This document shows, piece after piece, positions 1 to 64,000 of a DNA stretch of 64,000 nucleotides (the first letter of the stretch is position 1; every line of letters starts with the position of its first letter). The stretch is taken from the NCBI GenBank assembly GCA_965644495.1, contig CBFFSA010000013.1, positions 1 through 64,000 on the forward strand, written 5' to 3'. A model generated the notes under the pieces. That model was not told the origin of the DNA. It did not search any database and saw nothing but the letters and a program-made list of their open reading frames with translations. The translations under genes were made by a program, and so were the position numbers. The stretch comes from Perkinsela sp. CCAP 1560/9 (Eukaryota > Protista > Euglenozoa: Kinetoplastea).

Positions 1-89
1 CTAGAAAGAGAAAACAATAATATACACCTGGTGAGCTTGAAGCCCCAGTTTCAAGTACCCGTAATGAGGAAACACCTGTCACTGAATTA

Positions 90-1160
90 TCACGACTGTC
101 GACTCGGAAGGACCGACGTGATGCAGACAGTAGACTCGAAGAAGTTTTAGCAGCGTCGCCGACTCCAGCAGCTGCTCATGCAGCAACAGAGCTTCTGAGA
201 AGTCGAAGTAGACCCAAAGAAGGTCCAAAACAGCGAATTCGTCGAGGCCACTCTCTCCTGACCAGCCCAACGGTCCTTGCCAACTCGCAAGACGAACTAT
301 GCTCCATGAAAAATGCCGAGTGCATGGCAAAAAAACACGATCATAGTGATGTTTCAATGCGAGACCAAATGCAGCAGCACGTGCACTTGAAGTGCAAGAA
401 ATGTGGACACACTTCTCACACATCAACGCAATCTGCGCTGACAACCCACACAAAAGTATGTAGTGCTCTGGACGCTCGTGTGCCGTCAGAAACGCCCGAT
501 GTAGGTACCGAAATTACGGCCTCCCAGTTTGCGCATACGATTTTCCCCCAATTAATTTCTACAACTCCTATCCCTCTCTCTGTCTGTATTCGTTAATTCC
601 GCAAGTACGAGGAGGCGCGTCCCGAGGTTTCAAAGGCAAAAATGATAAATGTTTTCCCCAAGGACGTGCGCACTATTCAACATGACGTGAGAATTCTTGC
701 ACATTGTGTGTGGGTAAACATTCGCGAGACCATAGACGATCACGAGATATTTGGGCTTGCGATTGATGCTGGAATCGACTCCGTGCTGCACGAACATGTC
801 TTGGTTGCTGTTATTTATGTGGGGTCGCACCGGTGGCTGACTCCACCAATGTATCATCCAAAGTTTGGCTCCTTTAATGGGAAAGACACGGCAGAGATAC
901 TTGTTTCAGAGCTTCAGCGATGTCTTCAAAGGACTAGAATAGCGAAGCTTGCGTACCTGGTTGCTGATGGATGCGCCGTTAATCACATAGCTAGAAAAGA
1001 AGCACATGACGCATTGAGACAGGCGTTTGAAAGCATTACCCCGCTGGGCGATTCTGACTGGAACGCCTTTTATGCCAGCTTTATAATGACGCAGCCTCAG
1101 ATTGTGCTCCTTCCTTGTGTAGGTCACTTACTCAACAATATTGCCAAGGATAAGTTGCGA
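90..1160 (+). mobile_element. Degenerate hAT-like (DUF659-type) transposase remnant
   Basis: ORFs 306-596 and 642-1238 carry CKKCGH, LAIDAGIDS, LVADGCAVN and the CxxH motif PCVGHLLNNIAKD typical of hAT transposases. Broken near 596-640; similarity ends near 1160. Confidence 0.6.
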
Positions 1161-1649
1161 GTCACAATATGTGGTAATATTGCGGTAATATTCGTACGTC
1201 CAGAGCTCCGATTTATGGTATTTCTTCTCCGTATCTGAGATATTTTTCTCTGGTTTTTTCTCAGCATTCAACAAGTGAAATACTTTTTTCGTCCACAGCA
1301 ACGGTTTATTGTACTATTATGCACTATGTATTGACGTCGGAACTGGGTTCTGTGGTTTAAACCAGTGTCGTGTAAGTCCTTGAAGTTGTCCTCCAAGTAT
1401 CTCTGTCAATTCAGAATAATGATGAAAATAGCCACGTTTAGTATTTTTTTTGTTACACTACAGTCTATTAGATTTTATTCGTATATTCGTGTTTCTTTTC
1501 TTACATCATAAACCAATGAAAAATATGTGAGGAAGCATTTATGCGCGGAATGCGAGATCTCGACTCCTTCCACTCCTCAACTCACTTTTTCGCCCCCTCG
1601 ACTCAAATTTCGCTCAGGATAAGCATCCTTTCACCTCTACTAATTAAAC

Positions 1650-1812
1650 TATGCATGTTATTCTCAACTCCTGATGCGAGTCCTGTATGCATGCGGTACG
1701 CGAGTCCTGTATGCATGTTATTCTCAGCTCCTGATGCGAGTCATAATATTCTTTTATGGCATGTGCGCATGTTATTCTCGGCTCCTGATGCGAGTCATAA
1801 TATTGTTTTATG
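1650..1812. repeat. Short imperfect tandem repeat (ATGTTATTCTCRRCTCCTGATGCGAGTC, 3 copies plus partial)
   Basis: Read directly; gives the repeated peptide MLFS(T/A)PDAS in ORF 1541-1933. Confidence 0.75.
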
Positions 1813-1966
1813 GTATACCTTCCAACGTAGCTATTCAAATCATGTAATATTGTTATTATCATACATCGTTTGGCGGCGAACCAACATGGTTTACCGCTCA
1901 GTGAAATGGTTTATTTGGTGGTTTATTGGTTAGTTTACCACATGTTAAGAAGGTGCAAAAGAAAAG

Positions 1967-3189
1967 ATGTCTATGATATTCGACTACGGAAAGTTCGGCG
2001 AGCTCACTCTTCCTCCGACGAACGTAACGGTTCATTGCCTAGAGAAGTTACCTTTCGACTCCTATTCAAGTGCTATGGAGCGGGTGGAAGGTAGGGAGAA
2101 GGGAACATTCGAGCCCCTAGAGCTGAGAACAAACGGTATTTTTATCAAGGGCCCGGTGGGCGCGCGGGATCGTAGTTTCCTAGAATTTGACGCTCATCTT
2201 TGCCGCTGCTTTGGGGTAGGGGCGTCCGAGAGGAATGCCCCCCGGTACCATCAAGACGAACACAGGAAGAACGATCTGCTGTTAGCATTTCTGGATTGGA
2301 TTCGGAACTCCATGAAAATGGGTGTCCTGTGGAAATCCGAAGGAAATTTGGCAGTCGGCGACAACATCCCTGCGGCATTAGTGGCATACACCCCTTAAAG
2401 GATAACACTCCCCCCCCCCCCCCCCTTCGTTTTTGCGTCGTGCAAGCTTTTAACCTAATTCCTTCGGCATTCGATAGATCTCGAAATTTGTCGTATGTTT
2501 GCCGAAGGAATCAGCGTGAAAAAACTCAAGAGAAAGAAAAGAGATTAAAAATACTGGTCGAAAATCGCCATTTTGACGAAGCACCATACTATTTCCTAAA
2601 AAAATAAGTTTATGCCCGATATTCATCCTTTTAACCAATGACAAAACATTTCTCTCGGCCTCGGAACCTTCACTATGGACCTATTACTTATGATATGCGT
2701 GTAAAAATTGTTATGGAGTGCAATAAGTTACTGTTCATCAGCAAAGTGGCAAAAATACTAAAAAATGACAAAAAAACTGTGTGAAAATAAGTGAAAAATT
2801 ACGGAAATATAGATTCTGTAGAAAACGTGTGTAAGATAGTGTAAGGATCACACAGGTTACTAAATTGACGGTTTCGATGCACTTTAGAGTTTCTTTCATG
2901 AAAAAATTGTCAATTTTTGGAGAAAAAATTGTCAAAAATCCATGTAATATTTTTTTTTGACCCCAACCCGGCGTTTGGTTTTATGCGAACTAAACTGAGC
3001 TAAAAATAGTGGGAAACGCTCTATTTTTTTATTCTGCACATTCTTAAAAAAAGATGAGCTCTCAACTCCACCTGTACGAAAATTAAGGGGGGGACTGCTA
3101 TCCTTTGAGGGGTGTATACGATTCGATATCAACATGGGGACTGCCGCGTATTTGCACAAGCGCTTGAGGAAATTCGGAAGAAAGTCTAA
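1967..3189 (+). pseudogene. Hypothetical ORF interrupted by a MITE
   Basis: Removing 2389-3114 and one TA rejoins ...IPAALVAY to TIRYQHGDCRVFAQALEEIRKKV* in frame. Confidence 0.45.
2389..3114. mobile_element. TA-flanked MITE (Tc1/mariner-type, non-autonomous)
   Basis: Left end TA|CACCCCTTAAAGGATAACACTCCCC and right end GGGGACTGCTATCCTTTGAGGGGTG|TA are imperfect inverted repeats. Confidence 0.8.
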
Positions 3190-5130
3190 AATTCGTAAAA
3201 GTTGTCCAATTTTGGAAAATAATAGCGCATTGGATAGCTCTCACAGAGTTATATGCTTTAGGATAGGTAGCTCCCGGGGTTTGGGGGGTACCCCCCTTTC
3301 ATGTAAGGGTCAAAAACACATATTGCAATACTTTAGTGGTGTCAATAATTTCTTTAATTTGCATTGCAAAAGACAATTAGTAACCACAGTGCCCCCCGTT
3401 CCGACTAATAACAATTTCACAACGCTTCCTGAAACTCTTCAACGTTTTCTGAACCGTTGCAGAGTGGGTCTGTTTCAATTTAAGGAAAGACCCCTCAATA
3501 GCGGCTTCCAGTTGCTGTCGATTTCGGGGTCGAAGAAGATTTTTGTCTGTGTCCATCACAGACCAGAAGATCGCTCCAGCTATCTACGCCGTAAACAAGG
3601 TCATACCCCTCGTCGATAAGCTTAAGAGCCACATCCAGGAACGCAGGGGTAACCACCGTCGAAACACGCTCTCGGGATGCCGTTAACATGTCACGGCACC
3701 CGCACCCTTATCTGTCATAGAAACTCGCACCCTTATCTGTCATAAATGCACCCTTATCTGTCATACTGCACCCTTATCTGTCATACTGCACCCTTATCTG
3801 TCATACTGCACCCTTATCTGTCATACTGCACCCCTATCTGTCATACTGCACCCTTATCTGTCATATAAGCCGCACCCTTATCTGTCACACTAAGGTGCAC
3901 CCTTATCTGTCATAATGCACCCCTATCTGTCATAATGCACCCTTATCTGTCATAATGCACCCTTATCTGTCATATGCACCCTTATCTGTCATAATGCACC
4001 CTTATCTGTCATACTGCACCCTTATCTGCCATAATACATTTTTTGTTAATTTTCTGTGAATGACGGTGGAAGGTAGAGTCAGCACACGCATCGATTCAAC
4101 TCATCGGTCGCATATCGCATTGTTATATCTCTTTCATTCTTTTTCGCGTCCACAGCTCCGGTTTTTTCTCTCTTTATGATATCTAGACCTTGTCGTATCT
4201 GGGATTTCTGTGGTTTGTCTCGGTGTCGTCCAATACAACTGATCATCACCTAGGGCTTCGCAAATTGCTTCCCACGAACTCAGCGTCACACTTTGACGTG
4301 ACTCATTGGCCCGGCCGACCCCTCCGTGCGTTCAGCCTCTCATATTCCCCAAAACAACTACCACCTTCCCCCCATTTATCAGGGGTCGCTCGCGCGACAC
4401 CCGCTAAATAGGGGGGGAAGGTGGTAGTTGTGGGATATGGAGGCCTCTCGCAACTCCGGGGCCTCACCGGAACCACAATTGAGGTTACCTATTTTTTACG
4501 TTAACTGTGTAGCAAAATTGTAAATTTTTGGAAGGGGTTGAAATTTTTTTTTAGGGGTCGATTTTTTTTTAGGGGTTGAAATCTTTTTTAGGCCTTGAAA
4601 TATTTTTTAAGGGGTCGACTTTTTTTAATCGGTTTATGACAGATAAGGGTGCGGCTTATATGACAGATAAGGGTGCATTATGACAGATAAGGGTGCCGCG
4701 TTTATGACAGATAAGGGTGCGAGTGGGTACCCGTAAGGGTAAAACGTTCAACCCAACGTTTTACAGTGTACTCATGAACACCAAAGTGCTGTGCCGTAGC
4801 GGAGTATGATCCTGTGCGCTCGTATTCCGCCACCAAGAATGCGGTGGCTCTCTTTGACGGGGGCGGGGGAAGAATACGATCTATCGCTCAGTACTCCACG
4901 GGAAGTCCTCGAGCAAGCGCGCTTTTGGGGCATTTTCTAGTAAAAAATGTAATTTCTGCAAGGGAAAAAAGCGAAATATGGTATTAAAAAATATGTGCGT
5001 TAAAATTGCAGGATTTTAATGCGCCTAAAACATACAACTCTGTGAGAGCTATCCAATGCGCTATTATTTTCCAAAATTGGACAACTTTTACGAATTTTAG
5101 ACCCCCCCCACCTTTAGACCCGCACCCCTG
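3184..5130 (-). mobile_element. Tc1/mariner element remnant with nested insertion
   Basis: About 67-bp inverted repeat at 3184-3250 and 5036-5102. Right end CACCCCTG|TA. Transposase C-terminus ...LKSFRKRCEIVISRNGGHCGY* at 3377-3559. Confidence 0.7.
3692..4734. mobile_element. Foldback-like element with asymmetric subterminal arrays of GCACCCTTATCTGTCATA
   Basis: 16 direct copies of the 18-mer at 3702-4033 and 4 inverted copies at 4636-4720. Confidence 0.75.
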
Positions 5131-5654
5131 TAGAGGATCTTTAAATTGAATGAAGGGAATGATGAAGGGGATGGTCGAGGGGATAACGAGCTCCGACTCT
5201 TATTTTCCAATTTTGACCGTAGAACTCCACGCAAAACCATTAGCCTAAAAGCAGAACAGAAAAACAATTGAAGTTTCGCTTTTAATTTAATAAATGTTTC
5301 ATTTTGTTTAGAAAGGCGACAGATAACTAGGGGGGGGGTGGTCGACGAAAAAAAATATTCGAAGTGCCGAAAAGCGACAGATAACTAGGGGGTACAGTAT
5401 TACATTTTGTTTACTTTTTTAACATTTTAAAATGAGTTGGAAATAGCGGGAACGTGCAGATCCCGAAATTCTGAACGACAAAGTGGTGCATAAACCCCCA
5501 TAGGCCCTCACGTGTAAAACAAAATGGGGGATGACTGATTCGTTGGGCGGAGTTTATTGTTGAATGTAATGCAAACAGATAGTGGCAGACGGTGGCAGAT
5601 AAAACCATGCACTTCTGCAGTACATCCATTGGAAGTAACACAGGGATCATCAAC

Positions 5655-6312
5655 TTTCATGTCGAAAAAACTCAAAAGTTTCTTTCGAAACGAATTTCTC
5701 TTTAATCCCTGTATCTGTGATGTGAACTGACAATTTGGAATGCTTCCGACCCAATATACTGTGATCCAACTCCCCAAAGAGATTCTCATTGTCTCGCAAG
5801 CCTAACTCTCAAAGGTTTGCGGGGAGAGCCTCAAAGTGTACCTCTCCGCTAAATTGATTGTAATCGAGCCACAGCGCCTGTAGCTCACAAAGCAGAAAAC
5901 GGAGCTCTACGGGACCGCTAAGCGAGTTGTGATGAGCACGGAACCATATGCATTTATAGGGTAAATTTTCCAGCGGAAGGCGTCCGGGTAGCCTATTGTC
6001 TGGGACGTAAATACCATTCACGGGGAGCGTAGCCAGATGTTCCCAACACAAAGAACCGCGCAAATCAAGGTATCCCCAGTTTATATCAAACGATTCTTCT
6101 TTTCTCTCAAAGGATATACCTTTCCACTCAGCAGCGGGCGTGTGCGTATTCCACGAAATATCTGGGGTTTTGATATTTTTTTATGAATTTTTCGAGATCG
6201 TATTCCATCGGAACAGAATTGCCTCGTACCTTTTTCGGGCGCGTTTCCTCCATCAGTTTGAGAGTCACAGGCCTTGATTAAGCCCAGAGGGTATTGACGC
6301 GAGGGAATCCAT
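5655..6312 (-). pseudogene. LRR family pseudogene
   Basis: The N-cap (KVRGNSVPMEYDL..SWNTHTPAAEWKG) is frameshifted. LRRs lie in ORF 5809-6063; after an in-frame TGA the frame continues ELGLRDNENLFGELD...TDTGIK. Confidence 0.8.
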
Positions 6313-6398
6313 TCAATAAGATGGGTTCATCGATTCGAGACTGTAAACCAACCTGACTTATTGAAGGAGATAAAAACCTTCATAAAACTCAAAGTATA

Positions 6399-6593
6399 AA
6401 CCATGCTAAAGTGGACGAGAGAGACACTAAAGGCACCTTTGGAAAACCACCACAAAACTGGAAAGGTATTTACCGTTAAAGATCCTTTTGTCACATCAGA
6501 ATACCGTACTACAAACCGGGAGATACCGTTCCAGTTTTGTGGTGGTTTTCCAAAGGTGCCTTTAGTGTCTCTCTCGTCCACTTTAGCATGGGT
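6399..6593. mobile_element. Hairpin MITE (~190 bp, ~63-bp TIRs)
   Basis: CCATGCTAAAGTGGACGAGAGAGACACTAAAGGCACCTTTGGAAAACCACCACAAAACTGGAA and its reverse complement. Confidence 0.85.
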
Positions 6594-6601
6594 TACTCCT
6601 C

Positions 6602-7635
6602 CTCTCATTGATTTTTATAAATATAAATTATAACAAAAAAGAAAATTTATATTTATAATTATAATTATAAAAATCAATGAGAATGATTTCCAAAGATACC
6701 GGAGACCCGCCAGTAAGAGACCCCCGGTAAGAGGGATTGGCTCGGGAGGCTGGCTGGTTAGTGGAGCTGAGCGGGCGGGGGTTGTTGGACGGGTAAGGGT
6801 GGGTGAGCGGGGTGAGGGTGATTGGGAGGGTTGTGATGGCTGTGATACGAAGTTGTCTGGACAGAAAATCAATGCACGCATGAGTAAAAGAGGTCTTCAA
6901 CAGAGCGGGAAACCGAGTTAAACTCGCTTTCGAAGACGTGTGTGCGATAAATGTGACATAACGGCTACTTGTAGAAGGGGGAGGAGCATTTAAACAAAAC
7001 AACCCAGGCTAAAGTGGAAGACGGAGATACTCGTCCTTGCGCCTCCTCCTTCCTCTAAGGTCTTGAGCGTCACGAGGATGTATGGGATGTATAGGATCGG
7101 GGTCACGAGGATGTATGGGATGTAGTCACGAGAAAATACTGGTGACATACATAGGTACGCGACTTGACAATAATTGCAGGGACTTTGGTTTCTGAAATCC
7201 CTTATCGCTCTGTCTTAGTCGGAATGTGGAGTGCTGGGCCCAGGTGCCACCTGGTCTTACCTCCGAACCAACCCCAAACGTTCGTGCTACATGACCCTCG
7301 ATCAGTCAACAAACCTCTGTTGAACGGCCGAGCCGTCAAACGCCGATATGAAGCTCTATAGACAAAAAAACATTTATTTTTGAGGCAATAAAAGGAATAC
7401 TTTATTACACAGAAGAAAATATTTAAAATGTATTTCAAAACTCACCTGACACGAAATCAGGCCACAAATCGGGCACGACGAATTAACCTACGGTACTGAG
7501 GGAGTAGTATCTCCATCAATATTTTTAAGTATGTCCTAAAAGCTTTATGAGAACAAAATTGGATTTATAAATTTCACAATTTTTATAATTTTTTTTCGAA
7601 AATTCTGTCTTGCCATTTATAAAAATCAATGAGAG
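6602..7635. mobile_element. Putative TIR element
   Basis: CTCTCATTGATTTTTATAAAT at the left end and ATTTATAAAAATCAATGAGAG at the right end. Confidence 0.55.
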
Positions 7636-8471
7636 ACAGAGTATATAGCCATCGAAACATGCTCCCTATGACCCCTTACAGCTTCCCACGCGAGGAAGTC
7701 GTCGTCGCCGCGGCAAAAAGACAAGGATCCGCCTTCTGCCTTTTTGCCATGCGCCTCCTCCTTCCTCTAAGGCCTTGCGTGTCACACACTTCCAGGTAAA
7801 GTTTGGCCTTTGTAGGTGTATTACCGGAACAGGGTGGAGAAATATCGAATGAAACCAAAGCGTATACACTTATATCAGGCTCCAAACTCTAAAAAATCGG
7901 TCTAGGAGCTGATTTGGGAAAAATGCAACTGTCCCCCCCGTTTAAGCGCACCTCGTTTTCCGTCAAAAGTGCGCTTAAACGGGGGGTCTGAATCAGCATA
8001 TAAAAAAAAATTGGCACCGCTTCGCGGCGCCGCGATCTCCTCCTCAACTCTATGTGCGCTTAAACGGGGGGCGTCTGACCGGGTGCGCTTAAGGGGGGAC
8101 AGTATTTTTTCACTTTCACCCATAAATTTTCAGGTTTTGTTTTTCGAAATTTCAACAATTGTTATGATCGTATTCATTTATCCCAACGAACCCTAGCCCC
8201 TAACTCCGCGGCGGTACCAGTCTTGTACCGCGGCGGTACCAATCTTGTATTTCAAAAATTGCTATGATCACCCTGGTGGGGAGGGGGGGGCAGGGGGTAC
8301 CCATCGGAATTGTTGAAAAACTAGTGATCTTGTCACTCAATTCGATTCATACGTCTTTGTAAACATTTTTTTCGAAAACTCACCTGAAACGATATCGGGC
8401 CACAAATCGGGCATGAAATCGGGCACGACGAATTAACCTACGGTAGCGAGGGAGTAGTATCTCCCTCAATA
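7437..8471. repeat. Dispersed ~85-95 bp direct repeat (7437-7521 and 8375-8471) ending in a hairpin
   Basis: AAAACTCACCTGA...CGGGCACGACGAATTAACCTACGGTA..GAGGGAGTAGTATCTCC.TCAATA occurs twice. Confidence 0.7.
7929..8102. mobile_element. MITE of the CTGTCCCCCC TIR family
   Basis: CTGTCCCCCCGTTTAAGCGCACC ... GGTGCGCTTAAGGGGGGACAG|TA. Related termini occur at 60405-61692 and ~63700-63822. Confidence 0.75.
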
Positions 8472-8539
8472 ACTTATTTACTTATAGTAGCGGTTCTTGA
8501 GATGCCCCTTTCTAAGAGTTGACTGTATTTAATAGCATG

Positions 8540-9403
8540 TTAAACTGCCTCAGGTTCAATTACGCGAATATCTGTTCCTGCTCGTTCGAAGTACACACCG
8601 GGAAGGAATGTCTTATCGAATTCTCCACGCAGATACGAGTTGTGAGAGACATCGATCCAAGTCAAGCCGACTGGGAGAGATTTAAAATATAAACAACCCT
8701 TAAAATTATTGTTGTCTAAAAATAAACTCTCCAAGGATGAAGGTAGATGACGAAAATCAGGCGTCCCACTAAATTCGTTCTCCCCTAAGCTTAGATTCGT
8801 CAACGTAGACGGCAAAAGGCTGAGATCCACCTCCCCCAAAAGATTATTACCCCGCAGTATTAGACGTTCCAATTCTCCGGGAAGAGCCGTGAGATCAACC
8901 GTGTTCTCGAAGTTATTCTTTTCCAAATAGATTCGCTTGAGATGAGAAGGTAAGTGACAAAGGTCGAGACTACCTGTAAAACGGTTGTGTGAGAGGTCAA
9001 GTAAGAGAAGGGTTTCGGGCAACGTGTCTAATTGTATGGAAGACGTCAAATTATTGTAAGCCACATCAAACGTGTGTACGGTTTCGGGAAGATACTTGAG
9101 CTGCAATGAGCCCTGTAATGACCCCCCAAGGTGAGCCCTCCAATTTATCTTTATCACATTTTGCTCCTTGTCATCACAGGATACACCCTGCCAGTTGCGT
9201 GCAGCTACCGATGTGGTCCATGTGACATGGGGATTGGTGATATTACGAATGAGACGCGCAAGATTGTACACTTGTGGCAACTGTGTCGACCGTATTTTAC
9301 TTGAGCGAGTACCCTCAACACTTTCCTTTTCGAGAAAAGAGCCATCGCCTTGCTTTAGACGTTTAGTGGGAGGCTCTTGAACGTCAGACAGGTAAATTTT
9401 CAT
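8540..9403 (-). CDS. Leucine-rich repeat protein (family member)
   Basis: RSSKIRS..LPQVYNL..NPHVTW..WQGVSC N-cap followed by 24-aa LPxxLxxLxLxxNxFxGxxDL repeats. First ATG at 9403. Confidence 0.9.
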   Translation of the reverse strand: MKIYLSDVQEPPTKRLKQGDGSFLEKESVEGTRSSKIRSTQLPQVYNLARLIRNITNPHVTWTTSVAARNWQGVSCDDKEQNVIKINWRAHLGGSLQGSLQLKYLPETVHTFDVAYNNLTSSIQLDTLPETLLLLDLSHNRFTGSLDLCHLPSHLKRIYLEKNNFENTVDLTALPGELERLILRGNNLLGEVDLSLLPSTLTNLSLGENEFSGTPDFRHLPSSLESLFLDNNNFKGCLYFKSLPVGLTWIDVSHNSYLRGEFDKTFLPGVYFERAGTDIRVIEPEAV

Positions 9404-9600
9404 ATTAGCACAACTGAAAGCTAACAACGTTTAAAATGACAGAATTTATTTATTTTACTTCTTTCCGACAAAGTTTACCTAATTCGCGCGAAAAAATATT
9501 CACATTCTTAAACTTGCAATTCCGTTCAGCTAGACTTTATTTTTCTAAATTGATTCAAATCAGACAAATAAACTACCCTATTCAATTCTGATTTACTACG

Positions 9601-10215
9601 CTATGTAATTTTGATTCCAGTATTGGTTATAGGACGATAGGAAAGCTTTTTGGGAAGTTCATCCAAGACCATTTCACCAAAAAGACCCGAATTGTCACGT
9701 AGAGCTAAAGTTATAAGATTAGGCGGGAGATGAGAAAAATTAACAAACCCACTGAGCAAGTTTTCCGAAAACAGCAGCTCGTGCATATTTTCCGGCAAAT
9801 GGCACAAGTCAATTTCACCTTCGAATTTGTTGTATGATCCGTTTAATATATTCAAATCAAGCGGTAAATTCGAAAGATAAAGTGTTCCCTCCAGTTCATT
9901 CTTAAATACACTAAAAAACGTGAGAGTGTTCGGAAGTTCTTCCCATCGTACTTCACCCTTCAACCTCTTTTCCTGACAATCAAATCTTGTAATAGCCTCC
10001 CCAGAACAATGTACACATTCCCAAGAACAAGCGGGTTTGCTCTCGCTCCAGGAACGAAGGGGATTTTTAACGTTTTGAAGCATGCGAGAAAGTCGATATT
10101 CCTCTGGTAAAGACGCGCCACGTACCTTTGCTGCTCGCCTCGGTGCATCGTCTTTAGATTCTACGCTCCATGCGACACAAAAAGCAAAGAAGTAAAATTC
10201 TGCCCCAACATTCAT
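9601..10215 (-). CDS. Leucine-rich repeat protein
   Basis: Hydrophobic N-terminus, RAAKVRGASLPEEYRL..NPLRSW..PACSWECVHC cap, 4 LRRs and a TGIKIT end. Confidence 0.9.
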   Translation of the reverse strand: MNVGAEFYFFAFCVAWSVESKDDAPRRAAKVRGASLPEEYRLSRMLQNVKNPLRSWSESKPACSWECVHCSGEAITRFDCQEKRLKGEVRWEELPNTLTFFSVFKNELEGTLYLSNLPLDLNILNGSYNKFEGEIDLCHLPENMHELLFSENLLSGFVNFSHLPPNLITLALRDNSGLFGEMVLDELPKKLSYRPITNTGIKIT

Positions 10216-10467
10216 CTCTGTAGTAACTGGTTCGATAGGATTGAAGGCAAATTTCAATGAGGCTAGGAAAAAGTGGTATTGTAGAGAAGTTAAAAAAATG
10301 AACGTTAGAACGCATTCTTCCTATCACGTTTGGTAATCGAACGTTTACAGGTAATATGATCAAATTCAGTGATTGTGATCTGATGTTCTAAGCCGTGTTA
10401 GAGGGAAGAGATCGTTTTTATGTACGAACTGTGTGTTGAAAGTGTAATTCGCAAAAAAAAGATGTAA

Positions 10468-11421
10468 CTATTTTGAAGCATCGTCCACGGTAATTTTTGT
10501 TCCAGAAGTAGTAATCTTGTAAAGCTTAAGCGTATCTGGCAACTTCGATTTAATTATCACTCCACGAAGGTTTGCATTTCCGGACAATCTAAGATCTTCC
10601 AAGCCGTAGGAAATTTGTCCCAAGTCAAGAGTACCACGAAATTCATTGTCATTCAGGTAGAGCGCGTTGAGTGACTTAGGTAATCCACTCAAACACAATT
10701 CTCCAGAGAACTCATTGTTTCGAAGAGCGAGAAACCGAAGCATTCCCGGGAGCTGATCCAAACACACGCTCCCAAAAAACGCATTGTAGCCCAGGTTCAG
10801 GCAACTAAGCTGCGCAGGAAGCGAAGTTAAATCCGGCATGCCTGTGAGACAATTCGACTGTAAGGCGAAAAGTTCCAATAATTTCGGAAGACTTGTCAAG
10901 CAGACCTCCCCGGTAAACTTATTGTTAAGAAGATACAAGAATTTCATACTTTCCGGCAGACGCGTGAGATCGAGATTTCCACTAAACGAGTTGTGGCTAA
11001 GACTGAGTGTCTCCAACGGACGTGGTAAGTCCGTCAGACTTGCCGAACCACGCAGACCGTTCCCCTGTATTGTGCATTCCACAAGGGTACGTGGTAGGTA
11101 AGACATACGTAGCCTCCCACGTAAATATTGCCCCACCCAGGAGATTTTTTCAACTCTGCCACTCTCGTTGCACTCGGCACCAAACCACTCACACGCCGGG
11201 GTGTCTCGAGTCCATCCCGCGTGGGGGTATGTGATGTCTCGGACAAACTCGGCGAGCTCAAATTCTTGAGGTAAATTGGTGACTTTTGAGGCCCGATATC
11301 GGCCCCGAGACGCGACCTGCGACGACAGGTGATTCTGATGCTCTTTGGTTGAACCTTCCAGAGACTCGACGGCATCTTTGAAAAAGGCAACGTACGCCAT
11401 TTTGATAGCCAAAACCATCAT
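10468..11421 (-). CDS. Leucine-rich repeat protein
   Basis: RASKVTNLPQEFEL cap and about 8 LRRs. Confidence 0.92.
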   Translation of the reverse strand: MMVLAIKMAYVAFFKDAVESLEGSTKEHQNHLSSQVASRGRYRASKVTNLPQEFELAEFVRDITYPHAGWTRDTPACEWFGAECNESGRVEKISWVGQYLRGRLRMSYLPRTLVECTIQGNGLRGSASLTDLPRPLETLSLSHNSFSGNLDLTRLPESMKFLYLLNNKFTGEVCLTSLPKLLELFALQSNCLTGMPDLTSLPAQLSCLNLGYNAFFGSVCLDQLPGMLRFLALRNNEFSGELCLSGLPKSLNALYLNDNEFRGTLDLGQISYGLEDLRLSGNANLRGVIIKSKLPDTLKLYKITTSGTKITVDDASK

Positions 11422-11729
11422 TTTGCTATCAAGCGAATGATAAAAAGGAATTGATTGTTTTTCGTTTTTAAGAATTGAAAAAGGTGTGGTATATTTCGTG
11501 GTTGTAACACCTTAACATAGCCCATAGATTGAGTCATATCAATTTGGTTTTATTCAGCTGAGCTGTGTTTTCAGGTAAACTAATTTCAAGTTTTGTTTTC
11601 TAAATTCCGAGCGCTCAGCTCCTTACTCGAATAAAAAGTCCTTAGTATCGGTTACTTGTATCCTTAGTATGTGTATTACTTGCCAAACAATAGCTGTCTT
11701 GCAAAGTAGCAGCTTTTAAGCTTTACAAA

Positions 11730-12566
11730 TTATAGCTTAATCCAAGCGGGAAGCGTAGTGGGTGTAATCTTTGTAAAGTTGTTCGAAAATAACTTTAAAC
11801 GTCCCAACTTTACAGGCAAGGTATCCAGCTGAATATGACCTGTAAAGCTATTATCCGACAGATCTAAAGAATATAGTTGCTTGGGAAGTCTTAAAAGATT
11901 AATTTCGCCACTAAATTTATTACCATTGAGCCACAAATATTTTATTTTTGGTGGGAGCTGCGTCAAATTTACATGACCTTCAAGCATATTTTGAGAAAGA
12001 TAGAGCCCTTCCATAGGAAGGGAAAGATGTGCTAGATCTATATCTCCCGATAGCTTGTTTCTCGAAAGTGCCAGACTTTGTAAAGCGCAAGGAAGCATCG
12101 TTAAGTCAATCGTACCAAAAAAGTTATTCGACGAGGCATAAAGGGATTTTGTAATGGAAGGCAATGAGGCGGTAGCAAACTCACCTTCAAACGAGTTGTC
12201 TTGAATCACAGCTTCTCCAAGCCCTGGAGGAAGAAGAGCGGTAGGGAAAGCACCAGAGAAATAATTTTCTGCTGCGTCTAAGTAGGTAGCCGTTGACGGA
12301 CAGTGTTCCCATACTAAAGTTCCTTTAAGTCCTTTATCGCGAAACCAGATATCAGTGATTTCCCCCTTTTCATTGCAGGTCACACAATTCCACGTGCATA
12401 CAGGAGTTCCTTCTTTCCAATCTTCAGGCAGCTCGACTAATTTTGAAACAAAAAGGAGAAATTGCATCTCTGGGGAGAGAATTGCCCCACGTACTTTACT
12501 AGCAGCGTTATATCGAGCTTGTAAAGGATCTACCGCGTCTGTAATCCGTGTTAATTTCAAAATCAT
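11730..12566 (-). CDS. Leucine-rich repeat protein
   Basis: ASKVRG..W..GTPVCTWNCVTC cap and about 8 LRRs. First ATG at 12566. Confidence 0.92.
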   Translation of the reverse strand: MILKLTRITDAVDPLQARYNAASKVRGAILSPEMQFLLFVSKLVELPEDWKEGTPVCTWNCVTCNEKGEITDIWFRDKGLKGTLVWEHCPSTATYLDAAENYFSGAFPTALLPPGLGEAVIQDNSFEGEFATASLPSITKSLYASSNNFFGTIDLTMLPCALQSLALSRNKLSGDIDLAHLSLPMEGLYLSQNMLEGHVNLTQLPPKIKYLWLNGNKFSGEINLLRLPKQLYSLDLSDNSFTGHIQLDTLPVKLGRLKLFSNNFTKITPTTLPAWIKL

Positions 12567-13860
12567 GGGGAAATAAAATTGTATCGCTGAAATACTTTTG
12601 CGGTAGTCACGTTGTTTAAAGGTCTTTACTTTTTTGTGCAATATAGAATCACTCCTGCTGCGAAAGCAAAAGTGTACAGATATGCATCGTTACTTTTTCT
12701 GACTATGAAATCACTGATTATGATTCGCTAAACGAACCAAAAACGAATTTCGCTCTTTGTATCTCCATTTTTTCATTGTCTTGACCAATACATACACCAC
12801 GAACACAAAAACAACGTGTTTCCATGATTGGTGAATCACAAATAGATTTTCGTAATGATGAGTTTCCTATGGCTTGTGGTACGTCGAAAACGGTCTTCGC
12901 CACGAAGCAAAGCACCTTCTTATGAAGCGGAAGTTTTAAATAAGCATGCTTTTTTTTCGATCTGCTTATCAGAACAATGCAAACACGATCAACACAAAAA
13001 ACGAAACGTTATCTATTGCGAATTTCCTCTACTGCGGATTACGGGCCGATGAAAAAGTTACTTTCTGAACAAGTTGCTTTCTGAAGAAAGTCACAAGACA
13101 AAAATGAGCTTGCCCAAGACATGATCCACTCCGTTCTTGTTACCGAGAAAGCTGTATTCCAGGTGAAACTGAACCAATGTTCGCACTTTTTTCAATGTGG
13201 TAAAATTTTTACCTGAACGTTTTATCGCTCCTTTCTTTTAGAGGGGTGGACCGCCAAAATCACGATTCCTTGGCGCACCCGGCCGCACCCGCTAAAGCTA
13301 AGCTATTTCAATGGGCGAAAATACTTGGCAAATTTTTCGACACCTGAGCGTCCGTTTTGAGTCCGTATGGTCTGAACTTCTTTTGTGTTTTTGACATGTT
13401 GCTTTCCTTTTGTCACGAGGTCACAAGCCGAGGGGGAAGCAAACTTACCCCAGGAGAGTGAGCCTGTGAGGGATGAAGGGGTAAAGTATCGACAACAGGA
13501 AAAGTCCAGAAAATTCGCCCCAATCTAGACACGTATGTAGACGATATTAACTTGGCCTCCGAAAACCCGAATTCCATTGTGAAGGCCTTCGAGAGGCTAC
13601 ACACGCTGGTCACTTGGCTGCTCGCTGCTCAACTTGTCTACACACGCTGCTCACTCTTGAACAAGCCTTAGTGTATGCCACTGACCATGAGCATTAGTAC
13701 CATCTAACCGAGAAGCTACGAAGCGAGCTCGAGCCTATTATTCAATATGAAAAATGTGGCTCTGTTAAATGGAAAACTGCCCTGGCAAGGGCGAAAAAGC
13801 ATAAAAGTTTTTCCGAGTTGTAATTCGTAGAGGAGTCAAACGTTCCTTTTCCAGCATATG

Positions 13861-15909
13861 AACCCCTCCGCACCAATAAGGCACCCACCCTTAACTTTTC
13901 AGCCAAATGTCCGTTTGGGCTGATTTTTGTTGCATTTTGCAGATCTCAACATAAAGACTTTGCGCGTGAAGAAATGAGACAAAAAGAAACGAATATGTAT
14001 ATTTTAGAGAGAGATTACCATTTTGTCACCTTTTCTCCGTTACTCGCCACACAAGCTTTGAGGCGAGCATCGAAGCTCAAAACCGAATCATAAATATAAC
14101 CTTGAGACAATTTACGCCAAGCTTTACGTACGCTTTTTATGAGATCTTCTTTATTTGTCGGATTGTATTCATCTACAAGACTTTGTACCATGCTCCACAC
14201 GTTTTCTATTGGTGAGAGATCGGGGGAGTTAGGCGGCCAATTTTTCAATAATTTCATTTTGTTGTCGTCAAGGTACGCTTCTGTTTCCTTCGCAGTGTGA
14301 GGTGTTGCCCCATTTTGCTGAAAAATACAGTTTGGGGTGAATGATACTTTTTTTAATGTTTTAATGTACGAAACACATGTAAAAAACGCATGTATGTGTG
14401 CACACGTCGGGCACAGCCGGTGGGAGGGGGAGGGTGGTTCGAACTCCGAGCCACAGTATGCACAGAACAATAGACCCTTGAGGGGGAGTTCTGCCATGGG
14501 GGGAGAGATTAAAGAAGGAAAGGACAAAATAAGTCAACAAGGTACAGAAACCATATCTTTATCGTTAAAGAATTATTCAGTTTTTAGCTGTTTTTCAGTC
14601 AATATTAGCACTATATGCCCCAGCAACGGATTCGTTCCCGAACCTCACGTGGTGTACTCAGCGGCCGGTCCTATTCCTCGCCCGCACGGGTGATACCAAG
14701 TCACCGTATGCTTCTTGTCTCAGATTATCTTGAGACAGGGTCGTATTCTCGGACAGCCCAAAAACTCGTATTCTCGGACAGCCCAAGAATCGGGCTGAAT
14801 TAGTATCGGCCATTGAGATAGAGTTCGAAAGATTACAATCCGAACGCAAGCAAGAGTGTATTAACACAATGAGCAGTTTCCGCAGGCGTTGCCGCATTCC
14901 GCAGGGCTAGTTACCTTATCGCAACCACTTGGCCAAGCCTCATGCGCCATAACGGTTTTCCACTTTCTGTAAGACCACCCCTGGGGAGTCGATACGTATT
15001 TCTTAGCATGAAAAGCGAATTTGTTTTAAAAATACATTCAACTTATATATATTTTTCGAAATGACCTAAAGACATACATCTCCGCAGTACGGTACTTCGT
15101 ACTAAACGTAGTACGGACCCCGTATTTCGTACTAGTACGTACTAAGTACCGTACTGCTGCGAAGGAGTGCTCATGAGAGCATGCATGCTGGGTACTATTC
15201 GTGTGGCGTAAAGTTCGGCTTCCCTTCACACGACATAGCCATTTGAACAGCGTCAAGTTTCTCCTTATCAATTCGAAGATCGCAGTGCTTACGATGTTGA
15301 TAATGATTACGAGTTATAGTTTTTTTTATGAGTCTTGCAATGAGATTCAAAATGGCAGCCAGGGGCCATGCATTTGTAATGACATTCATGCCCCATACCG
15401 CCAACGGGCATTGCATCATGGTCGTGATGACAATTTGCCGAGCAACGTACGACAGCAAAAAGGGGAACCGCCCCCTCTCGCATTAGAACGCTAAGCGGCG
15501 TTGCGTGATGAGTGCGAGAGACAGTTCTTTCGGGAGTTACCTCGCTTCCATCCTGTTCACCTCGGCCTGATTTCCTAGACATGGTGCTGGAGAAAAGTGA
15601 ATGAAAATTCAAAAGAAAATGCTATAAGTAACGGAAGAATAAATTATTTTAAGTAATGCGATCCCAACATTGTTTTCCAGTGAAAAAGATGAGCTTTTCT
15701 TTAATTGAAATTCGTAGTCAAGGTCCCACTTTGGCATAAAATATTTTTCAAAATGTATGAAGTACGTACTATCCGTACTAAGGAGATGTATGTAAAGACA
15801 ACGGGAACGTACAGATCTCAAAATTTTGCACGATAAAGTGGTGCGATAACCCCCCTAGCCCCCCTCGTGCGAAAAATAAGGGTGGGTGCCTTTTTGATGC
15901 GGGGGGGTT
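13861..15909 (-). mobile_element. Tc1/mariner element remnant with nested insertions
   Basis: TIRs AACCCCTCCGCACCAATAAGGCACCCACCCTTA and TAAGGGTGGGTGCCTTTTTGATGCGGGGGGGTT. DDE motifs IFQQNGATPHT..WPPNSPDLSPIENVW at 14015-14380. Confidence 0.8.
14380..14566 (-). pseudogene. SL-capped processed fragment of a zinc-ribbon protein mRNA
   Basis: SL-like AACGATAAAGATATGGTTTCTGTACCTTGTTG (14566-14535), a pyrimidine-rich UTR, then ATG 14497 MAELPLKGLLFCAYCGSEFEPPSPSHRLCPTC, fused to transposase sequence. Confidence 0.7.
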
Positions 15910-15916
15910 TAAAACC

Positions 15917-16800
15917 ATGCAAATTTATACAGATGGTTCTGTATTGCCGATGGAGGGCACGAATGAAATTCGAAGTGGTATCGGAGTTGTGGTGTTAAAG
16001 CCCAGGCTTAAACCTGTACGAATATCTGTACCTCTAGACTCTGAGACAATTGAGCGAGTCGAAATAATAGTCTTTCAGCAGGCCTTATTTTGTTTGACCT
16101 CCACGTCTCCCACCCTCGTACAGCAATCAAACGTATTTAATACTGTTAACGGGGTGGGAGCGGAGGTGCTGGACAATACGGGCCTGGGTGCGTGCGGATT
16201 GGTGAGTGGGGTAGGGAGTGAAGGAAGGGAAGCATGAGAGGGTTAAGGAGATTACTACCCCAGCCGAGACACTCCGAAGTACACCCATGACAAATGACGA
16301 AGTTCAAGCGAAGATACTCGAAATATCACCAGCGTTGGAAACGAATGAACACAAGATACAGTAAGGGTGGACTGGTATGCAGAGACAGTAGGACCAACAC
16401 AGCAAGTTTCAGTTCCCCGCCGCCGCGCACGCCGAGCCCCCCTATCACGCAACAATCCCACCCTCCTTCGCCTCTGCCGCCACCTCTGCCGTTGCCTATA
16501 CCACCACATGCTCTCGACACTCCCGAACTATGCCGGCAAGAAGGCAAGGGGTCAAGGAACACTGCTTTTGGCAGTGTCGGGGCGTGGCGAACCCAACCCT
16601 CCTAGCTAATACAGCTTCCCGCAGCGGACTTTAAGTCTGCGCGTTAGCTGGATTAAGAGACCTTTCATCGGCTCTGCGCTGCAATCCTTTTTAGGTCTGC
16701 GCGCGAGCCGTATAGGTTGGAGCTACCTCGGCTCTCTCCGAGGAGGATACACCCCGTTTGTGGGGTCTTTACCTATGACAGCATCATCATCGTCAAAAAA
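15917..16800 (+). mobile_element. Retroelement remnant with RNase H N-terminal fragment
   Basis: IYTDGSV..SGIGVVV..ERVEI is RNase H-like. The region ends in CATCATCATCGTCAAAAAA; the extent is uncertain. Confidence 0.4.
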
Positions 16801-16996
16801 GAATTATAAATTCAAAAAACTTATAATTTATACATATAATTCCTTATGGAGGGGAGAGTATTCTCATCTATTATTCGTAAAAGTATTGTACGTTCTTCGT
16901 TCAATCCCATCATAAAATTGCTCAACTCCTGAGGTACTGAATATCTAGGGGTGATAGTTTTCGGGGCACTGTATTCTACTTTGGTTTCAATTGAAT

Positions 16997-17327
16997 TCCC
17001 CCCCCCCCCCCCCCGCGGAATTTTGAGTTTTTTGTCAGCTTTTTCTCATTTTTACAAACGAGAGATCTCGTTCCCCTAGTGAAGCGCTTTGGCACCTTTT
17101 TTTCATAGGGACCCCATAGTGCTCATATGGTGACCCGAAAAACAGCCAAAACAAGATTTTTGATAAATACGAACCTTGGAAGGAAGCCCAAAACCATGTG
17201 TTTTGGACCCAGGGGGCCCCTACAAAAAAAGGGCAGCAAAGCGCTTCACCAGAGAAACGAGATCTATCCAGTGCTGCGAAAATGAGCAAAAACAGATAAA
17301 AAAACTCAAAATTCCGCGGGGGGGGGA
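16997..17327. mobile_element. MITE (~330 bp)
   Basis: C-run then GCGGAATTTTGAGTTTTTT at the left; AAAAAACTCAAAATTCCGC then G-run at the right. Confidence 0.75.
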
Positions 17328-17502
17328 GATACCTTGAAACCACTGTACTTTGTGCCGCACCCTACCGCACCCGGACGCACCCGCTCGCACCGAGCCCAGA
17401 CCACCCCTCTTATTATGAATCATGGTTCTGCACATTAATTTTATATAAGCATTGTATTTTTTAAATTCATTAGTACTTGTTTATTGCTCTTTTCACCTTT
17501 TA

Positions 17503-18416
17503 ATGACGTGCACTGGGTGCGGTGGGTTCTCGTGCCGTTCGAAACTTACGATCAGAAGAATTTCTTCCTGGAGTGAGAATCAATGTCTGGACTGGATGAA
17601 AAACCACTCTAGTGGCGCAGAAAGTTATTTGGTACAAAAAAAATCACCGAGCTCCGCACACCATGGCATTAGTGGGGAATAAATGGGTCTGCACCAAGCA
17701 ATGTAAAGGGAGGTACGGACCTATGGGGCCGCTGTTGCCCAGCAAGAGCCAGCGAAGCGCTGAACAGACTCTCCTGTACATCGTTTTGTACTCTAGGGGT
17801 GGGCGCCATGCATCTTCAGTGGCGGAAACGGAGTTAAGCGAAAAAACGGTGATCAAATTGCGTCAATGGCTGGATTCCCTCATGGCCACAGCGCATGTAC
17901 GCCGACGAGTTCGACTGCGATCCAAGGTGACCACAATGCAATACGATGAAACTTTTTTTTTCTGTCCGAAAGAGGGGCGGCTGCCATCGAGCAAAACGTG
18001 TTCACCAAGATGATAATCAAATTGCTCAGACGATAGCGGTCACGACGAGGGACAACACATTATCTGAAATTCTCATGGAATCTGTTCCAAATCGAGCATC
18101 TCAGAGTCTTCTTCCGAACATCCAGACTCTAGCTTCGGGGAATCGTACAAAAATTTGGACCGATGTTGCCCGCCATAATTTGTCTCTCCGCGGCAAATAT
18201 AAGTGGGAAAGTGTAAACCACAAGAGACAGTGGGTTACGAATGATGGTGTGCACACTAATACTGTGGAGTGCGCTAACTCCATGGTTAAGAAGCGACTAA
18301 AGCGGGACGGCAATGTTCTAGGCCGGAAGTTGGAAAAGAGGGGGGATCGAATACAAGCATACGCAGAGGTATGCACCGGAAGTTTGAAGGAGCACTGCGT
18401 ATGCCTCCATTTGTAA
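17503..18416 (+). mobile_element. Merlin (IS1595/ISXO2-like) transposase, frameshifted
   Basis: QYDETFF, IWTD and SVNH..WV..DGVHTNTVE motifs spread over three frames. Shifts fall at the A-run near 17640 and the T-run near 17955. Confidence 0.85.
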
Positions 18417-18733
18417 GAAGTAATCAAGTTTAAGTGGAGAAAAGTTTAAAGTGTAAGCAAAAAGGGACGTAAAATTTTGAAAATTCATAAATTTGCGAAT
18501 ATTGGTTCAGTTTAACCGTATTCCAGAAAGAAAAGTAGCTCGCAACCTTTACAACTCAAAGTGAACGGTTTCACTACTTTAGTTGCAATAGTTTCGTGTT
18601 AACAATAGTTTCTTAACGACGGTTAACAATAGTTCTTCCCATTTTCAACCAGCTTACATCGTATGGAAGACCGAACTGCACTACGCCGTATCTTCTGTAC
18701 CCTTGGACACGACCTCCTGCCCTTGATTGCTCT

Positions 18734-20197
18734 TTATAAACAGATCCAATCCTCCTGGGGCAGCGCTCTCCGCTGTTCACGGTAATCGACATCCGTGTCC
18801 TCCAGCTCCCGATCGTACTGCCCCTGAAACTGTTGAAACTCCGGTGCGAAGATCCGACCCCCGATCATCTCGTGGATTTGATCCAACGAGGTCTTATCAA
18901 GATATCGTGGGGGGAGGAACAACACACGAAGGTGGACATTCTCCGGGGAACACCCCATGAGATGAGACACTCGCCGCGCAATCCCCTCCCGCTCTCGGAG
19001 CTGGGGAATTTGCACTTGGCGCTCATAGGGGTTCGGGGAAGCGATAAGAACCAGTGTGGCAAGAAACTGAAGATCTCGAGAGGCTTCGGGAAGATATTTT
19101 GGAGGTGGAGGTAATGGTGAAGTGGAAGAGACGGAGAAATCAGGGCTACCGTTTGGTAAAGAAGCGCTCCCAGCTTCTGTATCTTTTTGTACAATGTGGA
19201 GAAAACGTGTAAGGGAGGGACTGTAACGCGTCGAGGGGCTGGGAGTTGCATACAACACTTCACGCGCGTTTTGGAACAATATCCCGTCCGTTGGGGAATC
19301 GATGTCCACCGAGAAAAGCGTGAAAGGCCGACTTTCCGAGGTATTAGTAACTTCTGAACCATTTCCACTCTCATTTCCTGCCCCATCCGCCACTCCTTTC
19401 CTCAGCGTGGTGTTATATTTCGACCGGAGGTTCAACCGGAGATACCGAGCCAGAGCTCGGGCATATCCCCCGCCAGTTTCCCCCGACTTAGGTTCATACC
19501 CCAGAAAAGCATAATAAATATCCATTTCCGGAAGATTCGTCAACAAAAACTCTGCGGCTGACCGAAATGGATTACTTCGGTCCCATATCACCTCTCCACT
19601 CGACTCCTCACGGCGAATCACATTCCGGAACGCCTCATTAAACGAATTCATGCGAATCAAACCATACAAACAACACAGTCGGTCAAGTAAAAACGCATCA
19701 TCTGCTCCGGATGCTTCTAAACGGGTCCATGCTGCTTTAACTTGTCTTGCCATATCCACCTCCCCATTCCACCGCAGTTCTGTGAGTTTTTCCTGAATTT
19801 CTTCTCTCCCCATTTGTGAAAATTCTTCTCGACCTTTTGCCGGGAATAATCCTAAGCTCTGATTCAGCAGCTTCACATCATCCAATGATCTCTCTCTGCG
19901 AGCGGTGTGCGCGGCCCACGACTCACGTAGCATGTCCAGCTGCTCTAGCCACGGTTCCCTCTCCTCCTGCTCGCTCATCAGGCTAGGGGAGAGTCGAAAC
20001 ATCCAGCGGGATTGGCGCCAACGCCCGAGGTGGTCCTCGAGGTGTTCTAATAATGGTACAATGGCCTCCGTGAAGGCACGGAAATTCGAACAGTGGGCTT
20101 TTGGGGTTTGGTAGCGTTGAACCGCCTCGGTATGGGTGAGGGGGAGAACAGCAAAGGATGCAAAGAGACGACGTGGGGTAAGGAAGAGAGATTTCAT
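18734..20197 (-). CDS. Hypothetical protein, probably mitochondrial
   Basis: Intact 487-aa ORF on the coding strand. The N-terminus MKSLFLTPRRLFASF resembles a kinetoplastid mitochondrial presequence. Confidence 0.75.
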   Translation of the reverse strand: MKSLFLTPRRLFASFAVLPLTHTEAVQRYQTPKAHCSNFRAFTEAIVPLLEHLEDHLGRWRQSRWMFRLSPSLMSEQEEREPWLEQLDMLRESWAAHTARRERSLDDVKLLNQSLGLFPAKGREEFSQMGREEIQEKLTELRWNGEVDMARQVKAAWTRLEASGADDAFLLDRLCCLYGLIRMNSFNEAFRNVIRREESSGEVIWDRSNPFRSAAEFLLTNLPEMDIYYAFLGYEPKSGETGGGYARALARYLRLNLRSKYNTTLRKGVADGAGNESGNGSEVTNTSESRPFTLFSVDIDSPTDGILFQNAREVLYATPSPSTRYSPSLTRFLHIVQKDTEAGSASLPNGSPDFSVSSTSPLPPPPKYLPEASRDLQFLATLVLIASPNPYERQVQIPQLREREGIARRVSHLMGCSPENVHLRVLFLPPRYLDKTSLDQIHEMIGGRIFAPEFQQFQGQYDRELEDTDVDYREQRRALPQEDWICL

Positions 20198-20825
20198 GTA
20201 AAGGAGACGAAAAAATTCAGAGTTTACGGAAAGTTTAAAACTTTCAAAAAAGTAGTTAAAAGTATTTTATTAACCTATTTAGGCTCTTCGTTAAACGCGG
20301 TGGTTGTTTTCAACTTAGAAGTCACTCATGCTGCGAGCTTCGCGTTGAAAACTACCACCGCGTTTAACGAAGAGCCTAAAAAAGAAATTCGGCCTGGAAA
20401 GCTAAAGAAAACACAAAGATTACAGCCAAAATTAGCCGATTTTCGGGCAAAAATGGGGTGATTTTTGCGTATTTTTGCTCTCAGAGGGCTAAATCCGACA
20501 TTTGCGTGCGGGAAAGCACTCGTAGGCGTGAACGAAAGCCTACTGAACGTATTGGGTAGAGAATGCGACTCCAACCATACCATTCTTTCGACATAAAAAG
20601 ATCCCTTTGGGTCCGAAAATTACTTTTTCGCACTTTTTTGGTCAAAAATGGGCCATTTTGGGATGCGTGCCACGGCTAGAAGAAGGGGTATCTGCCGAAA
20701 ACGACGGTGTAGAAGGCTAGTATAGGTCCCAAACTCTCAAAATACAATAGGGGAAACGATTTTGGAAAAATATTTTTTTTACCATTTTTTTCGCCAAGTT
20801 GAATTTTTTTTCAATTTTTTTTTCC

Positions 20826-21146
20826 GAAAAAATCCGAACTTGGCGGACCCGTCCTGCGGATACGCGGGGGGGGGGGTCACCCCCGGGTAGGGGGGTGGAA
20901 AATGCGCGCCAAGACTCCGGCTACCCATTCTGCGGTTTTTTTTCGAAAAATAATTTTTTCGAAAAAAATTGCTCGACCATGACCCCCCCCCCTGGACCCC
21001 CCATTTTTTTCAATTTTGGACCACCGAGCCCCCTTTTATATTTTTTTCCTATATTATATTACTGTTTTCCTCTTTATATTTTCACTGTTTTTGTTCACTT
21101 TTTTTTCAATAATCGAGAGTAGAGCGGTAGTTATACAACCACCGCA
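20826..21146 (+). repeat. Dispersed ~320-bp repeat, copy 1
   Basis: Highly similar to 62842-63161; ends in GTAGAGCGGTAGTTATACAACCACCGCA. Confidence 0.85.
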
Positions 21147-21496
21147 ATTTTTAATATACATACCTTTTGCGGGTCCATGGGTCCCGCATCCAAAATTCAG
21201 GATGAACTTAGTGGAGTGACTGCTTCAGATTTTGATGCAAAACATCGGATTTTTTCCAAATGGGGACCTTAGCTTTTGAACGCAATGGAAATCGCTCGAT
21301 CAAAGCGTGGCATAATAACTCCTAAGGTGGTGTTACTCGTTGGTGTTCAGGCAAGCTCGGCAATATGGAGTTTCTTTTCGAGAATATAAAAACAGTAGAG
21401 GCCTTCGTAGAGGACGAGTGCAAGAAAGGGCCCCGAGCTTCGAAAGCGAAGCGGCCCTGTTTTTCAGTTTTTCATTTTCTAGTGTAATACAGTATA

Positions 21497-22439
21497 AACC
21501 ACATACCCATTTAACATACCCCCCGGTATGTTATCAAGGTATAGGTATGTTAAACATACAGTTTCTGTACCTTGTTGGTACTTAACCTTAGTTCATCCTT
21601 TCTTTCCCCCGCAATGGGCATACTCTTGCTGTATTTTCATGCCCGTTGCCGGTCGGCGCTAAGGCTGGAACTGTCCCCCTTTATCGCTGAAGAAGGGGAC
21701 GCGCCTTCATCCCTTCGCCCCTCCCCGACTCACTCCCCTGGAGTGAATTCTTCTCCCTCTCGGATTCTTTCCTCCCGACCCGTACCTCTCCGAGAGGGCT
21801 AGGCGTCACGGTGGCCTCACTTGAGGACCACTAGACGCGTCCCTCGCTGCCCGCGTTTACGGCTCTCCGCACGTGACGGTCGCCCAGCTCTCCGCACCTC
21901 GGCTCTGTCGCAGCTCTCTGCACCCGGATTGCCCCCGAAACTGTAATATGGGGATTACGCATCCGGCTCTCTGCACCTGCACATGACAACCGAGCTCTCT
22001 GCACCTGGGACGTCAGCTCTCTGCACCCATTCTCCTCCAGCGAGGGCAAATCCTCACGTGATCCACCCGTCGTATGCGGGTAAGGACAATGTGAGACAAA
22101 TCTCTGCAATCTAAGTGCTTGAATAAACAAATATAGGTATGTTAAGTAGACTGGTAATGAAATAGGAAAGAGAAGAAAATCACTTTCACTGTTAGAACCT
22201 GTATCTAAAGATATACCGCGCGTAGTACTAAATGCTAAGATGTTATCAAAATACGTTTAAAAACGCATACAGGAAACATCTTGTTAAAAACGTAAGTGAT
22301 ATTACGGTTGGATTTTGGTACAGTTGCACAATAAAAGCCGTGGGACGAGGGGGGGGGGTATGTTAAGTGTCGTGGGCCAGAATAACATACCCACCGGTAT
22401 GTTATCCAAGGTATAGGTATGTTAAACGGGTATGTGGTT
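21497..22439. mobile_element. TA-flanked MITE hosting an SL-capped insertion
   Basis: TA|AACCACATACCCATTTAACATACC ... GGTATGTTAAACGGGTATGTGGTT|TA. Confidence 0.8.
21554..22131 (+). mobile_element. SL-capped retroposed short RNA (SINE-like or processed copy)
   Basis: Starts with ATACAGTTTCTGTACCTTGTTG (21556-21577) and ends AATAAACAAA. Flanked by the 14-bp direct repeat TATAGGTATGTTAA (21540-21553 and 22132-22145). Confidence 0.7.
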
Positions 22440-23228
22440 TACTAAAGAAAAAAATATAAAGGGGGGATCCGGTGGTTTACTATAGAAGTACTGTCACCCC
22501 CCCCCCCCCCTTTATACTTCCGCCGGTTTCGGTACTTTTGGAAGTATAAAGGGAGGAACCTGACTTTCGGAAGTATAAAGGGGGGGCTGATTTTTTGACA
22601 AATCCGCGAAACAATTGTTTTTAAAAAAGGAAAAAGAAAAGAAATGCACCACTTCACGGCGCTGGTTTTCTATTATTCTAGCTAAAAATCAATCATCTAA
22701 TCTCCAAACATGCAGGGCACAATGTTTGCTTCCGTGTTCTTCTTGCACATAGTCAACATACGCTGTATGCTACGCTGTAGTGAATACGTGTCGGGACGAT
22801 CTACCATTAGAAGCTTTATGGGAAAGTTTTTGAAACGATGTATATTCGCTTTTGCTGCAGCAGGCGCATGTCCACGCTGGCTTTCATCCCGCCCAGTTCG
22901 CCAAGGAGGAGTTCGTTAATTTTTCTTGCATCTCGACATGTTTGTCCTTGTGCAAACCCCATCGCGCTTGCGACCACGATAGATTTCCTTTTTTCTGGAA
23001 AAATCCGACACCATTTTTCCGGGTGGAGCGCATGGTTCGTAATCTTTGTGTTTTCTTTAGCTTTCCAGGCCGAATTTCTTTTTTAGGCTCTTCGTTAAAC
23101 GCGGTGTTAGTTTTCAACGCGAAGCGCGCAGCATGAGTGACTTCTAAGTTGAAAACAACCACCGCGTTTAACGAAGAGCCTAAAAAAGAAAAGTGCGGTG
23201 GTTGTATAACTACCGCTCTACCCTCGAT

Positions 23229-23612
23229 ATATCCCCCCCCCAACTAAGGGCGTTGGGGGGGAGCTTATATCCCCCCCCCAACGCCCAACTAACGTACCCC
23301 GCGGCGGTACCATTCCTGTACCGCCGCCTGAACGATCTGGGAGTTGCCCTTCTGAATGGCCACCCCAGTAGCCATCAGAAGGTGCGACAGACATCCGTTT
23401 CTGTCGGACGCGTAGGCCCTGGCCACCTTGTTAAGAAAGCTCAAGGTGTCTGGGACAGGTACCCCGTAGGCGGTGAAGGCCAGGGGGTAAAAGTCCATCT
23501 CCCCGACGGCCGCCATCTCTTCATGAGAGCGCCGTTTATGGGCCTCCGCCACCCTTAGCGTGTGGGATGGCGCCGCTGCCTCTTTCCGGCTATACGAGAT
23601 GATCTCGTTCAT
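23229..23612 (-). mobile_element. 3' fragment of a CRE/SLACS-like non-LTR retrotransposon (REL endonuclease C-terminus)
   Basis: AEAHKRRSH..FYPLAFTAYG..FL.KVA..GVAIQKGNSQIV matches the CRE-clade C-terminal pattern. A G/C hairpin follows the stop codon. Confidence 0.7.
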
Positions 23613-23667
23613 ACATGTATGTCAAGGTCGGCACGAGTAATACTCACTAAATGAGGAGACTCTTTGA

Positions 23668-23925
23668 TTGGGCGGGGCCCGCGTGTGCCACGTACTCGAC
23701 CGGATAGTTCCGCATCGACACACACTGTTCACTGACGCAACCTCAAAAGGATTGGGGGGCGTGTTGTACATTGATTATGGTAGAATAGCAATTGCTGGAG
23801 ATACATGGGACGAAGAATTTGCGTATGGGGTGAATCAAGCCGAGACCAGAGCGGTTAGACTCGCATTCGAGCACTTTGAAAGGAATTTTAATCCGGATAC
23901 ATGTGAGGGGCTGCGGGTGAGGACC
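23668..23925 (+). mobile_element. RNase H fragment of a DIRS/TATE-like retrotransposon
   Basis: LFTDATSKGLGGVL..W..VNQAETRAVRLAFEHF. Confidence 0.65.
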
Positions 23926-24053
23926 AAGACGAGATCACGGGAGATCACATGAGAACACGTGAGATCATGCGAGATCATACCCACAGTCCCTCATGTGTAA
24001 CTCTATTTGTTGACAACATATCCAGATGGGTACATAGTGAAAATAAAGTTCAA

Positions 24054-26737
24054 TCATTTCTCTTTCGGAATTATTTTCGTACCATCTACGCTAAGGGCTT
24101 GCAGTTTATCAGGTAAAGTGAAATCGTTGACATTACCGTAAAGCTCCGAGTTATTGTCAAGGCAAAACCATGACAATCGTGGTGGAAGGTTATCAAATCG
24201 CACCAATCCGGAAAACTGATTATTAGAACAGTCGAGAGCATCAAGTTCGAAAGGTAAGTGTTGTAAATTAAGTGGTCCTGTAAACTTGTTGTATGATAGT
24301 TTAATTTATCATACCTTTATAAGGCAGAGAATATGCGGATAGGCCTGGGGGGCGCATATGACGCTGCCCAGACCTATCTTTTACAGACGTTATACCCGTC
24401 CTTCTGTCCAAACGGCAGACTCGCGGTTCTGCCAGATAATGAAACTGCCTCGAAGGGCGGTCTGCATTAGACTTTCTCGACATTTTTCCGCAAGCTTTGT
24501 GTCCTCGTCAAAGAGGAGATTGAGGTTTCGACAAGATGTGAGTAACGAGCCGCGGGCTCCCACTTCGAATACAACAAGGGTCGTCCTAGGGTGATTAATG
24601 CGTCGTTCATGGAAGAGAGCATTATATTTACGGGATTTGCCCTCGTGCGCCTGAGACTGGTTCTCTTCCCAGGGCACAGTGAGCTCAATGATGAACTCAC
24701 TTCCATCCTTAAGTGTAATCAAACCGTCGGGGCGAAGAAGGTCCTCACGGGTGCCGAGCCATGCCGGGGCATTCCTAAATCCGGGGATATCTAGGTGTAC
24801 GCTCTTGGTATACGGCGAACGCAGCAAGTGTTTTCCGAGCTCTTCAAGTAACATGTCATGACGGAGGGTATATCTCCCTTGCTGAAGGGACTCTTTGCAC
24901 CCCGAGAGCACGTGCCTTGTTGTTTGAGGTTCGAGTTTACATATGGGACATGTTACACTCGCACGCCGGAGACCCCAAAGCCGAAGATTGGTTCTGGATG
25001 GTAGGGGTGAAAGCGTTAGTACTGAAGCTGCGAAGCGAGAAAGTTTTTCACTGTTGAGGTTGTTCAGGGCCGCTGAGAACTCTTTCGCGAGATCAGCCTC
25101 GGAGGGGAGGCTCCACTATTTTGCTGCTGTCGGTGCCCGTCTCTGAAGCTGATTTATGACGTAAGATTCATGGTGATCACGGGCTATCTGTTGCGCCTTC
25201 CGCGCGTCATGAAGGTGTTGAATGGCGTCAGCGCTTGGACGAATATAACCAGAGGATCGTTTTTCTTCTTCTTGCTTGATTCGGGCTCGTAGTGCCGCCT
25301 GTATCGATGGGTCCCGCCACTTGTGCATCTGTGTTAAGGCTAGGATAGAGCATTCGGACCACAGCTTGGATAAACTTTTAAGGTTCCACCCTCGTTCAGT
25401 ATAAAGAATTTCGGTGCAAGTCGTGGATGCTGCATTGATCCATTTCTTAAGGTGACGTGTAATTCTTTTCTGCAATCGCAATACAAAGTTGAAAGTGACA
25501 CACGGGTGAACGGTGAGGGCGTAGCGCAGACGGGATACGATCGCTCTGTTGTAGATCCAAAGTTTTTCGGGGAGACTGTGTGCACTCTCGTCGACATTCC
25601 GAAGCCATGTTCTTAGTCTGACATCCAGCTTTTTGAAAAGTTCTTTCGCTTGCTGTGCTCCTGGTGCTATGGTCATTCCAAGAAAAGTGCTTCCACGGTC
25701 AAATATATGTGGTATCGCTTTGCCTTCGATACTGAGTCTCGGCTTCCTGGTCATGTACCCCGGGTGCTCACTGCCTTCACGCATGGACATGCACTGTGTA
25801 CGGCTCTTGTCTACGTTGATTGAGAGTCCTATTCGTCTCAGTGCAGTTTCGAGTGTGTTGGTCGCGTGCTGCATGTCGGTATCGCTGCTAGTCAGTATCG
25901 TCAGGTCGTCAACGTAGGCTTTCAGGAAATGCCTTGGAGTATCTGGGTAGTCAAGGCCATACCGGGGGCACGATTGCTTGAGGTATCGTAGTACAGTTTC
26001 CATCACTAAGTTGAAAATTATGGGCGACAGGGTATCACCTTGTAGTACGCCTCTGTGTATCGGTATAGCACGTGACAAACCTTCGACACACTTAATACGC
26101 ATTTCCGCATGTGAATACATGCTTCTATGTATGTTCTCATCTATGTTAATCATAGATCGCGGTAGACTGGTGAGGTCGATTTCACCGGATAAATTGGTGT
26201 CCGACATTAATAAGAGGAAAATATGATTCCCCAGGCAGGTTAAATCTATATTCCCCTGAAAAAAGTTGTTACACAGGATAAGTTCCTCCATGTTTTGTGG
26301 TAAATGGTGGAATTCCAAAGAGCCTGAAAATTGGTTACAGTTTATGGCAAACTCATCAAGTTCAGCCGGCAACATATCGAACAGTACTTTTCCCGTAAGA
26401 TCGTTGCAAGATGCTTTAAATTTGTGTAACGTGCGTAATGTGTAACGCCATTGCAGTGATCCTTTCAGTCGATTACTCCCAAATATGCCGAATGTTTCCC
26501 AAATAATGTTCGTTACTTGTTGTCCATCACAATCCACACCTTTCCACTCACATGCTGGCGTTGATGTATTCCACGATGGGTCTGGGTTCTCAATATCAGC
26601 GGCAAATCGTGCGAGCTCATATTCTTGTGGTTATTCGTTCCTCGCACCCTACTGGGAAGTCTACGTGTTGCATCGACATTTGACACATCAGCTGTGCAAC
26701 ACAGATAATACACTAAGGATATCATATTCGTACTCAT
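24054..26737 (-). pseudogene. LRR gene split by a retrotransposon
   Basis: The 5' part 26737-26139 (SRVRG cap, frameshift near 26632) ends LPRSMINID. The 3' part 24299-24054, absent from the ORF track, reads LSYNKFTGPLNLQHLPFEL...DGTKIIPKEK*. The halves rejoin in frame. Confidence 0.9.
24300..26138 (-). mobile_element. 5'-truncated HERO-like non-LTR retrotransposon
   Basis: RT motifs RGVLQGDTLSP and AYVDD, CCHC knuckle CPIC..H..C, RYTLRHD, RPDG..IELTVPWEE..KY. One nonsense codon at 25116. About 90-nt 3' UTR. Confidence 0.92.
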
Positions 26738-26914
26738 CGGTGTTACTGAGAACCGTTTACACAGAAAGTAAAAAAAATGTGCAACAATTCAATTTGGTAA
26801 AACATGGTAAAACCACGTCGAAAAATTGACCAAAACAATTTCCCCAAAAAGAAGAGGTCCGACGCCTACGAAGAGTTTCTGTGTACACGTTTTAGCCCCT
26901 TCTACAACCCGATT

Positions 26915-29734
26915 TCATTCCTTACCCCCTCCCCCCCTTTCCCCTCCCCTCTCCTCCCCCTCCCTCCCCCCCACCATCTCCCACACCACCAGCACCGCCA
27001 ACGCGATCCCCGGCCCGACCACCACCCCTTTCAACCCAAACGTCGTCACCCCTAGTACCATCGCGAGACCCACCAACGGGGAGGACAACCCTGGCACCCG
27101 CAACAGGGTGTCCTCCCCCCCCCGCGCCCCCACCCCCACCACCCACACCAGCGCGACCATCCCGGCCACGCTCACGGGGGTAGTACCACTACTACCCCTA
27201 CGACTACCACTACTACTGTTGTAGTCGTAGGGGTAGGGGTAGTGGTAGTAGTGGTAGTAGGCCCGGAGCGCTGCGGGGAGCACCGCGACGGAGTACTTGG
27301 GGATGTAGGGGAAGAGCCCTGTGGCGGCTCCGAGGGTTGCGGCGAGGGCGGGGTAGGGGAAGGCGAGGAGGGCGAGGGTGAGGTAGGTGACGGCGCCGTG
27401 GAAGAGGGTGAGGTGGAGGAGGGAGAGGGTGAGGGACTGGAGGCGGGAGGTGAGGGCGGCGTCGAAGGTGGTGGCGAAGGTGGTGGAGGGGGAGGGAGGG
27501 GGGTGGGGACGGGGACGGGGGGGTGGGGGGGGTTTGTTGTTGGGGCTGGGGGTTGGATGGGTAGTCGGGTTGGGGGTTGGATGGGTATTCGGGTTGTTAC
27601 TTGGATGGGTATTCGGGTTGTTGTTTAGGTTGTTATTGGTGTTGTGATTGGAGCTGTTCTTGAGGGTGGATGGGGAGGAGAAACTGGATTGTGGGTTTTG
27701 GGGGGTCGTACGGTTTTTGGGGGGAGGGAGGGTTGGAGCTGGAGGAGGTCGTAGTAGGCTTTGGGTTTTGGGGGGAGTGGTTTTGGAGGGTAGTGGAGTG
27801 GGGGGTTGTGGATGGAGGGGAATACTGGAGGCTCGGATTCCGTGCCGTGGGAGGTATCCGGGGGCGGTGCCACCTCGGCCCAGTGAAATGGGGACGGTGT
27901 GTTTCGTTTTTGCGCCCGCGGGTTTCTTGGTATGCTCCGTTGAAAAACTCGGGCGACGTGGTGAGGGGGAGCGTGAGATAGCGATGTCGGGGTGTGCCTC
28001 CGTTTGTTCTTTACACGGATAGCTCTCCGGAACCACCCCACCCCGTCGGTACCCCTCACCCGATGCAGCCACCGACCGACTGCCTCCTCCTCCCCCCTGT
28101 AGCATACGATGTCCCTTTAGTACGAGGTAGTACACTAGAGTGTGGGGCTGACGGTGTAAAAAAGTCCATAGCAAAAAGAACAACACCACCTCGTAGGCCA
28201 TCGAGAATGATCCGAGGATCAGACCCGCACACAGTGCCGCACTGGAGGCCAGCCCCGTAAAAAGAGAAGCCCCCCCGGACTGGGCCACACTCAGCATGGA
28301 GTCCACCGGGAGGCGCGCCGGTAGGGCATGTGTGAGGTTGTGGTAGAGTTGGGAGAGCGCCGCGAGACGCTCCTGGCTGATCCACGACCCCGAAGAAGAG
28401 AATTGTGGGGATGAAAAGCCGAAGTTCCCGTCCCAGTAGGGCGCCAGGTGCGACACAAGGGTGTGGTACACTGTCGTGAGGTAGGAGTGGGTCGCTGTGG
28501 TGTTGTACGCGGATGCAACTGGGAGCACAGCAGTTTCGTTTCCTTGCTGCAGCAGAGACGGAAGGGCTGAGAGTGTAGCACTCAGGTTGCTGTGAGACGA
28601 AGCCGGCTGGGTGCCATTGTGCCAAAACGTTTGAAGCGCCTCCTCCAATTGACGTGCGTGGCGTACCAGGTCGTATTGCTGAATCCACTTCTCGAGCTGG
28701 TCCTTGGCGTGTGGAAGGAGTGCAGAGCCGTAAAAGCTGACGTGGGGTTCGACCAATTGGTTCAGCGTGGAGGCATGGGCACGAAAGCTCTCAAGCAGAC
28801 TTAAAATTTCGCGCGTCGCACCGTCGAGAACGCACACGCAAGTCGCGCCCAGCAGAATGATACAAAGCAACGCTCGTAGACGCCGCGCAAGAGACGACAG
28901 CGTCAATGCAAAGTCGCGATATTGCTCCGGACTTGCGGTGAGAACAGTAGGTCCGAACGTTTTCTTGCGTTGAACGTAGAAGAGAAATTGCGGCAGAAAG
29001 GATCTCAGGCGCACCAAAGGGGAACGATGTGAAGAAGGGATGTAGCACCAAATCCACAATGGGCCCGACAATGACAAAAGAAAGAGTAAAGCCAAAAAAG
29101 AACGACCGAAAATGGAGCCTAGGACAACGCAGTATGAGAGTACCCCGAGAGTATCCAGCGTGTGCCGACCAATCAGGTGTTCCAGTGCTCCAGTAATTGT
29201 GGAACCCAGAAAAGCATGAAGCAAAGCACGGATTCCAAGCACCTTTGCACTTCCAGACAGCACTAATTCTAACGTTATCCTCCAGCTCCGTATAACTGTG
29301 GTGAAGGGAAAGACAGAGGAGTTGTCCAGAACACGCCGTGCTTGAAGTTGCGAATGTAGACTGCGCACTTCCCCTTGCTTGTGGGAGGGGTGAAAAACGA
29401 CGCTTAAGGCGACGGCCCACAAGATAGTGTCCCAATAGGGACCCAACAAGGTCCAGAGAAAAACCAAGGCGAGAAGAATAGTAGAGGTGAGAAGAAGGGC
29501 CAAAACTACAGTCCACAAGAGTGTGGTGGGATTCAGTGCATGAGAAGTCGGACGAGAACCGTTTGTTTGAAATGAAGAAGGTATAGCGTAGGTCAAAGGA
29601 GAGGACCAATCGGGAGGAGGAAAAGGTGCTGACAGAATGGATGGGGTGGCGCTGGTACGATAATGGGGAGAATGTGTGCGTGAGGGCCTTAAAGGCGGAT
29701 CGAAATCATAGAGAGAATCAGAAGGATCTTCCAT
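26915..29734 (-). CDS. TMEM245 / AI-2E-family multi-pass membrane protein
   Basis: Multiple TM helices, LLGPYWDTILWAVALSVVFHP near the N-terminus and the C-terminal PLVGLAMVLGVTTFGLKGVVVGP signature. Contains a Pro/Asn-rich loop. Confidence 0.75.
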   Translation of the reverse strand: MEDPSDSLYDFDPPLRPSRTHSPHYRTSATPSILSAPFPPPDWSSPLTYAIPSSFQTNGSRPTSHALNPTTLLWTVVLALLLTSTILLALVFLWTLLGPYWDTILWAVALSVVFHPSHKQGEVRSLHSQLQARRVLDNSSVFPFTTVIRSWRITLELVLSGSAKVLGIRALLHAFLGSTITGALEHLIGRHTLDTLGVLSYCVVLGSIFGRSFLALLFLLSLSGPLWIWCYIPSSHRSPLVRLRSFLPQFLFYVQRKKTFGPTVLTASPEQYRDFALTLSSLARRLRALLCIILLGATCVCVLDGATREILSLLESFRAHASTLNQLVEPHVSFYGSALLPHAKDQLEKWIQQYDLVRHARQLEEALQTFWHNGTQPASSHSNLSATLSALPSLLQQGNETAVLPVASAYNTTATHSYLTTVYHTLVSHLAPYWDGNFGFSSPQFSSSGSWISQERLAALSQLYHNLTHALPARLPVDSMLSVAQSGGASLFTGLASSAALCAGLILGSFSMAYEVVLFFLLWTFLHRQPHTLVYYLVLKGHRMLQGGGGGSRSVAASGEGYRRGGVVPESYPCKEQTEAHPDIAISRSPSPRRPSFSTEHTKKPAGAKTKHTVPISLGRGGTAPGYLPRHGIRASSIPLHPQPPTPLPSKTTPPKTQSLLRPPPAPTLPPPKNRTTPQNPQSSFSSPSTLKNSSNHNTNNNLNNNPNTHPSNNPNTHPTPNPTTHPTPSPNNKPPPPPRPRPHPPPSPSTTFATTFDAALTSRLQSLTLSLLHLTLFHGAVTYLTLALLAFPYPALAATLGAATGLFPYIPKYSVAVLPAALRAYYHYYHYPYPYDYNSSSGSRRGSSGTTPVSVAGMVALVWVVGVGARGGEDTLLRVPGLSSPLVGLAMVLGVTTFGLKGVVVGPGIALAVLVVWEMVGGREGEERGGERGGGGKE

Positions 29735-30432
29735 GCCAGATTTTAAAGTAGAAGTACAGAAAAGAAATAAAAAAAGTACACTTTTGTAGATAATGCGGAA
29801 ATAGAGACTTTCTAATTATCAGCCCTACAAGCCCCCGAAGCATCGTGCCCCCTGTACTACTCTCCTTTTCATAAGGAACCCTTAAAGAACCGTCGACACA
29901 TTAATTCAGGGGAAAAACATCAGGGGTGAGGTTGGGGTCTGCCGGAGTACGCTTAAAAGGAGGGGGTGCGGTACTGTCCCCGCAAACACACGTATCGCGG
30001 GAAAGATAAAATAAGGGAAGGTAAACTAAGGGAAAAATCGTAGTTGATCGTTTATTTCAGTAATCGAGGGTAGAGCGGCAGTTGTGCGACCATCGAAACA
30101 AATCACTGAACTCCATCTTTAAAAAACGATACACTTTCATCAAAACAGTACAAACCCTCATCAAAATGTTGCAAGCTAAAGTACGCATAAAATTTTAGCA
30201 CAGTCCACGTTTTCCAATTTTTTCTAATTTGCTTCAAAAAGAAATATCGGAAAAAATCTTTACATTTCTGTTACAGAAAACATTGATACATGTACAGAAT
30301 TTCTGTACATGAAGCCGAAAGTTACATTGAAAACATTCTTTAAACATTTTAACGATAGTTAAAAGATTGTTAAAATCGTAAGGGAAATAAAACTTTGTAC
30401 ATCTAGATTGTCTTTTATTTCTCTTCTGACAA

Positions 30433-31017
30433 TTACTTCACTACTATTTTTGTGTCAAACCAGTCTCGAAGACGTAAAGTATTAGGCAATTTTTGCATAT
30501 CGATGACGCCACCCAAATCCCTGTTTCTCGATAAAAACATGCTCCGCAGATTGTCGGGAATATAATCGAAGCACAGGTCTCCTGAAAAATTGTTGTCTGG
30601 AACCCAAAATTCGCGCAGTGTATGCGGAAGACTTCGAAGTTCAATAGAGCCTTCAAAAGCATTGTTTGTCAAACGAAGGACTTCTAATTGGGGAGGAATA
30701 TAGCTCCAATTTACGCTACCCGACAACATGTTTCGGCAAAGCGAAAGATAAGTCAGGGTTTGGGGGATGTATTCCCATTGAAGAGTACCCGAAAGATGCA
30801 TATTTTCCCATGAAATACCGCGAATCGTGCCTTGCGCATCGCATTCCACACCTACCCACATATTAGCCGAGTTTTCTGCTTTCCAGGAGCTGTGATGATA
30901 TTTTACGCAAGCGATAAATCGAATAAGTTCATATTCTTGTGGCATTGAAGTACCTCTAACTTTTTTTGCTTGGGAGGCCTTCATCGCGTCGCGGTACTGT
31001 AAAGGTATGAGAAACAT
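30433..31017 (-). CDS. Leucine-rich repeat protein
   Basis: KKVRGTSMPQEYEL cap, 4 LRRs and a TKIVVK end. Confidence 0.9.
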   Translation of the reverse strand: MFLIPLQYRDAMKASQAKKVRGTSMPQEYELIRFIACVKYHHSSWKAENSANMWVGVECDAQGTIRGISWENMHLSGTLQWEYIPQTLTYLSLCRNMLSGSVNWSYIPPQLEVLRLTNNAFEGSIELRSLPHTLREFWVPDNNFSGDLCFDYIPDNLRSMFLSRNRDLGGVIDMQKLPNTLRLRDWFDTKIVVK

Positions 31018-31276
31018 GATCGAGATTAAATAAGAAAACTGTGAACTCCGATGTGTAATTTAAATATTAGAGTTCAAATACTTCGTTTACCCCTTTAATC
31101 CCCCCCTTTTCGTAACCTCTCATACGCCAGCTTGTTTGTTTCTTAAAAAGTCCTGAATGATATACTACGACCCTTTGTTGATAAGATGTTGCTAAAAGTG
31201 TAACCTAGGACGCTTGTCCGAAGTCAAGACCAAAAGTTTCGCACGTATTCTGGAAAAACGAAAATTGCGAAAATAA

Positions 31277-31948
31277 TTATTGAAAAAGAAATGAAAGAGT
31301 GAGTAGTCCAATTATCGTAGCGAATCCAAGATAATGTCGCGGTTCACTAGCTTCTTCCATATGATCATGCACGACAGAAGGCCAAGCAGACTCCGACGCA
31401 TCTTCAGGAAATATGAAAACTTTATTTCCTCGCAAATCAACCCGGATAAAGGAGGAAAGAAAAGAAACATCAACAACACCAACGAAATAGTTCTGGTTTA
31501 GGAGAAGTCTCGACAAATTTACTGGCAAGGTAGTCAGATCAAGTGTTCCTTTAAGAAAATTGTCCGAGACCGAAAGGTAGTTGAGGTTGGAGGGTAGCGA
31601 AGTAAGATCAAGTTCGGATGTAAACTCATTGTGTCGAAGTTCTATTTCCAGGATTTGGTTCCCCACCTCTATTAAAGACACCTCTCCTTGAAGCTTGTTG
31701 TTAGAAACATCTATGCGGTACACCTCAACAGGGAGAAAACGCCACGTGAGATTACCTCTCAAGTGCATCATCCCCCAGTCGAGTCGAACGAGCGGTACAT
31801 CCCAAGGTGCAGGCCGCACTTTATCCCACTTTGACAATGGAGTCAATGCATTCCAGGATTGTTCGGTGTGGTGTACATTTTGCAAGAAGGAAACCAAACG
31901 AACTTCTGGAGGATGAAAACAGGATCGCGCCTTAGCAAGTCGAGACAT
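31277..31948 (-). CDS. Leucine-rich repeat protein with C-terminal hydrophobic anchor
   Basis: RLAKARS..PPEVRL cap, LRRs, and the tail LGFATIIGLLTLSFLFQ. Confidence 0.88.
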   Translation of the reverse strand: MSRLAKARSCFHPPEVRLVSFLQNVHHTEQSWNALTPLSKWDKVRPAPWDVPLVRLDWGMMHLRGNLTWRFLPVEVYRIDVSNNKLQGEVSLIEVGNQILEIELRHNEFTSELDLTSLPSNLNYLSVSDNFLKGTLDLTTLPVNLSRLLLNQNYFVGVVDVSFLSSFIRVDLRGNKVFIFPEDASESAWPSVVHDHMEEASEPRHYLGFATIIGLLTLSFLFQ

Positions 31949-32258
31949 CAAAAATGAGATAAAATCAAATAATAAAAACTCCTGACTCGGAAATAATCAT
32001 AATGAAATACTGTACCCCCCTGATCACCTGTCACTACGTGAGGGGTGGAAAATTCAAATGGCCTTATTCGCCAATATCACAAGACGAGTGAGTCGTTTGA
32101 GATGCTGAGCCTCAAAGAGGTGAACAAGACATCCAGGAAGTTGAGCAAACGTCCTAGAAAGGTTTTGCGGTGCGAATATCCTAAGAATTTTGATAGCCTA
32201 CTCACCAAGGCTTGACGTCTGAAGTTTTGTATTGCAAAAAGGGGAGTTGTTGTAAGTA

Positions 32259-33570
32259 AGAGGGGTGACTCCGGGTGGATGTACCTAGGATATCTTTCGT
32301 CAAAATTTTCCTCCTTAGTTCCTTAATATTTTTTGCTTCAATGGGAAGATACAGAAATCATGTTACTGGAATTCTTATTCTGCTGGACTTAAACGAGGGT
32401 TTCGGCATGTAATACAAGTTAATAATACATTGTGCTGCCCCAAATGTCAAGTTTGGGGGGCTATAGGTGTAGGTTGGAGACACCTAGTTGTTCTCGATAA
32501 GGACTCGTCCATCACGAGCATATCTTATGTAAAGACGTTGAAGAAAGCACAATTTCCACAGAATTGTATCTTTCAACAAGATGGGGCTACAGCACACACT
32601 GCCCGTGCCTCTATGGAGTACATTACGGATGGAATGAACGATGTACTTAAAAATTGCCCCCCCAATTCGCCTGACCTTTCCCCCATAGAAAACGTTTGGT
32701 CGATGGTCCAGGATGCGGTGGACGAAAAGACTCCATCGGATAAACTTTCACTTATCCGATGTATACGCAAAGCGTGGTCTCGTTTGCCACAAAAGGTGAT
32801 CGATAAAACTGTTTTGAGTTTTGATGCTCGCCTTAAGAAGTGTATAGAACTCAAAGGCGAAAAAGTGACAAAATGGTAATTGTAATCTAGAAACGCTAGT
32901 TGCTCTTTGTTTCAGCCCACTCTTAGGTGCGCAAAGTTCCTATGGTGAGATCTGCAAAACGCAACAAAAATGAGCTCAAACGGCCACCTGGTCGAGAAAA
33001 AAGGGGGGGGGGGGTGACTTTTCGTTGGGAGGGGTTTAGAAGCGTTAGTCCTGATTGCGAAGAACCGTGAAAAAGGGCTTTTTCAATGTTTCGAATCGTG
33101 CAGAGCTTCAAGGTGTGAAGGAAAGTGAATTCCCAGAATATTGGCGATGCACCCAACGAAGGATGGACAAGAATCGGAAACTGTTCTAGAAAGAGGAAAA
33201 AAGGTGCGGAAACTTATGAAAAAATGACCAGGAGTGAAATGAAATCCAAAATGAAGCAACAGAGTGAGTCACATAGACAAAAAAACGTACGAAAAAACTA
33301 GTACGAAAAAACGTACTAGTTTACTGCGTACCAGTTTAATCGCCGTAAGGCACGTACATTCAAGGAAAACAAATAGACACAATTAGCTACTCATTATGCA
33401 CCATACAATGTTTATTTTTACACCTAACTTGTTAGTAGTACTCCACTTGTTCGTTACATTTCATTGATGTATGCGTGACGTACATATTCATAGATCGATT
33501 ATGCGTTTTTTCACCAAGTCGGAGCTCCGTAGAAGTTTACTGGGAGCGCCTGGGCAGGAGTCACCCCTCT
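32259..33570 (+). mobile_element. Tc1/mariner element remnant
   Basis: TIR AGAGGGGTGACTCC / GGAGTCACCCCTCT. ORF 32430-32879 has VWGAI, FQQDGATAHT and PPNSPDLSPIENVW; close relative of the 14015 copy. Confidence 0.85.
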
Positions 33571-34359
33571 AAGTAGAGGGGTGTATTTCAGGTAGACCTA
33601 AATAAGCAATACTGTTGTACTCCTCACCAACACTGATTACACTGGGATTTCTTTTTCGAACTTTTTCGATAAAACATGTAGAACTATTTTTTTTTGGGGG
33701 AAACATTGAAAAGTATACCAATCATTTTGTCATCTACTAGGTTTCCTTTGATAAATATTTTTGGTGCACTGGACATGAGAAAATGTTTGACACCGGGAAC
33801 GGGATATAATTTTCGCGTTTTTGGTGCACTGAATAATCCAGGGATCTATTCCACTCAGTTAGAATAGAAGATGGCGGTACCACTGTTTGTTGCGGACTAT
33901 TCCTCTAGTTCACATTCTGATGTTTCTGTGGATAAGCGCGAACATTTCCTGGTACGGGATGCGGTAGAATATCAGAAAAATAATTCTGAGTTAAATCAAG
34001 ACGGTGCTTACTATACTTCGGGTAAAATAGTAACATCGGCCACTCCCGTCAATTCGTTATCGGAGATGTTAAGACTGATTAAAGAGCGGGGAAGACTTTG
34101 TAGTCCCACAGAACCTGAAAAGCAGTTCTCACTTAACATACAGTGCTCCAGCTGCAAAGGAAGCTTGGAAAAGTTCAACTCCCCCGAGAAACGATTCCTC
34201 TGCAGATAGAGGTGGACCAAACCCTGCGGCAGAGAATCCAACGTGATCGTCCCAAAGAAACGGTTCTCGGACAATGATGATGATGATATCATATCTTTTA
34301 AGATAGAGTATTTTGAGGATGTAACTAACTTGCGCATATGACGCTGTTAGGTGCATCCC

Positions 34360-36981
34360 TTATGCGGACAGTGTCTCTGCATCGCTCCATTGCGGGGAAT
34401 CACGCTTATGCCATAATAAGAAGCTGGAACGGATAGCAGCTCGGGAGAGTGACGCCCGACATTTAGCCCCCAAATCTTCGTCCCCTCCAAACAACCGATT
34501 AATATCCGCTGAGGAGGCTACCAGACCACCTCGTGCTCCAATTTCGAATACGAGGAGGTACGTGTTCGGGTGCACTGTTCGTCGTTCGTGTAATAGGGCG
34601 TTGTACTTGAGGCGTTTATATTCATTTGCCTGCATACAGTTTTCTTCCCAGGGGACAGTGAGCTCAACGATGAATTCTGTACCGTCAGTCAGTGCAACGA
34701 ATCCGTCTGGGCGTTGATGATTTGTATTGTTGTGCAGCCAGTGTGGTGGATTTCGGTGACCTAGTAGGTCAAAATGCTGGTATTTTGTATGCGGGGATTC
34801 TTGGATGCGTTTGGCCAGTTCAGCTAGCACTGTGTCGTGTCTGAGGGTATAACGCCCCTGATCAAGAGATGTTTTGCAACCTGAAATAACGTGTCGTACC
34901 GTCTGTGCTTCTTTTCCGCATACCACACATGTCGCATTTGAGAAGTGAAGGCCACATGTCCGAAGGTTTGACTTTGAGGGTAAAGGAGTGGTAAGTAGAA
35001 CCGAGGTCGCAAAACGTGTTAGCTTCGTGCTGTTCAGATTGTTCAGTACGGCGGAAAACTCCTTCGCAAGTTCAGTTTCGGAAGGTGTTGTCCACCATTG
35101 GGCTGCGACCGGTGCTCGTTTCTGAAGGTCTTGTACAATTTTCGCTTCGTAATATTCCCCCATGATTTGTTTGGCGCGTTTTGCGTCGTTTAGATGTTGG
35201 AGGATTTCGCATGCTGGTCGTAGTTGCCCTCTAGCTCGCCTGTTTTGCTCCTCTTCAATGCGGGAACGTAGCGCTGCTTGGACATTGATGTCTCTGGATT
35301 TATTCATTTGAGTCATCGCGGTGGCAGTGCATTCGAACCAAAGCTTAGAGAGTGCTGTTAGGCCCCAACCGCGATCTGAGTACAGGACTTCTGTGCTACC
35401 TTTAGAGGCCATGTTGATCCATTTCCTAATGTAGGAGGTTGCCGTCTTCTGGAGTCGAAGTATAAAGTTGAACGTTATGCATGGATGGACCGTGAAAGCA
35501 TATCGTAGGCGAGCGAGCATGACATTTTGATAGATCCATAGTTTTTCAGGTAGCGTATGTGCGCTTCGGTGCACATTTTGTAACCAAGTCTTAAGTTTCG
35601 CGTTCAACTTTTTATATAGCTCTCTGGCTTGTTGTGCTCCAGGGGCCAGTGTCATTCCCAGGAAGGCACTACCTCTGTCGCAAATGTGGGGAATCGGATC
35701 TCCGTCACATTCAATCTTTGGCCGCCTCGTCATATATCCTGGATGTTCCGTTCCCGCTCGAATGGCCATACATTGTACCCTACTTTTTTCGACGTTGATA
35801 GACAATCCAATGCGTCTAAGGACGATAGAGAGTGATTGTATTGCATTGTTCATGTCGAAATCACTTGACGTAATTATCGTAAGGTCATCAACATAAGCCT
35901 TTAGGAAGTGCTTTGGTGTATCGGGGTAGGATATGCCATAGTACGGGCATGTGCGACGCATGTAGCGGAGGACGATCTCCATCGCAATATTGAAGAGCAC
36001 TGGGGATAGAGTATCACCTTGTAGTACGCCACGTTGCACTGCGATTTCCTTGGTTAGTCCTTGGTCGCATTTGAATCTCGTAGTGGCTGAGAGATACATG
36101 CCTTTGATGTATTCAATGATTTCGGGTGACACGCGCGCCCAGGTGAGAGCTTCGAATATGCTGTCGTGGGAAAGCGAACCGAATGCGTTTCTGAGGTCGA
36201 TCTGGGCCAGACAGTACTGATTCTTCTTGCGCTGATGATGTTGCAGCAGGTTACACAGTGTTTGGGTGTGTTCCAGAGTTCCATTCATCCGTGGTAGAAA
36301 CCCCTTTTGGATAGTCGTCTCAATGACTCCTGAGCTTACAGCATGGTCCAGGAGTTGGTGTCCTATGATGCTGTGAAGAAGTTTTCCCAGACAGCTTGTG
36401 AGTGCTATGGGCCGCCAGTTCCTAGGTATTTTAGGGTCTCCACCTTTGTGGATAAGACGCGTGATCGCTAGAGACCACGACGTGGGGCATGTCCCGAATT
36501 TTATTAAGTCATTAAACATTTTGGCCAGGGAGCTGTATAGTGCTGGGCATCGTTTTAGCGCTGCGTTTGTGATTGTATCTTGCCCTGGTGAGCTAGAGCC
36601 CCGTTTGCTTGAGATGGCATTGACGATTGTTTCGGCTGTTACTGGTATCCACGTCATTTCGTTGGTGGCTCTAGGGCCTAGTATATCGAAGTTAGGGAGC
36701 CGGAGAGTGTCGCGCTCTTTCGTTAGGGTTTGACTGAAATGTTCCTCTATTTCGAGCATTGTACAGCTTGGGTATTGCGTGTTTGTGACTTCATCCTCAC
36801 TGGGTCTGTCCATGGCTTCAGCAGCCGCAGTCCATGGGTTTCTTGAGAAACGTTCATGCGCCCATCTACCTTCTAACGCTCGGCGTTGCACGTCGGCCTC
36901 GTCTGCGTAGATTCTTTCTAGCTTCTTGTTTTCTTTGATTTGGCGGGGTAAGGTACAGTGTATTTCGGGCTTCCGTGCCAT
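34360..36981 (-). CDS. Reverse transcriptase - CCHC knuckle - restriction-like endonuclease
   Basis: WRPIALTS, QKGF, IDLRNAFGS, GVLQGDTLSP, YVDD, CVVC..H..C, RYTLRHD, RPDG, VELTVPWEE, KRLKY and EIGARG are all present and uninterrupted. Confidence 0.93.
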   Translation of the reverse strand: MARKPEIHCTLPRQIKENKKLERIYADEADVQRRALEGRWAHERFSRNPWTAAAEAMDRPSEDEVTNTQYPSCTMLEIEEHFSQTLTKERDTLRLPNFDILGPRATNEMTWIPVTAETIVNAISSKRGSSSPGQDTITNAALKRCPALYSSLAKMFNDLIKFGTCPTSWSLAITRLIHKGGDPKIPRNWRPIALTSCLGKLLHSIIGHQLLDHAVSSGVIETTIQKGFLPRMNGTLEHTQTLCNLLQHHQRKKNQYCLAQIDLRNAFGSLSHDSIFEALTWARVSPEIIEYIKGMYLSATTRFKCDQGLTKEIAVQRGVLQGDTLSPVLFNIAMEIVLRYMRRTCPYYGISYPDTPKHFLKAYVDDLTIITSSDFDMNNAIQSLSIVLRRIGLSINVEKSRVQCMAIRAGTEHPGYMTRRPKIECDGDPIPHICDRGSAFLGMTLAPGAQQARELYKKLNAKLKTWLQNVHRSAHTLPEKLWIYQNVMLARLRYAFTVHPCITFNFILRLQKTATSYIRKWINMASKGSTEVLYSDRGWGLTALSKLWFECTATAMTQMNKSRDINVQAALRSRIEEEQNRRARGQLRPACEILQHLNDAKRAKQIMGEYYEAKIVQDLQKRAPVAAQWWTTPSETELAKEFSAVLNNLNSTKLTRFATSVLLTTPLPSKSNLRTCGLHFSNATCVVCGKEAQTVRHVISGCKTSLDQGRYTLRHDTVLAELAKRIQESPHTKYQHFDLLGHRNPPHWLHNNTNHQRPDGFVALTDGTEFIVELTVPWEENCMQANEYKRLKYNALLHERRTVHPNTYLLVFEIGARGGLVASSADINRLFGGDEDLGAKCRASLSRAAIRSSFLLWHKRDSPQWSDAETLSA

Positions 36982-38824
36982 GGGTGAATCTAAGGGATCG
37001 TTTCAGTCGTTGTATATGCTTGGATAGTTCTTGGTTCACTTTTTCTATGGCTAAAGGTCTGTATTTAAATTTGGAATGTCCTTGTTTTGTGCGAAGAACG
37101 AACCCTTTGGTGGGATTCACCTCTTGACTCACCTCAAAGGTTGATACAGCGATAGACGCGGCGAGTATAGCACCGTTCTCCTTTGCTAGGAACGCGTTTG
37201 CGGTGTCTTTGTGTAGGAGCTCCTTGCATCTCCCTAGGGCTCGCTTTTCTACTGAACGCCATTGATCATCGTTTAGTTTGACGCAGAGTTTCCCACCTTG
37301 AATGTCGTTGTGTTGTTGAAGTAGTTCATGCCTTTTCTTGTGTAAGGGATCGTCGTGGTTCGGTGCCGGGCAATGATTCGTTGCTTCTCCGGAGATATTC
37401 GTGGTATTTCTTGCATGCGTGGAAGATTGCAGTTGAGAGAGAGGCCCGTATATCTTGCAGCATCGGTGGGCGCATGAGAGCTTTTCTCGGCATGTGTGCT
37501 TGCAGGGTCCTTTTCCCCCCGCGCCTGGGTACCCAAATGTAACACAAGTCGTACTGGGTCGCGCTGCGTGGTTCGTGCTTTGATCTGGCTGTAAACTCGC
37601 GCTTTTGGGGGCTTCTTTGACGTCATTCTTCCTAGATATGTGCTTTGCTTCGTAGTGCTTCATAGTGCTGCGGTACTTCCAGTCACGCTCGGGGTCCTGT
37701 GTGGGGTCGTATCCTGACTGCATCGATCTCTCGCTTTTCTGTACTGCCTCGTTGACAGGGGCCCCTGCTTTTCTACCAGTTGCGAAAGCTTCACAGAGTT
37801 CAGAGACCCTACTAGTTGCCCATCCTGCCAACACTCCGACCTTTTCCAGAAAGGTTGTATCGTCATCATTCATGTCAGGCACTGGATTCGGGGTGGGCAG
37901 GTCGTTCACTGGGCCTTTGTACTGTGATGTTGCCGCTTTCTCTGCTCTTGAATGCGGGTTTCGCCGACTTCTAGTGGGCATGTCTGTGGCCTTCGGGGAG
38001 TGACCAAGTTCGCGAGTCGAGCTTCTCAAGTCCCATTTTAGCGTTCTGCCGGTGGTCGAGTTCAAATTCGTTGTGTCAAGGGTAGAGGTGCTTGCAGGTT
38101 CTTGATTGTGGGTAGGTCCAAATATTTTGCAACACTTGTGCAGGCACGTTAGCTTGCTAGAGCTTTTGTGTCTGCAGGGTCCTTTGAGAGGTTCCACGGT
38201 CTGTGGTTCGTTGGGTTTCGTAGAACGTGGCTTCGCAATTTGGAAAGGTGTGCCCTCTACTCTTTGTGCCGGTTGGTATGGTGTAATTTCGGTGTTGGAG
38301 TTTGTGTTTCGGGTAATTTTGATGGTAAACTTTTCAAGCCCCGGTACTTTAGCCCCGCTCACGGACTTCAGGACTGCTTTGCCTAGGGCGTTCGGGCTGG
38401 AGTACGAGTCGCTGATGCTAAGGTGGGGGTCATTGAATAGGGAAGTCCAGCTGGCGTGGTAGTACTTTTCCGATGGGTGCGAGTTTCTGCTAATTTCAAT
38501 GTAGTCGCAGGCATCGTGATGTATTAGTTCCTCGAGTGTAGCTGCCTCTATTATCAAATCATGTGGTGTTCCCTTGCCGTTGAGGGCCTTACTAAGTGCA
38601 GCTTCAGCACCTTGTTGTGAAGCGATGCGTTGTCTCACGAGATGACTAAGACAAGCGGACTTTATGTCGGGGTAGTAGTTCCAAAGCATACTATCCATCG
38701 TGCGTATTTTGACGGATCGTGCCCGGCTCTGGATGAAATGCAAAGACTGTTTCCGCGCAACGCCGGGTCCTTGAGGAAGGCCTGGTGTTGCATTTTCCTC
38801 CTGTGTGGCGGTTCTGGTTGTCAT
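36866..38824 (-). CDS. Retrotransposon N-terminal region / ORF1 with two Cys-His motifs
   Basis: 652-aa ORF directly after the SL and UTR, containing GPCRHKSSSKLTCLHKCCKIFGP and GPCKHTCREKLSCAHRCCKIYGP. Overlaps the RT ORF by 116 nt. Confidence 0.85.
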   Translation of the reverse strand: MTTRTATQEENATPGLPQGPGVARKQSLHFIQSRARSVKIRTMDSMLWNYYPDIKSACLSHLVRQRIASQQGAEAALSKALNGKGTPHDLIIEAATLEELIHHDACDYIEISRNSHPSEKYYHASWTSLFNDPHLSISDSYSSPNALGKAVLKSVSGAKVPGLEKFTIKITRNTNSNTEITPYQPAQRVEGTPFQIAKPRSTKPNEPQTVEPLKGPCRHKSSSKLTCLHKCCKIFGPTHNQEPASTSTLDTTNLNSTTGRTLKWDLRSSTRELGHSPKATDMPTRSRRNPHSRAEKAATSQYKGPVNDLPTPNPVPDMNDDDTTFLEKVGVLAGWATSRVSELCEAFATGRKAGAPVNEAVQKSERSMQSGYDPTQDPERDWKYRSTMKHYEAKHISRKNDVKEAPKSASLQPDQSTNHAARPSTTCVTFGYPGAGGKGPCKHTCREKLSCAHRCCKIYGPLSQLQSSTHARNTTNISGEATNHCPAPNHDDPLHKKRHELLQQHNDIQGGKLCVKLNDDQWRSVEKRALGRCKELLHKDTANAFLAKENGAILAASIAVSTFEVSQEVNPTKGFVLRTKQGHSKFKYRPLAIEKVNQELSKHIQRLKRSLRFTHGTEARNTLYLTPPNQRKQEARKNLRRRGRRATPSVRR

Positions 38825-38869
38825 GGAGGTTTCATACAGTTAGTACCAAGTAGAAAAATTAAAATAATT

Positions 38870-38898
38870 CAACAAGGTACAGAAACTGTATCTTTATC
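38870..38898 (-). other. Spliced-leader relic
   Basis: GATAAAGATACAGTTTCTGTACCTTGTTG contains the conserved kinetoplastid SL core ACAGTTTCTGTAC and a TTG end. Near-identical copies lie at 14535-14566 and 21556-21577. Confidence 0.85.
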
Positions 38899-40177
38899 AA
38901 CATACTCAGTGTAGGGGAAAGTTGACTCAAGTCAACGGGACCGGTGAATTGGTTTCCCGGGATGTTAAGACGCACCAGCGCCGGGGGAAGACTCGCAAGT
39001 TTGACCTCTTCTTGAAAAAGATTATCATACAGCACCACCTCCTCCAGGGAGACGGGAAGCGTGTCCCAGGGAATGCCCCCTGTGAGAAATGTTTTTGTGA
39101 GGTAGAGCATTTGCGTGGTTGCGGGAAGCGCCCTGAACTCCAGGTATCCTCTGTAAAAGTCGCGCAGGACAACCACGCGCAGCCTTCCCTGGGGGTCACA
39201 TCGGAACCCCTCCCAGGTACACTCCGAGACGGGCTCACGCCCACACCATGTGAAACGTGAGAGCACCCAGCTCGAGTGGGGGTTCTCAACGCGATGTACG
39301 AGACGCTCCATTTGCTCGTCATGAGGAAGAAGCGCTGCAATGACCTTTCCGCGACGAACGTGGACGTCGTCCACAGTATGGAGGAGAGAGAAGGCGAGGG
39401 TAGAAAGGAGGAATAAGGGCATGTAAAATATACGGGGAATGAATTGAATAAAAGAAAAAAGAAAGAAAATAAGTAAATAATGGAGGCAGTACTTACCGAG
39501 TTTAGGGATGCACTTACCGAGTTTAGGTATCTTAGAAAGTTTGTTGTGTCAAAGAAGAGTAATAGAACCGATAAAAGAAAATGGACTAATAATTTATCAT
39601 TCGTAATCTAATGAAAGTAGCATAAAAAATCAAAGAGATAAACCACATCAGAACGAAAAATTTGAATTTCGTATGTATCCTTTAAAATATCCACTTCTAA
39701 ATGAAAGTTCATAGGGAAGCAAGAGTACAACAACAAAATCAAAGAAAATATTTTACTTTTTCCACTTTTCTTCCGCGTAGTTTCATGCTTTTCGTTGGTA
39801 TAGCGGTGCCTAATCAATATTTACTACATGATCTTCAACTCAACACTTTATAAATTATTAATAATTCAGAATACTCTTTGTAAAATTTTATGACGTCAAA
39901 GTTCCTTGCGTCAAACAGATAAATAAATAAAAATGTTTGTCACGTCACGAACATTCGTTTTCTTTAGCTCAGGTATGTGCAAGGTACGTTTTTTCAATTA
40001 CAACATCGCCAATCTTTATGCAACATATCGTTTAGCAAGACCGCTGTATAAAGAACAATGCCTATAGGTACATTCAATTCATAAACACACTTTTTTAATC
40101 ATTTTTCAGGAATTTATTTTAGCAAGGTTTCTGCCTCAAGCAGGATAGAAGAACAGTCTGCAGGCTCTGAAATAATA

Positions 40178-41239
40178 TTACTTAAATCCGTAATTCGCAA
40201 TGATGGCCTTGATTTCATGTTTCACAACCGGCTTTAGACGCCAAAGACGCTTGAAATCAGTTTCATTTGAAAATCCTGTAGCAAGTCGTAATGAATGTCC
40301 GAGGTACTGGAGAGCAACCAGCTCGTTGATGGAAAACATCGCACTAATGGGTTCCACAAGTAAGCCAATGTAAGACGAATGTGGATATGCTTCATGGAGA
40401 GACTTAACACACGCTTGAGCGGAAGAAACTTCGTTTTCCAGCGTAGGACCCAATGCAGTGACTTTGCCGTCCAAGAATGTCAGAGCCACGAAGACGTTTT
40501 GTAGTTCGCGATTTCGAGCCCAGCGAAACAGGAAGGACAGATAACCGTTCGCTCCAGTCCAAAATGGATCGGCATACGGCAAAGAACCGTATCTGACCAA
40601 TGTTGCTCCGATTTTATTATACACCACGTTCAGAAGCGGAGAAAGGGGTTGCAAGTGTAAATATTTCGGATGAGAGTCAAGACCGTATTGTTTCTTCATC
40701 AAGGATGTCACAACAATTTGTTGACGAGCGAGAAATTCATTGTCAGTTCGCATACACAGATCACTGGCAATCGTTAAAATGGAGCTCGCAACCATGTTGA
40801 TCAAGTCGCTGGAAAAAGTTAGAATCTTGCTTTTCTGTACTTTCGTAAACACCGCAGTGCAGCACATATTTTTGTGGAAAGAACACATTGCGTTCAAAGG
40901 TAACTCACCGCAAATCACGCACAGCATGTTACAAATACAGTAAGAAATATCCACTTTCTTCCCAGCGGCTACCATGAGGCGTCCAATCGACCAAATCGTT
41001 TGTTTGCCTACTGGAATGAGAAACTTCCATGGCGGTTGCTTCACACCCATTTCAGAAACAAGTTCTGATGTCGGAGGAATGACTCCAAGTGGGATTTGTT
41101 GCAAATCTTCTTGAAGATCCATTACATGGGTTTTGTTGGATAGCGCTTCCTTGTGATTGATTGCTCCAATGCCTTGTGATTGGTTGCTTTCGTGCTTCAG
41201 GGAGCACTCCTTTGAAAAGACTTCAGGGTCAAGAGCCAT
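40178..41239 (-). CDS. Hypothetical protein
   Basis: Long ORF on the coding strand. ATG 41239 (MALDPEV) is preceded by a polypyrimidine tract and CAG, a likely trans-splice acceptor. Contains a Cys-rich patch. Confidence 0.7.
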   Translation of the reverse strand: MALDPEVFSKECSLKHESNQSQGIGAINHKEALSNKTHVMDLQEDLQQIPLGVIPPTSELVSEMGVKQPPWKFLIPVGKQTIWSIGRLMVAAGKKVDISYCICNMLCVICGELPLNAMCSFHKNMCCTAVFTKVQKSKILTFSSDLINMVASSILTIASDLCMRTDNEFLARQQIVVTSLMKKQYGLDSHPKYLHLQPLSPLLNVVYNKIGATLVRYGSLPYADPFWTGANGYLSFLFRWARNRELQNVFVALTFLDGKVTALGPTLENEVSSAQACVKSLHEAYPHSSYIGLLVEPISAMFSINELVALQYLGHSLRLATGFSNETDFKRLWRLKPVVKHEIKAIIANYGFK

Positions 41240-41456
41240 GTACCTGTGCTGTGAAAAAAAGAAATAGATCTGCAGTACAAAGATGAGTGACACAAGCAAG
41301 GACGAGGCAAGGATGAGGTAAATATGAATGATAGAATACAGCAAGGTATACAAGTTGTAGTTTTTCAACCTCTTTACCTTCAAGTTGTAGATTTTCAACC
41401 TCGCTAAAATTTAGTCAATAAGCGACAAGCAAATTACAAAACCGAGTCTTTCTGCA

Positions 41457-42188
41457 CTATACCATAACTCCTAGCCTTAAAAGCTCCTTGTACTTAGGGG
41501 AAAGGGTAAGTCGCTCGTCTCTGTACATACGAATGTCACCATTGCGCACAGTAATATTCGTTTCCTCGAAATCATGGTATCGAATGACCTTTGGAAGTTG
41601 TAAGATATCGATCTCACCACAAAGACCAGGATTATGACAAAACGTAATGGTTTCCAGAGTGCAAGGTAAATTTCCAAACGTCACCCCGCCACTGAACTTA
41701 TTGACCGCAAGATGCAACACTCGCATTTCGCAAGGTAAATTTCCAAATTGAGGTGTTCCAGAAAATCTGTTATGATTCATAACAAGGTCACGCATTGGAG
41801 GTGGTAGATTGTCGAACTCCACTTCTCCGATTAAATTATTCTGATTTAATACAAGAGAAACTACGGTACTGGGCAAGAATTCCCACCGCAAAAATCCTGA
41901 AAGACGAACAATATTTTTATAGGAGGATAAATAATCTCCGGAAAAATCAACGCGCATAATTTCGCCATGTTCATCACATGCCACGCCTTGCCATGTGCAA
42001 ACTGACACACTCTTGACACGCCCAAATATACTCTTCTTAGTTGCTCTCCACGACTTGGGCCTTTGCGTCAAATGTACCTTTGCGATAAAGCGTTCCAACA
42101 TGTCCATTTGTGGTAATAACATGGATGAAACCTTCCCACGACGAAAGTCAGAATCGACATCCGCTGTGTTCGAAACAATCATCTCCAT
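41457..42188 (-). CDS. Leucine-rich repeat protein
   Basis: RRGKVSS..LPQMDML cap, VCTWQGVAC and 4 LRRs. Confidence 0.9.
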   Translation of the reverse strand: MEMIVSNTADVDSDFRRGKVSSMLLPQMDMLERFIAKVHLTQRPKSWRATKKSIFGRVKSVSVCTWQGVACDEHGEIMRVDFSGDYLSSYKNIVRLSGFLRWEFLPSTVVSLVLNQNNLIGEVEFDNLPPPMRDLVMNHNRFSGTPQFGNLPCEMRVLHLAVNKFSGGVTFGNLPCTLETITFCHNPGLCGEIDILQLPKVIRYHDFEETNITVRNGDIRMYRDERLTLSPKYKELLRLGVMV

Positions 42189-42550
42189 CCTTCCCTAGAA
42201 AAAATCAGTGAATCTAAAGAGAAAAATAATGAGCAACACATTACTATTATACAGTAGTAGAGCGATACAGCATTATATTGCGTTTAGTACAAGAAAAACA
42301 TAAAAAGAGATATTCCAACTTACAAGAGCTTTGAAAACTTCGTGAAACCTTGCTGACTTCACCTTGGAGATTTCATTGGCCTTCAAGGTGAGAGATTTTT
42401 CCCCAATTCATATGAAGGTGCTGCTGATTCAACGATAGTGATGTCCGATTATGCCGGGTCTGTATAAAGAGATAACAGATTGTCGAAAGAAGCAGTTATA
42501 CGATATAAAGCACCACATTAACCAATTCGGCGGTCCTTGCTGTTTCAACA

Positions 42551-43246
42551 TTAATCGGAATAAAGGTATTTTATGACTGTGGCTTCGGTAGACCACAGTT
42601 CCCTCATACTTTTCCTATTCCAAATCACTATCTTTGTTCCTCCCATGTTGTACGTCGTTCGCTTTGGAATCACGCCTTCTTCCAACGTTCCCCCCAATTC
42701 GGCATTATTCTGCAGCCAAAGTATACGCAGTGAGTGAGGCATCTTACTAAAGTCCAACACCCCGTGAAACAAGTTATTCGAAAGTCCTAAGACATCCAGA
42801 TTCTGAGGAAGACTTGTTAAATCAGGGGTTCCAGTGAGCTCATTATCATTCACAAAGAGAGACTCAAGCTGGGACGGAAGGTTACCGATTTCCAATTCTC
42901 CGGTGAGTTTACTGAAAGTAACACTGAAATGCGTAAGAGACCTGGGTAAGTACTCCCAGTTAAGTGACCCACGTAACCCCAGAAACTCCCAGTGAATCGT
43001 TTCAAGCAGACCATCATCATTGCAACGCAGCCCTTTACGCTGACAAAGTGGCATAGTTGAGTCCCAGGAGTAATGCGGATTCTTCACGTTTTGAATAAGG
43101 TTTGCAAGTTCGTACTCTTGGGGAACATTACCCCGGACTTTTCCAGCCCGAGAAGCGGCACTGAAGTTGCTCGTTTCTGATGACATACAAAACTGAAGTT
43201 TAGTTGAATATGCAAGAAGACGTAAAAATAAGAAACTATACGACAT
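42551..43246 (-). CDS. Leucine-rich repeat protein
   Basis: RAGKVRGNVPQEYEL cap and 4 LRRs. The upstream ORF extension overlaps Scc2 and is probably not coding. Confidence 0.88.
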   Translation of the reverse strand: MSYSFLFLRLLAYSTKLQFCMSSETSNFSAASRAGKVRGNVPQEYELANLIQNVKNPHYSWDSTMPLCQRKGLRCNDDGLLETIHWEFLGLRGSLNWEYLPRSLTHFSVTFSKLTGELEIGNLPSQLESLFVNDNELTGTPDLTSLPQNLDVLGLSNNLFHGVLDFSKMPHSLRILWLQNNAELGGTLEEGVIPKRTTYNMGGTKIVIWNRKSMRELWSTEATVIKYLYSD

Positions 43247-43433
43247 TCTTTTTTCATTCAATGCAGAACAAGCAACTTCAATATTATTGCTGCCAAGTCT
43301 AAAGCACCGACTACATTTGACGAAGGCGTTAAAAAAGCCAATGAACTTTCGGTATACTCCTCCTTCCCGTAATACATGTACATGTGGTTGGCTTGACATA
43401 CCAAACTCTTGGATCATCCAGCCTCCGGAGGAA

Positions 43434-46400
43434 TTAGCAATCCTCGGAAGAATCAGAATCCAAAAAAGAAATTGATTCACCAGCACTTGAAGTACCAGTG
43501 CTTTCGATTTCCCTTTTTTGATTGTTCCCAATTCTTCTGTTTTGGACACTCCGTTTCCTGTTTGGTATACTTCTGTGATTTCGTTGATTCCTTTGCTCCG
43601 GACTCATCCCTTCATGTTCTGAATTCGCTTCGGAAGAGACGTACGATGTCGAGAAAGCGATCGTAATGTCCTTTTCTAGTGCTGATTGGAGAAGAGGAAC
43701 AAACGCCTGACGTATATCGTCCAAACAAATACTTGTTTGCTCGCGAAGCAAACCATCACTGGTCAGTCCAGATTCAATACGTTTCTCTAGCCGATTCCCC
43801 ACCTTAAAAGTGTTAGTAATAGACGTTCGAATCACTTCTTGAATGGCTTTCATTTCTTGTAAGAATACAGAAACCGGAGACCTTGGCGGAATTCCCGGAT
43901 CTCGGACACACAACGCTACTCGAGGCGTGCCTTGACCGTTGGCATACTTACTCAATTTGTGCGCCGTAAACCTGTACTCCTTACGAAGAAATCTTTTCAT
44001 GGACAACAGAAGTAATGCGGTAACGGAATGACGCACCTGTTCCATCGCAAGTTGCAACTCATCCCCGTCAGGTTCGGAATCCGAAACGCTCCCGCGAGAA
44101 CGTTTCCCTCTTAGCGCGGGTTTCCTCCATGTCTTCCTCTTCTTCGGTACCTGAAGCTGCACTTGAAGATCCTCCGGATCCAGCAGCGTAACCTCCGAGG
44201 TGCAGCACTCCAACACAAACATCACCTCCTCCTCCACGCGGTACGGAAGAAACGCAAGGGTTTGTGTCACCACACTCTGGGCGCGTGCAAATTCCAAAAC
44301 CTCTTCCATCCCCATTTCCTTCCTCTCTTTACCTGAAAACAGAACCCCGAGCATTTTTTCACCCCCAAGGCCATGAACCACTGACCGCAGAAACCCCTCC
44401 CGTCGTCTCTGTCCTTTCCGCAACGCCCCATACAGCGCCGCGTGTCGACTCCTGGGCGCCACCCTCTCCCCGCTGCTGCCCTCCTCATACATGCAATACC
44501 CCGTAACCTCTTCCCTTTCGCTGCCGTCGACCCCCCCCTGTCCCTCCTGGCTGTGCCTCCAGTACCCATATGAGGCCAGCACGACCCCCGGGGCCTGGGA
44601 GACCACACTCGCGGCATCGTTCTCCCAGAGCCCCTGCCAGGCCCTCACGGCCTCAGCGCTTTCGCTGCCGGCGAGCAGCAGTGGGGGAAGGAACCAGTGC
44701 GGGGCGACGACGGATTGGCGCAGCACGGTGAGGAGGAGACGAAGGGCTAAGGCCCGAAGAGGGGAGGGGGAGAGGGGGGAGACGCAGAGGGCCACGATCT
44801 CGGGATGGAACCGCTGGATGAGCCAGAGGGTCATGCCGCTGGAGCGGTCGGGTTGGGAGGAGCGGCGGGGGAGGGGGGATTCGGGGGGGTTGGGGCTCAG
44901 GGGGGGTAGGAAGGGGGTTGTGGCGGTTCGAGAGGTTTGGGTTTTAGGGTTGTGCGTTTCTTTTGGGGTTTGTGGGGAAGAGGGTATTTTTTGTGGGTTG
45001 TTCGTTTGGTTTATTTTTTGGTTTTGGTTTTGTTGTTGTTTTTCACGATCGCGTCGAATTTCTTGTCGTACCGCGGCTTCGATACGTTTTTCTTCCTCGG
45101 TTAAAAAGTCATGGATAAACCATAGGGCTTGACGTTGGAGTGCGGTGCGTTCCTCAGGGGAGAGGCTTTCGTGGGTGGATTCCAGCGAGAGGGATTGCCG
45201 TAAGACGGTTTCACATAAGGGGAGGTAGTCCACGGGTCGTGCAATGCACAACGACCCGAAGGCGCGTAATAACACCGGCAGGAGTTTTCCTTTAGCGTTA
45301 TTTTCGTTTGCCTCGACGTGTGACATCAGCGTACGAAACAGGGTGTAGAGATTGTGGTAAATCCCCGCTCCTCGACAAAGAGACGCGTTGTCCGAATCTC
45401 TTGAAAGGAGACTCGGCTTGAGAGAAGAAAAACAGGGAGGAAACCGGCGCAGAAATTGAGAGAGAATGAATAAAAACCGAAGGACAAACGCAACGTTGTG
45501 ATCCGTGCCATCAGGTAGAGAATTTGACCCCGTGCTTTTATGGTTTGTGCTCTGTACGCTCGCCTGTGTCCATTTTTGAGACACCGTACTTAGCCGAACG
45601 TAGTATTGATTGTATATCCCATACACCGCCTGTAGAGCAGGCAAGTACCCTTTTTCAAGCCTCTCTGCCATTGTAGAGGAATCGACCGAGGCGTAGAGCG
45701 TCTCCGAGGGCAGTAACCCACAGAGTGTGTCAATACACTGGATTAACACACGTTGGGGAAAATCACCAACGTGTCGGGAGAGTACTCGAGAGAGTGGGTT
45801 GTAGACTAGAGTAGAGAGACTCTCCCAACGGTTAAGAGAGGCGTGATTTTGCAGAGATGATTGTGTGGGGTCTAAACGACGCACTTTAAGAGAAGTAATC
45901 ACCGCTTTTACAGCCCCACAGGTGTGAATAAACACCACCACCTCGTCGGTGCTTGGACGAGAAGCTTGTGGGGAAGTTGCACTGTTTTTTTCTGTACAGG
46001 AAAGGTAGCTGCAGAGGGAGGAGAAGTGAGCAGGTTTAAGGGCGTGCGGAACCAGAGTAAGCAGGAGATGGAGAGAGGCCATGAGACTTCCTTTGGGGCA
46101 GGTGCTCGGGAGGAGGTTTGGGTGGGAAGTCATTGTAGGGGTAGGGTTGTGGAGATCGCGAAGAAGCGCTAGGAGTCGAGTCACAAGTTGCTGTACATGG
46201 TGCTCTCGAGATTGTCGGACTGTTGCACTTTTGGCTTGAGTACGTGTATTCTGTTTGTTAGTTGATGTGTCTTTGTCTTCGGAAGTGTAGTTTGAAACCA
46301 GAGAGGTCTCAGACTCCTCACCAAGAATGCATGCGAGAGCTTGAAAAAGAGAACTCGATTCGGTTGCGACCTGTTCAAAGGGAGGATCAGGCGAATCTGC

Positions 46401-49400
46401 ACAGACCAGGTGTATGAACAAGGACAGTGCTTGGTCCCATGTCGTCTTTAACGCTTCGTCTGCGCCGCGGGAACGGACATGTAAATGTGTTGATCTGTCC
46501 TCATGCTCACTACCCGATCTTTCAGACAAATCGTTGTCCTTTCCACCAAGCGCCTTAGGGTCGGTTTCGGAAAACAGAACACTCCAAATTGTCTCCGCGA
46601 CACTCCGATGTATTTTCACTTTATCGGCCTCCATCCAGGAAGTCTTTTTCAACAACTCACAGAGCACATGAAATCGAATGCGGTACATCCCTGCCACCTG
46701 CTTCCGTTTTCCCTCTTCCAATAAATTCTGAAGCACCCCGAGCGCTCGTTTCGCTACCAGCTCACTCGAGTCCCCGACGGCCTCAAGCACACTCTTCAAA
46801 AGCGAGCCATACATTTTCTCCGTGTGCTGTGCAAAAAAGCGAACACAGAGCGGAAGCAATTGAAGCACGGCTTCTCGAACAATCGCACTGTCATCCCGCA
46901 GTGCCCGGAGCAATGAAGGCCAAAGCGTACGAAACGCTGAGGAGTCAACCGTGAAATAACTTTTCAGTAACCCGACCACTTTTTTACGAAGTGAAGCCCC
47001 GCACCCGGGATGGAGAAATGCACTCAGGAGCGCATAGACCAAACGCTGAGTAAAAGAATGGGAGAAAACATTTTGCGTTTGGGCTTTAGTACTAAAAATT
47101 AAATAAAGCACCATCCCTCGTAGCGAATCGAGACGACTAGGGGGAGGTAGAAAAGACGAAGAGCCTCGAGAGAAGCTCTTTTTGACTTCGATCGAGATAT
47201 GAGGCAGACAAAGCCAGAACTCCGGAGGTAACGCTATACAGGAGGCCGATCCCCCGCGGTCGAGTGAGTTGCGGAGTTCACGATGCAATACACTGTGGTA
47301 AAACTCAGCCGCTGCGGTGTGTTGCGCAAAGTCCAATATTTCATTTTTTGTTTCGCTTTCGGAGGCGCGTTTGCGTTCGTTCGTTTCCCACTCGTGTGTG
47401 AGGGTGGAGAGAGCCGCGAGGATGGCTGTGGCATTTTCGGGATTCTCAATTAATTCGGATTGTAGAGATCGGAAGAGTAGACATCTCGCGCGATGAGTCT
47501 CTTCGGGGTAGTCCTTGGTAGAGTTTGGGTCCAGGAGAGGGGTAGTCGGGCCATTTTTCATAACTTTTCCATGTTTCTTTTTTCTTACCGATTTTGTGGA
47601 CGTTTCAACCAGCTCTAGAAGTTTAGTAGGAGTACGAAACCAGTCGTCGTAGAGCCGATCAAGAACTTGAGTTAGTGCACTGGACGTGCTTTGTGAGATT
47701 TCGATTCCATTCCCCGAGGGATCGACCGTTTTATGAATAGGAACATGAGGGGGTAGAATAGCCTTTTCTTCAAAATATTTCGAATGTATCGTTGACCAAC
47801 GCAAAATTTGCGTCAGTGTGTGAAGCCCCCAATATAAAATTTTGTCACGCTGGGCAGAAGTTAAGTTTTCGAAAGGAACAAAATTCGCTGCACGTTCTTG
47901 ATGATCCTCTTGCAAGAGTGGACGTACGCAGTGAGCCAAAATGTAATTGGTTAGATGCATGACGAAGGGAGCAGCGTGAGGATATTGGGGAAGAGTGGCA
48001 CAAAACAAGGCGTCCTCTAAAAGGTGGTCAAACCATTTTTGGAGTACTGCGGGATCTTCTTGAACAATACGCTCGGATCGAGCTGGACGTGAAGGTTTAG
48101 CCTTACGTGTTTTTCTCTCCTCAAACTCAGGATTTGCGGCATTGTCGATGGGTTTCACCGCCTCAAGTATACCAAAGGAAGAGAGAACGTGAGTACAAAG
48201 CGATTGCGATATTCTTGCCATTGTTTCGTGCAGCCCTGTGGAGTCAGAGGGCTGTGAGAGGAGAAGCAGTTGAACCAGTGAGCTAAAAATGGTAATATTT
48301 TTGCCCTCGATTGGAAGATGCAAGTAATTGTCGAGATCAACAGCACGAGTCATACTATTTAAAACCTGATAGCGAAGAAAATCGCAAAGATCAGATGTTG
48401 TGTCCTCTTGCAATCGCGCAGATACTTCACAGGCCATAGTCGTGCTATTGTAAATCATTACGCGTGGTATACATAAGCTATGTAGCAAAGCTACCGCTGG
48501 ACTCACATGCGACGTGATGCTGTTGATCGGTATACATAACGTTTGAAGGGCAAAATTAGCCAACTGCTCTCTCCTTTCAATTTCTTGGAGCAACGGACAG
48601 CGTGTCCAACGTAAGACACGAATGAAGTTACGAAAAATGGTAGAGAGGACGTCCGACAAGCAACCAAGAAAGTTTTTGAGGGAACCATCATTCTTCTCAG
48701 GAGGACAGTTCCGCTCTTTCGCCTTTCTGCGATTTGTGGTTTGAACAGGAAACACGTCGCAAGCCACTTCACGTGCAAGTTTTGTGAAGCCTCGTACAAC
48801 GCTGCTAAGAAGGTTCATCACAGAATCCAATAGCTCCAAAGACATGGACAAGGCATGAAAGTCATGGAGAGAGACATATTGGTCGCTGGCTAGCTCCTTT
48901 AAATCTTTTTGAGGGTTTTCAAAAGTAGGCGCTTTGCGATCAAACGTTTCCATGGGTACTGTCCATAGTGCACTTAGGACGCCGATACGAAAAGCATTGA
49001 GCAGATGTGCTATCCATTCTTCGAACCCATTTTTTGAGGATGAGTGTAACGTTGCTAAATTTGTGCATTGTGTGAATGCATTTATCGATTTGATGGCGTT
49101 TTTTGAGAAATTTAAGACATTGACCTGATTTTCTCTCGATGAGGGACATGCAAAGAGAGATAATACTTCATGCGATCTTTCGAAAGTGAGACCATTTACT
49201 CGATCTCTAGTTTTTTCTGAGACATAAAGGAAACACTCAAGTGTGGTGCGAAGAGGATACTTGTCCTTGTACAGGTCGGTGAAGACAGCCAGCCACGTCC
49301 TCCAAGATCCCAAGTCATTGCATAAAAAATCGACAGCAGGCACAGTCTCGCACAATTCCTTCACTGGATCAAATATTTTCTCAGGTTTCCGCGCCGGACG

Positions 49401-50759
49401 CTGTCTCTTCGCACTCAGTTCAGACTTTATTTTTTCCTTTGTCTTTTGCTCTCTAATTTGCAAACTCAAGTCAGACACACAAGATTCCGTAGCCGCAAGC
49501 ATAGTTTCCGAAACCGCGTCAGTTTTCGAAACCATGCCACGCGCGGTGTCCTCTTTCTGGGCACATTTTGCCCTCGTACGTGAACCTACTCCCTCCCCAC
49601 GTAAAACATTTTTCTGAACCAACGATACTCTAGATTCGGTCACCAGATCCAATTTTTCGTCCTTTAAAGTCAAATCACATTTTCGAATCCCCTGGGATTG
49701 TTTTTCTCTTGCTGCAGTCGAAATTGTTTGCGCAATCTCTTCCTCTTTAAACTCTGGTGGAGTTTGCGTCGCCTCCATACTTGAGTCCACTCTTCCCATA
49801 CTTAAAAACGCCCCACTTTCTTTTTTCTTCGATAGCGACACCGAAGAAGAGCTTGCAACGTCCTCGGGCAGTGACATGTCAACCTTCCCGGCCAGTACCG
49901 AAATGTTTCCTAACTGCGAGACCGTTTCTCGGCTCCTCATTTGAAGAGGAACCGGCTGGGCGGATGCCAGACGCTCACGGGTTTTCGCAGAGCCGACAAC
50001 GGACGAAGCCTTTTCCTTTTCTTTATTCTCATTTATGATTCCCGGGTTTGCGAGCTGCACGACTTGCCGGGCCATCCGACTGATCAGCGTGTCCTCATTC
50101 AGCCACGCAGCGCCTTCAGGGTTCAGTGACTCCTCTCGAAACGGGGCCTCGGAGTTCAGCTGCAGATGCGTAATACAGGACTGCTTGTAGGATTGGAGAA
50201 TACGATCCGAGAGGTCGGGCTCGGAGGGAAGCGACCCGTCACACTCTCGTGGTAGCCAGTTGGTAACTCGTGGGGTATCGGTCTCAGGAAACACATCGGG
50301 CTCTGTACTTGTATTAACATTCAAGTTTGCGTGTTTGGCGTCTGTTCCAGAGTACGGCAGATTATCTTTTGCAAAGGAAGATTCATTTTTTTCGTGTTGC
50401 AGAGATGACTCAACTTTGTCTCTTGTTGTTTCCTCGTTCTCAAATGGTTGTTCTTCCTGTAATCCAAAAAAAGTATCGTACAACCCCGGGGCGAGTATTT
50501 CACGTAAGTTTGGGGGGTGAAGGACACGGCCTTTAGTCGCCTCTGGGCTTTCACTGTCTTCGTAACTTTGTACACGTGGGGAACTCGAAAAGAGAAAACG
50601 ATCCGGAAATTCAAAGCAAGGCAGCGGGAGAGCCTCGAGTAGGGAGGGTGAGATATCAATAAGGTTGTGAAAGCAAAAAGGGGGAGGCAGCCGCAGAGAG
50701 GAGTCGGGGGTCGGGGAAGAAGATTCGACAGGGGAAGATGTAGGGTCTGGGGTTTCCAT
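43434..50759 (-). CDS. SCC2: Cohesin loader Scc2/NIPBL (Nipped-B) homolog
   Basis: 2441-aa HEAT-like protein with the cohesin-HEAT motif LRDDSAIVREAVLQLL..VGDSSELVAKRAL and Nipped-B C-terminal-like segments (LIQRF, VLRQSVVAP, LAFLPY..EEEV, KRFLRKEY). Confidence 0.8.
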   Translation of the reverse strand: METPDPTSSPVESSSPTPDSSLRLPPPFCFHNLIDISPSLLEALPLPCFEFPDRFLFSSSPRVQSYEDSESPEATKGRVLHPPNLREILAPGLYDTFFGLQEEQPFENEETTRDKVESSLQHEKNESSFAKDNLPYSGTDAKHANLNVNTSTEPDVFPETDTPRVTNWLPRECDGSLPSEPDLSDRILQSYKQSCITHLQLNSEAPFREESLNPEGAAWLNEDTLISRMARQVVQLANPGIINENKEKEKASSVVGSAKTRERLASAQPVPLQMRSRETVSQLGNISVLAGKVDMSLPEDVASSSSVSLSKKKESGAFLSMGRVDSSMEATQTPPEFKEEEIAQTISTAAREKQSQGIRKCDLTLKDEKLDLVTESRVSLVQKNVLRGEGVGSRTRAKCAQKEDTARGMVSKTDAVSETMLAATESCVSDLSLQIREQKTKEKIKSELSAKRQRPARKPEKIFDPVKELCETVPAVDFLCNDLGSWRTWLAVFTDLYKDKYPLRTTLECFLYVSEKTRDRVNGLTFERSHEVLSLFACPSSRENQVNVLNFSKNAIKSINAFTQCTNLATLHSSSKNGFEEWIAHLLNAFRIGVLSALWTVPMETFDRKAPTFENPQKDLKELASDQYVSLHDFHALSMSLELLDSVMNLLSSVVRGFTKLAREVACDVFPVQTTNRRKAKERNCPPEKNDGSLKNFLGCLSDVLSTIFRNFIRVLRWTRCPLLQEIERREQLANFALQTLCIPINSITSHVSPAVALLHSLCIPRVMIYNSTTMACEVSARLQEDTTSDLCDFLRYQVLNSMTRAVDLDNYLHLPIEGKNITIFSSLVQLLLLSQPSDSTGLHETMARISQSLCTHVLSSFGILEAVKPIDNAANPEFEERKTRKAKPSRPARSERIVQEDPAVLQKWFDHLLEDALFCATLPQYPHAAPFVMHLTNYILAHCVRPLLQEDHQERAANFVPFENLTSAQRDKILYWGLHTLTQILRWSTIHSKYFEEKAILPPHVPIHKTVDPSGNGIEISQSTSSALTQVLDRLYDDWFRTPTKLLELVETSTKSVRKKKHGKVMKNGPTTPLLDPNSTKDYPEETHRARCLLFRSLQSELIENPENATAILAALSTLTHEWETNERKRASESETKNEILDFAQHTAAAEFYHSVLHRELRNSLDRGGSASCIALPPEFWLCLPHISIEVKKSFSRGSSSFLPPPSRLDSLRGMVLYLIFSTKAQTQNVFSHSFTQRLVYALLSAFLHPGCGASLRKKVVGLLKSYFTVDSSAFRTLWPSLLRALRDDSAIVREAVLQLLPLCVRFFAQHTEKMYGSLLKSVLEAVGDSSELVAKRALGVLQNLLEEGKRKQVAGMYRIRFHVLCELLKKTSWMEADKVKIHRSVAETIWSVLFSETDPKALGGKDNDLSERSGSEHEDRSTHLHVRSRGADEALKTTWDQALSLFIHLVCADSPDPPFEQVATESSSLFQALACILGEESETSLVSNYTSEDKDTSTNKQNTRTQAKSATVRQSREHHVQQLVTRLLALLRDLHNPTPTMTSHPNLLPSTCPKGSLMASLHLLLTLVPHALKPAHFSSLCSYLSCTEKNSATSPQASRPSTDEVVVFIHTCGAVKAVITSLKVRRLDPTQSSLQNHASLNRWESLSTLVYNPLSRVLSRHVGDFPQRVLIQCIDTLCGLLPSETLYASVDSSTMAERLEKGYLPALQAVYGIYNQYYVRLSTVSQKWTQASVQSTNHKSTGSNSLPDGTDHNVAFVLRFLFILSQFLRRFPPCFSSLKPSLLSRDSDNASLCRGAGIYHNLYTLFRTLMSHVEANENNAKGKLLPVLLRAFGSLCIARPVDYLPLCETVLRQSLSLESTHESLSPEERTALQRQALWFIHDFLTEEEKRIEAAVRQEIRRDREKQQQNQNQKINQTNNPQKIPSSPQTPKETHNPKTQTSRTATTPFLPPLSPNPPESPLPRRSSQPDRSSGMTLWLIQRFHPEIVALCVSPLSPSPLRALALRLLLTVLRQSVVAPHWFLPPLLLAGSESAEAVRAWQGLWENDAASVVSQAPGVVLASYGYWRHSQEGQGGVDGSEREEVTGYCMYEEGSSGERVAPRSRHAALYGALRKGQRRREGFLRSVVHGLGGEKMLGVLFSGKERKEMGMEEVLEFARAQSVVTQTLAFLPYRVEEEVMFVLECCTSEVTLLDPEDLQVQLQVPKKRKTWRKPALRGKRSRGSVSDSEPDGDELQLAMEQVRHSVTALLLLSMKRFLRKEYRFTAHKLSKYANGQGTPRVALCVRDPGIPPRSPVSVFLQEMKAIQEVIRTSITNTFKVGNRLEKRIESGLTSDGLLREQTSICLDDIRQAFVPLLQSALEKDITIAFSTSYVSSEANSEHEGMSPEQRNQRNHRSIPNRKRSVQNRRIGNNQKREIESTGTSSAGESISFLDSDSSEDC

Positions 50760-50950
50760 GGCTAGGTTGGGGGCAAAAATTGATACAATGTACTAGAGAT
50801 GATCACAAGAACAAAGTAAAATGAGGGAAAAAAGTTTTCCTGCTGCCCTGATTGTTTTCCAAGGTAAAAGATATTGTATACTGGATTTAAATCCATTTTT
50901 TGGTTTGAATGGATAATTTAATTATTCAAACTACAATTATTTTTAGGACC

Positions 50951-51706
50951 CTATTCCGCTTCGAACGCATCCATACGATATGTTGAGATGGGCAAATCCG
51001 ACGGAGAGATCGCCGTCCCGGTGCGTATCATCGCCTTCACGCGGTTAATCAACAGTCTGCGATTACTCCAGAACTGGTCCTGGGTCCGCTTGTAGTGCAC
51101 GTAACGATTCTCCGCCTCCGCATCCAGAATCTTCTTCGACATCCCCGCAAAACTTCGATGGATATTAATCCACTTCGAGCGGTGATCTCGCAACAGCTTA
51201 CTCTCCTCGTAGTCTACATAGTAGTAAGGCTCATCATAATTGGAGCGCATCCCCGAGGGGGTGCCATGTCTCCATTTCATATGGGCCAACAAACACTGGT
51301 ACCGTATGGAGTGAAGCGTCCAGTAGTTCGTCCACCACCGGTCCACAATGCCGTGGCTCTCGGCTTTAATCCGCTGCGGGGGTCGTCGAATCTCACTCAC
51401 ATGAAAATGAGCCGGGATGGTGTCCAGAATCTCCGCGAGCGCCTCGCGGCTGTAGCGCAGGTGGAGCAGCGTTCGCTTTCCTTTGGTCCAGCGGGAGAAC
51501 ACGGAGGGCCAGCAGGAGAGGAAATTGGTCTCGCGGTAGACCGGGCGGAAGGGGTTGCGTTTCCAGTCGCGTGGGTTGATCCAGTGTCGCTGGTTAAGGT
51601 TCCAGTGCCCGGGAAACATGTAGGGGATAAATTTAAGGGGGGAGGAGCGCGGGGGGTCCTGCATCCGGGGGGTGGAGGCGAGATGGAGAGGGGAGCGAAG
51701 CAGCAT
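50951..51706 (-). CDS. Kinetoplastid mitoribosomal large-subunit protein (mL59/mL64-like)
   Basis: Motifs YSREAL, RPPQRI.A.S.GIV.RW..NYWTLHS.RYQCLLA, NYDEP and FWSNR..L.NRVK match my recollection of trypanosome mL64; not checked against a database. Confidence 0.75.
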   Translation of the reverse strand: MLLRSPLHLASTPRMQDPPRSSPLKFIPYMFPGHWNLNQRHWINPRDWKRNPFRPVYRETNFLSCWPSVFSRWTKGKRTLLHLRYSREALAEILDTIPAHFHVSEIRRPPQRIKAESHGIVDRWWTNYWTLHSIRYQCLLAHMKWRHGTPSGMRSNYDEPYYYVDYEESKLLRDHRSKWINIHRSFAGMSKKILDAEAENRYVHYKRTQDQFWSNRRLLINRVKAMIRTGTAISPSDLPISTYRMDAFEAE

Positions 51707-52180
51707 GGGGGCGTGGGAAGAGGTGGGAGGAGAAAGGGGAGTAAAGAGAAAGAGAGTTTGGAAAATGAAGAAAAATAAAAAAATATGGGCAGTAGGCGAG
51801 GAAATAGGAGTAACACGAGAAATGCTTTAAGCAAGAAGAAATAATTTGTTTTATTTTGCGTAATCTTTTTGAAAGATAAAAAATAGAGAGATAAAAAAGG
51901 GGAATAGGGGAAGAGAAAAATTATCTCCTCCCATTTTTTTGGGGGATCTTCGGGGGTTTCACGCGTTTTAAGCAGAACTGCAGACATTGTTTCATGTCTG
52001 TAAAGAGAAAAAGATAAATAATCTTTGATGGCGTATTCGTACGAGAAACACAACAAACAATTTGGCACACAAAATTTAGAATATAGAGACTATGCACCGT
52101 TTTTCTCATCCTGGTGTACTCTGCCCGTTCGCACTCATTGTAACTTCGACAGAATAGCACTTTTTTCAAGGATTTTGACC

Positions 52181-55100
52181 TTATTCGGTAGATTCATTCT
52201 GAGCACGAGACCAATTCTCCAAAATAGACACCAATGAGGGATCAGCTGTTCTGCCTTGCTGCGAAAACGTCGGCGACCACCCACTCTCCTCTAGCTCCCC
52301 CAGGGAGAGAGAAGGCTCGAAGTGCTCAAACGCACCTGACTCCGGTTGGACCGAACCCTTTCCCAGCTCTCTTATTCCTTTCCCATTTTGGTTGTTTTGG
52401 TCTTGTTGAAGCGTTGCCATTTTAAGCGCGGAAAGCACCTTGGAGGCATCACGTGCGGCATCCACATATTCAGACGGATTCAATTCCTCCCCAGCATTTA
52501 ATGGCTCATCCTGCTCACTATTTTCTTCCGTAGGAAAGGAAATGGAAAAGGGATCTAGAGTGGTTGGAGACGCACCCGATCCCACATAAGAGCCAGGAGA
52601 AGAGGAGTATCCTAACATAAAGTTTTCCTCAAATGTATTTCCAGAGGGAGGCTGACGCTGAAAGTGCTCAAACGCCCCTGGGAGAGAACCTCCTCGTATC
52701 TGAGAGCTATCCCTTAAGGGTCTTCCCATCCCTTGGGTAAAATGAGAAGAATTCGAACCCAAGACATTTGTAGAATAGGGTACAAAATTTACCCCTTGTT
52801 CTGCTTCACCTAGTGGGTGAGAATCCCAACCTGGATGTACACTTTGTTTTTCCAAAGAAGGCATCCCTGTTCCCGTTACCTCGGGAATGAAACCCCCTTT
52901 CATTTTAGGTAACGACCCCACCCGTCCTGCACGGTTTTCTTTTTTCCCTACAGAGGAGGCAACAGGGGCATAGGACGACCCCAGGGGATTGTATACATTT
53001 CCCAACCCGACCTCAGGGGTCATGGGAAAGGACAGGAAGGTCTCTTTCGAGGGATGGACCCCCGAGAGCCTTTGTCTTATCTTATTTTTCCCCTTTGCAT
53101 GGTTCAACTGTGGTTCAGGGAGAGCCGGCCTCCCTGAAGAAGAGAACCCGCTCTCTCCCCATGCCGCGGGATAATCCTTCACTCCTTGAGGACTTGTCGG
53201 GTTCGACCCCCCCGTTGTCGAGGGGATAAAGGGGGTTTGAAGAGTTAAACCTTCATAAAAATGCGGAGAGCTTTCATGAAACATTGGAGAAGCTTCATGC
53301 ATTTCCCTCCGATGACCCAAAGGGAGGGTAGCCCCATGGGGGTGGGGGAGAGGAAAAGGAAAAGCCACTGACGACATCGTTGTCGTCGTTGCCGTTGTCG
53401 TCGTAGGGGGAGGTCCCATGGGATGGGGTAGCGCCATGGGATTCATTAGCGTTTCCCATTTTCGTTCCTTCCTTCCACTTTCCCCTTTCTCCCAACCCCC
53501 CCTCGTGGGTAGCACGTGGGTATAGGCGTTGGGTGGCACCGGGGGTGGTTGGAGAGGGGGAAGGGGTCCATGCCCTGGAGGGCCGTGAGGCCCCATGGGA
53601 CCCGGGAAGGCTGGGGTCATGGGAAAGGGGGAAGGGAGGGTACTGCTGCTACTACTCTCATGAGGAGGGTAGAGGGGGGGAGGGGGGAAGGTACCGGTTT
53701 GTGGTGGTGGTGGTGGTGGCAGTGGCAACTCCATGGGTTGCTGCTGCTGTTGTTGTTGTTGGGGTAAGGAAGGCGTTGTATTTGCATTTGGTATACGATA
53801 CATATTTGTTGTTGTTGAGGCAGGAATCCCTTGAGGATAAACCCGTTCAGAAGGAATCCCTTGAGAAGGAACCCGTTCAGAAGGAATCCCTTGAGGATAA
53901 ACCCGTTCAGAAGGAACCGCTTGAGGAGGAACCCGTTCGGAAGGAACCCCTTGAGGAGGAGCCCGTTCAGAAGGAACCCCTTGAGGAGAAACCCTTTGAG
54001 GAGAAGCTCTTTGAGAAAGAACCCCTTGAGGGGAAGGAATCTCTTGGTAAGGGAGATGGCTCCTTGCTCCATAGGGGGTAGGGGGTGGAAAGGGAAGGAA
54101 GGGTAGGGTGGAGGAGGAGGGGTGAGGTAACGAAGGATCAGGGAAGGGCAAAGCTTGGGAGGGATAGGGGAGGGAAGGGGGTAGTGGGGGTCGTTGTGGA
54201 GAGGAACGTGTGGAGGGATGAGGGGAAATGTGGGGTGGAGCGTAGGGCGGGGGTTCGTGGGTAGAAGAACAGCTGGGGAAGGGTAAACTTTGGGAAGGAT
54301 GTATTGTCAGGGGAGGAGCTACCAGAGGGAAGGGGGGAGGAAGAGCCCCGGGAGGAGTTTTGTGAAGAGCAGAAGGACTCAAGGTTGTGTGCGGAGTGAC
54401 ATGAGGAGAGTGGAATGTGGAGGTAGGGAGGACGTCTCGGAGCGGTGGGGCGTCTTTGGCAATGTTGTCAGGGAGGCCGGAACTGTGCAGTAGTGATTCT
54501 GCCTCGAGAGACAAACCGTTTTTTTCGTCACCCCCTGGAGAGGTCAAAGGCTTTTTCGACGTTTCTGAGTGACGCAATTCGCGAGTTTCCCCAGTTTTTA
54601 TCCCTCTTTTGGACTTGTTTGACGAACGAGACAACAATGGTGGGGTGGATGGGACAGGAGAGCGAGGAGATTTGGAACGACTGTAAGATAATGTAGATGA
54701 ATCATCCTGCTTTTCGATTGTTGTATCGTGTAGTGCTTTTCCGGTTGATGCGTTCAGTAGTTGGGGTTCCGCACGCTTAGATTCCTTGGTTTTCGTTTCC
54801 CCTGTAGCACTTTCTTTTTGAGCTCTCACATGTGAGATAGAATTTTCCAAGTCGCGTAATGTAACGGAATAATCATCCAAAATGGCCTGCTTACGAGCTA
54901 CTTTTGAGCGCATTAGTTTTAGCTTTTGACGGGTTTGACGCTCTTGAGAGACGATATCTGTAATTTTTCTCTCTGTGGTACTTTTCTCTGAGAGAAGTTG
55001 CGACAAGTCTTCGGTAAGCTTTGCGGTTTCAGCACGGACGGCGCTTGTAGCTTCTTGAATTTCCTTGATTTCACATGATAAAGATTTGTCCCCATAATCA

Positions 55101-58100
55101 TTAAATGACACTAAAATTTGTTTGGTCGCAGGCTCAGGACTTGATTGCTGAAAAGTGGATGCTTTGGATGCCCTCTTAGATTTCACGGTATTTTCTTTTG
55201 TAATGCCCAAAGATTTCTTCTCCGCATCATACAATTTTTGACGCGCCTCTTCCTCATCCTTCGAAAAAGATTTACGTTCCTTTTCCTGGTCTCGGTACAA
55301 TTTGCTACGCAACGCTTTAAAATGCCTTGTAGTTTTCTTTTTCCATTTTTTCTCCTTTCCTGCAAGTTCCTCTTCGACTAGCTCAAGCAAAGAGGCATTG
55401 GCCTGTGCCGTTTGGAGAAGTTCGCTTGTGGAGGACTCGTTGGTAAAAGAGGGCGTCGCTTCTCCCGTGAATCGAATGGACACCGAGTTGGACGTAAACT
55501 TCGATTTCGAAAAATCCACAGAACGCCGGGTTATATTTGTTGTTGTCTTCGTAACCAGATCATTTTCCGGACCTAATTTGGCATCTAGTGTGGGACTGCC
55601 CAAAACGGATTTTGACACAACATCCTTGATAAACACATCCTCATGACTCGTGTAGTCAAGTGCTTCTTTTGGAGCCAAAGTCGTGCGTCCCACATTAATG
55701 GCGGATTGCTGAGATGCAGTCGTTAGCTTAGGCGCGAGATCGGGATGAACCGTTGACTTTAAGGAGGGAGAAGGCACAGGGTCGTCTAAAATCATTAGAG
55801 CGATGTCCACAAGAATAGAATCCGTTTCCGAATCCCAAAAACCCCCGACAGGATCAAATAACTTTTCCAAACTCACCACATTGTTAAATCCCCAGTCATT
55901 CTCCGCGGAATTGGACTGGAACCTCTGACATCCCTCGTTGCGAATACTCTCTCCTTCATTCACGTGCAGCAACGTAAGGATAAACTTACAGTGGACGTTT
56001 CCTGTCTGACAGAGATACAGCGCGAGGTGATCCTTGTGCTGCATCGCGAGCAGGCTCCATGGGACCCCACCGTACTGAAAATCCGGGCTGTAGTGCCGGT
56101 AGGGGTTCTTCCGCAACGAGCTCACGCGGGAGAGGCGAAAGCACACTCGTCCGGTGTGAAACACACTGGCAGCGTGCTCGAGAAAAAAACCGACCCCTCG
56201 TTTTCGTCGGCGTGAGGCTAGACGCTCCTTCTTGTGCCGGACACGTTCTCCAGGGACCACAGACCACACCACAAACTCGACTTGTTTATCCACTGAGAGG
56301 TTGCTGGGGTCCTCGCCGTTCTGCGGAGCGAATGCCCTGGTCGAGCTTTGAGACGACGTGTCCGTTGTTGCGTATTTATTTTTGCAATAGGCGGCAATTT
56401 CTGTAACCACCTTTTTAAGAAGACGGGGGCGCAGGGAACCGAGACCGGCGCGGAGTCCCGAGACGACTGTACGCTCGTACAAGTCTTGTGTATTTGCGTT
56501 GGTGTGAATATCTTGAGAGAGCAGCAAGGCGAGGGCAATTCCTTTGCGAATCTCCGGATACTCCTCCATGGTGGGGATAAAATCGCTTTCGAGACGACTC
56601 GCGAGACAGGATTTCGTGCCTTTCGGTCGTAACAACGGCTCCAGCAGGCGTTGCTTCTCCATCGCATGTATTACTTTTTCGACCCCGAGGCGAAATATGA
56701 GCTGTGCGACTGTGGCACTGGGGGATTTCTTTTGTTGTTGCTGCTGTGCCTTTGTCGGGTGAGGTCGAAGTACTTCAAGCACTTTCCTCAGCGTTTCACT
56801 GGAAAGTGCTTCCATCACAGATCGCCAGTCTGGCTCAATAACGTCCGGGAGAGGTGCTGCTTTGTTCAGCTGTGCGGCAGCTTCACCTTTTGTGTCGGTT
56901 TTTTCACTGGTGCCCGTTGTTTGCGTCTCAATACTCCCACTGGAGTGTCCAGATTTATGGTCTTCCGATTGAAGTCGCTCTTCCTCCTCCGTAAGAGCGC
57001 CATTGGACCCAGTCTCTTCATCCTCCTCCGGAGTATGCTTCCCACGTAAACTGCGACGCGCACGACCCTCCGCCAAAGGGTCCTGTGTGTGGTCCGCTAA
57101 ACAAGGAGGTGGGAATGGACCCCTTGCTGCTCGCACCATTCCATGTTCGTCCCGCACTTTCTTTGTCGCAAACATGCGGTAATCTTCCTGCTTTTTACGC
57201 GCATACTCTTCGTTTGCTTTCTGCAGCGCGGCATCGGCGGAGGAAGAGGTTGGATCATTTATCTTGGTATCTTTTATCCTTGATATCTGTGCCTTTTTGT
57301 CAATAACTGAGCCCTCCTTGGCATTAGTAGAGCTCCTGTTTTCTGCGTCATCCTGGTCGTCGTCTGTATCGAGATCTCTAGCGTCGAACCGCGTTGCGGT
57401 TTTTAGAACTCGGGAAGGGGCTAGTGACAAGAAATCTTTCGGAAGCGCATCCACAAAATCCTCAAAACATGGCCGACGGAATCTTTGGGAGATTTGAGCC
57501 AGACTCTTTTCCAGTGGCGTAGGCACACATTTTGCTGTGTTGTCCCTGGTATAATCCACCCGGGAAGCACTCACGGCATGACTCCCGATGGGTAACATCT
57601 CCGATGGCAAAAAGTCCTCTGCCTTTCCCTTCGAGAGCGTTCGGAAAGGTTTTCCCACCCCTTCACCTGGATCCCCCGCTAAATGCTCCACGCCACACAC
57701 CACTCGATCCCGCGTCATCGCCTCCAGCAACTTTAACGTTTCCTCCATGTTGCCCTCTGCGAGATAATGCTGCAGTAAGTCACGTTCCGTGGGCCGCATC
57801 GCATTTAAATACCCCGCGTGTTCTTCACCATTCAACACGGCGCGACCTCCATCTTCCACTACCCCCGCCTTTATCCCCCCGTTTCCTTCCTCTTCCCCAT
57901 GCAACAAAACCGACGAAACTCCCGGACCCGAGGACACTCTCCCCCGGGCACTCTCCCACTGCACTTTCCGTTCCACTACCTTCGGGTCCCGTAACGCCGC
58001 ACGATCTGCGGAAGCCCCACGGATCGGCGTTGGTTCCTTCCTCCCCTCTTTCCTCTGCTGCCCCTCCTGCTGCACTCTCTGCTCCCTCTCCCTTGCTCCT

Positions 58101-59368
58101 GCCACCATTGCGGCTACCCCCGCTAACTCGCGGAACCTACGACCCAACAACAGCGTGTTGAGTTTGTCCCGAGCTCGTGGGGGTGGGTGACTACCACTAC
58201 GACCACTACTGCCTTTACACTGTTGTAACGCAGCCGTGAGATCCCGTCGTAGGGTATGGGAGAGGGAGAGGAGAGAGGAGGGGGAGTCAGGAGAAGAATC
58301 ATTAGGATTATGATTACTATGATTCATCATCCTCATTGAGTTGTGAGCGCTATGATGATTTATGTGATGCTCATCTTTAAGAGAGCAAGGATGGGGGGTG
58401 TCATTATGGTTGTGACGGGTGTGATGAGAATGACCCTCATCATTATTTATCATCATCCTCGGGTTGTGAGGGCTGTGATGGGGACCATCATGGTTGTGAG
58501 AGATAGGATGGGAGGAATTGTGATCATTAGGGGAGCTGTGATGAGGAGTATCCTCATCAGGAGAGCTGTGATGAGAAGGGCCCTCATTGTGAGGGTTGTG
58601 ATGAGAATGATTATCATCATCATCATGATGGTGGTGAGGGTTATGATGAAGAGGTAGGGAAGGATGAGGAAGGGGTAGGGTAGGGTCGTGTGGGGGTAGG
58701 TATGGTAGGGGATGGGAGAATGTACGAGTCGTGTCCTCTGAGGGGAGGGAAGTTTCGGGGTGTTGTTGAGGGGATGTGTCATAAGAACGAGAGAGAGGTG
58801 AAAGGAGAGGAGGAAGGCGTCGAGAGGGCCCGATTTGTGAGAGTGTTCCGTGATCCAACGCATCGAGTGCGGCGAGGAGAGCATATAAAGTGTCACAAGG
58901 GGAGGACGGGTACGGCGGGGATGGCAGTGCGGTGGGGGGTGGGGCGTTGAGGTGGGGTGTAGGGGAATCGGGCGTGAGAGGAGGTCTTGTGGCAGACGTC
59001 AGCGTGTCGGTGATCTGTGCCGCATCCTCCCATGCACGAGGCTCGGTAGGATCCTGTGCACGTCTCTTTTTCTTGGTCTCTTGTCGTGATAGAAGCGACA
59101 AGGGGATTGAAGGGATCGAATGCGCCGCGCTCTCACTAGAGATTTCCATGGGTCTGCGCACGGCCGTGGTGGTTACGCCGACTGACCCAAATGGGATGCC
59201 GCGAGATAGGGAGAGATCTTTGCCAATACCAGTTTTAATTTCGGATTGCGGGTTGATCGGAAGCGTAGGGATCTTGGGCGGAGGAGCATCAAGTTTGCAG
59301 TGAAGCGTTTCGTCGAAGGCCACATTTGCAGGAGTGGAATGATCTGGGCGAGACGCAGAAGAGCCCAT
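52181..59368 (-). CDS. Large low-complexity protein with MATH/TRAF domain and coiled coil
   Basis: MATH-like YSPDFQYGGVPWSL..HLALYL..DWGFNNVVSLEKLFDP..GF followed by a coiled coil, with His-rich and Pro-rich tracts. Likely start MGSSAS at 59368. Confidence 0.8.
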   Translation of the reverse strand: MGSSASRPDHSTPANVAFDETLHCKLDAPPPKIPTLPINPQSEIKTGIGKDLSLSRGIPFGSVGVTTTAVRRPMEISSESAAHSIPSIPLSLLSRQETKKKRRAQDPTEPRAWEDAAQITDTLTSATRPPLTPDSPTPHLNAPPPTALPSPPYPSSPCDTLYALLAALDALDHGTLSQIGPSRRLPPLLSPLSRSYDTSPQQHPETSLPSEDTTRTFSHPLPYLPPHDPTLPLPHPSLPLHHNPHHHHDDDDNHSHHNPHNEGPSHHSSPDEDTPHHSSPNDHNSSHPISHNHDGPHHSPHNPRMMINNDEGHSHHTRHNHNDTPHPCSLKDEHHINHHSAHNSMRMMNHSNHNPNDSSPDSPSSLLSLSHTLRRDLTAALQQCKGSSGRSGSHPPPRARDKLNTLLLGRRFRELAGVAAMVAGAREREQRVQQEGQQRKEGRKEPTPIRGASADRAALRDPKVVERKVQWESARGRVSSGPGVSSVLLHGEEEGNGGIKAGVVEDGGRAVLNGEEHAGYLNAMRPTERDLLQHYLAEGNMEETLKLLEAMTRDRVVCGVEHLAGDPGEGVGKPFRTLSKGKAEDFLPSEMLPIGSHAVSASRVDYTRDNTAKCVPTPLEKSLAQISQRFRRPCFEDFVDALPKDFLSLAPSRVLKTATRFDARDLDTDDDQDDAENRSSTNAKEGSVIDKKAQISRIKDTKINDPTSSSADAALQKANEEYARKKQEDYRMFATKKVRDEHGMVRAARGPFPPPCLADHTQDPLAEGRARRSLRGKHTPEEDEETGSNGALTEEEERLQSEDHKSGHSSGSIETQTTGTSEKTDTKGEAAAQLNKAAPLPDVIEPDWRSVMEALSSETLRKVLEVLRPHPTKAQQQQQKKSPSATVAQLIFRLGVEKVIHAMEKQRLLEPLLRPKGTKSCLASRLESDFIPTMEEYPEIRKGIALALLLSQDIHTNANTQDLYERTVVSGLRAGLGSLRPRLLKKVVTEIAAYCKNKYATTDTSSQSSTRAFAPQNGEDPSNLSVDKQVEFVVWSVVPGERVRHKKERLASRRRKRGVGFFLEHAASVFHTGRVCFRLSRVSSLRKNPYRHYSPDFQYGGVPWSLLAMQHKDHLALYLCQTGNVHCKFILTLLHVNEGESIRNEGCQRFQSNSAENDWGFNNVVSLEKLFDPVGGFWDSETDSILVDIALMILDDPVPSPSLKSTVHPDLAPKLTTASQQSAINVGRTTLAPKEALDYTSHEDVFIKDVVSKSVLGSPTLDAKLGPENDLVTKTTTNITRRSVDFSKSKFTSNSVSIRFTGEATPSFTNESSTSELLQTAQANASLLELVEEELAGKEKKWKKKTTRHFKALRSKLYRDQEKERKSFSKDEEEARQKLYDAEKKSLGITKENTVKSKRASKASTFQQSSPEPATKQILVSFNDYGDKSLSCEIKEIQEATSAVRAETAKLTEDLSQLLSEKSTTERKITDIVSQERQTRQKLKLMRSKVARKQAILDDYSVTLRDLENSISHVRAQKESATGETKTKESKRAEPQLLNASTGKALHDTTIEKQDDSSTLSYSRSKSPRSPVPSTPPLLSRSSNKSKRGIKTGETRELRHSETSKKPLTSPGGDEKNGLSLEAESLLHSSGLPDNIAKDAPPLRDVLPTSTFHSPHVTPHTTLSPSALHKTPPGALPPPFPLVAPPLTIHPSQSLPFPSCSSTHEPPPYAPPHISPHPSTRSSPQRPPLPPSLPYPSQALPFPDPSLPHPSSSTLPFLPFPPPTPYGARSHLPYQEIPSPQGVLSQRASPQRVSPQGVPSERAPPQGVPSERVPPQAVPSERVYPQGIPSERVPSQGIPSERVYPQGIPASTTTNMYRIPNANTTPSLPQQQQQQQQPMELPLPPPPPPQTGTFPPPPLYPPHESSSSSTLPSPFPMTPAFPGPMGPHGPPGHGPLPPLQPPPVPPNAYTHVLPTRGGWEKGESGRKERKWETLMNPMALPHPMGPPPTTTTATTTTMSSVAFPFPLPHPHGATLPLGHRREMHEASPMFHESSPHFYEGLTLQTPFIPSTTGGSNPTSPQGVKDYPAAWGESGFSSSGRPALPEPQLNHAKGKNKIRQRLSGVHPSKETFLSFPMTPEVGLGNVYNPLGSSYAPVASSVGKKENRAGRVGSLPKMKGGFIPEVTGTGMPSLEKQSVHPGWDSHPLGEAEQGVNFVPYSTNVLGSNSSHFTQGMGRPLRDSSQIRGGSLPGAFEHFQRQPPSGNTFEENFMLGYSSSPGSYVGSGASPTTLDPFSISFPTEENSEQDEPLNAGEELNPSEYVDAARDASKVLSALKMATLQQDQNNQNGKGIRELGKGSVQPESGAFEHFEPSLSLGELEESGWSPTFSQQGRTADPSLVSILENWSRAQNESTE
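53824..54032 (-). repeat. Coding 30-bp tandem repeat (PQG(I/V)PSERV)
   Basis: About 5 full units of CCCTTGAGGATAAACCCGTTCAGAAGGAAT-type repeats plus half units. Confidence 0.85.
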
Positions 59369-60404
59369 AAAAGTGATGAACTTGTAGTGGTGATAAGCAA
59401 CTCTACAAGAAAGATAATTTGCACGATAGATCAGATAATATACTAAAGATACATTTTTTTTGATACTTCTTTTTGGGATGAACGACATGAAAAGCAAAAA
59501 AAACTTTTTTAGTCTTCTTGAAGAAGGATTCATACAGTTAAACTGTAGACATTAAGTCAAATAGCCTGAGATCACACAAAATACATGTATGATCCCGTAC
59601 GCGCATACGACGTGTTTGGCTATTCATGTTTACCCATCCGAAACACAATATCCATAGTGTTTCAGGTTGTGCGGTCCAGATCTTGGTATGCAGTGGGGGG
59701 TCACGAAAACGGTGCGGGGTATAAAATTTGTACCGTGCGAGCTCTTGACGTAATTCCTTTGGCATTCAAAAGATCTCGAATTTTTAAGACTACTAGCACC
59801 ATTGTTGCCCCCTCTGAAGCTGGTATGACGTCATGAGAAAAATTTACTGCAAATTTTACCCGAAAATTCTGCAAAAATCAGATTTTTATCATTTTGTATC
59901 ATTTTAGCGCATCAAACTATGAATAAAAACAAAATGGTTTCTATAACTGGTTAAAACGGAAACCAGCGGCTACAGTGATCATGGATAACGCTCAGGGCCA
60001 TAATCATGCTCGACGTATCGGAGAGATATGAGTATTAGCATTCCGGATTGGCCTGCCAAGTCGCCGGATTTAAATTTAATTCAAATTTTTGGAGCATGAT
60101 GGACCACACATAAAATTTACTCTCCGCCCCACAAACCGTAAGGAACTGCAAGCTGCAATTCCAAAAGCGCTTGATTATCTATTATCTGATATAAAAGCAT
60201 CGTATAATAATACTTTGACAAGCTTCCCGTCCCGAATCAGACTTATTTGAGAAAAATGGGGGATCAATAAATAAATAGTGAGCAAATCCAAATGTGCAAA
60301 AAAAGACCGTTTTTTACCGACTCACCATTATCACCCAACCTTATACATATATGCCTAAGTAATTATAACGCACCTAGTCTTAAAATTTCGAGATCTGTTG
60401 AATT

Positions 60405-61692
60405 ACTGTCCCCCCCTATTTAGTGTGGAGTGAAATTCGGCAAAATCCAACACTAAATAGGGGGGGGGTAAGAAGTCTCCTTCCCTCAAAAAAAAAACGC
60501 GCCGCTTCGCGCCGTATTGTTTTCAAAATCACGATTGTAAAGGAGTGCCCGGTTTACTATACCCCCCGGTATGGTACGAGATCATACATATGGTAGCAGG
60601 TCACAGGTATGGTAAGTTGTTGGGATAAATTTGTAAAAAAGTGATTACCAGCATAAGTTAGTAGTGGATGTTAATAATATCACCAACAAAAAGTCATAGA
60701 AATGAAAAAACGCGATAAATAGTACAGAAAACAGATAAATACTGCTCTGTAGGGTTATGATCTACGTGGACCACCTCGAACAAGAAGTCGATATCATATG
60801 TTGTCTGCCTGAAGAACCAGCGGAGGGTATGCTATCGGCCATGGGTCACGATACCATACCCCCCCGGTGTGGTACCAGGTCACAGGCATGCTAAATAGCA
60901 ATAGTAGATAAAATCTTCCATGCCGCAAAAAGAGGAAATCAGAATTGAAATTCGGACGGCGAAATTCGACAAGAGATTTGAGATGCACTGAAATCTCTTT
61001 TCCAGCCGCTTCAACGCGGTATTTTACAAAAGAGCGCCTGTAAATCAATCGTTCATGAGCTGATTTTAGAATATGAAGCGGGAAACACGATTCTTGCCAT
61101 CGATTTCAAGAACGCATACAACGCACCACACCGTACAGCGATCGAACAGGCCTATTTCAGTACCCTGTTTTCAAACACTTCTTGTGAATGTTCTATCTAG
61201 AATACGGTCAGCCATCAGGGCCCCTTTTCCTTGCCAATAACTGATAAACGGGACCCCCGTTTAGTATTATTTCACTGGGTTGGGGATACAGCTTTATAAA
61301 CTCTGTGGGGCATTAGTATACTAAGTATAAAGGCCTGTGGGTGGACATCTTGCAAAGGGGTATACAGCTATAAAGGCTAGGTCTGACAAGCAAAGTACAT
61401 ATAAAGGAGAACCAAACAAGCGAAAAATGAATACAACCCGCTCACCAAAAATGGGACCAACGTTTATAGAGCTACGAGTCCTGCTTTTTTGTTGATTGCA
61501 AATATCACCATGAATGATTAAAGTAAATCAGTAGAAATAGGTGAACAATCACAAATGACAAGCAAAGATAAGAAAAAAAGTGTTTGGAAAAAACGAATTA
61601 AGCGCCGCTTCGCGGCGCCTATACGCACAGAACCCAAAATTCAACACTAAATAGGGGGGGTTGAGCACTCAACAGTAAATAGGGGGGGACAG
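60405..61692. mobile_element. CTGTCCCCCC-family MITE with nested insertions
   Basis: TA|CTGTCCCCCCTATTTAGTG ... TAAATAGGGGGGGACAG|TA, with internal AACACTAAATAGGGG repeats. Confidence 0.75.
60982..61220 (+). mobile_element. RT fragment of a CRE-like retrotransposon (not in ORF track)
   Basis: Manual translation gives LFQPLQRGILQKSACKSIVHELILEYEAGNTILAIDFKNAYNAPHRTAIEQA, containing the RT motif DFKNA(Y/F)N. Confidence 0.7.
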
Positions 61693-62068
61693 TACGTCAA
61701 AAGCTCGCACGGCACAAATTTTATACCCCGCACCGTTTTCGTGACCCCCTCTGTATAGTAAAACTCCTCCTAAAGGCCCTCGTCACCAAGTGTTGGCGAC
61801 ACTCTTTCGCAAGCTCTGTGTCCTCGCAGAAGAGCATGTCCAATTTACTCGCCGAGTCTTGGAGACTTCCTCGTGTCCCAATATCTGGGGCAAATAGATA
61901 TGCTTCGAGATAATTATGCTTTTGCGTATGCCACAGGTGGTTGTATTTCAGTTGAGACTCCGAAAAAAGTTTGGAATTAGGATAATAAAAAAATTGGAAT
62001 TGGGATAATAAATTATACTATTTCAAAATTAATATTTGGAATAAAATACGCATGCTTTCATGCTCATA

Positions 62069-62779
62069 CTAAAAATTAGCATGATAGGGATTTACGTCGT
62101 TATAAATCTCAACGCATTTAGGCCTACTACTGTAGAATAGAGTATTTCTACTCAAGCTCAAGACACTAAGGCTCCGTGGAAGCATAGAAAAGTTGACTCT
62201 ACCAGAAAAGAAATTGTATGCTAGCCAAGCGTACTCAATATTTGGAGGAAGTTGCGTAAGATCAATGATCCCATCAAACCGATTGTGTTCTATGTTGAGA
62301 CCGTACAGTTTTGGGGGCAGCCGAGTAAAATCCAGTGCTCCAAAGAAATCCCCTCTAAGATCAGACTCAACAGAAAACTCTTTTAACTCATGCGGGAGTA
62401 CAGAAAAATCAATCATGTCCTGGAGTCGATTGTCTCGCAATTTTCCTCGACGGATACCTTTGCCAATATATAGTTTGACGGTTGAGAGCGGAAGATGGGA
62501 CCAATCAACCCGACCCCTTAGTTCGAAGCCACCCCAAAGTATTTCAAATCCTGCGTCTGTAGTCTGCACTCCGACCCATTCCTTAATAGATTTGTTTGCC
62601 TTCCACGTAGGATGAGGGTTTTGAACGAAGCGGACGAAACGTGAAAGTTCAACCTCAGGAGGAAGATATTGCCCTCGTACCTTCCCCGCTCTGGAAGTAG
62701 AAGTGTCGGCTGCACCTAACATCGTACGGAAGCCAATTATATTCGAGTCACCAGAAAAAGCCATTACGGATAACGTCAT
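62069..62779 (-). CDS. Leucine-rich repeat protein
   Basis: RAGKVRGQYLPPEVEL..NPHPTW cap and about 5 LRRs. Confidence 0.9.
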   Translation of the reverse strand: MTLSVMAFSGDSNIIGFRTMLGAADTSTSRAGKVRGQYLPPEVELSRFVRFVQNPHPTWKANKSIKEWVGVQTTDAGFEILWGGFELRGRVDWSHLPLSTVKLYIGKGIRRGKLRDNRLQDMIDFSVLPHELKEFSVESDLRGDFFGALDFTRLPPKLYGLNIEHNRFDGIIDLTQLPPNIEYAWLAYNFFSGRVNFSMLPRSLSVLSLSRNTLFYSSRPKCVEIYNDVNPYHANF

Positions 62780-62841
62780 TAGGGACTGAAAAGTATAATA
62801 TAATATAAAATATAATATAATTTCTTTAATATTTTTTTTAT

Positions 62842-63161
62842 GAAAAAATCCGAACTTGGCGGACCCGTCCTGCGGATATGCGGGGGGGTCACCCCCGGGT
62901 AGGGGAGTGAAAAATGCGCGCCAAGACCCCGGCTACCGCTTCTGCGGTTTTTTTTCGAAAAATATTTTTTTCAAAAAACATTTCGTGCGGTATGCCCCCC
63001 CTTAGACCCCCCCCATGGACCCCCCATTTTTTTCAATTCTTTTTTTCAATTTTGGACCACCGGAGCCCCCTTTTATATTTTTTTCTTCTATCATATTACT
63101 GTGTTTCTCTTATTTTTTTGTCAAAAATCGAGGGTAGAGCGGTAGTTATACAACCACCGCA
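62842..63161 (+). repeat. Dispersed ~320-bp repeat, copy 2
   Basis: Highly similar to 20826-21146. Confidence 0.85.
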
Positions 63162-64000
63162 ATACCATTGTTAGTAATAGGTGATTGTTAATAATAGATG
63201 AACCCCCTCTTTATGTACATGTACTTTTATATCGTTTTTTAAAAGTTATCATCAAAAGTCCCCAACATGTATCTTATTGATATAAGCCCTCTTTTGTATG
63301 TAACGCGTACATTACTATAAGCAGTCCAAACGAGATATCTCGTATGGGGCACACTTGCTCTCCCCAGGAGAGGCAAACAAATCACCTCCGCCTAGGCATC
63401 GGAGTGCGTGAACTCCGAGCGGTACTCGCTACCGGTAAACGAGCAGAGGGACTTTCCTCGGAGTGCGTGTGAAACTTAAAAATAAGCTTCAGAGACATCA
63501 ACACCTGAAGAAAGTTGTTTCGTCTCGTTGCCTCACTCCGTGCACGTACAAGATAACTTTGACGGGTAACTTTAAGTCGAGCGCACGGAAACAAATTCCG
63601 AGCTCAACTGATGTAATCATGTAGATAAGAATGTGACAAGAATATGACACACGTATTAAATAATATTTAATCACCCTCTATTTACTATTTAGTACCTTGT
63701 CTCCCTATTTAGTGTTTTTTCTGCTTCGTAGACATTGACGAAACTGCGCCAATTTTTTTCCCTCCCCTACTTAGTGTTGGATTTTGCCCAATTCTACCAA
63801 ACACTAAATAGGGGGGGACGGTATATAAAAATTTTTCTCTCGACCGAATATTGCGTTGCTGGCTAAAGCCATCTATTACGATGTAAAGAATTTAAGATAC
63901 TGGCGAGGTAGGAGAGAAATAAAGCAAGAAACTCATTGCTTTTTACCGTTAGTTTTTATCATTAGTTTTTTTAGGAATAAATTTCAGTCGTTTTTTGATT

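What the first reader, a model, noticed from the sequence alone, without database searches (positions are those of the whole stretch)
24054..39422. Candidate retrotransposon family that targets the coding repeat unit of LRR genes
Seen: both HERO-like elements (24300-26138 and 34275-38897) sit inside different LRR genes, in sense orientation and without a TSD. Excising them restores a canonical repeat at the same register: LPRSMINID|LSYNKF (ATA GAT|CTA TCA TAC AAC) and LSPTLSML(I/S)|LSENRF (TTG ATA|TTG TCC GAG AAC). The second junction is ambiguous by one codon because GATA is shared with the SL and TCA with the tail. The elements are divergent and of different length, so these are independent events. 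Known: REL-endonuclease retrotransposons often target multicopy loci (R2 on rDNA, NeSL and CRE/SLACS on SL genes, Utopia on U2), but I know of none targeting a protein-coding repeat motif. Inference: the element reads the degenerate DNA of the LSxNxF codons (roughly YTRTCMKASAACMRKTTY). It would use the expanded LRR family as a safe harbour within the polycistron and drive LRR gene turnover. Matching register and orientation by chance is roughly 1 in 20 even given two LRR hits, but n is only 2.
Basis: partly seen in the sequence, partly recalled or inferred. Interest (0 to 1): 0.92.

Follow-up and report, generated by a model that had tools for sequence, protein, structure and literature searches.

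The report
Retrotransposons that home to LRR codons
In this spliced-leader (kinetoplastid-like) protist, a large clade of R2-like jumping genes and their small non-coding hitchhikers insert, always in the gene's direction, at one exact codon boundary of the 23-residue leucine-rich-repeat unit; I found no report of a site-specific retrotransposon whose target is a protein-coding repeat.

Summary
Both window elements lie on the minus strand, in sense, between LRR positions 8 and 9 (…L-x-x-L-x | L-S-x-N-x-F-x-G), without a TSD.

- **Held loci.** 14 of 30 reverse-transcriptase copies found by protein search, from at least 10 subfamilies (48-59% identical), have this junction. So do 4 of 11 copies of a ~570-bp non-coding partner (SINE).
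- **Pattern counts.** About 50 element 3' ends are followed in register by N-x-F/L-x-G. None is off register and about none is antisense. 25 spliced-leader-headed 5' ends are preceded in register by L-P-x-x-L-x-x-L-x (control 0).
- **Chance.** The genome holds about 4,800 LRR units, so the chance per insertion is about 1e-4.
- **Empty sites.** A 95-96% identical paralogous copy on contig C2 keeps elem 2's site empty; filling removed 2 bp. That paralog carries its own element two units downstream.
- **Limits.** Targeting is a strong preference, not exclusive: 50-75% of copies lie elsewhere with no LRR-like flank.
- **Correction.** The apparent "SL gene" flanks are SINE heads.

The scan had already noted the same behaviour on other pieces of this genome (s1-369752, s1-377395). 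I found no published precedent. The nearest are the RHS/ingi hot spot and the R2/CRE/NeSL elements.

The parts
38897..39422 (-). 5' half of LRR gene A. It has a signal-peptide-like start, an LRR N-cap and repeats, and ends at LRR position 8 of a unit (…LSPTLSML + TTGA).
   Evidence: The paralog C2:1137769-1138294 is 95% identical.
38870..38896 (-). 27-nt relic of the 3' part of the spliced leader at the 5' end of elem 2. It is joined to the flank through a GA microhomology.
   Evidence: The true SL gene is seen in L032/L033. The same relic heads other full-length elements and SINEs.
38825..38869 (-). 5'UTR of elem 2. It starts AATTATTT, contains TACTAAC and has no AG.
36866..38824 (-). N-terminal coding part of elem 2 ('ORF1'), with PCxHxCxxKxxCxHxCCK Cys/His clusters. 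It is separated from the RT part only by a 7-nt extra stretch at about 36953.
   Evidence: and table 4. Close copies have a single frame of up to 1489 aa.
34360..36981 (-). RT-nuclease coding part of elem 2. The RT spans about 35770-36441 (YVDD at 35884-35895), the CCHC motif starts at 34929, and the PD…ExT…K nuclease motif spans 34603-34713.
   Evidence: Pfam RVT_1. R2Bm 8gh6 matches at E=6.5e-32 over RT to CCHC. The nuclease motif is ≥95% conserved in 30 copies.
34275..34359 (-). 3'UTR of elem 2: an internal hairpin, a terminal CTCT-stem-loop-stem-ATGA hairpin and a (TCA)n tail. TPRT would start at 34275|34274.
   Evidence: The terminal hairpin covaries across 12 RT families and 3 SINEs.
34011..34274 (-). 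3' half of LRR gene A. It begins exactly with L9 (TTG TCC GAG AAC = LSEN…), holds four units and ends at a stop at 34011-34013.
   Evidence: The paralog C2:1137629-1137765 is 96% identical. An empty-site contig joins 34274|AT|38897.
34136..34139 (-). Unoccupied target in the window (codon 8 ATG | L9 TTA). It is two units downstream of elem 2, at the position where the C2 paralog carries its own SL-headed element.
   Evidence: Homology to C2 ends at 34138. An SL relic lies at C2:1137577-1137600 on the minus strand. See also table 5c.
26139..26537 (-). 5' half of LRR gene B, ending …LPRSMINID (position 8).
24300..26138 (-). Elem 1: a 5'-truncated copy (from RT residue ~290) of subfamily B, with one in-frame stop, the nuclease motif, the 3'UTR hairpins and the tail AAATTAAA.
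   Evidence: It is duplicated with its flanks at C2:1121426-1123287.
24054..24299 (-). 3' half of LRR gene B. It starts with L9 (CTA TCA TAC AAC = LSYN…) and ends at a stop at 24054-24056.

Best explanation
The two elements belong to a diverse, partly young clade of non-LTR retrotransposons of the restriction-like-endonuclease (R2-like) type. The clade also has non-coding SINE partners that share its 3' RNA hairpins.

The preferred integration site is one phosphodiester of the DNA encoding the 23-residue LRR unit: the boundary between codon 8 and the Leu codon 9 of L-S-x-N-x-F-x-G, on the coding strand only.

Shown here:
- The exact register and the sense orientation in about 50-80 independent insertions from at least 10 subfamilies.
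- Intact empty sites in a paralog.
- A loss of 0-2 bp and no TSD.

Inferred, by analogy with R2:
- The element protein, bound to its 3'UTR hairpins, recognises the dispersed conserved bases of the unit (CTnCCn…T…T | nTn…AAy…TTy…GGn).
- Its PD-(D/E)xK nuclease nicks the non-coding strand at the 8|9 boundary and primes reverse transcription from that nick.
- The coding strand is cut 0-2 bp upstream.
- The cDNA end, which carries a copy of the spliced leader because the template is a trans-spliced mRNA, is joined to the upstream flank by 1-3 nt of microhomology (GAT/ATA).
- Sense insertion inside a polycistron guarantees read-through transcription of the new copy.
- With roughly 4,800 units in the genome, the loss of any one LRR gene copy is cheap.

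A second, non-specific mode accounts for the half or more of copies that lie outside LRR genes.
For: - **Held RT copies.** 14/30 RT copies found by protein homology alone have an LRR flank starting at L9. Three of them reach it through a tandem SINE or a nested 3' fragment.
- **Held SINE copies.** 4/11 SINE copies have the same junction, three of them with both flanks in LRR.
- **3' side, genome-wide.** The 3' hairpin plus a 10-26 nt gap plus N-x-F/L-x-G gives 51 hits against 1 control, of which about 47 are real ends. With a gap of 27-56 nt there are 8 hits; the 5 real ones are all in register behind long tails, one of them (C1:3620840) already among the hits, so none is off register. Antisense gives 3 hits against 2 controls.
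- **5' side, genome-wide.** L-P-x-x-L-x-x-L-x followed by the SL relic gives 25 hits against 0 controls.
- **Background.** The LRR unit pattern gives 2269 hits against 38 controls, at 47% sensitivity. That implies about 4,800 units, about 1.6% of the genome, and a null of about 1.2e-4 per insertion. The binomial P for 14/30 is 2e-47.
- **Independent events.** Tails differ by family while the target stays the same. Copies 98-100% identical to each other have different flanks (L001-L003).
- **Both flanks.** Full-length elements L060→L016, C1:3742181→L020, L058→L038 and C12:200651→L002 have both flanks restoring one unit.
- **Empty sites.** The paralog C2 shows elem 2's site empty and carries its own insertion two units away.
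- **Conserved machinery.** The nuclease motif is conserved in 30 copies. R2Bm is the best solved relative. The terminal hairpin covaries and is shared with the SINEs.
- **R2 model.** The two-subunit model of R2 is described in PMC4838377.
Against: - 16/30 RT copies and 7/11 SINE copies are not in LRR genes.
- Their 3' flanks score like random DNA against an LRR position matrix, and no shared motif was seen.
- One non-LRR SINE has a 14-bp TSD and one sits in (TG)n, so the machinery clearly also integrates elsewhere.
- Subfamily C showed 0/3 LRR flanks.
- For elem 2's own family, only the window copy abuts an LRR directly.
- No biochemical evidence exists for cleavage or for which half-site is read.
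- No polymorphic (allelic) empty site was found. The empty site seen is a paralog.
The genome-wide figures therefore rest on degenerate patterns.
Confidence: 0.85

Rival explanations
1. There was one (or a few) ancient insertion into an LRR gene. It was then spread by duplication of LRR genes, or by gene conversion between LRR paralogs, rather than by targeted retrotransposition.
For: Elem 1 with its flanks is indeed present twice (C13 and C2) through a segmental duplication. LRR genes are clustered and multicopy.
Against: - Flanking LRR sequences differ from copy to copy, while elements within a subfamily are 98-100% identical.
- At least 10 subfamilies with different tails share the register.
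- The 5' truncation points, relic lengths and tail lengths vary.
- The C2/C13 paralogs differ by presence or absence at two different units.
- LRR units are too divergent at the DNA level for conversion tracts.
Confidence: 0.03
2. Integration is essentially random. Only insertions in the dispensable LRR family survive selection, which gives an apparent preference.
For: Half or more of the copies are outside LRR genes with no common motif. LRR genes are plausibly dispensable one at a time.
Against: Selection cannot produce a single phosphodiester and a single orientation. There are 0 off-register and about 0 antisense junctions against about 50 in register. The 5' side agrees.
Confidence: 0.02
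3. The nuclease has only a short, low-information nick preference, or it exploits a DNA or chromatin feature of LRR arrays. The unit merely presents that feature once per 69 bp, and there is no extended recognition of the repeat.
For: Non-LRR insertions are common. The unit's conserved bases are few and dispersed. Three of six non-LRR SINE 5' flanks score high on the upstream half-matrix, which hints at a partial-site requirement.
Against: To place about 30% of insertions into about 4,800 sites of a 42-Mb two-strand space needs about 11 bits of specificity, far more than a 2-3 bp nick motif provides. Non-LRR 3' flanks show no enrichment of the downstream half.
Confidence: 0.1

Closest known systems
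R2 (28S rDNA-specific RLE non-LTR retrotransposon; R2Bm structures 8gh6/8ibw)
   Same: - RT followed by a CCHC motif and a PD-(D/E)xK nuclease; R2 is the best solved match (E=6.5e-32).
- A conserved RH motif and nuclease residues.
- A structured 3'UTR with no poly(A).
- A precise 3' junction, a blunt or few-bp target loss, and no TSD.
- A multicopy target.
   Different: - The target is a degenerate protein-coding repeat unit, not rDNA.
- Specificity is partial (about 25-47% of copies).
- The N-terminus carries Cys/His clusters of another type; no C2H2 or Myb domain was detected.
- The 5' end carries a spliced-leader relic.
- Dedicated SINE partners exist.
CRE clade (CRE1/2, SLACS, CZAR) of kinetoplastids
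   Same: Same host group. RLE-type LINEs with zinc-finger-like motifs, site-specific for a multicopy locus (PMC12278014).
   Different: CRE elements insert at one position of the SL RNA gene, have a poly(A) tail and make TSDs. Here no copy was found in a true SL gene: the SL-like flanks of L002 and L023 are SINE heads. Tails are short and family-specific, and there is no TSD at LRR sites.
RHS (retrotransposon hot spot) genes with ingi/RIME or L1Tc/NARTc in Trypanosoma
   Same: A protein-coding multigene family in which retroelements recurrently occupy one position of the coding sequence, creating pseudogenes (PMC7563717).
   Different: The elements there are APE-type (ingi/L1Tc) with TSDs. The site occurs once per gene in the 5' coding region, not in a tandem repeat unit. 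The RHS family is defined by the hot spot, whereas here the target is a generic LRR module present about 4,800 times.
NeSL/Utopia/HERO/R4-type target-specific RLE elements
   Same: RLE lineages that repeatedly switch among multicopy targets: SL exons, U2, tRNA and microsatellites including (TG)n (PMC4640811). One SINE copy here sits in (TG)n.
   Different: The listed targets are RNA genes, transposons, microsatellites and telomeres, and none is a protein-coding repeat. No protease or RNase H domain was detected here. Clade membership by RT phylogeny could not be tested.

Membership tests
RLE-type (R2-group) non-LTR retrotransposon | Reverse transcriptase of the non-LTR type | tested here: met
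   Pfam RVT_1, E=6e-29. R2Bm, R2Tg and L1 ORF2 are the top PDB matches. YVDD lies at 35884-35895.
RLE-type (R2-group) non-LTR retrotransposon | CCHC motif and PD-(D/E)xK restriction-like endonuclease C-terminal to the RT, with no APE domain | tested here: met
   C-x2-C…H…C, then RH, RPDG, ELT.PWE and K..KY, conserved ≥95% in 30 copies. There is no Exo_endo_phos hit.
RLE-type (R2-group) non-LTR retrotransposon | Sequence-specific integration into a multicopy target, with a precise 3' junction | tested here: met
   About 50 in-register junctions against 0 off register. Specificity is only partial: 14/30 and 4/11.
RLE-type (R2-group) non-LTR retrotransposon | N-terminal C2H2 zinc finger and/or Myb DNA-binding motifs | tested here: inconclusive
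   No Pfam hit even at E≤10. There are 1-4 PCxHxCxxKxxCxHxCCK clusters, with only a weak NF-X1-like lead (score 0.76).
CRE clade (SLACS/CZAR/CRE) | Insertion at a fixed position of the SL RNA gene | tested here: not met
   0 of 41 junctions in the held loci lie in a true SL gene. The true gene (…TTG|GTATGAGAAGC) was seen only in L032/L033. The SL-like flanks are SINE heads.
CRE clade (SLACS/CZAR/CRE) | Poly(A) tail and target-site duplication | tested here: not met
   Tails are short family-specific motifs such as (TCA)n, AAATTAAA or ACAAACAAAC. LRR sites show a 0-2 bp loss and no TSD.
HERO clade | Placement within HERO in an RT phylogeny with reference elements | not testable with these tools
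   No HERO, NeSL, R4 or CRE reference sequences are available.
NeSL/Utopia | Ulp1-like protease or RNase H domain, and an SL-exon or U2 target | tested here: not met
   No such Pfam domain was found. The target is LRR coding DNA.
SINE mobilised in trans by the RLE elements | Non-coding, shares the 3' recognition structure and the target with the autonomous elements | tested here: met
   The ~560-590-bp units have no ORF and the same two 3' hairpins. They show the same LRR junction. They occur in tandem with RT elements inside one LRR unit.

The most novel reading that the evidence does not exclude
The clade has evolved protein recognition of a codon-periodic, highly degenerate DNA signature (about a dozen conserved bases spread over about 55 bp of the LRR unit, both half-sites, as in the two-subunit R2 model). 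It lives in long-term association with a secreted or surface LRR family. In that association it acts as a steady generator of truncated, fused and recombined LRR genes, so that host-family expansion and element expansion feed each other.
Probability: 0.2. Interest if true: 0.9.

Novelty: new variant of a known kind. Interest (0 to 1): 0.78.

Why it matters
Target-specific non-LTR retrotransposons are known for rRNA, snRNA, tRNA and SL genes, transposons, microsatellites and telomeres (PMC4640811). A lineage whose preferred target is a protein-coding repeat module would add a new target class.

It would also show that an R2-like machine can read a very degenerate, amino-acid-constrained DNA signature. 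R2-type proteins are being developed for site-directed gene insertion, and here at least 10 diverged natural variants share one degenerate target, which is useful comparative material.

For the organism, it identifies a mutational force acting specifically on a very large, probably surface or secreted, LRR family. Together with the spliced-leader relics, it gives a clean case of retrotransposition through trans-spliced mRNA inside polycistrons.

Tried and rejected
1. **SL-gene target.** I first read the flanks of L002 and L023 as SL RNA genes, that is, CRE-like targeting. I rejected this because the sequence after the leader part is not the SL intron. It is the body of a ~570-bp SINE, which itself ends at an LRR L9 codon.
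2. **Allelic empty site.** Read laying found contigs joining 34274|AT|38897. Genome searches show this is the paralog on C2, not an allele or another strain. There is therefore no evidence of polymorphism, and the runs are contigs only.
3. **Fetching more junctions.** I switched to pattern counts.
5. **Shared motif or LRR-like signal in non-LRR flanks.** None was found. There is only a weak upstream-half hint in 3/6 SINE sites.
6. **Naming the clade from homologues.** The 107 hits carry no informative names. One contig look-up was not on record.
7. **N-terminal domain.** Pfam found nothing. The Atlas gave only a sub-threshold NF-X1 lead.
8. **Order of insertion in tandem pairs,** to decide upstream versus downstream recognition. 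The available data are not informative.

Full report
**What is in the window**

Every gene-like frame between 18 and 51 kb lies on the minus strand, and so do both elements.

Elem 2 (34275-38896) begins with 27 nt identical to the 3' part of the organism's spliced leader. A 45-nt leader sequence and about 4.4 kb of coding sequence follow. The coding part carries Pfam RVT_1 (E=6e-29). It then has a CCHC motif and an RPDG…ELTVPWE…K..KY nuclease motif. An 85-nt 3'UTR ends in a (TCA)n tail. The best solved relative is the Bombyx R2 protein (8gh6, E=6.5e-32, aligned from the RT to the CCHC motif).

The apparent ORF1/ORF2 overlap is caused by 7 bases at 36953 that other copies lack (table 4). Close copies have a single frame of up to 1489 aa.

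Elem 1 (24300-26138) is a 5'-truncated member of another subfamily, 59% identical in protein.

**Genome-wide test with held loci**

A protein search of the window's own 21-Mb genome found at least 57 matches, of 811 candidates, in many subfamilies 48-59% identical to elem 2. I read the 3' junction of the 30 best.

- Fourteen are followed by an LRR frame that starts at L9. Eleven abut it directly. Two reach it through a tandem SINE (L002, L023) and one through a 70-nt fragment of another element (L004).
- Copies that are 98-100% identical to one another (L001-L003) have unrelated flanks.
- Tails differ by subfamily while the target stays the same. These are therefore independent retrotranspositions and not copies of one insertion.

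A ~570-bp non-coding element has the same SL relic at its head and the same two 3' hairpins. It shows the same junction in 4 of 11 copies, three of them with both flanks in register.

Four full-length elements or tandem pairs have both flanks restoring one canonical unit.

**Genome-wide test with patterns**

| Pattern | Hits | Control |
|---|---|---|
| 3' hairpin, 10-26 nt gap, then N-x-F/L-x-G codons (sense, in register) | 51 (about 47 real ends) | 1 |
| Same, gap 27-56 nt (off-register test) | 8 (5 real) | 0 |
| Antisense equivalent | 3 | 2 |
| L-P-x-x-L-x-x-L-x codons, then the SL relic | 25 | 0 |
| All hairpin-bearing ends | 258 (about 195 look real) | 16 |
| LRR-unit pattern | 2269 | 38 |

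- The roughly 47 real ends comprise 25 and 12 of two SINE types and 11 of RT types.
- All 5 real ends in the 27-56 nt test are in register behind long tails. Four of them are new ends and one (C1:3620840) was already counted, so no junction is off register.
- All 25 junctions on the 5' side lie at codon 8 (±2 nt).
- About 24% of the hairpin-bearing ends are at the LRR site, or about 30% after correcting for motif sensitivity.
- The LRR-unit pattern recovers 47% of the units in the DNA I hold. That implies about 4,800 units, or about 1.6% of the genome.
- The chance that a random insertion hits this bond in sense is about 1.2e-4. The binomial P for 14/30 is 2e-47.

**Empty sites**

Contigs of two public runs join 34274 to 38897 with AT between. 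Genome searches show this is a paralogous segment on contig C2, 95-96% identical, and not an allele.

The paralog reads …ATG TTG AAT | TTG TCC GAG AAC…, which is LSPTLSMLN|LSENRF. Elem 2 therefore entered an intact unit, removed two bases (AT), and joined its leader relic through a GA microhomology.

The same paralog has its own SL-headed element exactly two units (138 nt) downstream, where the window is intact (table 5c).

Elem 1 is present in both segments and therefore predates the duplication.

**Limits of the specificity**

- Sixteen of 30 RT copies and seven of 11 SINE copies are not in LRR genes.
- Their flanks share no motif and score like random DNA on an LRR position matrix.
- One SINE lies in (TG)n.
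- The window's own SINE (21552-22124, plus strand) has a 14-bp TSD. It shares its site with another SINE subfamily in L036.

The LRR unit is thus a strongly preferred target, not an exclusive one. I could not decide whether the upstream or the downstream half-site is read. The unit's conserved bases lie on both sides, and the tandem pairs are uninformative.

**Mechanism**

Shown:
- The exact junction and the orientation.
- The small target loss.
- Microhomology at the 5' join.
- A conserved nuclease motif in 30 copies.
- A covarying terminal hairpin shared with the SINEs.

Inferred, from the R2 model (PMC4838377):
- Protein bound to the 3' RNA nicks the non-coding strand at 8|9 and primes reverse transcription.
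- A second cut 0-2 nt upstream opens the coding strand.
- The cDNA of a trans-spliced mRNA is joined by microhomology.

From my own knowledge, not checked here, R2Bm also loses 2 bp at its target.

**Comparison and novelty**

CRE/SLACS/CZAR, the known kinetoplastid RLE clade, insert in SL genes, carry poly(A) tails and make TSDs (PMC12278014). None of this holds here.

The RHS hot spot for ingi/RIME (PMC7563717) is the nearest precedent for a coding multigene target. It involves APE-type elements and a single site per gene.

Four literature searches gave no report of LRR-unit targeting.

Earlier notes of this scan on other pieces of the same genome (s1-369752, s1-377395) reached the same reading for the SINE. 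I confirmed it independently.

I rate this a new variant of a known kind.

Noticed in passing
L044-L053, L061-L072 (e.g. G000:C1:1443136, C1:2277982): More than 600 spliced-leader relics occur in 21 Mb (263 + 361 pattern hits). Many are near-complete leaders, each followed by a different ORF and preceded by the poly(A) of the previous unit, in head-to-tail arrays. They look like retro-copied trans-spliced mRNAs amplified as DNA. The copied leader reads ATCTTTAACG… where the SL gene has AACTTTAACG….
   Followed up: partly
window 38825-38869; L045-L072: Unrelated SL-headed units and the RLE elements all begin their 5'UTR with AATTATTT. Elem 2's 5'UTR has no AG, and the genomic copy has TTG, not AG, before it. 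How the leader is re-added at the same nucleotide in each cycle is unexplained.
   Followed up: no
window 21552-22124 (+ strand); L036: An SL-headed SINE lies antisense to the gene cluster and is flanked by a 14-bp duplication (TATAGGTATGTTAA). A SINE of another subfamily sits at the same point of the same repeat in L036. This may be a second recurrent, non-LRR target, possibly with a different integration mode.
   Followed up: partly
L040 (G000:C1:3069689): A SINE copy has (TG)n microsatellite on both sides and lies inside the coding region of another RT element.
   Followed up: no
G000:C2:~1.120-1.138 Mb versus window 24-39.4 kb: A segmental duplication (95-96% identity) of the LRR cluster. 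It shares elem 1 but differs by elem 2 (C13 only) and by a B-type element with a nested SINE (C2 only).
   Followed up: partly
L003:4102-5601 and alignment A1: The N-terminal half of the element proteins carries 1-4 copies of a PCxHxCxxKxxCxHxCCK Cys/His cluster and a conserved ~130-aa domain just before the RT. Pfam gives no hit, and there is only a weak NF-X1-type zinc-finger lead.
   Followed up: partly
G000:C1:663750-665576, next to the true SL genes at C1:661316 and 661613: A more distant RT-RLE copy (38% identity) lies about 2 kb from the only true SL RNA genes I saw. It may be an SL-locus-associated cousin. It was not fetched.
   Followed up: no
window 36953: Elem 2 has 7 extra bases relative to the copies in the read contigs. 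This splits the single long frame into two overlapping ORFs, so the window copy is probably defective.
   Followed up: partly

What the first reader, a model, noticed from the sequence alone, without database searches (positions are those of the whole stretch)
38824..38898. Full-length retrotransposon begins with a retro-copied spliced leader
Seen: the 5' junction is GATAAAGATACAGTTTCTGTACCTTGTTG, then a ~45-nt UTR with no AG, then the ORF1 ATG, all embedded in LRR coding sequence rather than an SL RNA array. Known: kinetoplastid mRNAs get their 5' end by SL trans-splicing from promoter-less polycistrons. Inference: the element needs no promoter or ribozyme; it is released from host read-through by trans-splicing and the capped mRNA is the transposition template, which would explain the sense orientation. 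The original acceptor is lost on copying, so daughters must re-splice at an AG within the SL relic (as with dinoflagellate relict SLs) or be dead ends. Alternative: the SL was co-transcribed from a master copy sitting in an SL RNA gene.
Basis: partly seen in the sequence, partly recalled or inferred. Interest (0 to 1): 0.8.

Follow-up and report, generated by a model that had tools for sequence, protein, structure and literature searches.

The report
Retrotransposon headed by spliced-leader relic
A 4.6-kb R2/CRE-type jumping gene inside a leucine-rich-repeat gene of a kinetoplastid-type protist starts with an exact DNA copy of the last 28-29 bases of the cell's own spliced leader. It was therefore copied from leader-carrying RNA, a habit shared by hundreds of mobile elements in this genome, and I found no report of this for kinetoplastids.

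Summary
On the minus strand, 38870-38898 is identical to nt 10-38 of the organism's own spliced-leader (SL) exon. I found the SL RNA gene elsewhere in the genome, where the exon is followed by GTATGAGAAGC. After the relic come a 45-nt UTR and a 4.6-kb RT + CCHC + restriction-like-endonuclease element, which interrupts an LRR gene. A paralogous empty site shows that relic and element arrived together.

The relic stops exactly at the exon/intron boundary, so the template RNA carried a spliced SL. This is genome-wide: about 480-620 relics, including SL-headed retrocopies with poly(A), retro-copied SL RNA, and tandem relics joined at the SL's internal AGs.

Corrections and additions:
- This copy is full-length but broken. 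A 7-bp insertion splits the single 1489-aa ORF that a sister copy retains.
- The lack of AG in the UTR is not significant.
- All three copies of this subfamily, and every copy of related 5' UTRs, are SL-headed. I found no master with an acceptor, no relic mutated to AG, and no interrupted SL gene.
- How the leader is regained in each cycle therefore stays open.
- R2-like relics start preferentially at nt 10|11, the position homologous to the SLACS/CZAR insertion site.

The scan has reported this phenomenon before on other pieces of this genome.

The parts
38870..38898 (-). SL relic: nt 10/11-38 of the 38-nt SL exon. It ends exactly at the exon's last base. The first G is shared with the target's TTG, so the start is ambiguous by one base.
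38825..38869 (-). 45-nt 5' UTR, T-rich, with no AG. It holds the motif GTACTAAC (38839-38846), which is conserved in the UTRs of sister subfamilies, and a 4-codon upstream ORF.
36866..38824 (-). N-terminal part of the element's protein, read as a 652-aa 'ORF1' in this copy. No Pfam hit. Twin Cys/His motifs lie at 38129-38176 and 37457-37504.
36956..36962 (-). 7-bp insertion, absent from both sister copies, that shifts the frame and splits the single ORF.
34360..36981 (-). RT part (873 aa as read here): RVT_1 at aa 181-404, CCHC knuckle at 34876-34929, and restriction-like endonuclease motifs (RHD at 34834-34842; RPD at 34705-34713, followed by an E and a K).
34275..34359 (-). 3' UTR ending in a short (ATC)n tail, with no poly(A).
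38899..39422 (-). 5' part of the interrupted LRR gene, which ends ...LSPTLSML.
34011..34274 (-). 3' part of the interrupted LRR gene, which resumes LSENRFFG... Compared with the empty paralog, 2-3 target bases are lost and there is no target-site duplication.

Best explanation
The element is a young copy of an R2/CRE-type non-LTR retrotransposon (RT, zinc knuckle, restriction-like endonuclease; ancestrally one ORF). It is broken by a frameshift.

It was made by target-primed reverse transcription of an element RNA that carried the host spliced leader joined, by trans-splicing, directly to the element's 5' UTR. The cDNA, or its joining to the target, stopped about 10 nt short of the cap. As a result only SL nt 10/11-38 were fixed in the LRR gene.

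Shown:
- the identity of the relic with the SL;
- its exact end at the exon boundary;
- its co-arrival with the element;
- the same head on two sister copies and on 16 other R2-like 5' ends.

Inferred:
- that the SL was added by ordinary trans-splicing of a read-through transcript;
- that the capped mRNA is the transposition template.

Open: how SL-headed copies, which have lost any upstream acceptor, give rise to RNA with the same SL|UTR junction again.
For: - The relic equals SL nt 10-38, and the SL gene has GTATGAGAAGC after the same last base. The core matches published euglenozoan SLs (PMC3795323).
- An empty paralogous site lacks both relic and element.
- Three copies with unrelated flanks all read flank|ATAAAG...TTG|AATTATTTT.
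- 19 R2-like 5' ends from at least 5 subfamilies all carry the relic ending at G38.
- Close relatives carry the SL joined at different UTR positions, always abutting G38. This shows repeated new SL additions rather than one inherited fusion.
- Tandem relics joined after AG16 and AG22 show that relic-bearing copies were spliced and copied again.
- Poly(A)-bearing retrocopies and retro-copied whole SL RNA show that cellular SL-bearing RNAs are reverse-transcribed here.
- Near-full relics mostly carry T where the gene has A next to the cap end, as expected if a modified cap-proximal base was misread.
- The protein is R2-like. The best solved relative is Bombyx R2 (E 6.5e-32), and CCHC and RLE motifs are present.
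- No known ribozyme was found in 33500-39500.
Against: - I obtained no RNA evidence.
- No copy of this or related subfamilies retains an acceptor upstream of the UTR.
- No relic has mutated to ...AG.
- No copies were spliced at the AG just before the ATG.
- Short-form SL|UTR junctions are not preceded by AG in the long-form relatives.
- Frequent doubled relics are joined after TG.
- The three copies have star-like private mutations, which implies an unseen source.
- Relics of R2-like elements never reach nt 1-6 and cluster at nt 10/11 (11 of 19). Simple run-off copying of a capped mRNA does not predict this.
Confidence: 0.7

Rival explanations
1. The relic is an inherited, functional 5' module of the element and is not renewed each cycle. 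Transcripts arise by read-through or from an internal promoter, and their 5' end is set at SL nt 11 by initiation or processing. The SL-derived sequence is kept by selection in the few source copies.
For: - The 5' boundary at nt 10/11 recurs in 11 of 19 R2-like heads, whatever the flank.
- The first 8 nt of the relic 'stutter' at several junctions, as if a template ended there.
- No copy bearing an acceptor exists.
- All three copies of this subfamily share the same start.
Against: - Relics are identical to the SL across subfamilies whose proteins are 33-58% identical, while single dead copies already show relic mutations.
- One R2-like head starts at nt 7, longer than nt 11.
- At least four different SL|UTR junctions, all abutting exactly on G38, occur within subfamilies.
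- Tandem relics always begin with a complete exon end.
- No Rfam ribozyme was found.
Confidence: 0.13
2. Source copies sit in SL RNA genes at the exon/intron boundary and are transcribed from the SL promoter. SL and element are then one primary transcript, and all dispersed copies such as this one are off-target dead ends.
For: - The CRE clade (SLACS, CZAR, CRE1/2) lives in SL genes (PMC5814959, PMC12278014).
- Only two SL genes are assembled, far fewer than such organisms normally need, so the array is probably collapsed.
- The star-like relation of the three copies implies an unseen source.
- The constant SL|AATTATTTT junction needs no acceptor under this model.
Against: - Both assembled promoter-bearing SL genes are intact.
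- The six other exon+intron loci are retro-copies of whole SL RNA, not interrupted genes.
- Junction heterogeneity within subfamilies and tandem relics need extra events.
- Unrelated poly(A) retrocopies also carry the SL.
Confidence: 0.1
3. The SL is added during reverse transcription, not by splicing of the element RNA. The R2-type RT, on reaching the 5' end of an uncapped element RNA, jumps to the 3' end of a free SL exon (the trans-splicing intermediate) or switches onto another SL-bearing RNA.
For: - Junctions on the element side need no AG.
- Doubled relics are joined after G16, G22, G28 and G35. Each shares at least a G with the exon's last base.
Against: - Free SL exon is a rare intermediate held in the spliceosome.
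- Short-form UTR junctions follow A or C, not G.
- SL-headed poly(A) retrocopies, presumably made by another RT, show the same exact exon end.
Confidence: 0.06
4. Chance resemblance or a chimeric assembly join.
For: None found.
Against: - 29 of 29 bases are identical to the SL.
- There are 477 genomic matches against 0 for the control.
- Three copies share the same head.
- A second contig spans the locus.
- The insertion is precise relative to the empty paralog.
Confidence: 0.01

Closest known systems
Relict spliced leaders of dinoflagellate retrogenes (DinoSL relics; recycled processed cDNAs)
   Same: A DNA-encoded SL sits at the 5' end of retro-copied sequences. Tandem partial relics are created when a new SL is spliced at an AG inside the old one (PMC6050394, PMC5585692, PMC12014239; here).
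   Different: The host is a kinetoplastid-type organism with a 38-nt SL. The carriers are autonomous and non-autonomous retrotransposon families, not only host genes. Most copies have a single relic. Many doubled relics are joined after TG rather than AG.
CRE clade of trypanosomatid non-LTR retrotransposons (SLACS, CZAR, CRE1, CRE2)
   Same: Both have a single ORF with zinc-finger-like motifs, RT and a restriction-like endonuclease, and both have an intimate link with the SL (PMC12278014). The preferred 5' boundary of the relic (nt 10|11 here, 9 nt upstream of the conserved CAGTTTCTGTAC) lines up with the CZAR/SLACS insertion point between nt 11 and 12 of the 39-nt mini-exon (PMC5814959).
   Different: This element is not inserted in SL RNA genes. 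It carries the 3' part of the exon up to the splice site at its own 5' end, rather than being flanked by SL nt 1-11. It has an (ATC)n tail instead of poly(A), and this copy has no target-site duplication. I did not test its phylogenetic placement.
R2 elements of animals
   Same: R2 is the best solved-structure relative (8gh6, E 6.5e-32). RT, CCHC and a C-terminal RLE come in the same order. Both make near-blunt insertions with loss of a few target bases. In both, host sequence on the RNA 5' end becomes part of the junction.
   Different: R2 obtains its 5' end by co-transcription with 28S rRNA and a self-cleaving ribozyme. Here no ribozyme was detected, and the host-derived 5' sequence is a spliced leader.
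ingi/L1Tc elements with the Pr77 internal promoter
   Same: These are kinetoplastid LINEs that solve the 'no promoter' problem through a conserved 5'-terminal module (PMC8190864).
   Different: They use a different endonuclease type (APE). Their 5' module is element-encoded and their transcripts are described as unspliced. Here the 5' module is the host SL itself.

Membership tests
Retro-copy of an SL-bearing (trans-spliced) RNA | The 5' end is identical to the organism's own SL exon and ends exactly at the exon's last base, without intron. | tested here: met
   29/29 identity to the SL gene exon. The gene continues GTATGAGAAGC and the element continues AATTATTTT.
Retro-copy of an SL-bearing (trans-spliced) RNA | Relic and body were inserted together at a locus that is not an SL gene. 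| tested here: met
   The empty paralogous LRR site on C2 lacks both.
Retro-copy of an SL-bearing (trans-spliced) RNA | A source locus exists with a polypyrimidine-AG acceptor at the junction. | tested here: not met
   All 3 copies of this subfamily and all 9 long-form UTR copies are SL-headed. No ...AG relic variant exists.
Retro-copy of an SL-bearing (trans-spliced) RNA | Transcripts of the element carry the SL. | not testable with these tools
Dinoflagellate-type recycled relict SL | A tandem relic with the new SL joined at an AG inside the old relic. | tested here: not met
   Absent from this copy and its two sisters. Present elsewhere in the genome at 11 loci, including a SINE-like element.
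RLE-bearing non-LTR retrotransposons (R2/CRE/NeSL/R4/HERO group) | RT followed by a CCHC knuckle and a PD-(D/E)xK-type endonuclease, with no APE domain. | tested here: met
   RVT_1 at 6e-29. C-x2-C-x8-H-x4-C at aa 685-702. RHD and RPD...E...K motifs. R2 is the best PDB hit.
CRE clade (SLACS/CZAR/CRE1/CRE2) | Site-specific insertion in SL RNA genes between nt 11 and 12. | tested here: not met
   This copy is in an LRR gene. The sisters lie in a (TA)n tract and next to another element. The assembled SL genes are uninterrupted.
CRE clade (SLACS/CZAR/CRE1/CRE2) | Poly(A) tail and target-site duplication. | tested here: not met
   (ATC)3-4 tail in all three copies. 2-3 nt of target are lost and there is no duplication.
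CRE clade (SLACS/CZAR/CRE1/CRE2) | RT phylogeny groups it with CRE elements. | not tested
   No named CRE sequence was returned by the searches.
Kinetoplastid-type SL RNA gene (for the reference SL) | Conserved ACAGTTTCTGTAC core, 5' splice site GTATGAGAAGC, tandem repeat. | tested here: met
   with a 5S rRNA gene adjacent. Comparison with published SLs. The same exon occurs in an environmental contig.

The most novel reading that the evidence does not exclude
A whole R2/CRE-like lineage, with its SINE-like dependants, has made the host spliced leader its obligatory 5' end. It regains the leader every generation without a conventional acceptor.

The preferred relic boundary falls at the position homologous to the SLACS/CZAR cut site. 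This would mean the element's endonuclease still recognises SL DNA and trims or joins its own cDNA there. On that reading these are descendants of SL-gene-specific elements that escaped into LRR genes while keeping an SL-based 5'-end mechanism.
Probability: 0.15. Interest if true: 0.85.

Novelty: new variant of a known kind. Interest (0 to 1): 0.7.

Why it matters
Kinetoplastid genes have no promoters of their own, and mRNA 5' ends are made by trans-splicing. A retrotransposon that travels as a trans-spliced mRNA solves the LINE promoter problem in a way not described for this group. But it loses its acceptor at each jump.

The genome records how that paradox is handled: single relics, doubled relics at AG and non-AG sites, and shifting SL|UTR junctions. 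This turns an abstract question into something that can be tested with 5'-end RNA mapping.

The relics are also a built-in tag for every retro-copied sequence in the genome, as DinoSL relics are in dinoflagellates. The preference for one codon position of an LRR surface-protein family suggests a source of variation in that family. The coincidence with the SLACS/CZAR site links these dispersed elements to the classic SL-gene-specific clade.

Tried and rejected
- **RNA evidence.** I did not try any other route to reads.
- **Master with an acceptor created by a T-to-A change at SL nt 37.** No such relic exists. Only 3 relics vary at that base, and none gives AG.
- **Master without SL.** Scans for the conserved UTR preceded by anything else found only SL-headed copies. 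Two candidates proved to be chance matches to the short motif.
- **Copies derived from splicing at the AG just upstream of the ATG.** One unrelated hit.
- **Master in an SL gene.** Only two promoter-bearing SL genes exist, both intact. The other exon+intron loci are SL RNA retro-pseudogenes.
- **Ribozyme at the 5' end.** No Rfam match at E<=0.1.
- **'No AG in the UTR' as a signal.** Not significant.
- **A host-gene retrocopy with a recognisable parent, to check the acceptor.** The candidate turned out to be a multicopy family, and every hit begins exactly where the SL ends.
- **Relatives in other organisms.** The one contig fetched lacked the 5' end, and another protein was not on record. Metagenome scans found no SL|UTR junction and one SL gene of a related organism.
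- **Literature.** Searches found SL relics only for dinoflagellates and Perkinsus-like taxa, and only SL-gene insertion for kinetoplastid CRE elements.
Full report
**What is at the coordinates.** The feature lies on the minus strand. Reading 5' to 3', the order is as follows:
- an LRR coding sequence, from the ATG at 39422 to ...LSPTLSML;
- a 45-nt T-rich UTR;
- an ATG at 38824 opening a 652-aa frame;
- an overlapping 873-aa frame with a reverse-transcriptase domain (RVT_1, E 6e-29);
- an 85-nt 3' UTR ending in (ATC)4;
- the LRR frame again (LSENRFFG...).

**Is the string the real spliced leader?** Yes.
- A search of the window's own genome (21 Mb, 110 contigs) with the 20-nt core gave 477 matches and none for the reversed control.
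- Two of the matches are tandem 297-bp units at C1:~661.3k. There a 38-nt exon beginning AACTTTAACG is followed by GTATGAGAAGC, the kinetoplastid-type 5' splice site. A 5S rRNA gene lies beside them.
- The exon's core ACAGTTTCTGTAC is the invariant part of published euglenozoan leaders (PMC3795323).
- An environmental contig carries an SL gene with the same exon.
- The relic in the window equals exon nt 10-38 and stops at the exon's last base. The refutation condition 'the organism's real SL differs' is therefore not met.

**Did the relic come with the element?**
- A paralog of the LRR gene on C2 (96-97% identical on both sides) reads straight through the site as ...ATGTTGAATTTGTCCGAG....
- The filled site has lost 2-3 bases and has no target-site duplication.
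- A second public contig of the same locus spans both junctions at 99.9% identity.
- Two further copies of the same subfamily (98-99% identical), on C23 and C12, have unrelated flanks and the same head: flank, then ATAAAG...TTG, then AATTATTTT.
- Assembly artefact and chance are excluded.

**What the element is.**
- The RT part has a C-x2-C-x8-H-x4-C knuckle and RHD / RPD...E...K motifs downstream of the RT.
- Its best solved relative is Bombyx R2 (E 6.5e-32). It therefore belongs to the restriction-like-endonuclease group of non-LTR elements.
- Aligning the three copies shows that the C23 copy has one ORF of 1489 aa. The window copy has a private 7-bp insertion (36956-36962) that creates the apparent two-ORF layout, and the C12 copy has a private 4-bp deletion.
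- More distant relatives in the genome also have single frames of 1500-1860 aa. 'Full-length' is correct, 'intact' is not, and 'ORF1' is the N-terminal region, with twin Cys/His motifs, of one protein.
- Each of the three copies has 13-21 private substitutions and few shared ones. They are siblings of an unseen source rather than parent and offspring.

**Genome-wide context.**
- The relic is one of several hundred. The last 12 nt of the exon followed by a non-G base occur 623 times.
- About 216 relics reach back to nt 3. These mostly head poly(A)-terminated units, often in head-to-tail arrays.
- Six loci are retro-copies of the entire SL RNA, exon plus intron, followed by a short A-rich stretch.
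- In most near-full relics, the base next to the 5' end is T where the gene has A, in many unrelated contexts. I read this as misincorporation opposite a modified cap-proximal base. That reading is an inference, but it fits mature capped RNA as the template.
- Earlier notes of this scan describe the same phenomenon on other pieces of this genome. My tests were made independently and agree with them.

**The R2-like heads.**
- I matched RT hits with relics 2-2.5 kb upstream and read 19 element 5' ends from at least five subfamilies.
- All carry a relic ending at G38.
- None reaches nt 1-6. Eleven start at nt 10/11 whatever the flanking base. The others start at nt 7, 13, 13, 14, 14, 15, 16 and 17.
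- The truncated class starting at nt 11 is shared with a SINE-like 'SL+GTAC' family. The poly(A) class reaches nt 2-3. The boundary is therefore a property of the R2-like machinery, not of the RNA.
- Counted from the conserved CAGTTTCTGTAC, nt 10|11 here is the same position as nt 11|12 of the canonical 39-nt mini-exon, where CZAR and SLACS insert (PMC5814959). This may be coincidence, or a remnant of CRE-type recognition of SL DNA.

**Evidence that the leader is added repeatedly.**
- Within subfamilies, the SL abuts different UTR positions. The long form is AATTATTTTCAATTTTGTACTAAC. Four or more short forms begin 3-7 nt before GTACTAAC. In every case the junction is exactly at G38.
- Random deletions would not all end at G38, so new SL additions occurred.
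- Doubled relics exist.
- One of these doubled relics heads a SINE-like element.
- An R2-like head (C10:~504.6k) and several poly(A) units carry a doubled TACCTTGTTG, joined after TG28. One head carries extra TTG units. AG-dependent re-splicing therefore cannot be the only process.

**The unsolved step.** The junction SL|AATTATTTT is shared by subfamilies whose N-terminal regions are 33-45% identical and whose RT regions are 50-58% identical. Whatever sets it must therefore travel with the element. I found none of the following:
- a copy of this subfamily without the SL;
- an SL-less copy among the 9 long-form UTRs;
- a genuine SL-less match to the UTR motif;
- a relic mutated to end in AG;
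- a copy spliced at the AG next to the ATG;
- an interrupted promoter-bearing SL gene;
- a known ribozyme.

The rivals are an inherited functional relic with a fixed 5' end, masters hidden in an under-assembled SL array, and SL capture by RT template jumping. Each explains some of these facts and conflicts with others (see the Rival explanations section). No RNA data could be obtained.

**Orientation and target.**
- All 14 ORFs of 250 aa or more in the window are on the minus strand.
- Several independent heads lie at the same codon position of LRR repeats, after L-x-x-L-x-x-L. These are the window copy, the C2 paralog 134 bp further on, C12, and others.
- The sense orientation may therefore follow from target choice rather than from selection for expression.
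- The subfamily is not strictly LRR-specific: the C23 copy lies in a (TA)n tract.

**Comparison with what is known.**
- SL relics on retro-copied genes, including tandem relics from re-splicing, are well described in dinoflagellates (PMC6050394, PMC5585692, PMC12014239).
- In kinetoplastids, the known SL-retrotransposon link is insertion of CRE-clade elements into SL genes (PMC12278014, PMC5814959).
- Full-text searches found no report of kinetoplastid mobile elements headed by a retro-copied SL. The searched library is incomplete.
- I rate this as a new variant of a known kind.

**Verdict.** The core inference, a template RNA carrying the spliced leader, is well supported. The proposed life cycle is only partly supported, and its key step, regaining the leader, remains open and is now sharply constrained.

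Noticed in passing
window 14535-14600 (-): A third SL relic in the window. It is near full-length (TCTTTAACG...) with two substitutions in the core, followed by a T-rich UTR and a small Cys-rich ORF (MAELPLKG...). It resembles another SL-headed unit at C1:~1191.1k.
   Followed up: partly
window 21540-22145 (+): A SINE-like 'SL+GTAC' element. Its relic starts at nt 19, the body is about 580 nt, and it is flanked by a 13-bp direct repeat (ATAGGTATGTTAA). Members of this family carry relics starting at nt 8, 11, 12, 14 and 19, and one has a doubled relic (L071).
   Followed up: partly
G000 C1:410.1k, C2:801.6k, C20:10.9k, C25:23.9k, C49:34.4k, C86:12.0k (L096-L101): Retro-copies of the whole SL RNA (exon plus ~68-nt intron), followed by a short A-rich stretch and starting at about SL nt 3-6. 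Several are followed by short tandem repeats or GGAGGTGGCGGAG-rich sequence.
   Followed up: partly
genome-wide list: About two thirds of near-full-length relics have T where the SL gene has A at the second base, in many unrelated flanks. This may be a misincorporation footprint of a modified cap-proximal nucleotide.
   Followed up: partly
window 38899 / 34274; C2:1137613-1137640; C12:~200.7k; C1:710.3k, 1773.7k, 2073.4k, 3742.2k; C3:390.2k: SL-headed elements of several families interrupt LRR genes at the same codon position of the repeat, just before x-L-S-x-N. This suggests target preference for the LRR coding motif.
   Followed up: partly
window 24399-26138 (-): A second R2-like RT fragment (59% identical, with one in-frame TAG). 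No intact SL core lies upstream of it in the window.
   Followed up: no
G000 C1:2477627-2492939 (+): Four SL-headed units, with relics from nt 2-3, spaced exactly 5092-5093 bp apart: a tandem array of SL-headed units. I did not determine what they are.
   Followed up: no
5' UTRs; window 38839-38846: The motif (T)GTACTAAC(T/A)(G/T)T is conserved in three subfamilies (CTAAACTGTAT in a fourth). It resembles both a branch-point consensus and the start of canonical trypanosomatid leaders (AACTAACGCTAT). Its function is unknown.
   Followed up: no
C12:~200.7-201.3k (L033) and C12:~205.9k (L035): The C12 sister copy is sandwiched between two SL+GTAC elements. The upstream one is flanked by a repeat containing 10 nt of LRR flank plus the relic. 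The duplicated target is therefore either 10 bp or about 36 bp including the relic, which could mean insertion into a relic.
   Followed up: partly
L103 (metagenome contig Ga0316204_10168667), 1-70 (-): An SL RNA gene with an identical 38-nt exon but a different intron and upstream region. A related organism is present in an environmental sample.
   Followed up: no
junctions (e.g. C10:467.5k, C1:1835.9k, C1:3937.6k, C2:1137.6k): 'Stutters' at the 5' junction: the first 6-9 nt of the relic (ATAAAGAT), sometimes with a piece of flank, are repeated two or three times before the full relic.
   Followed up: no
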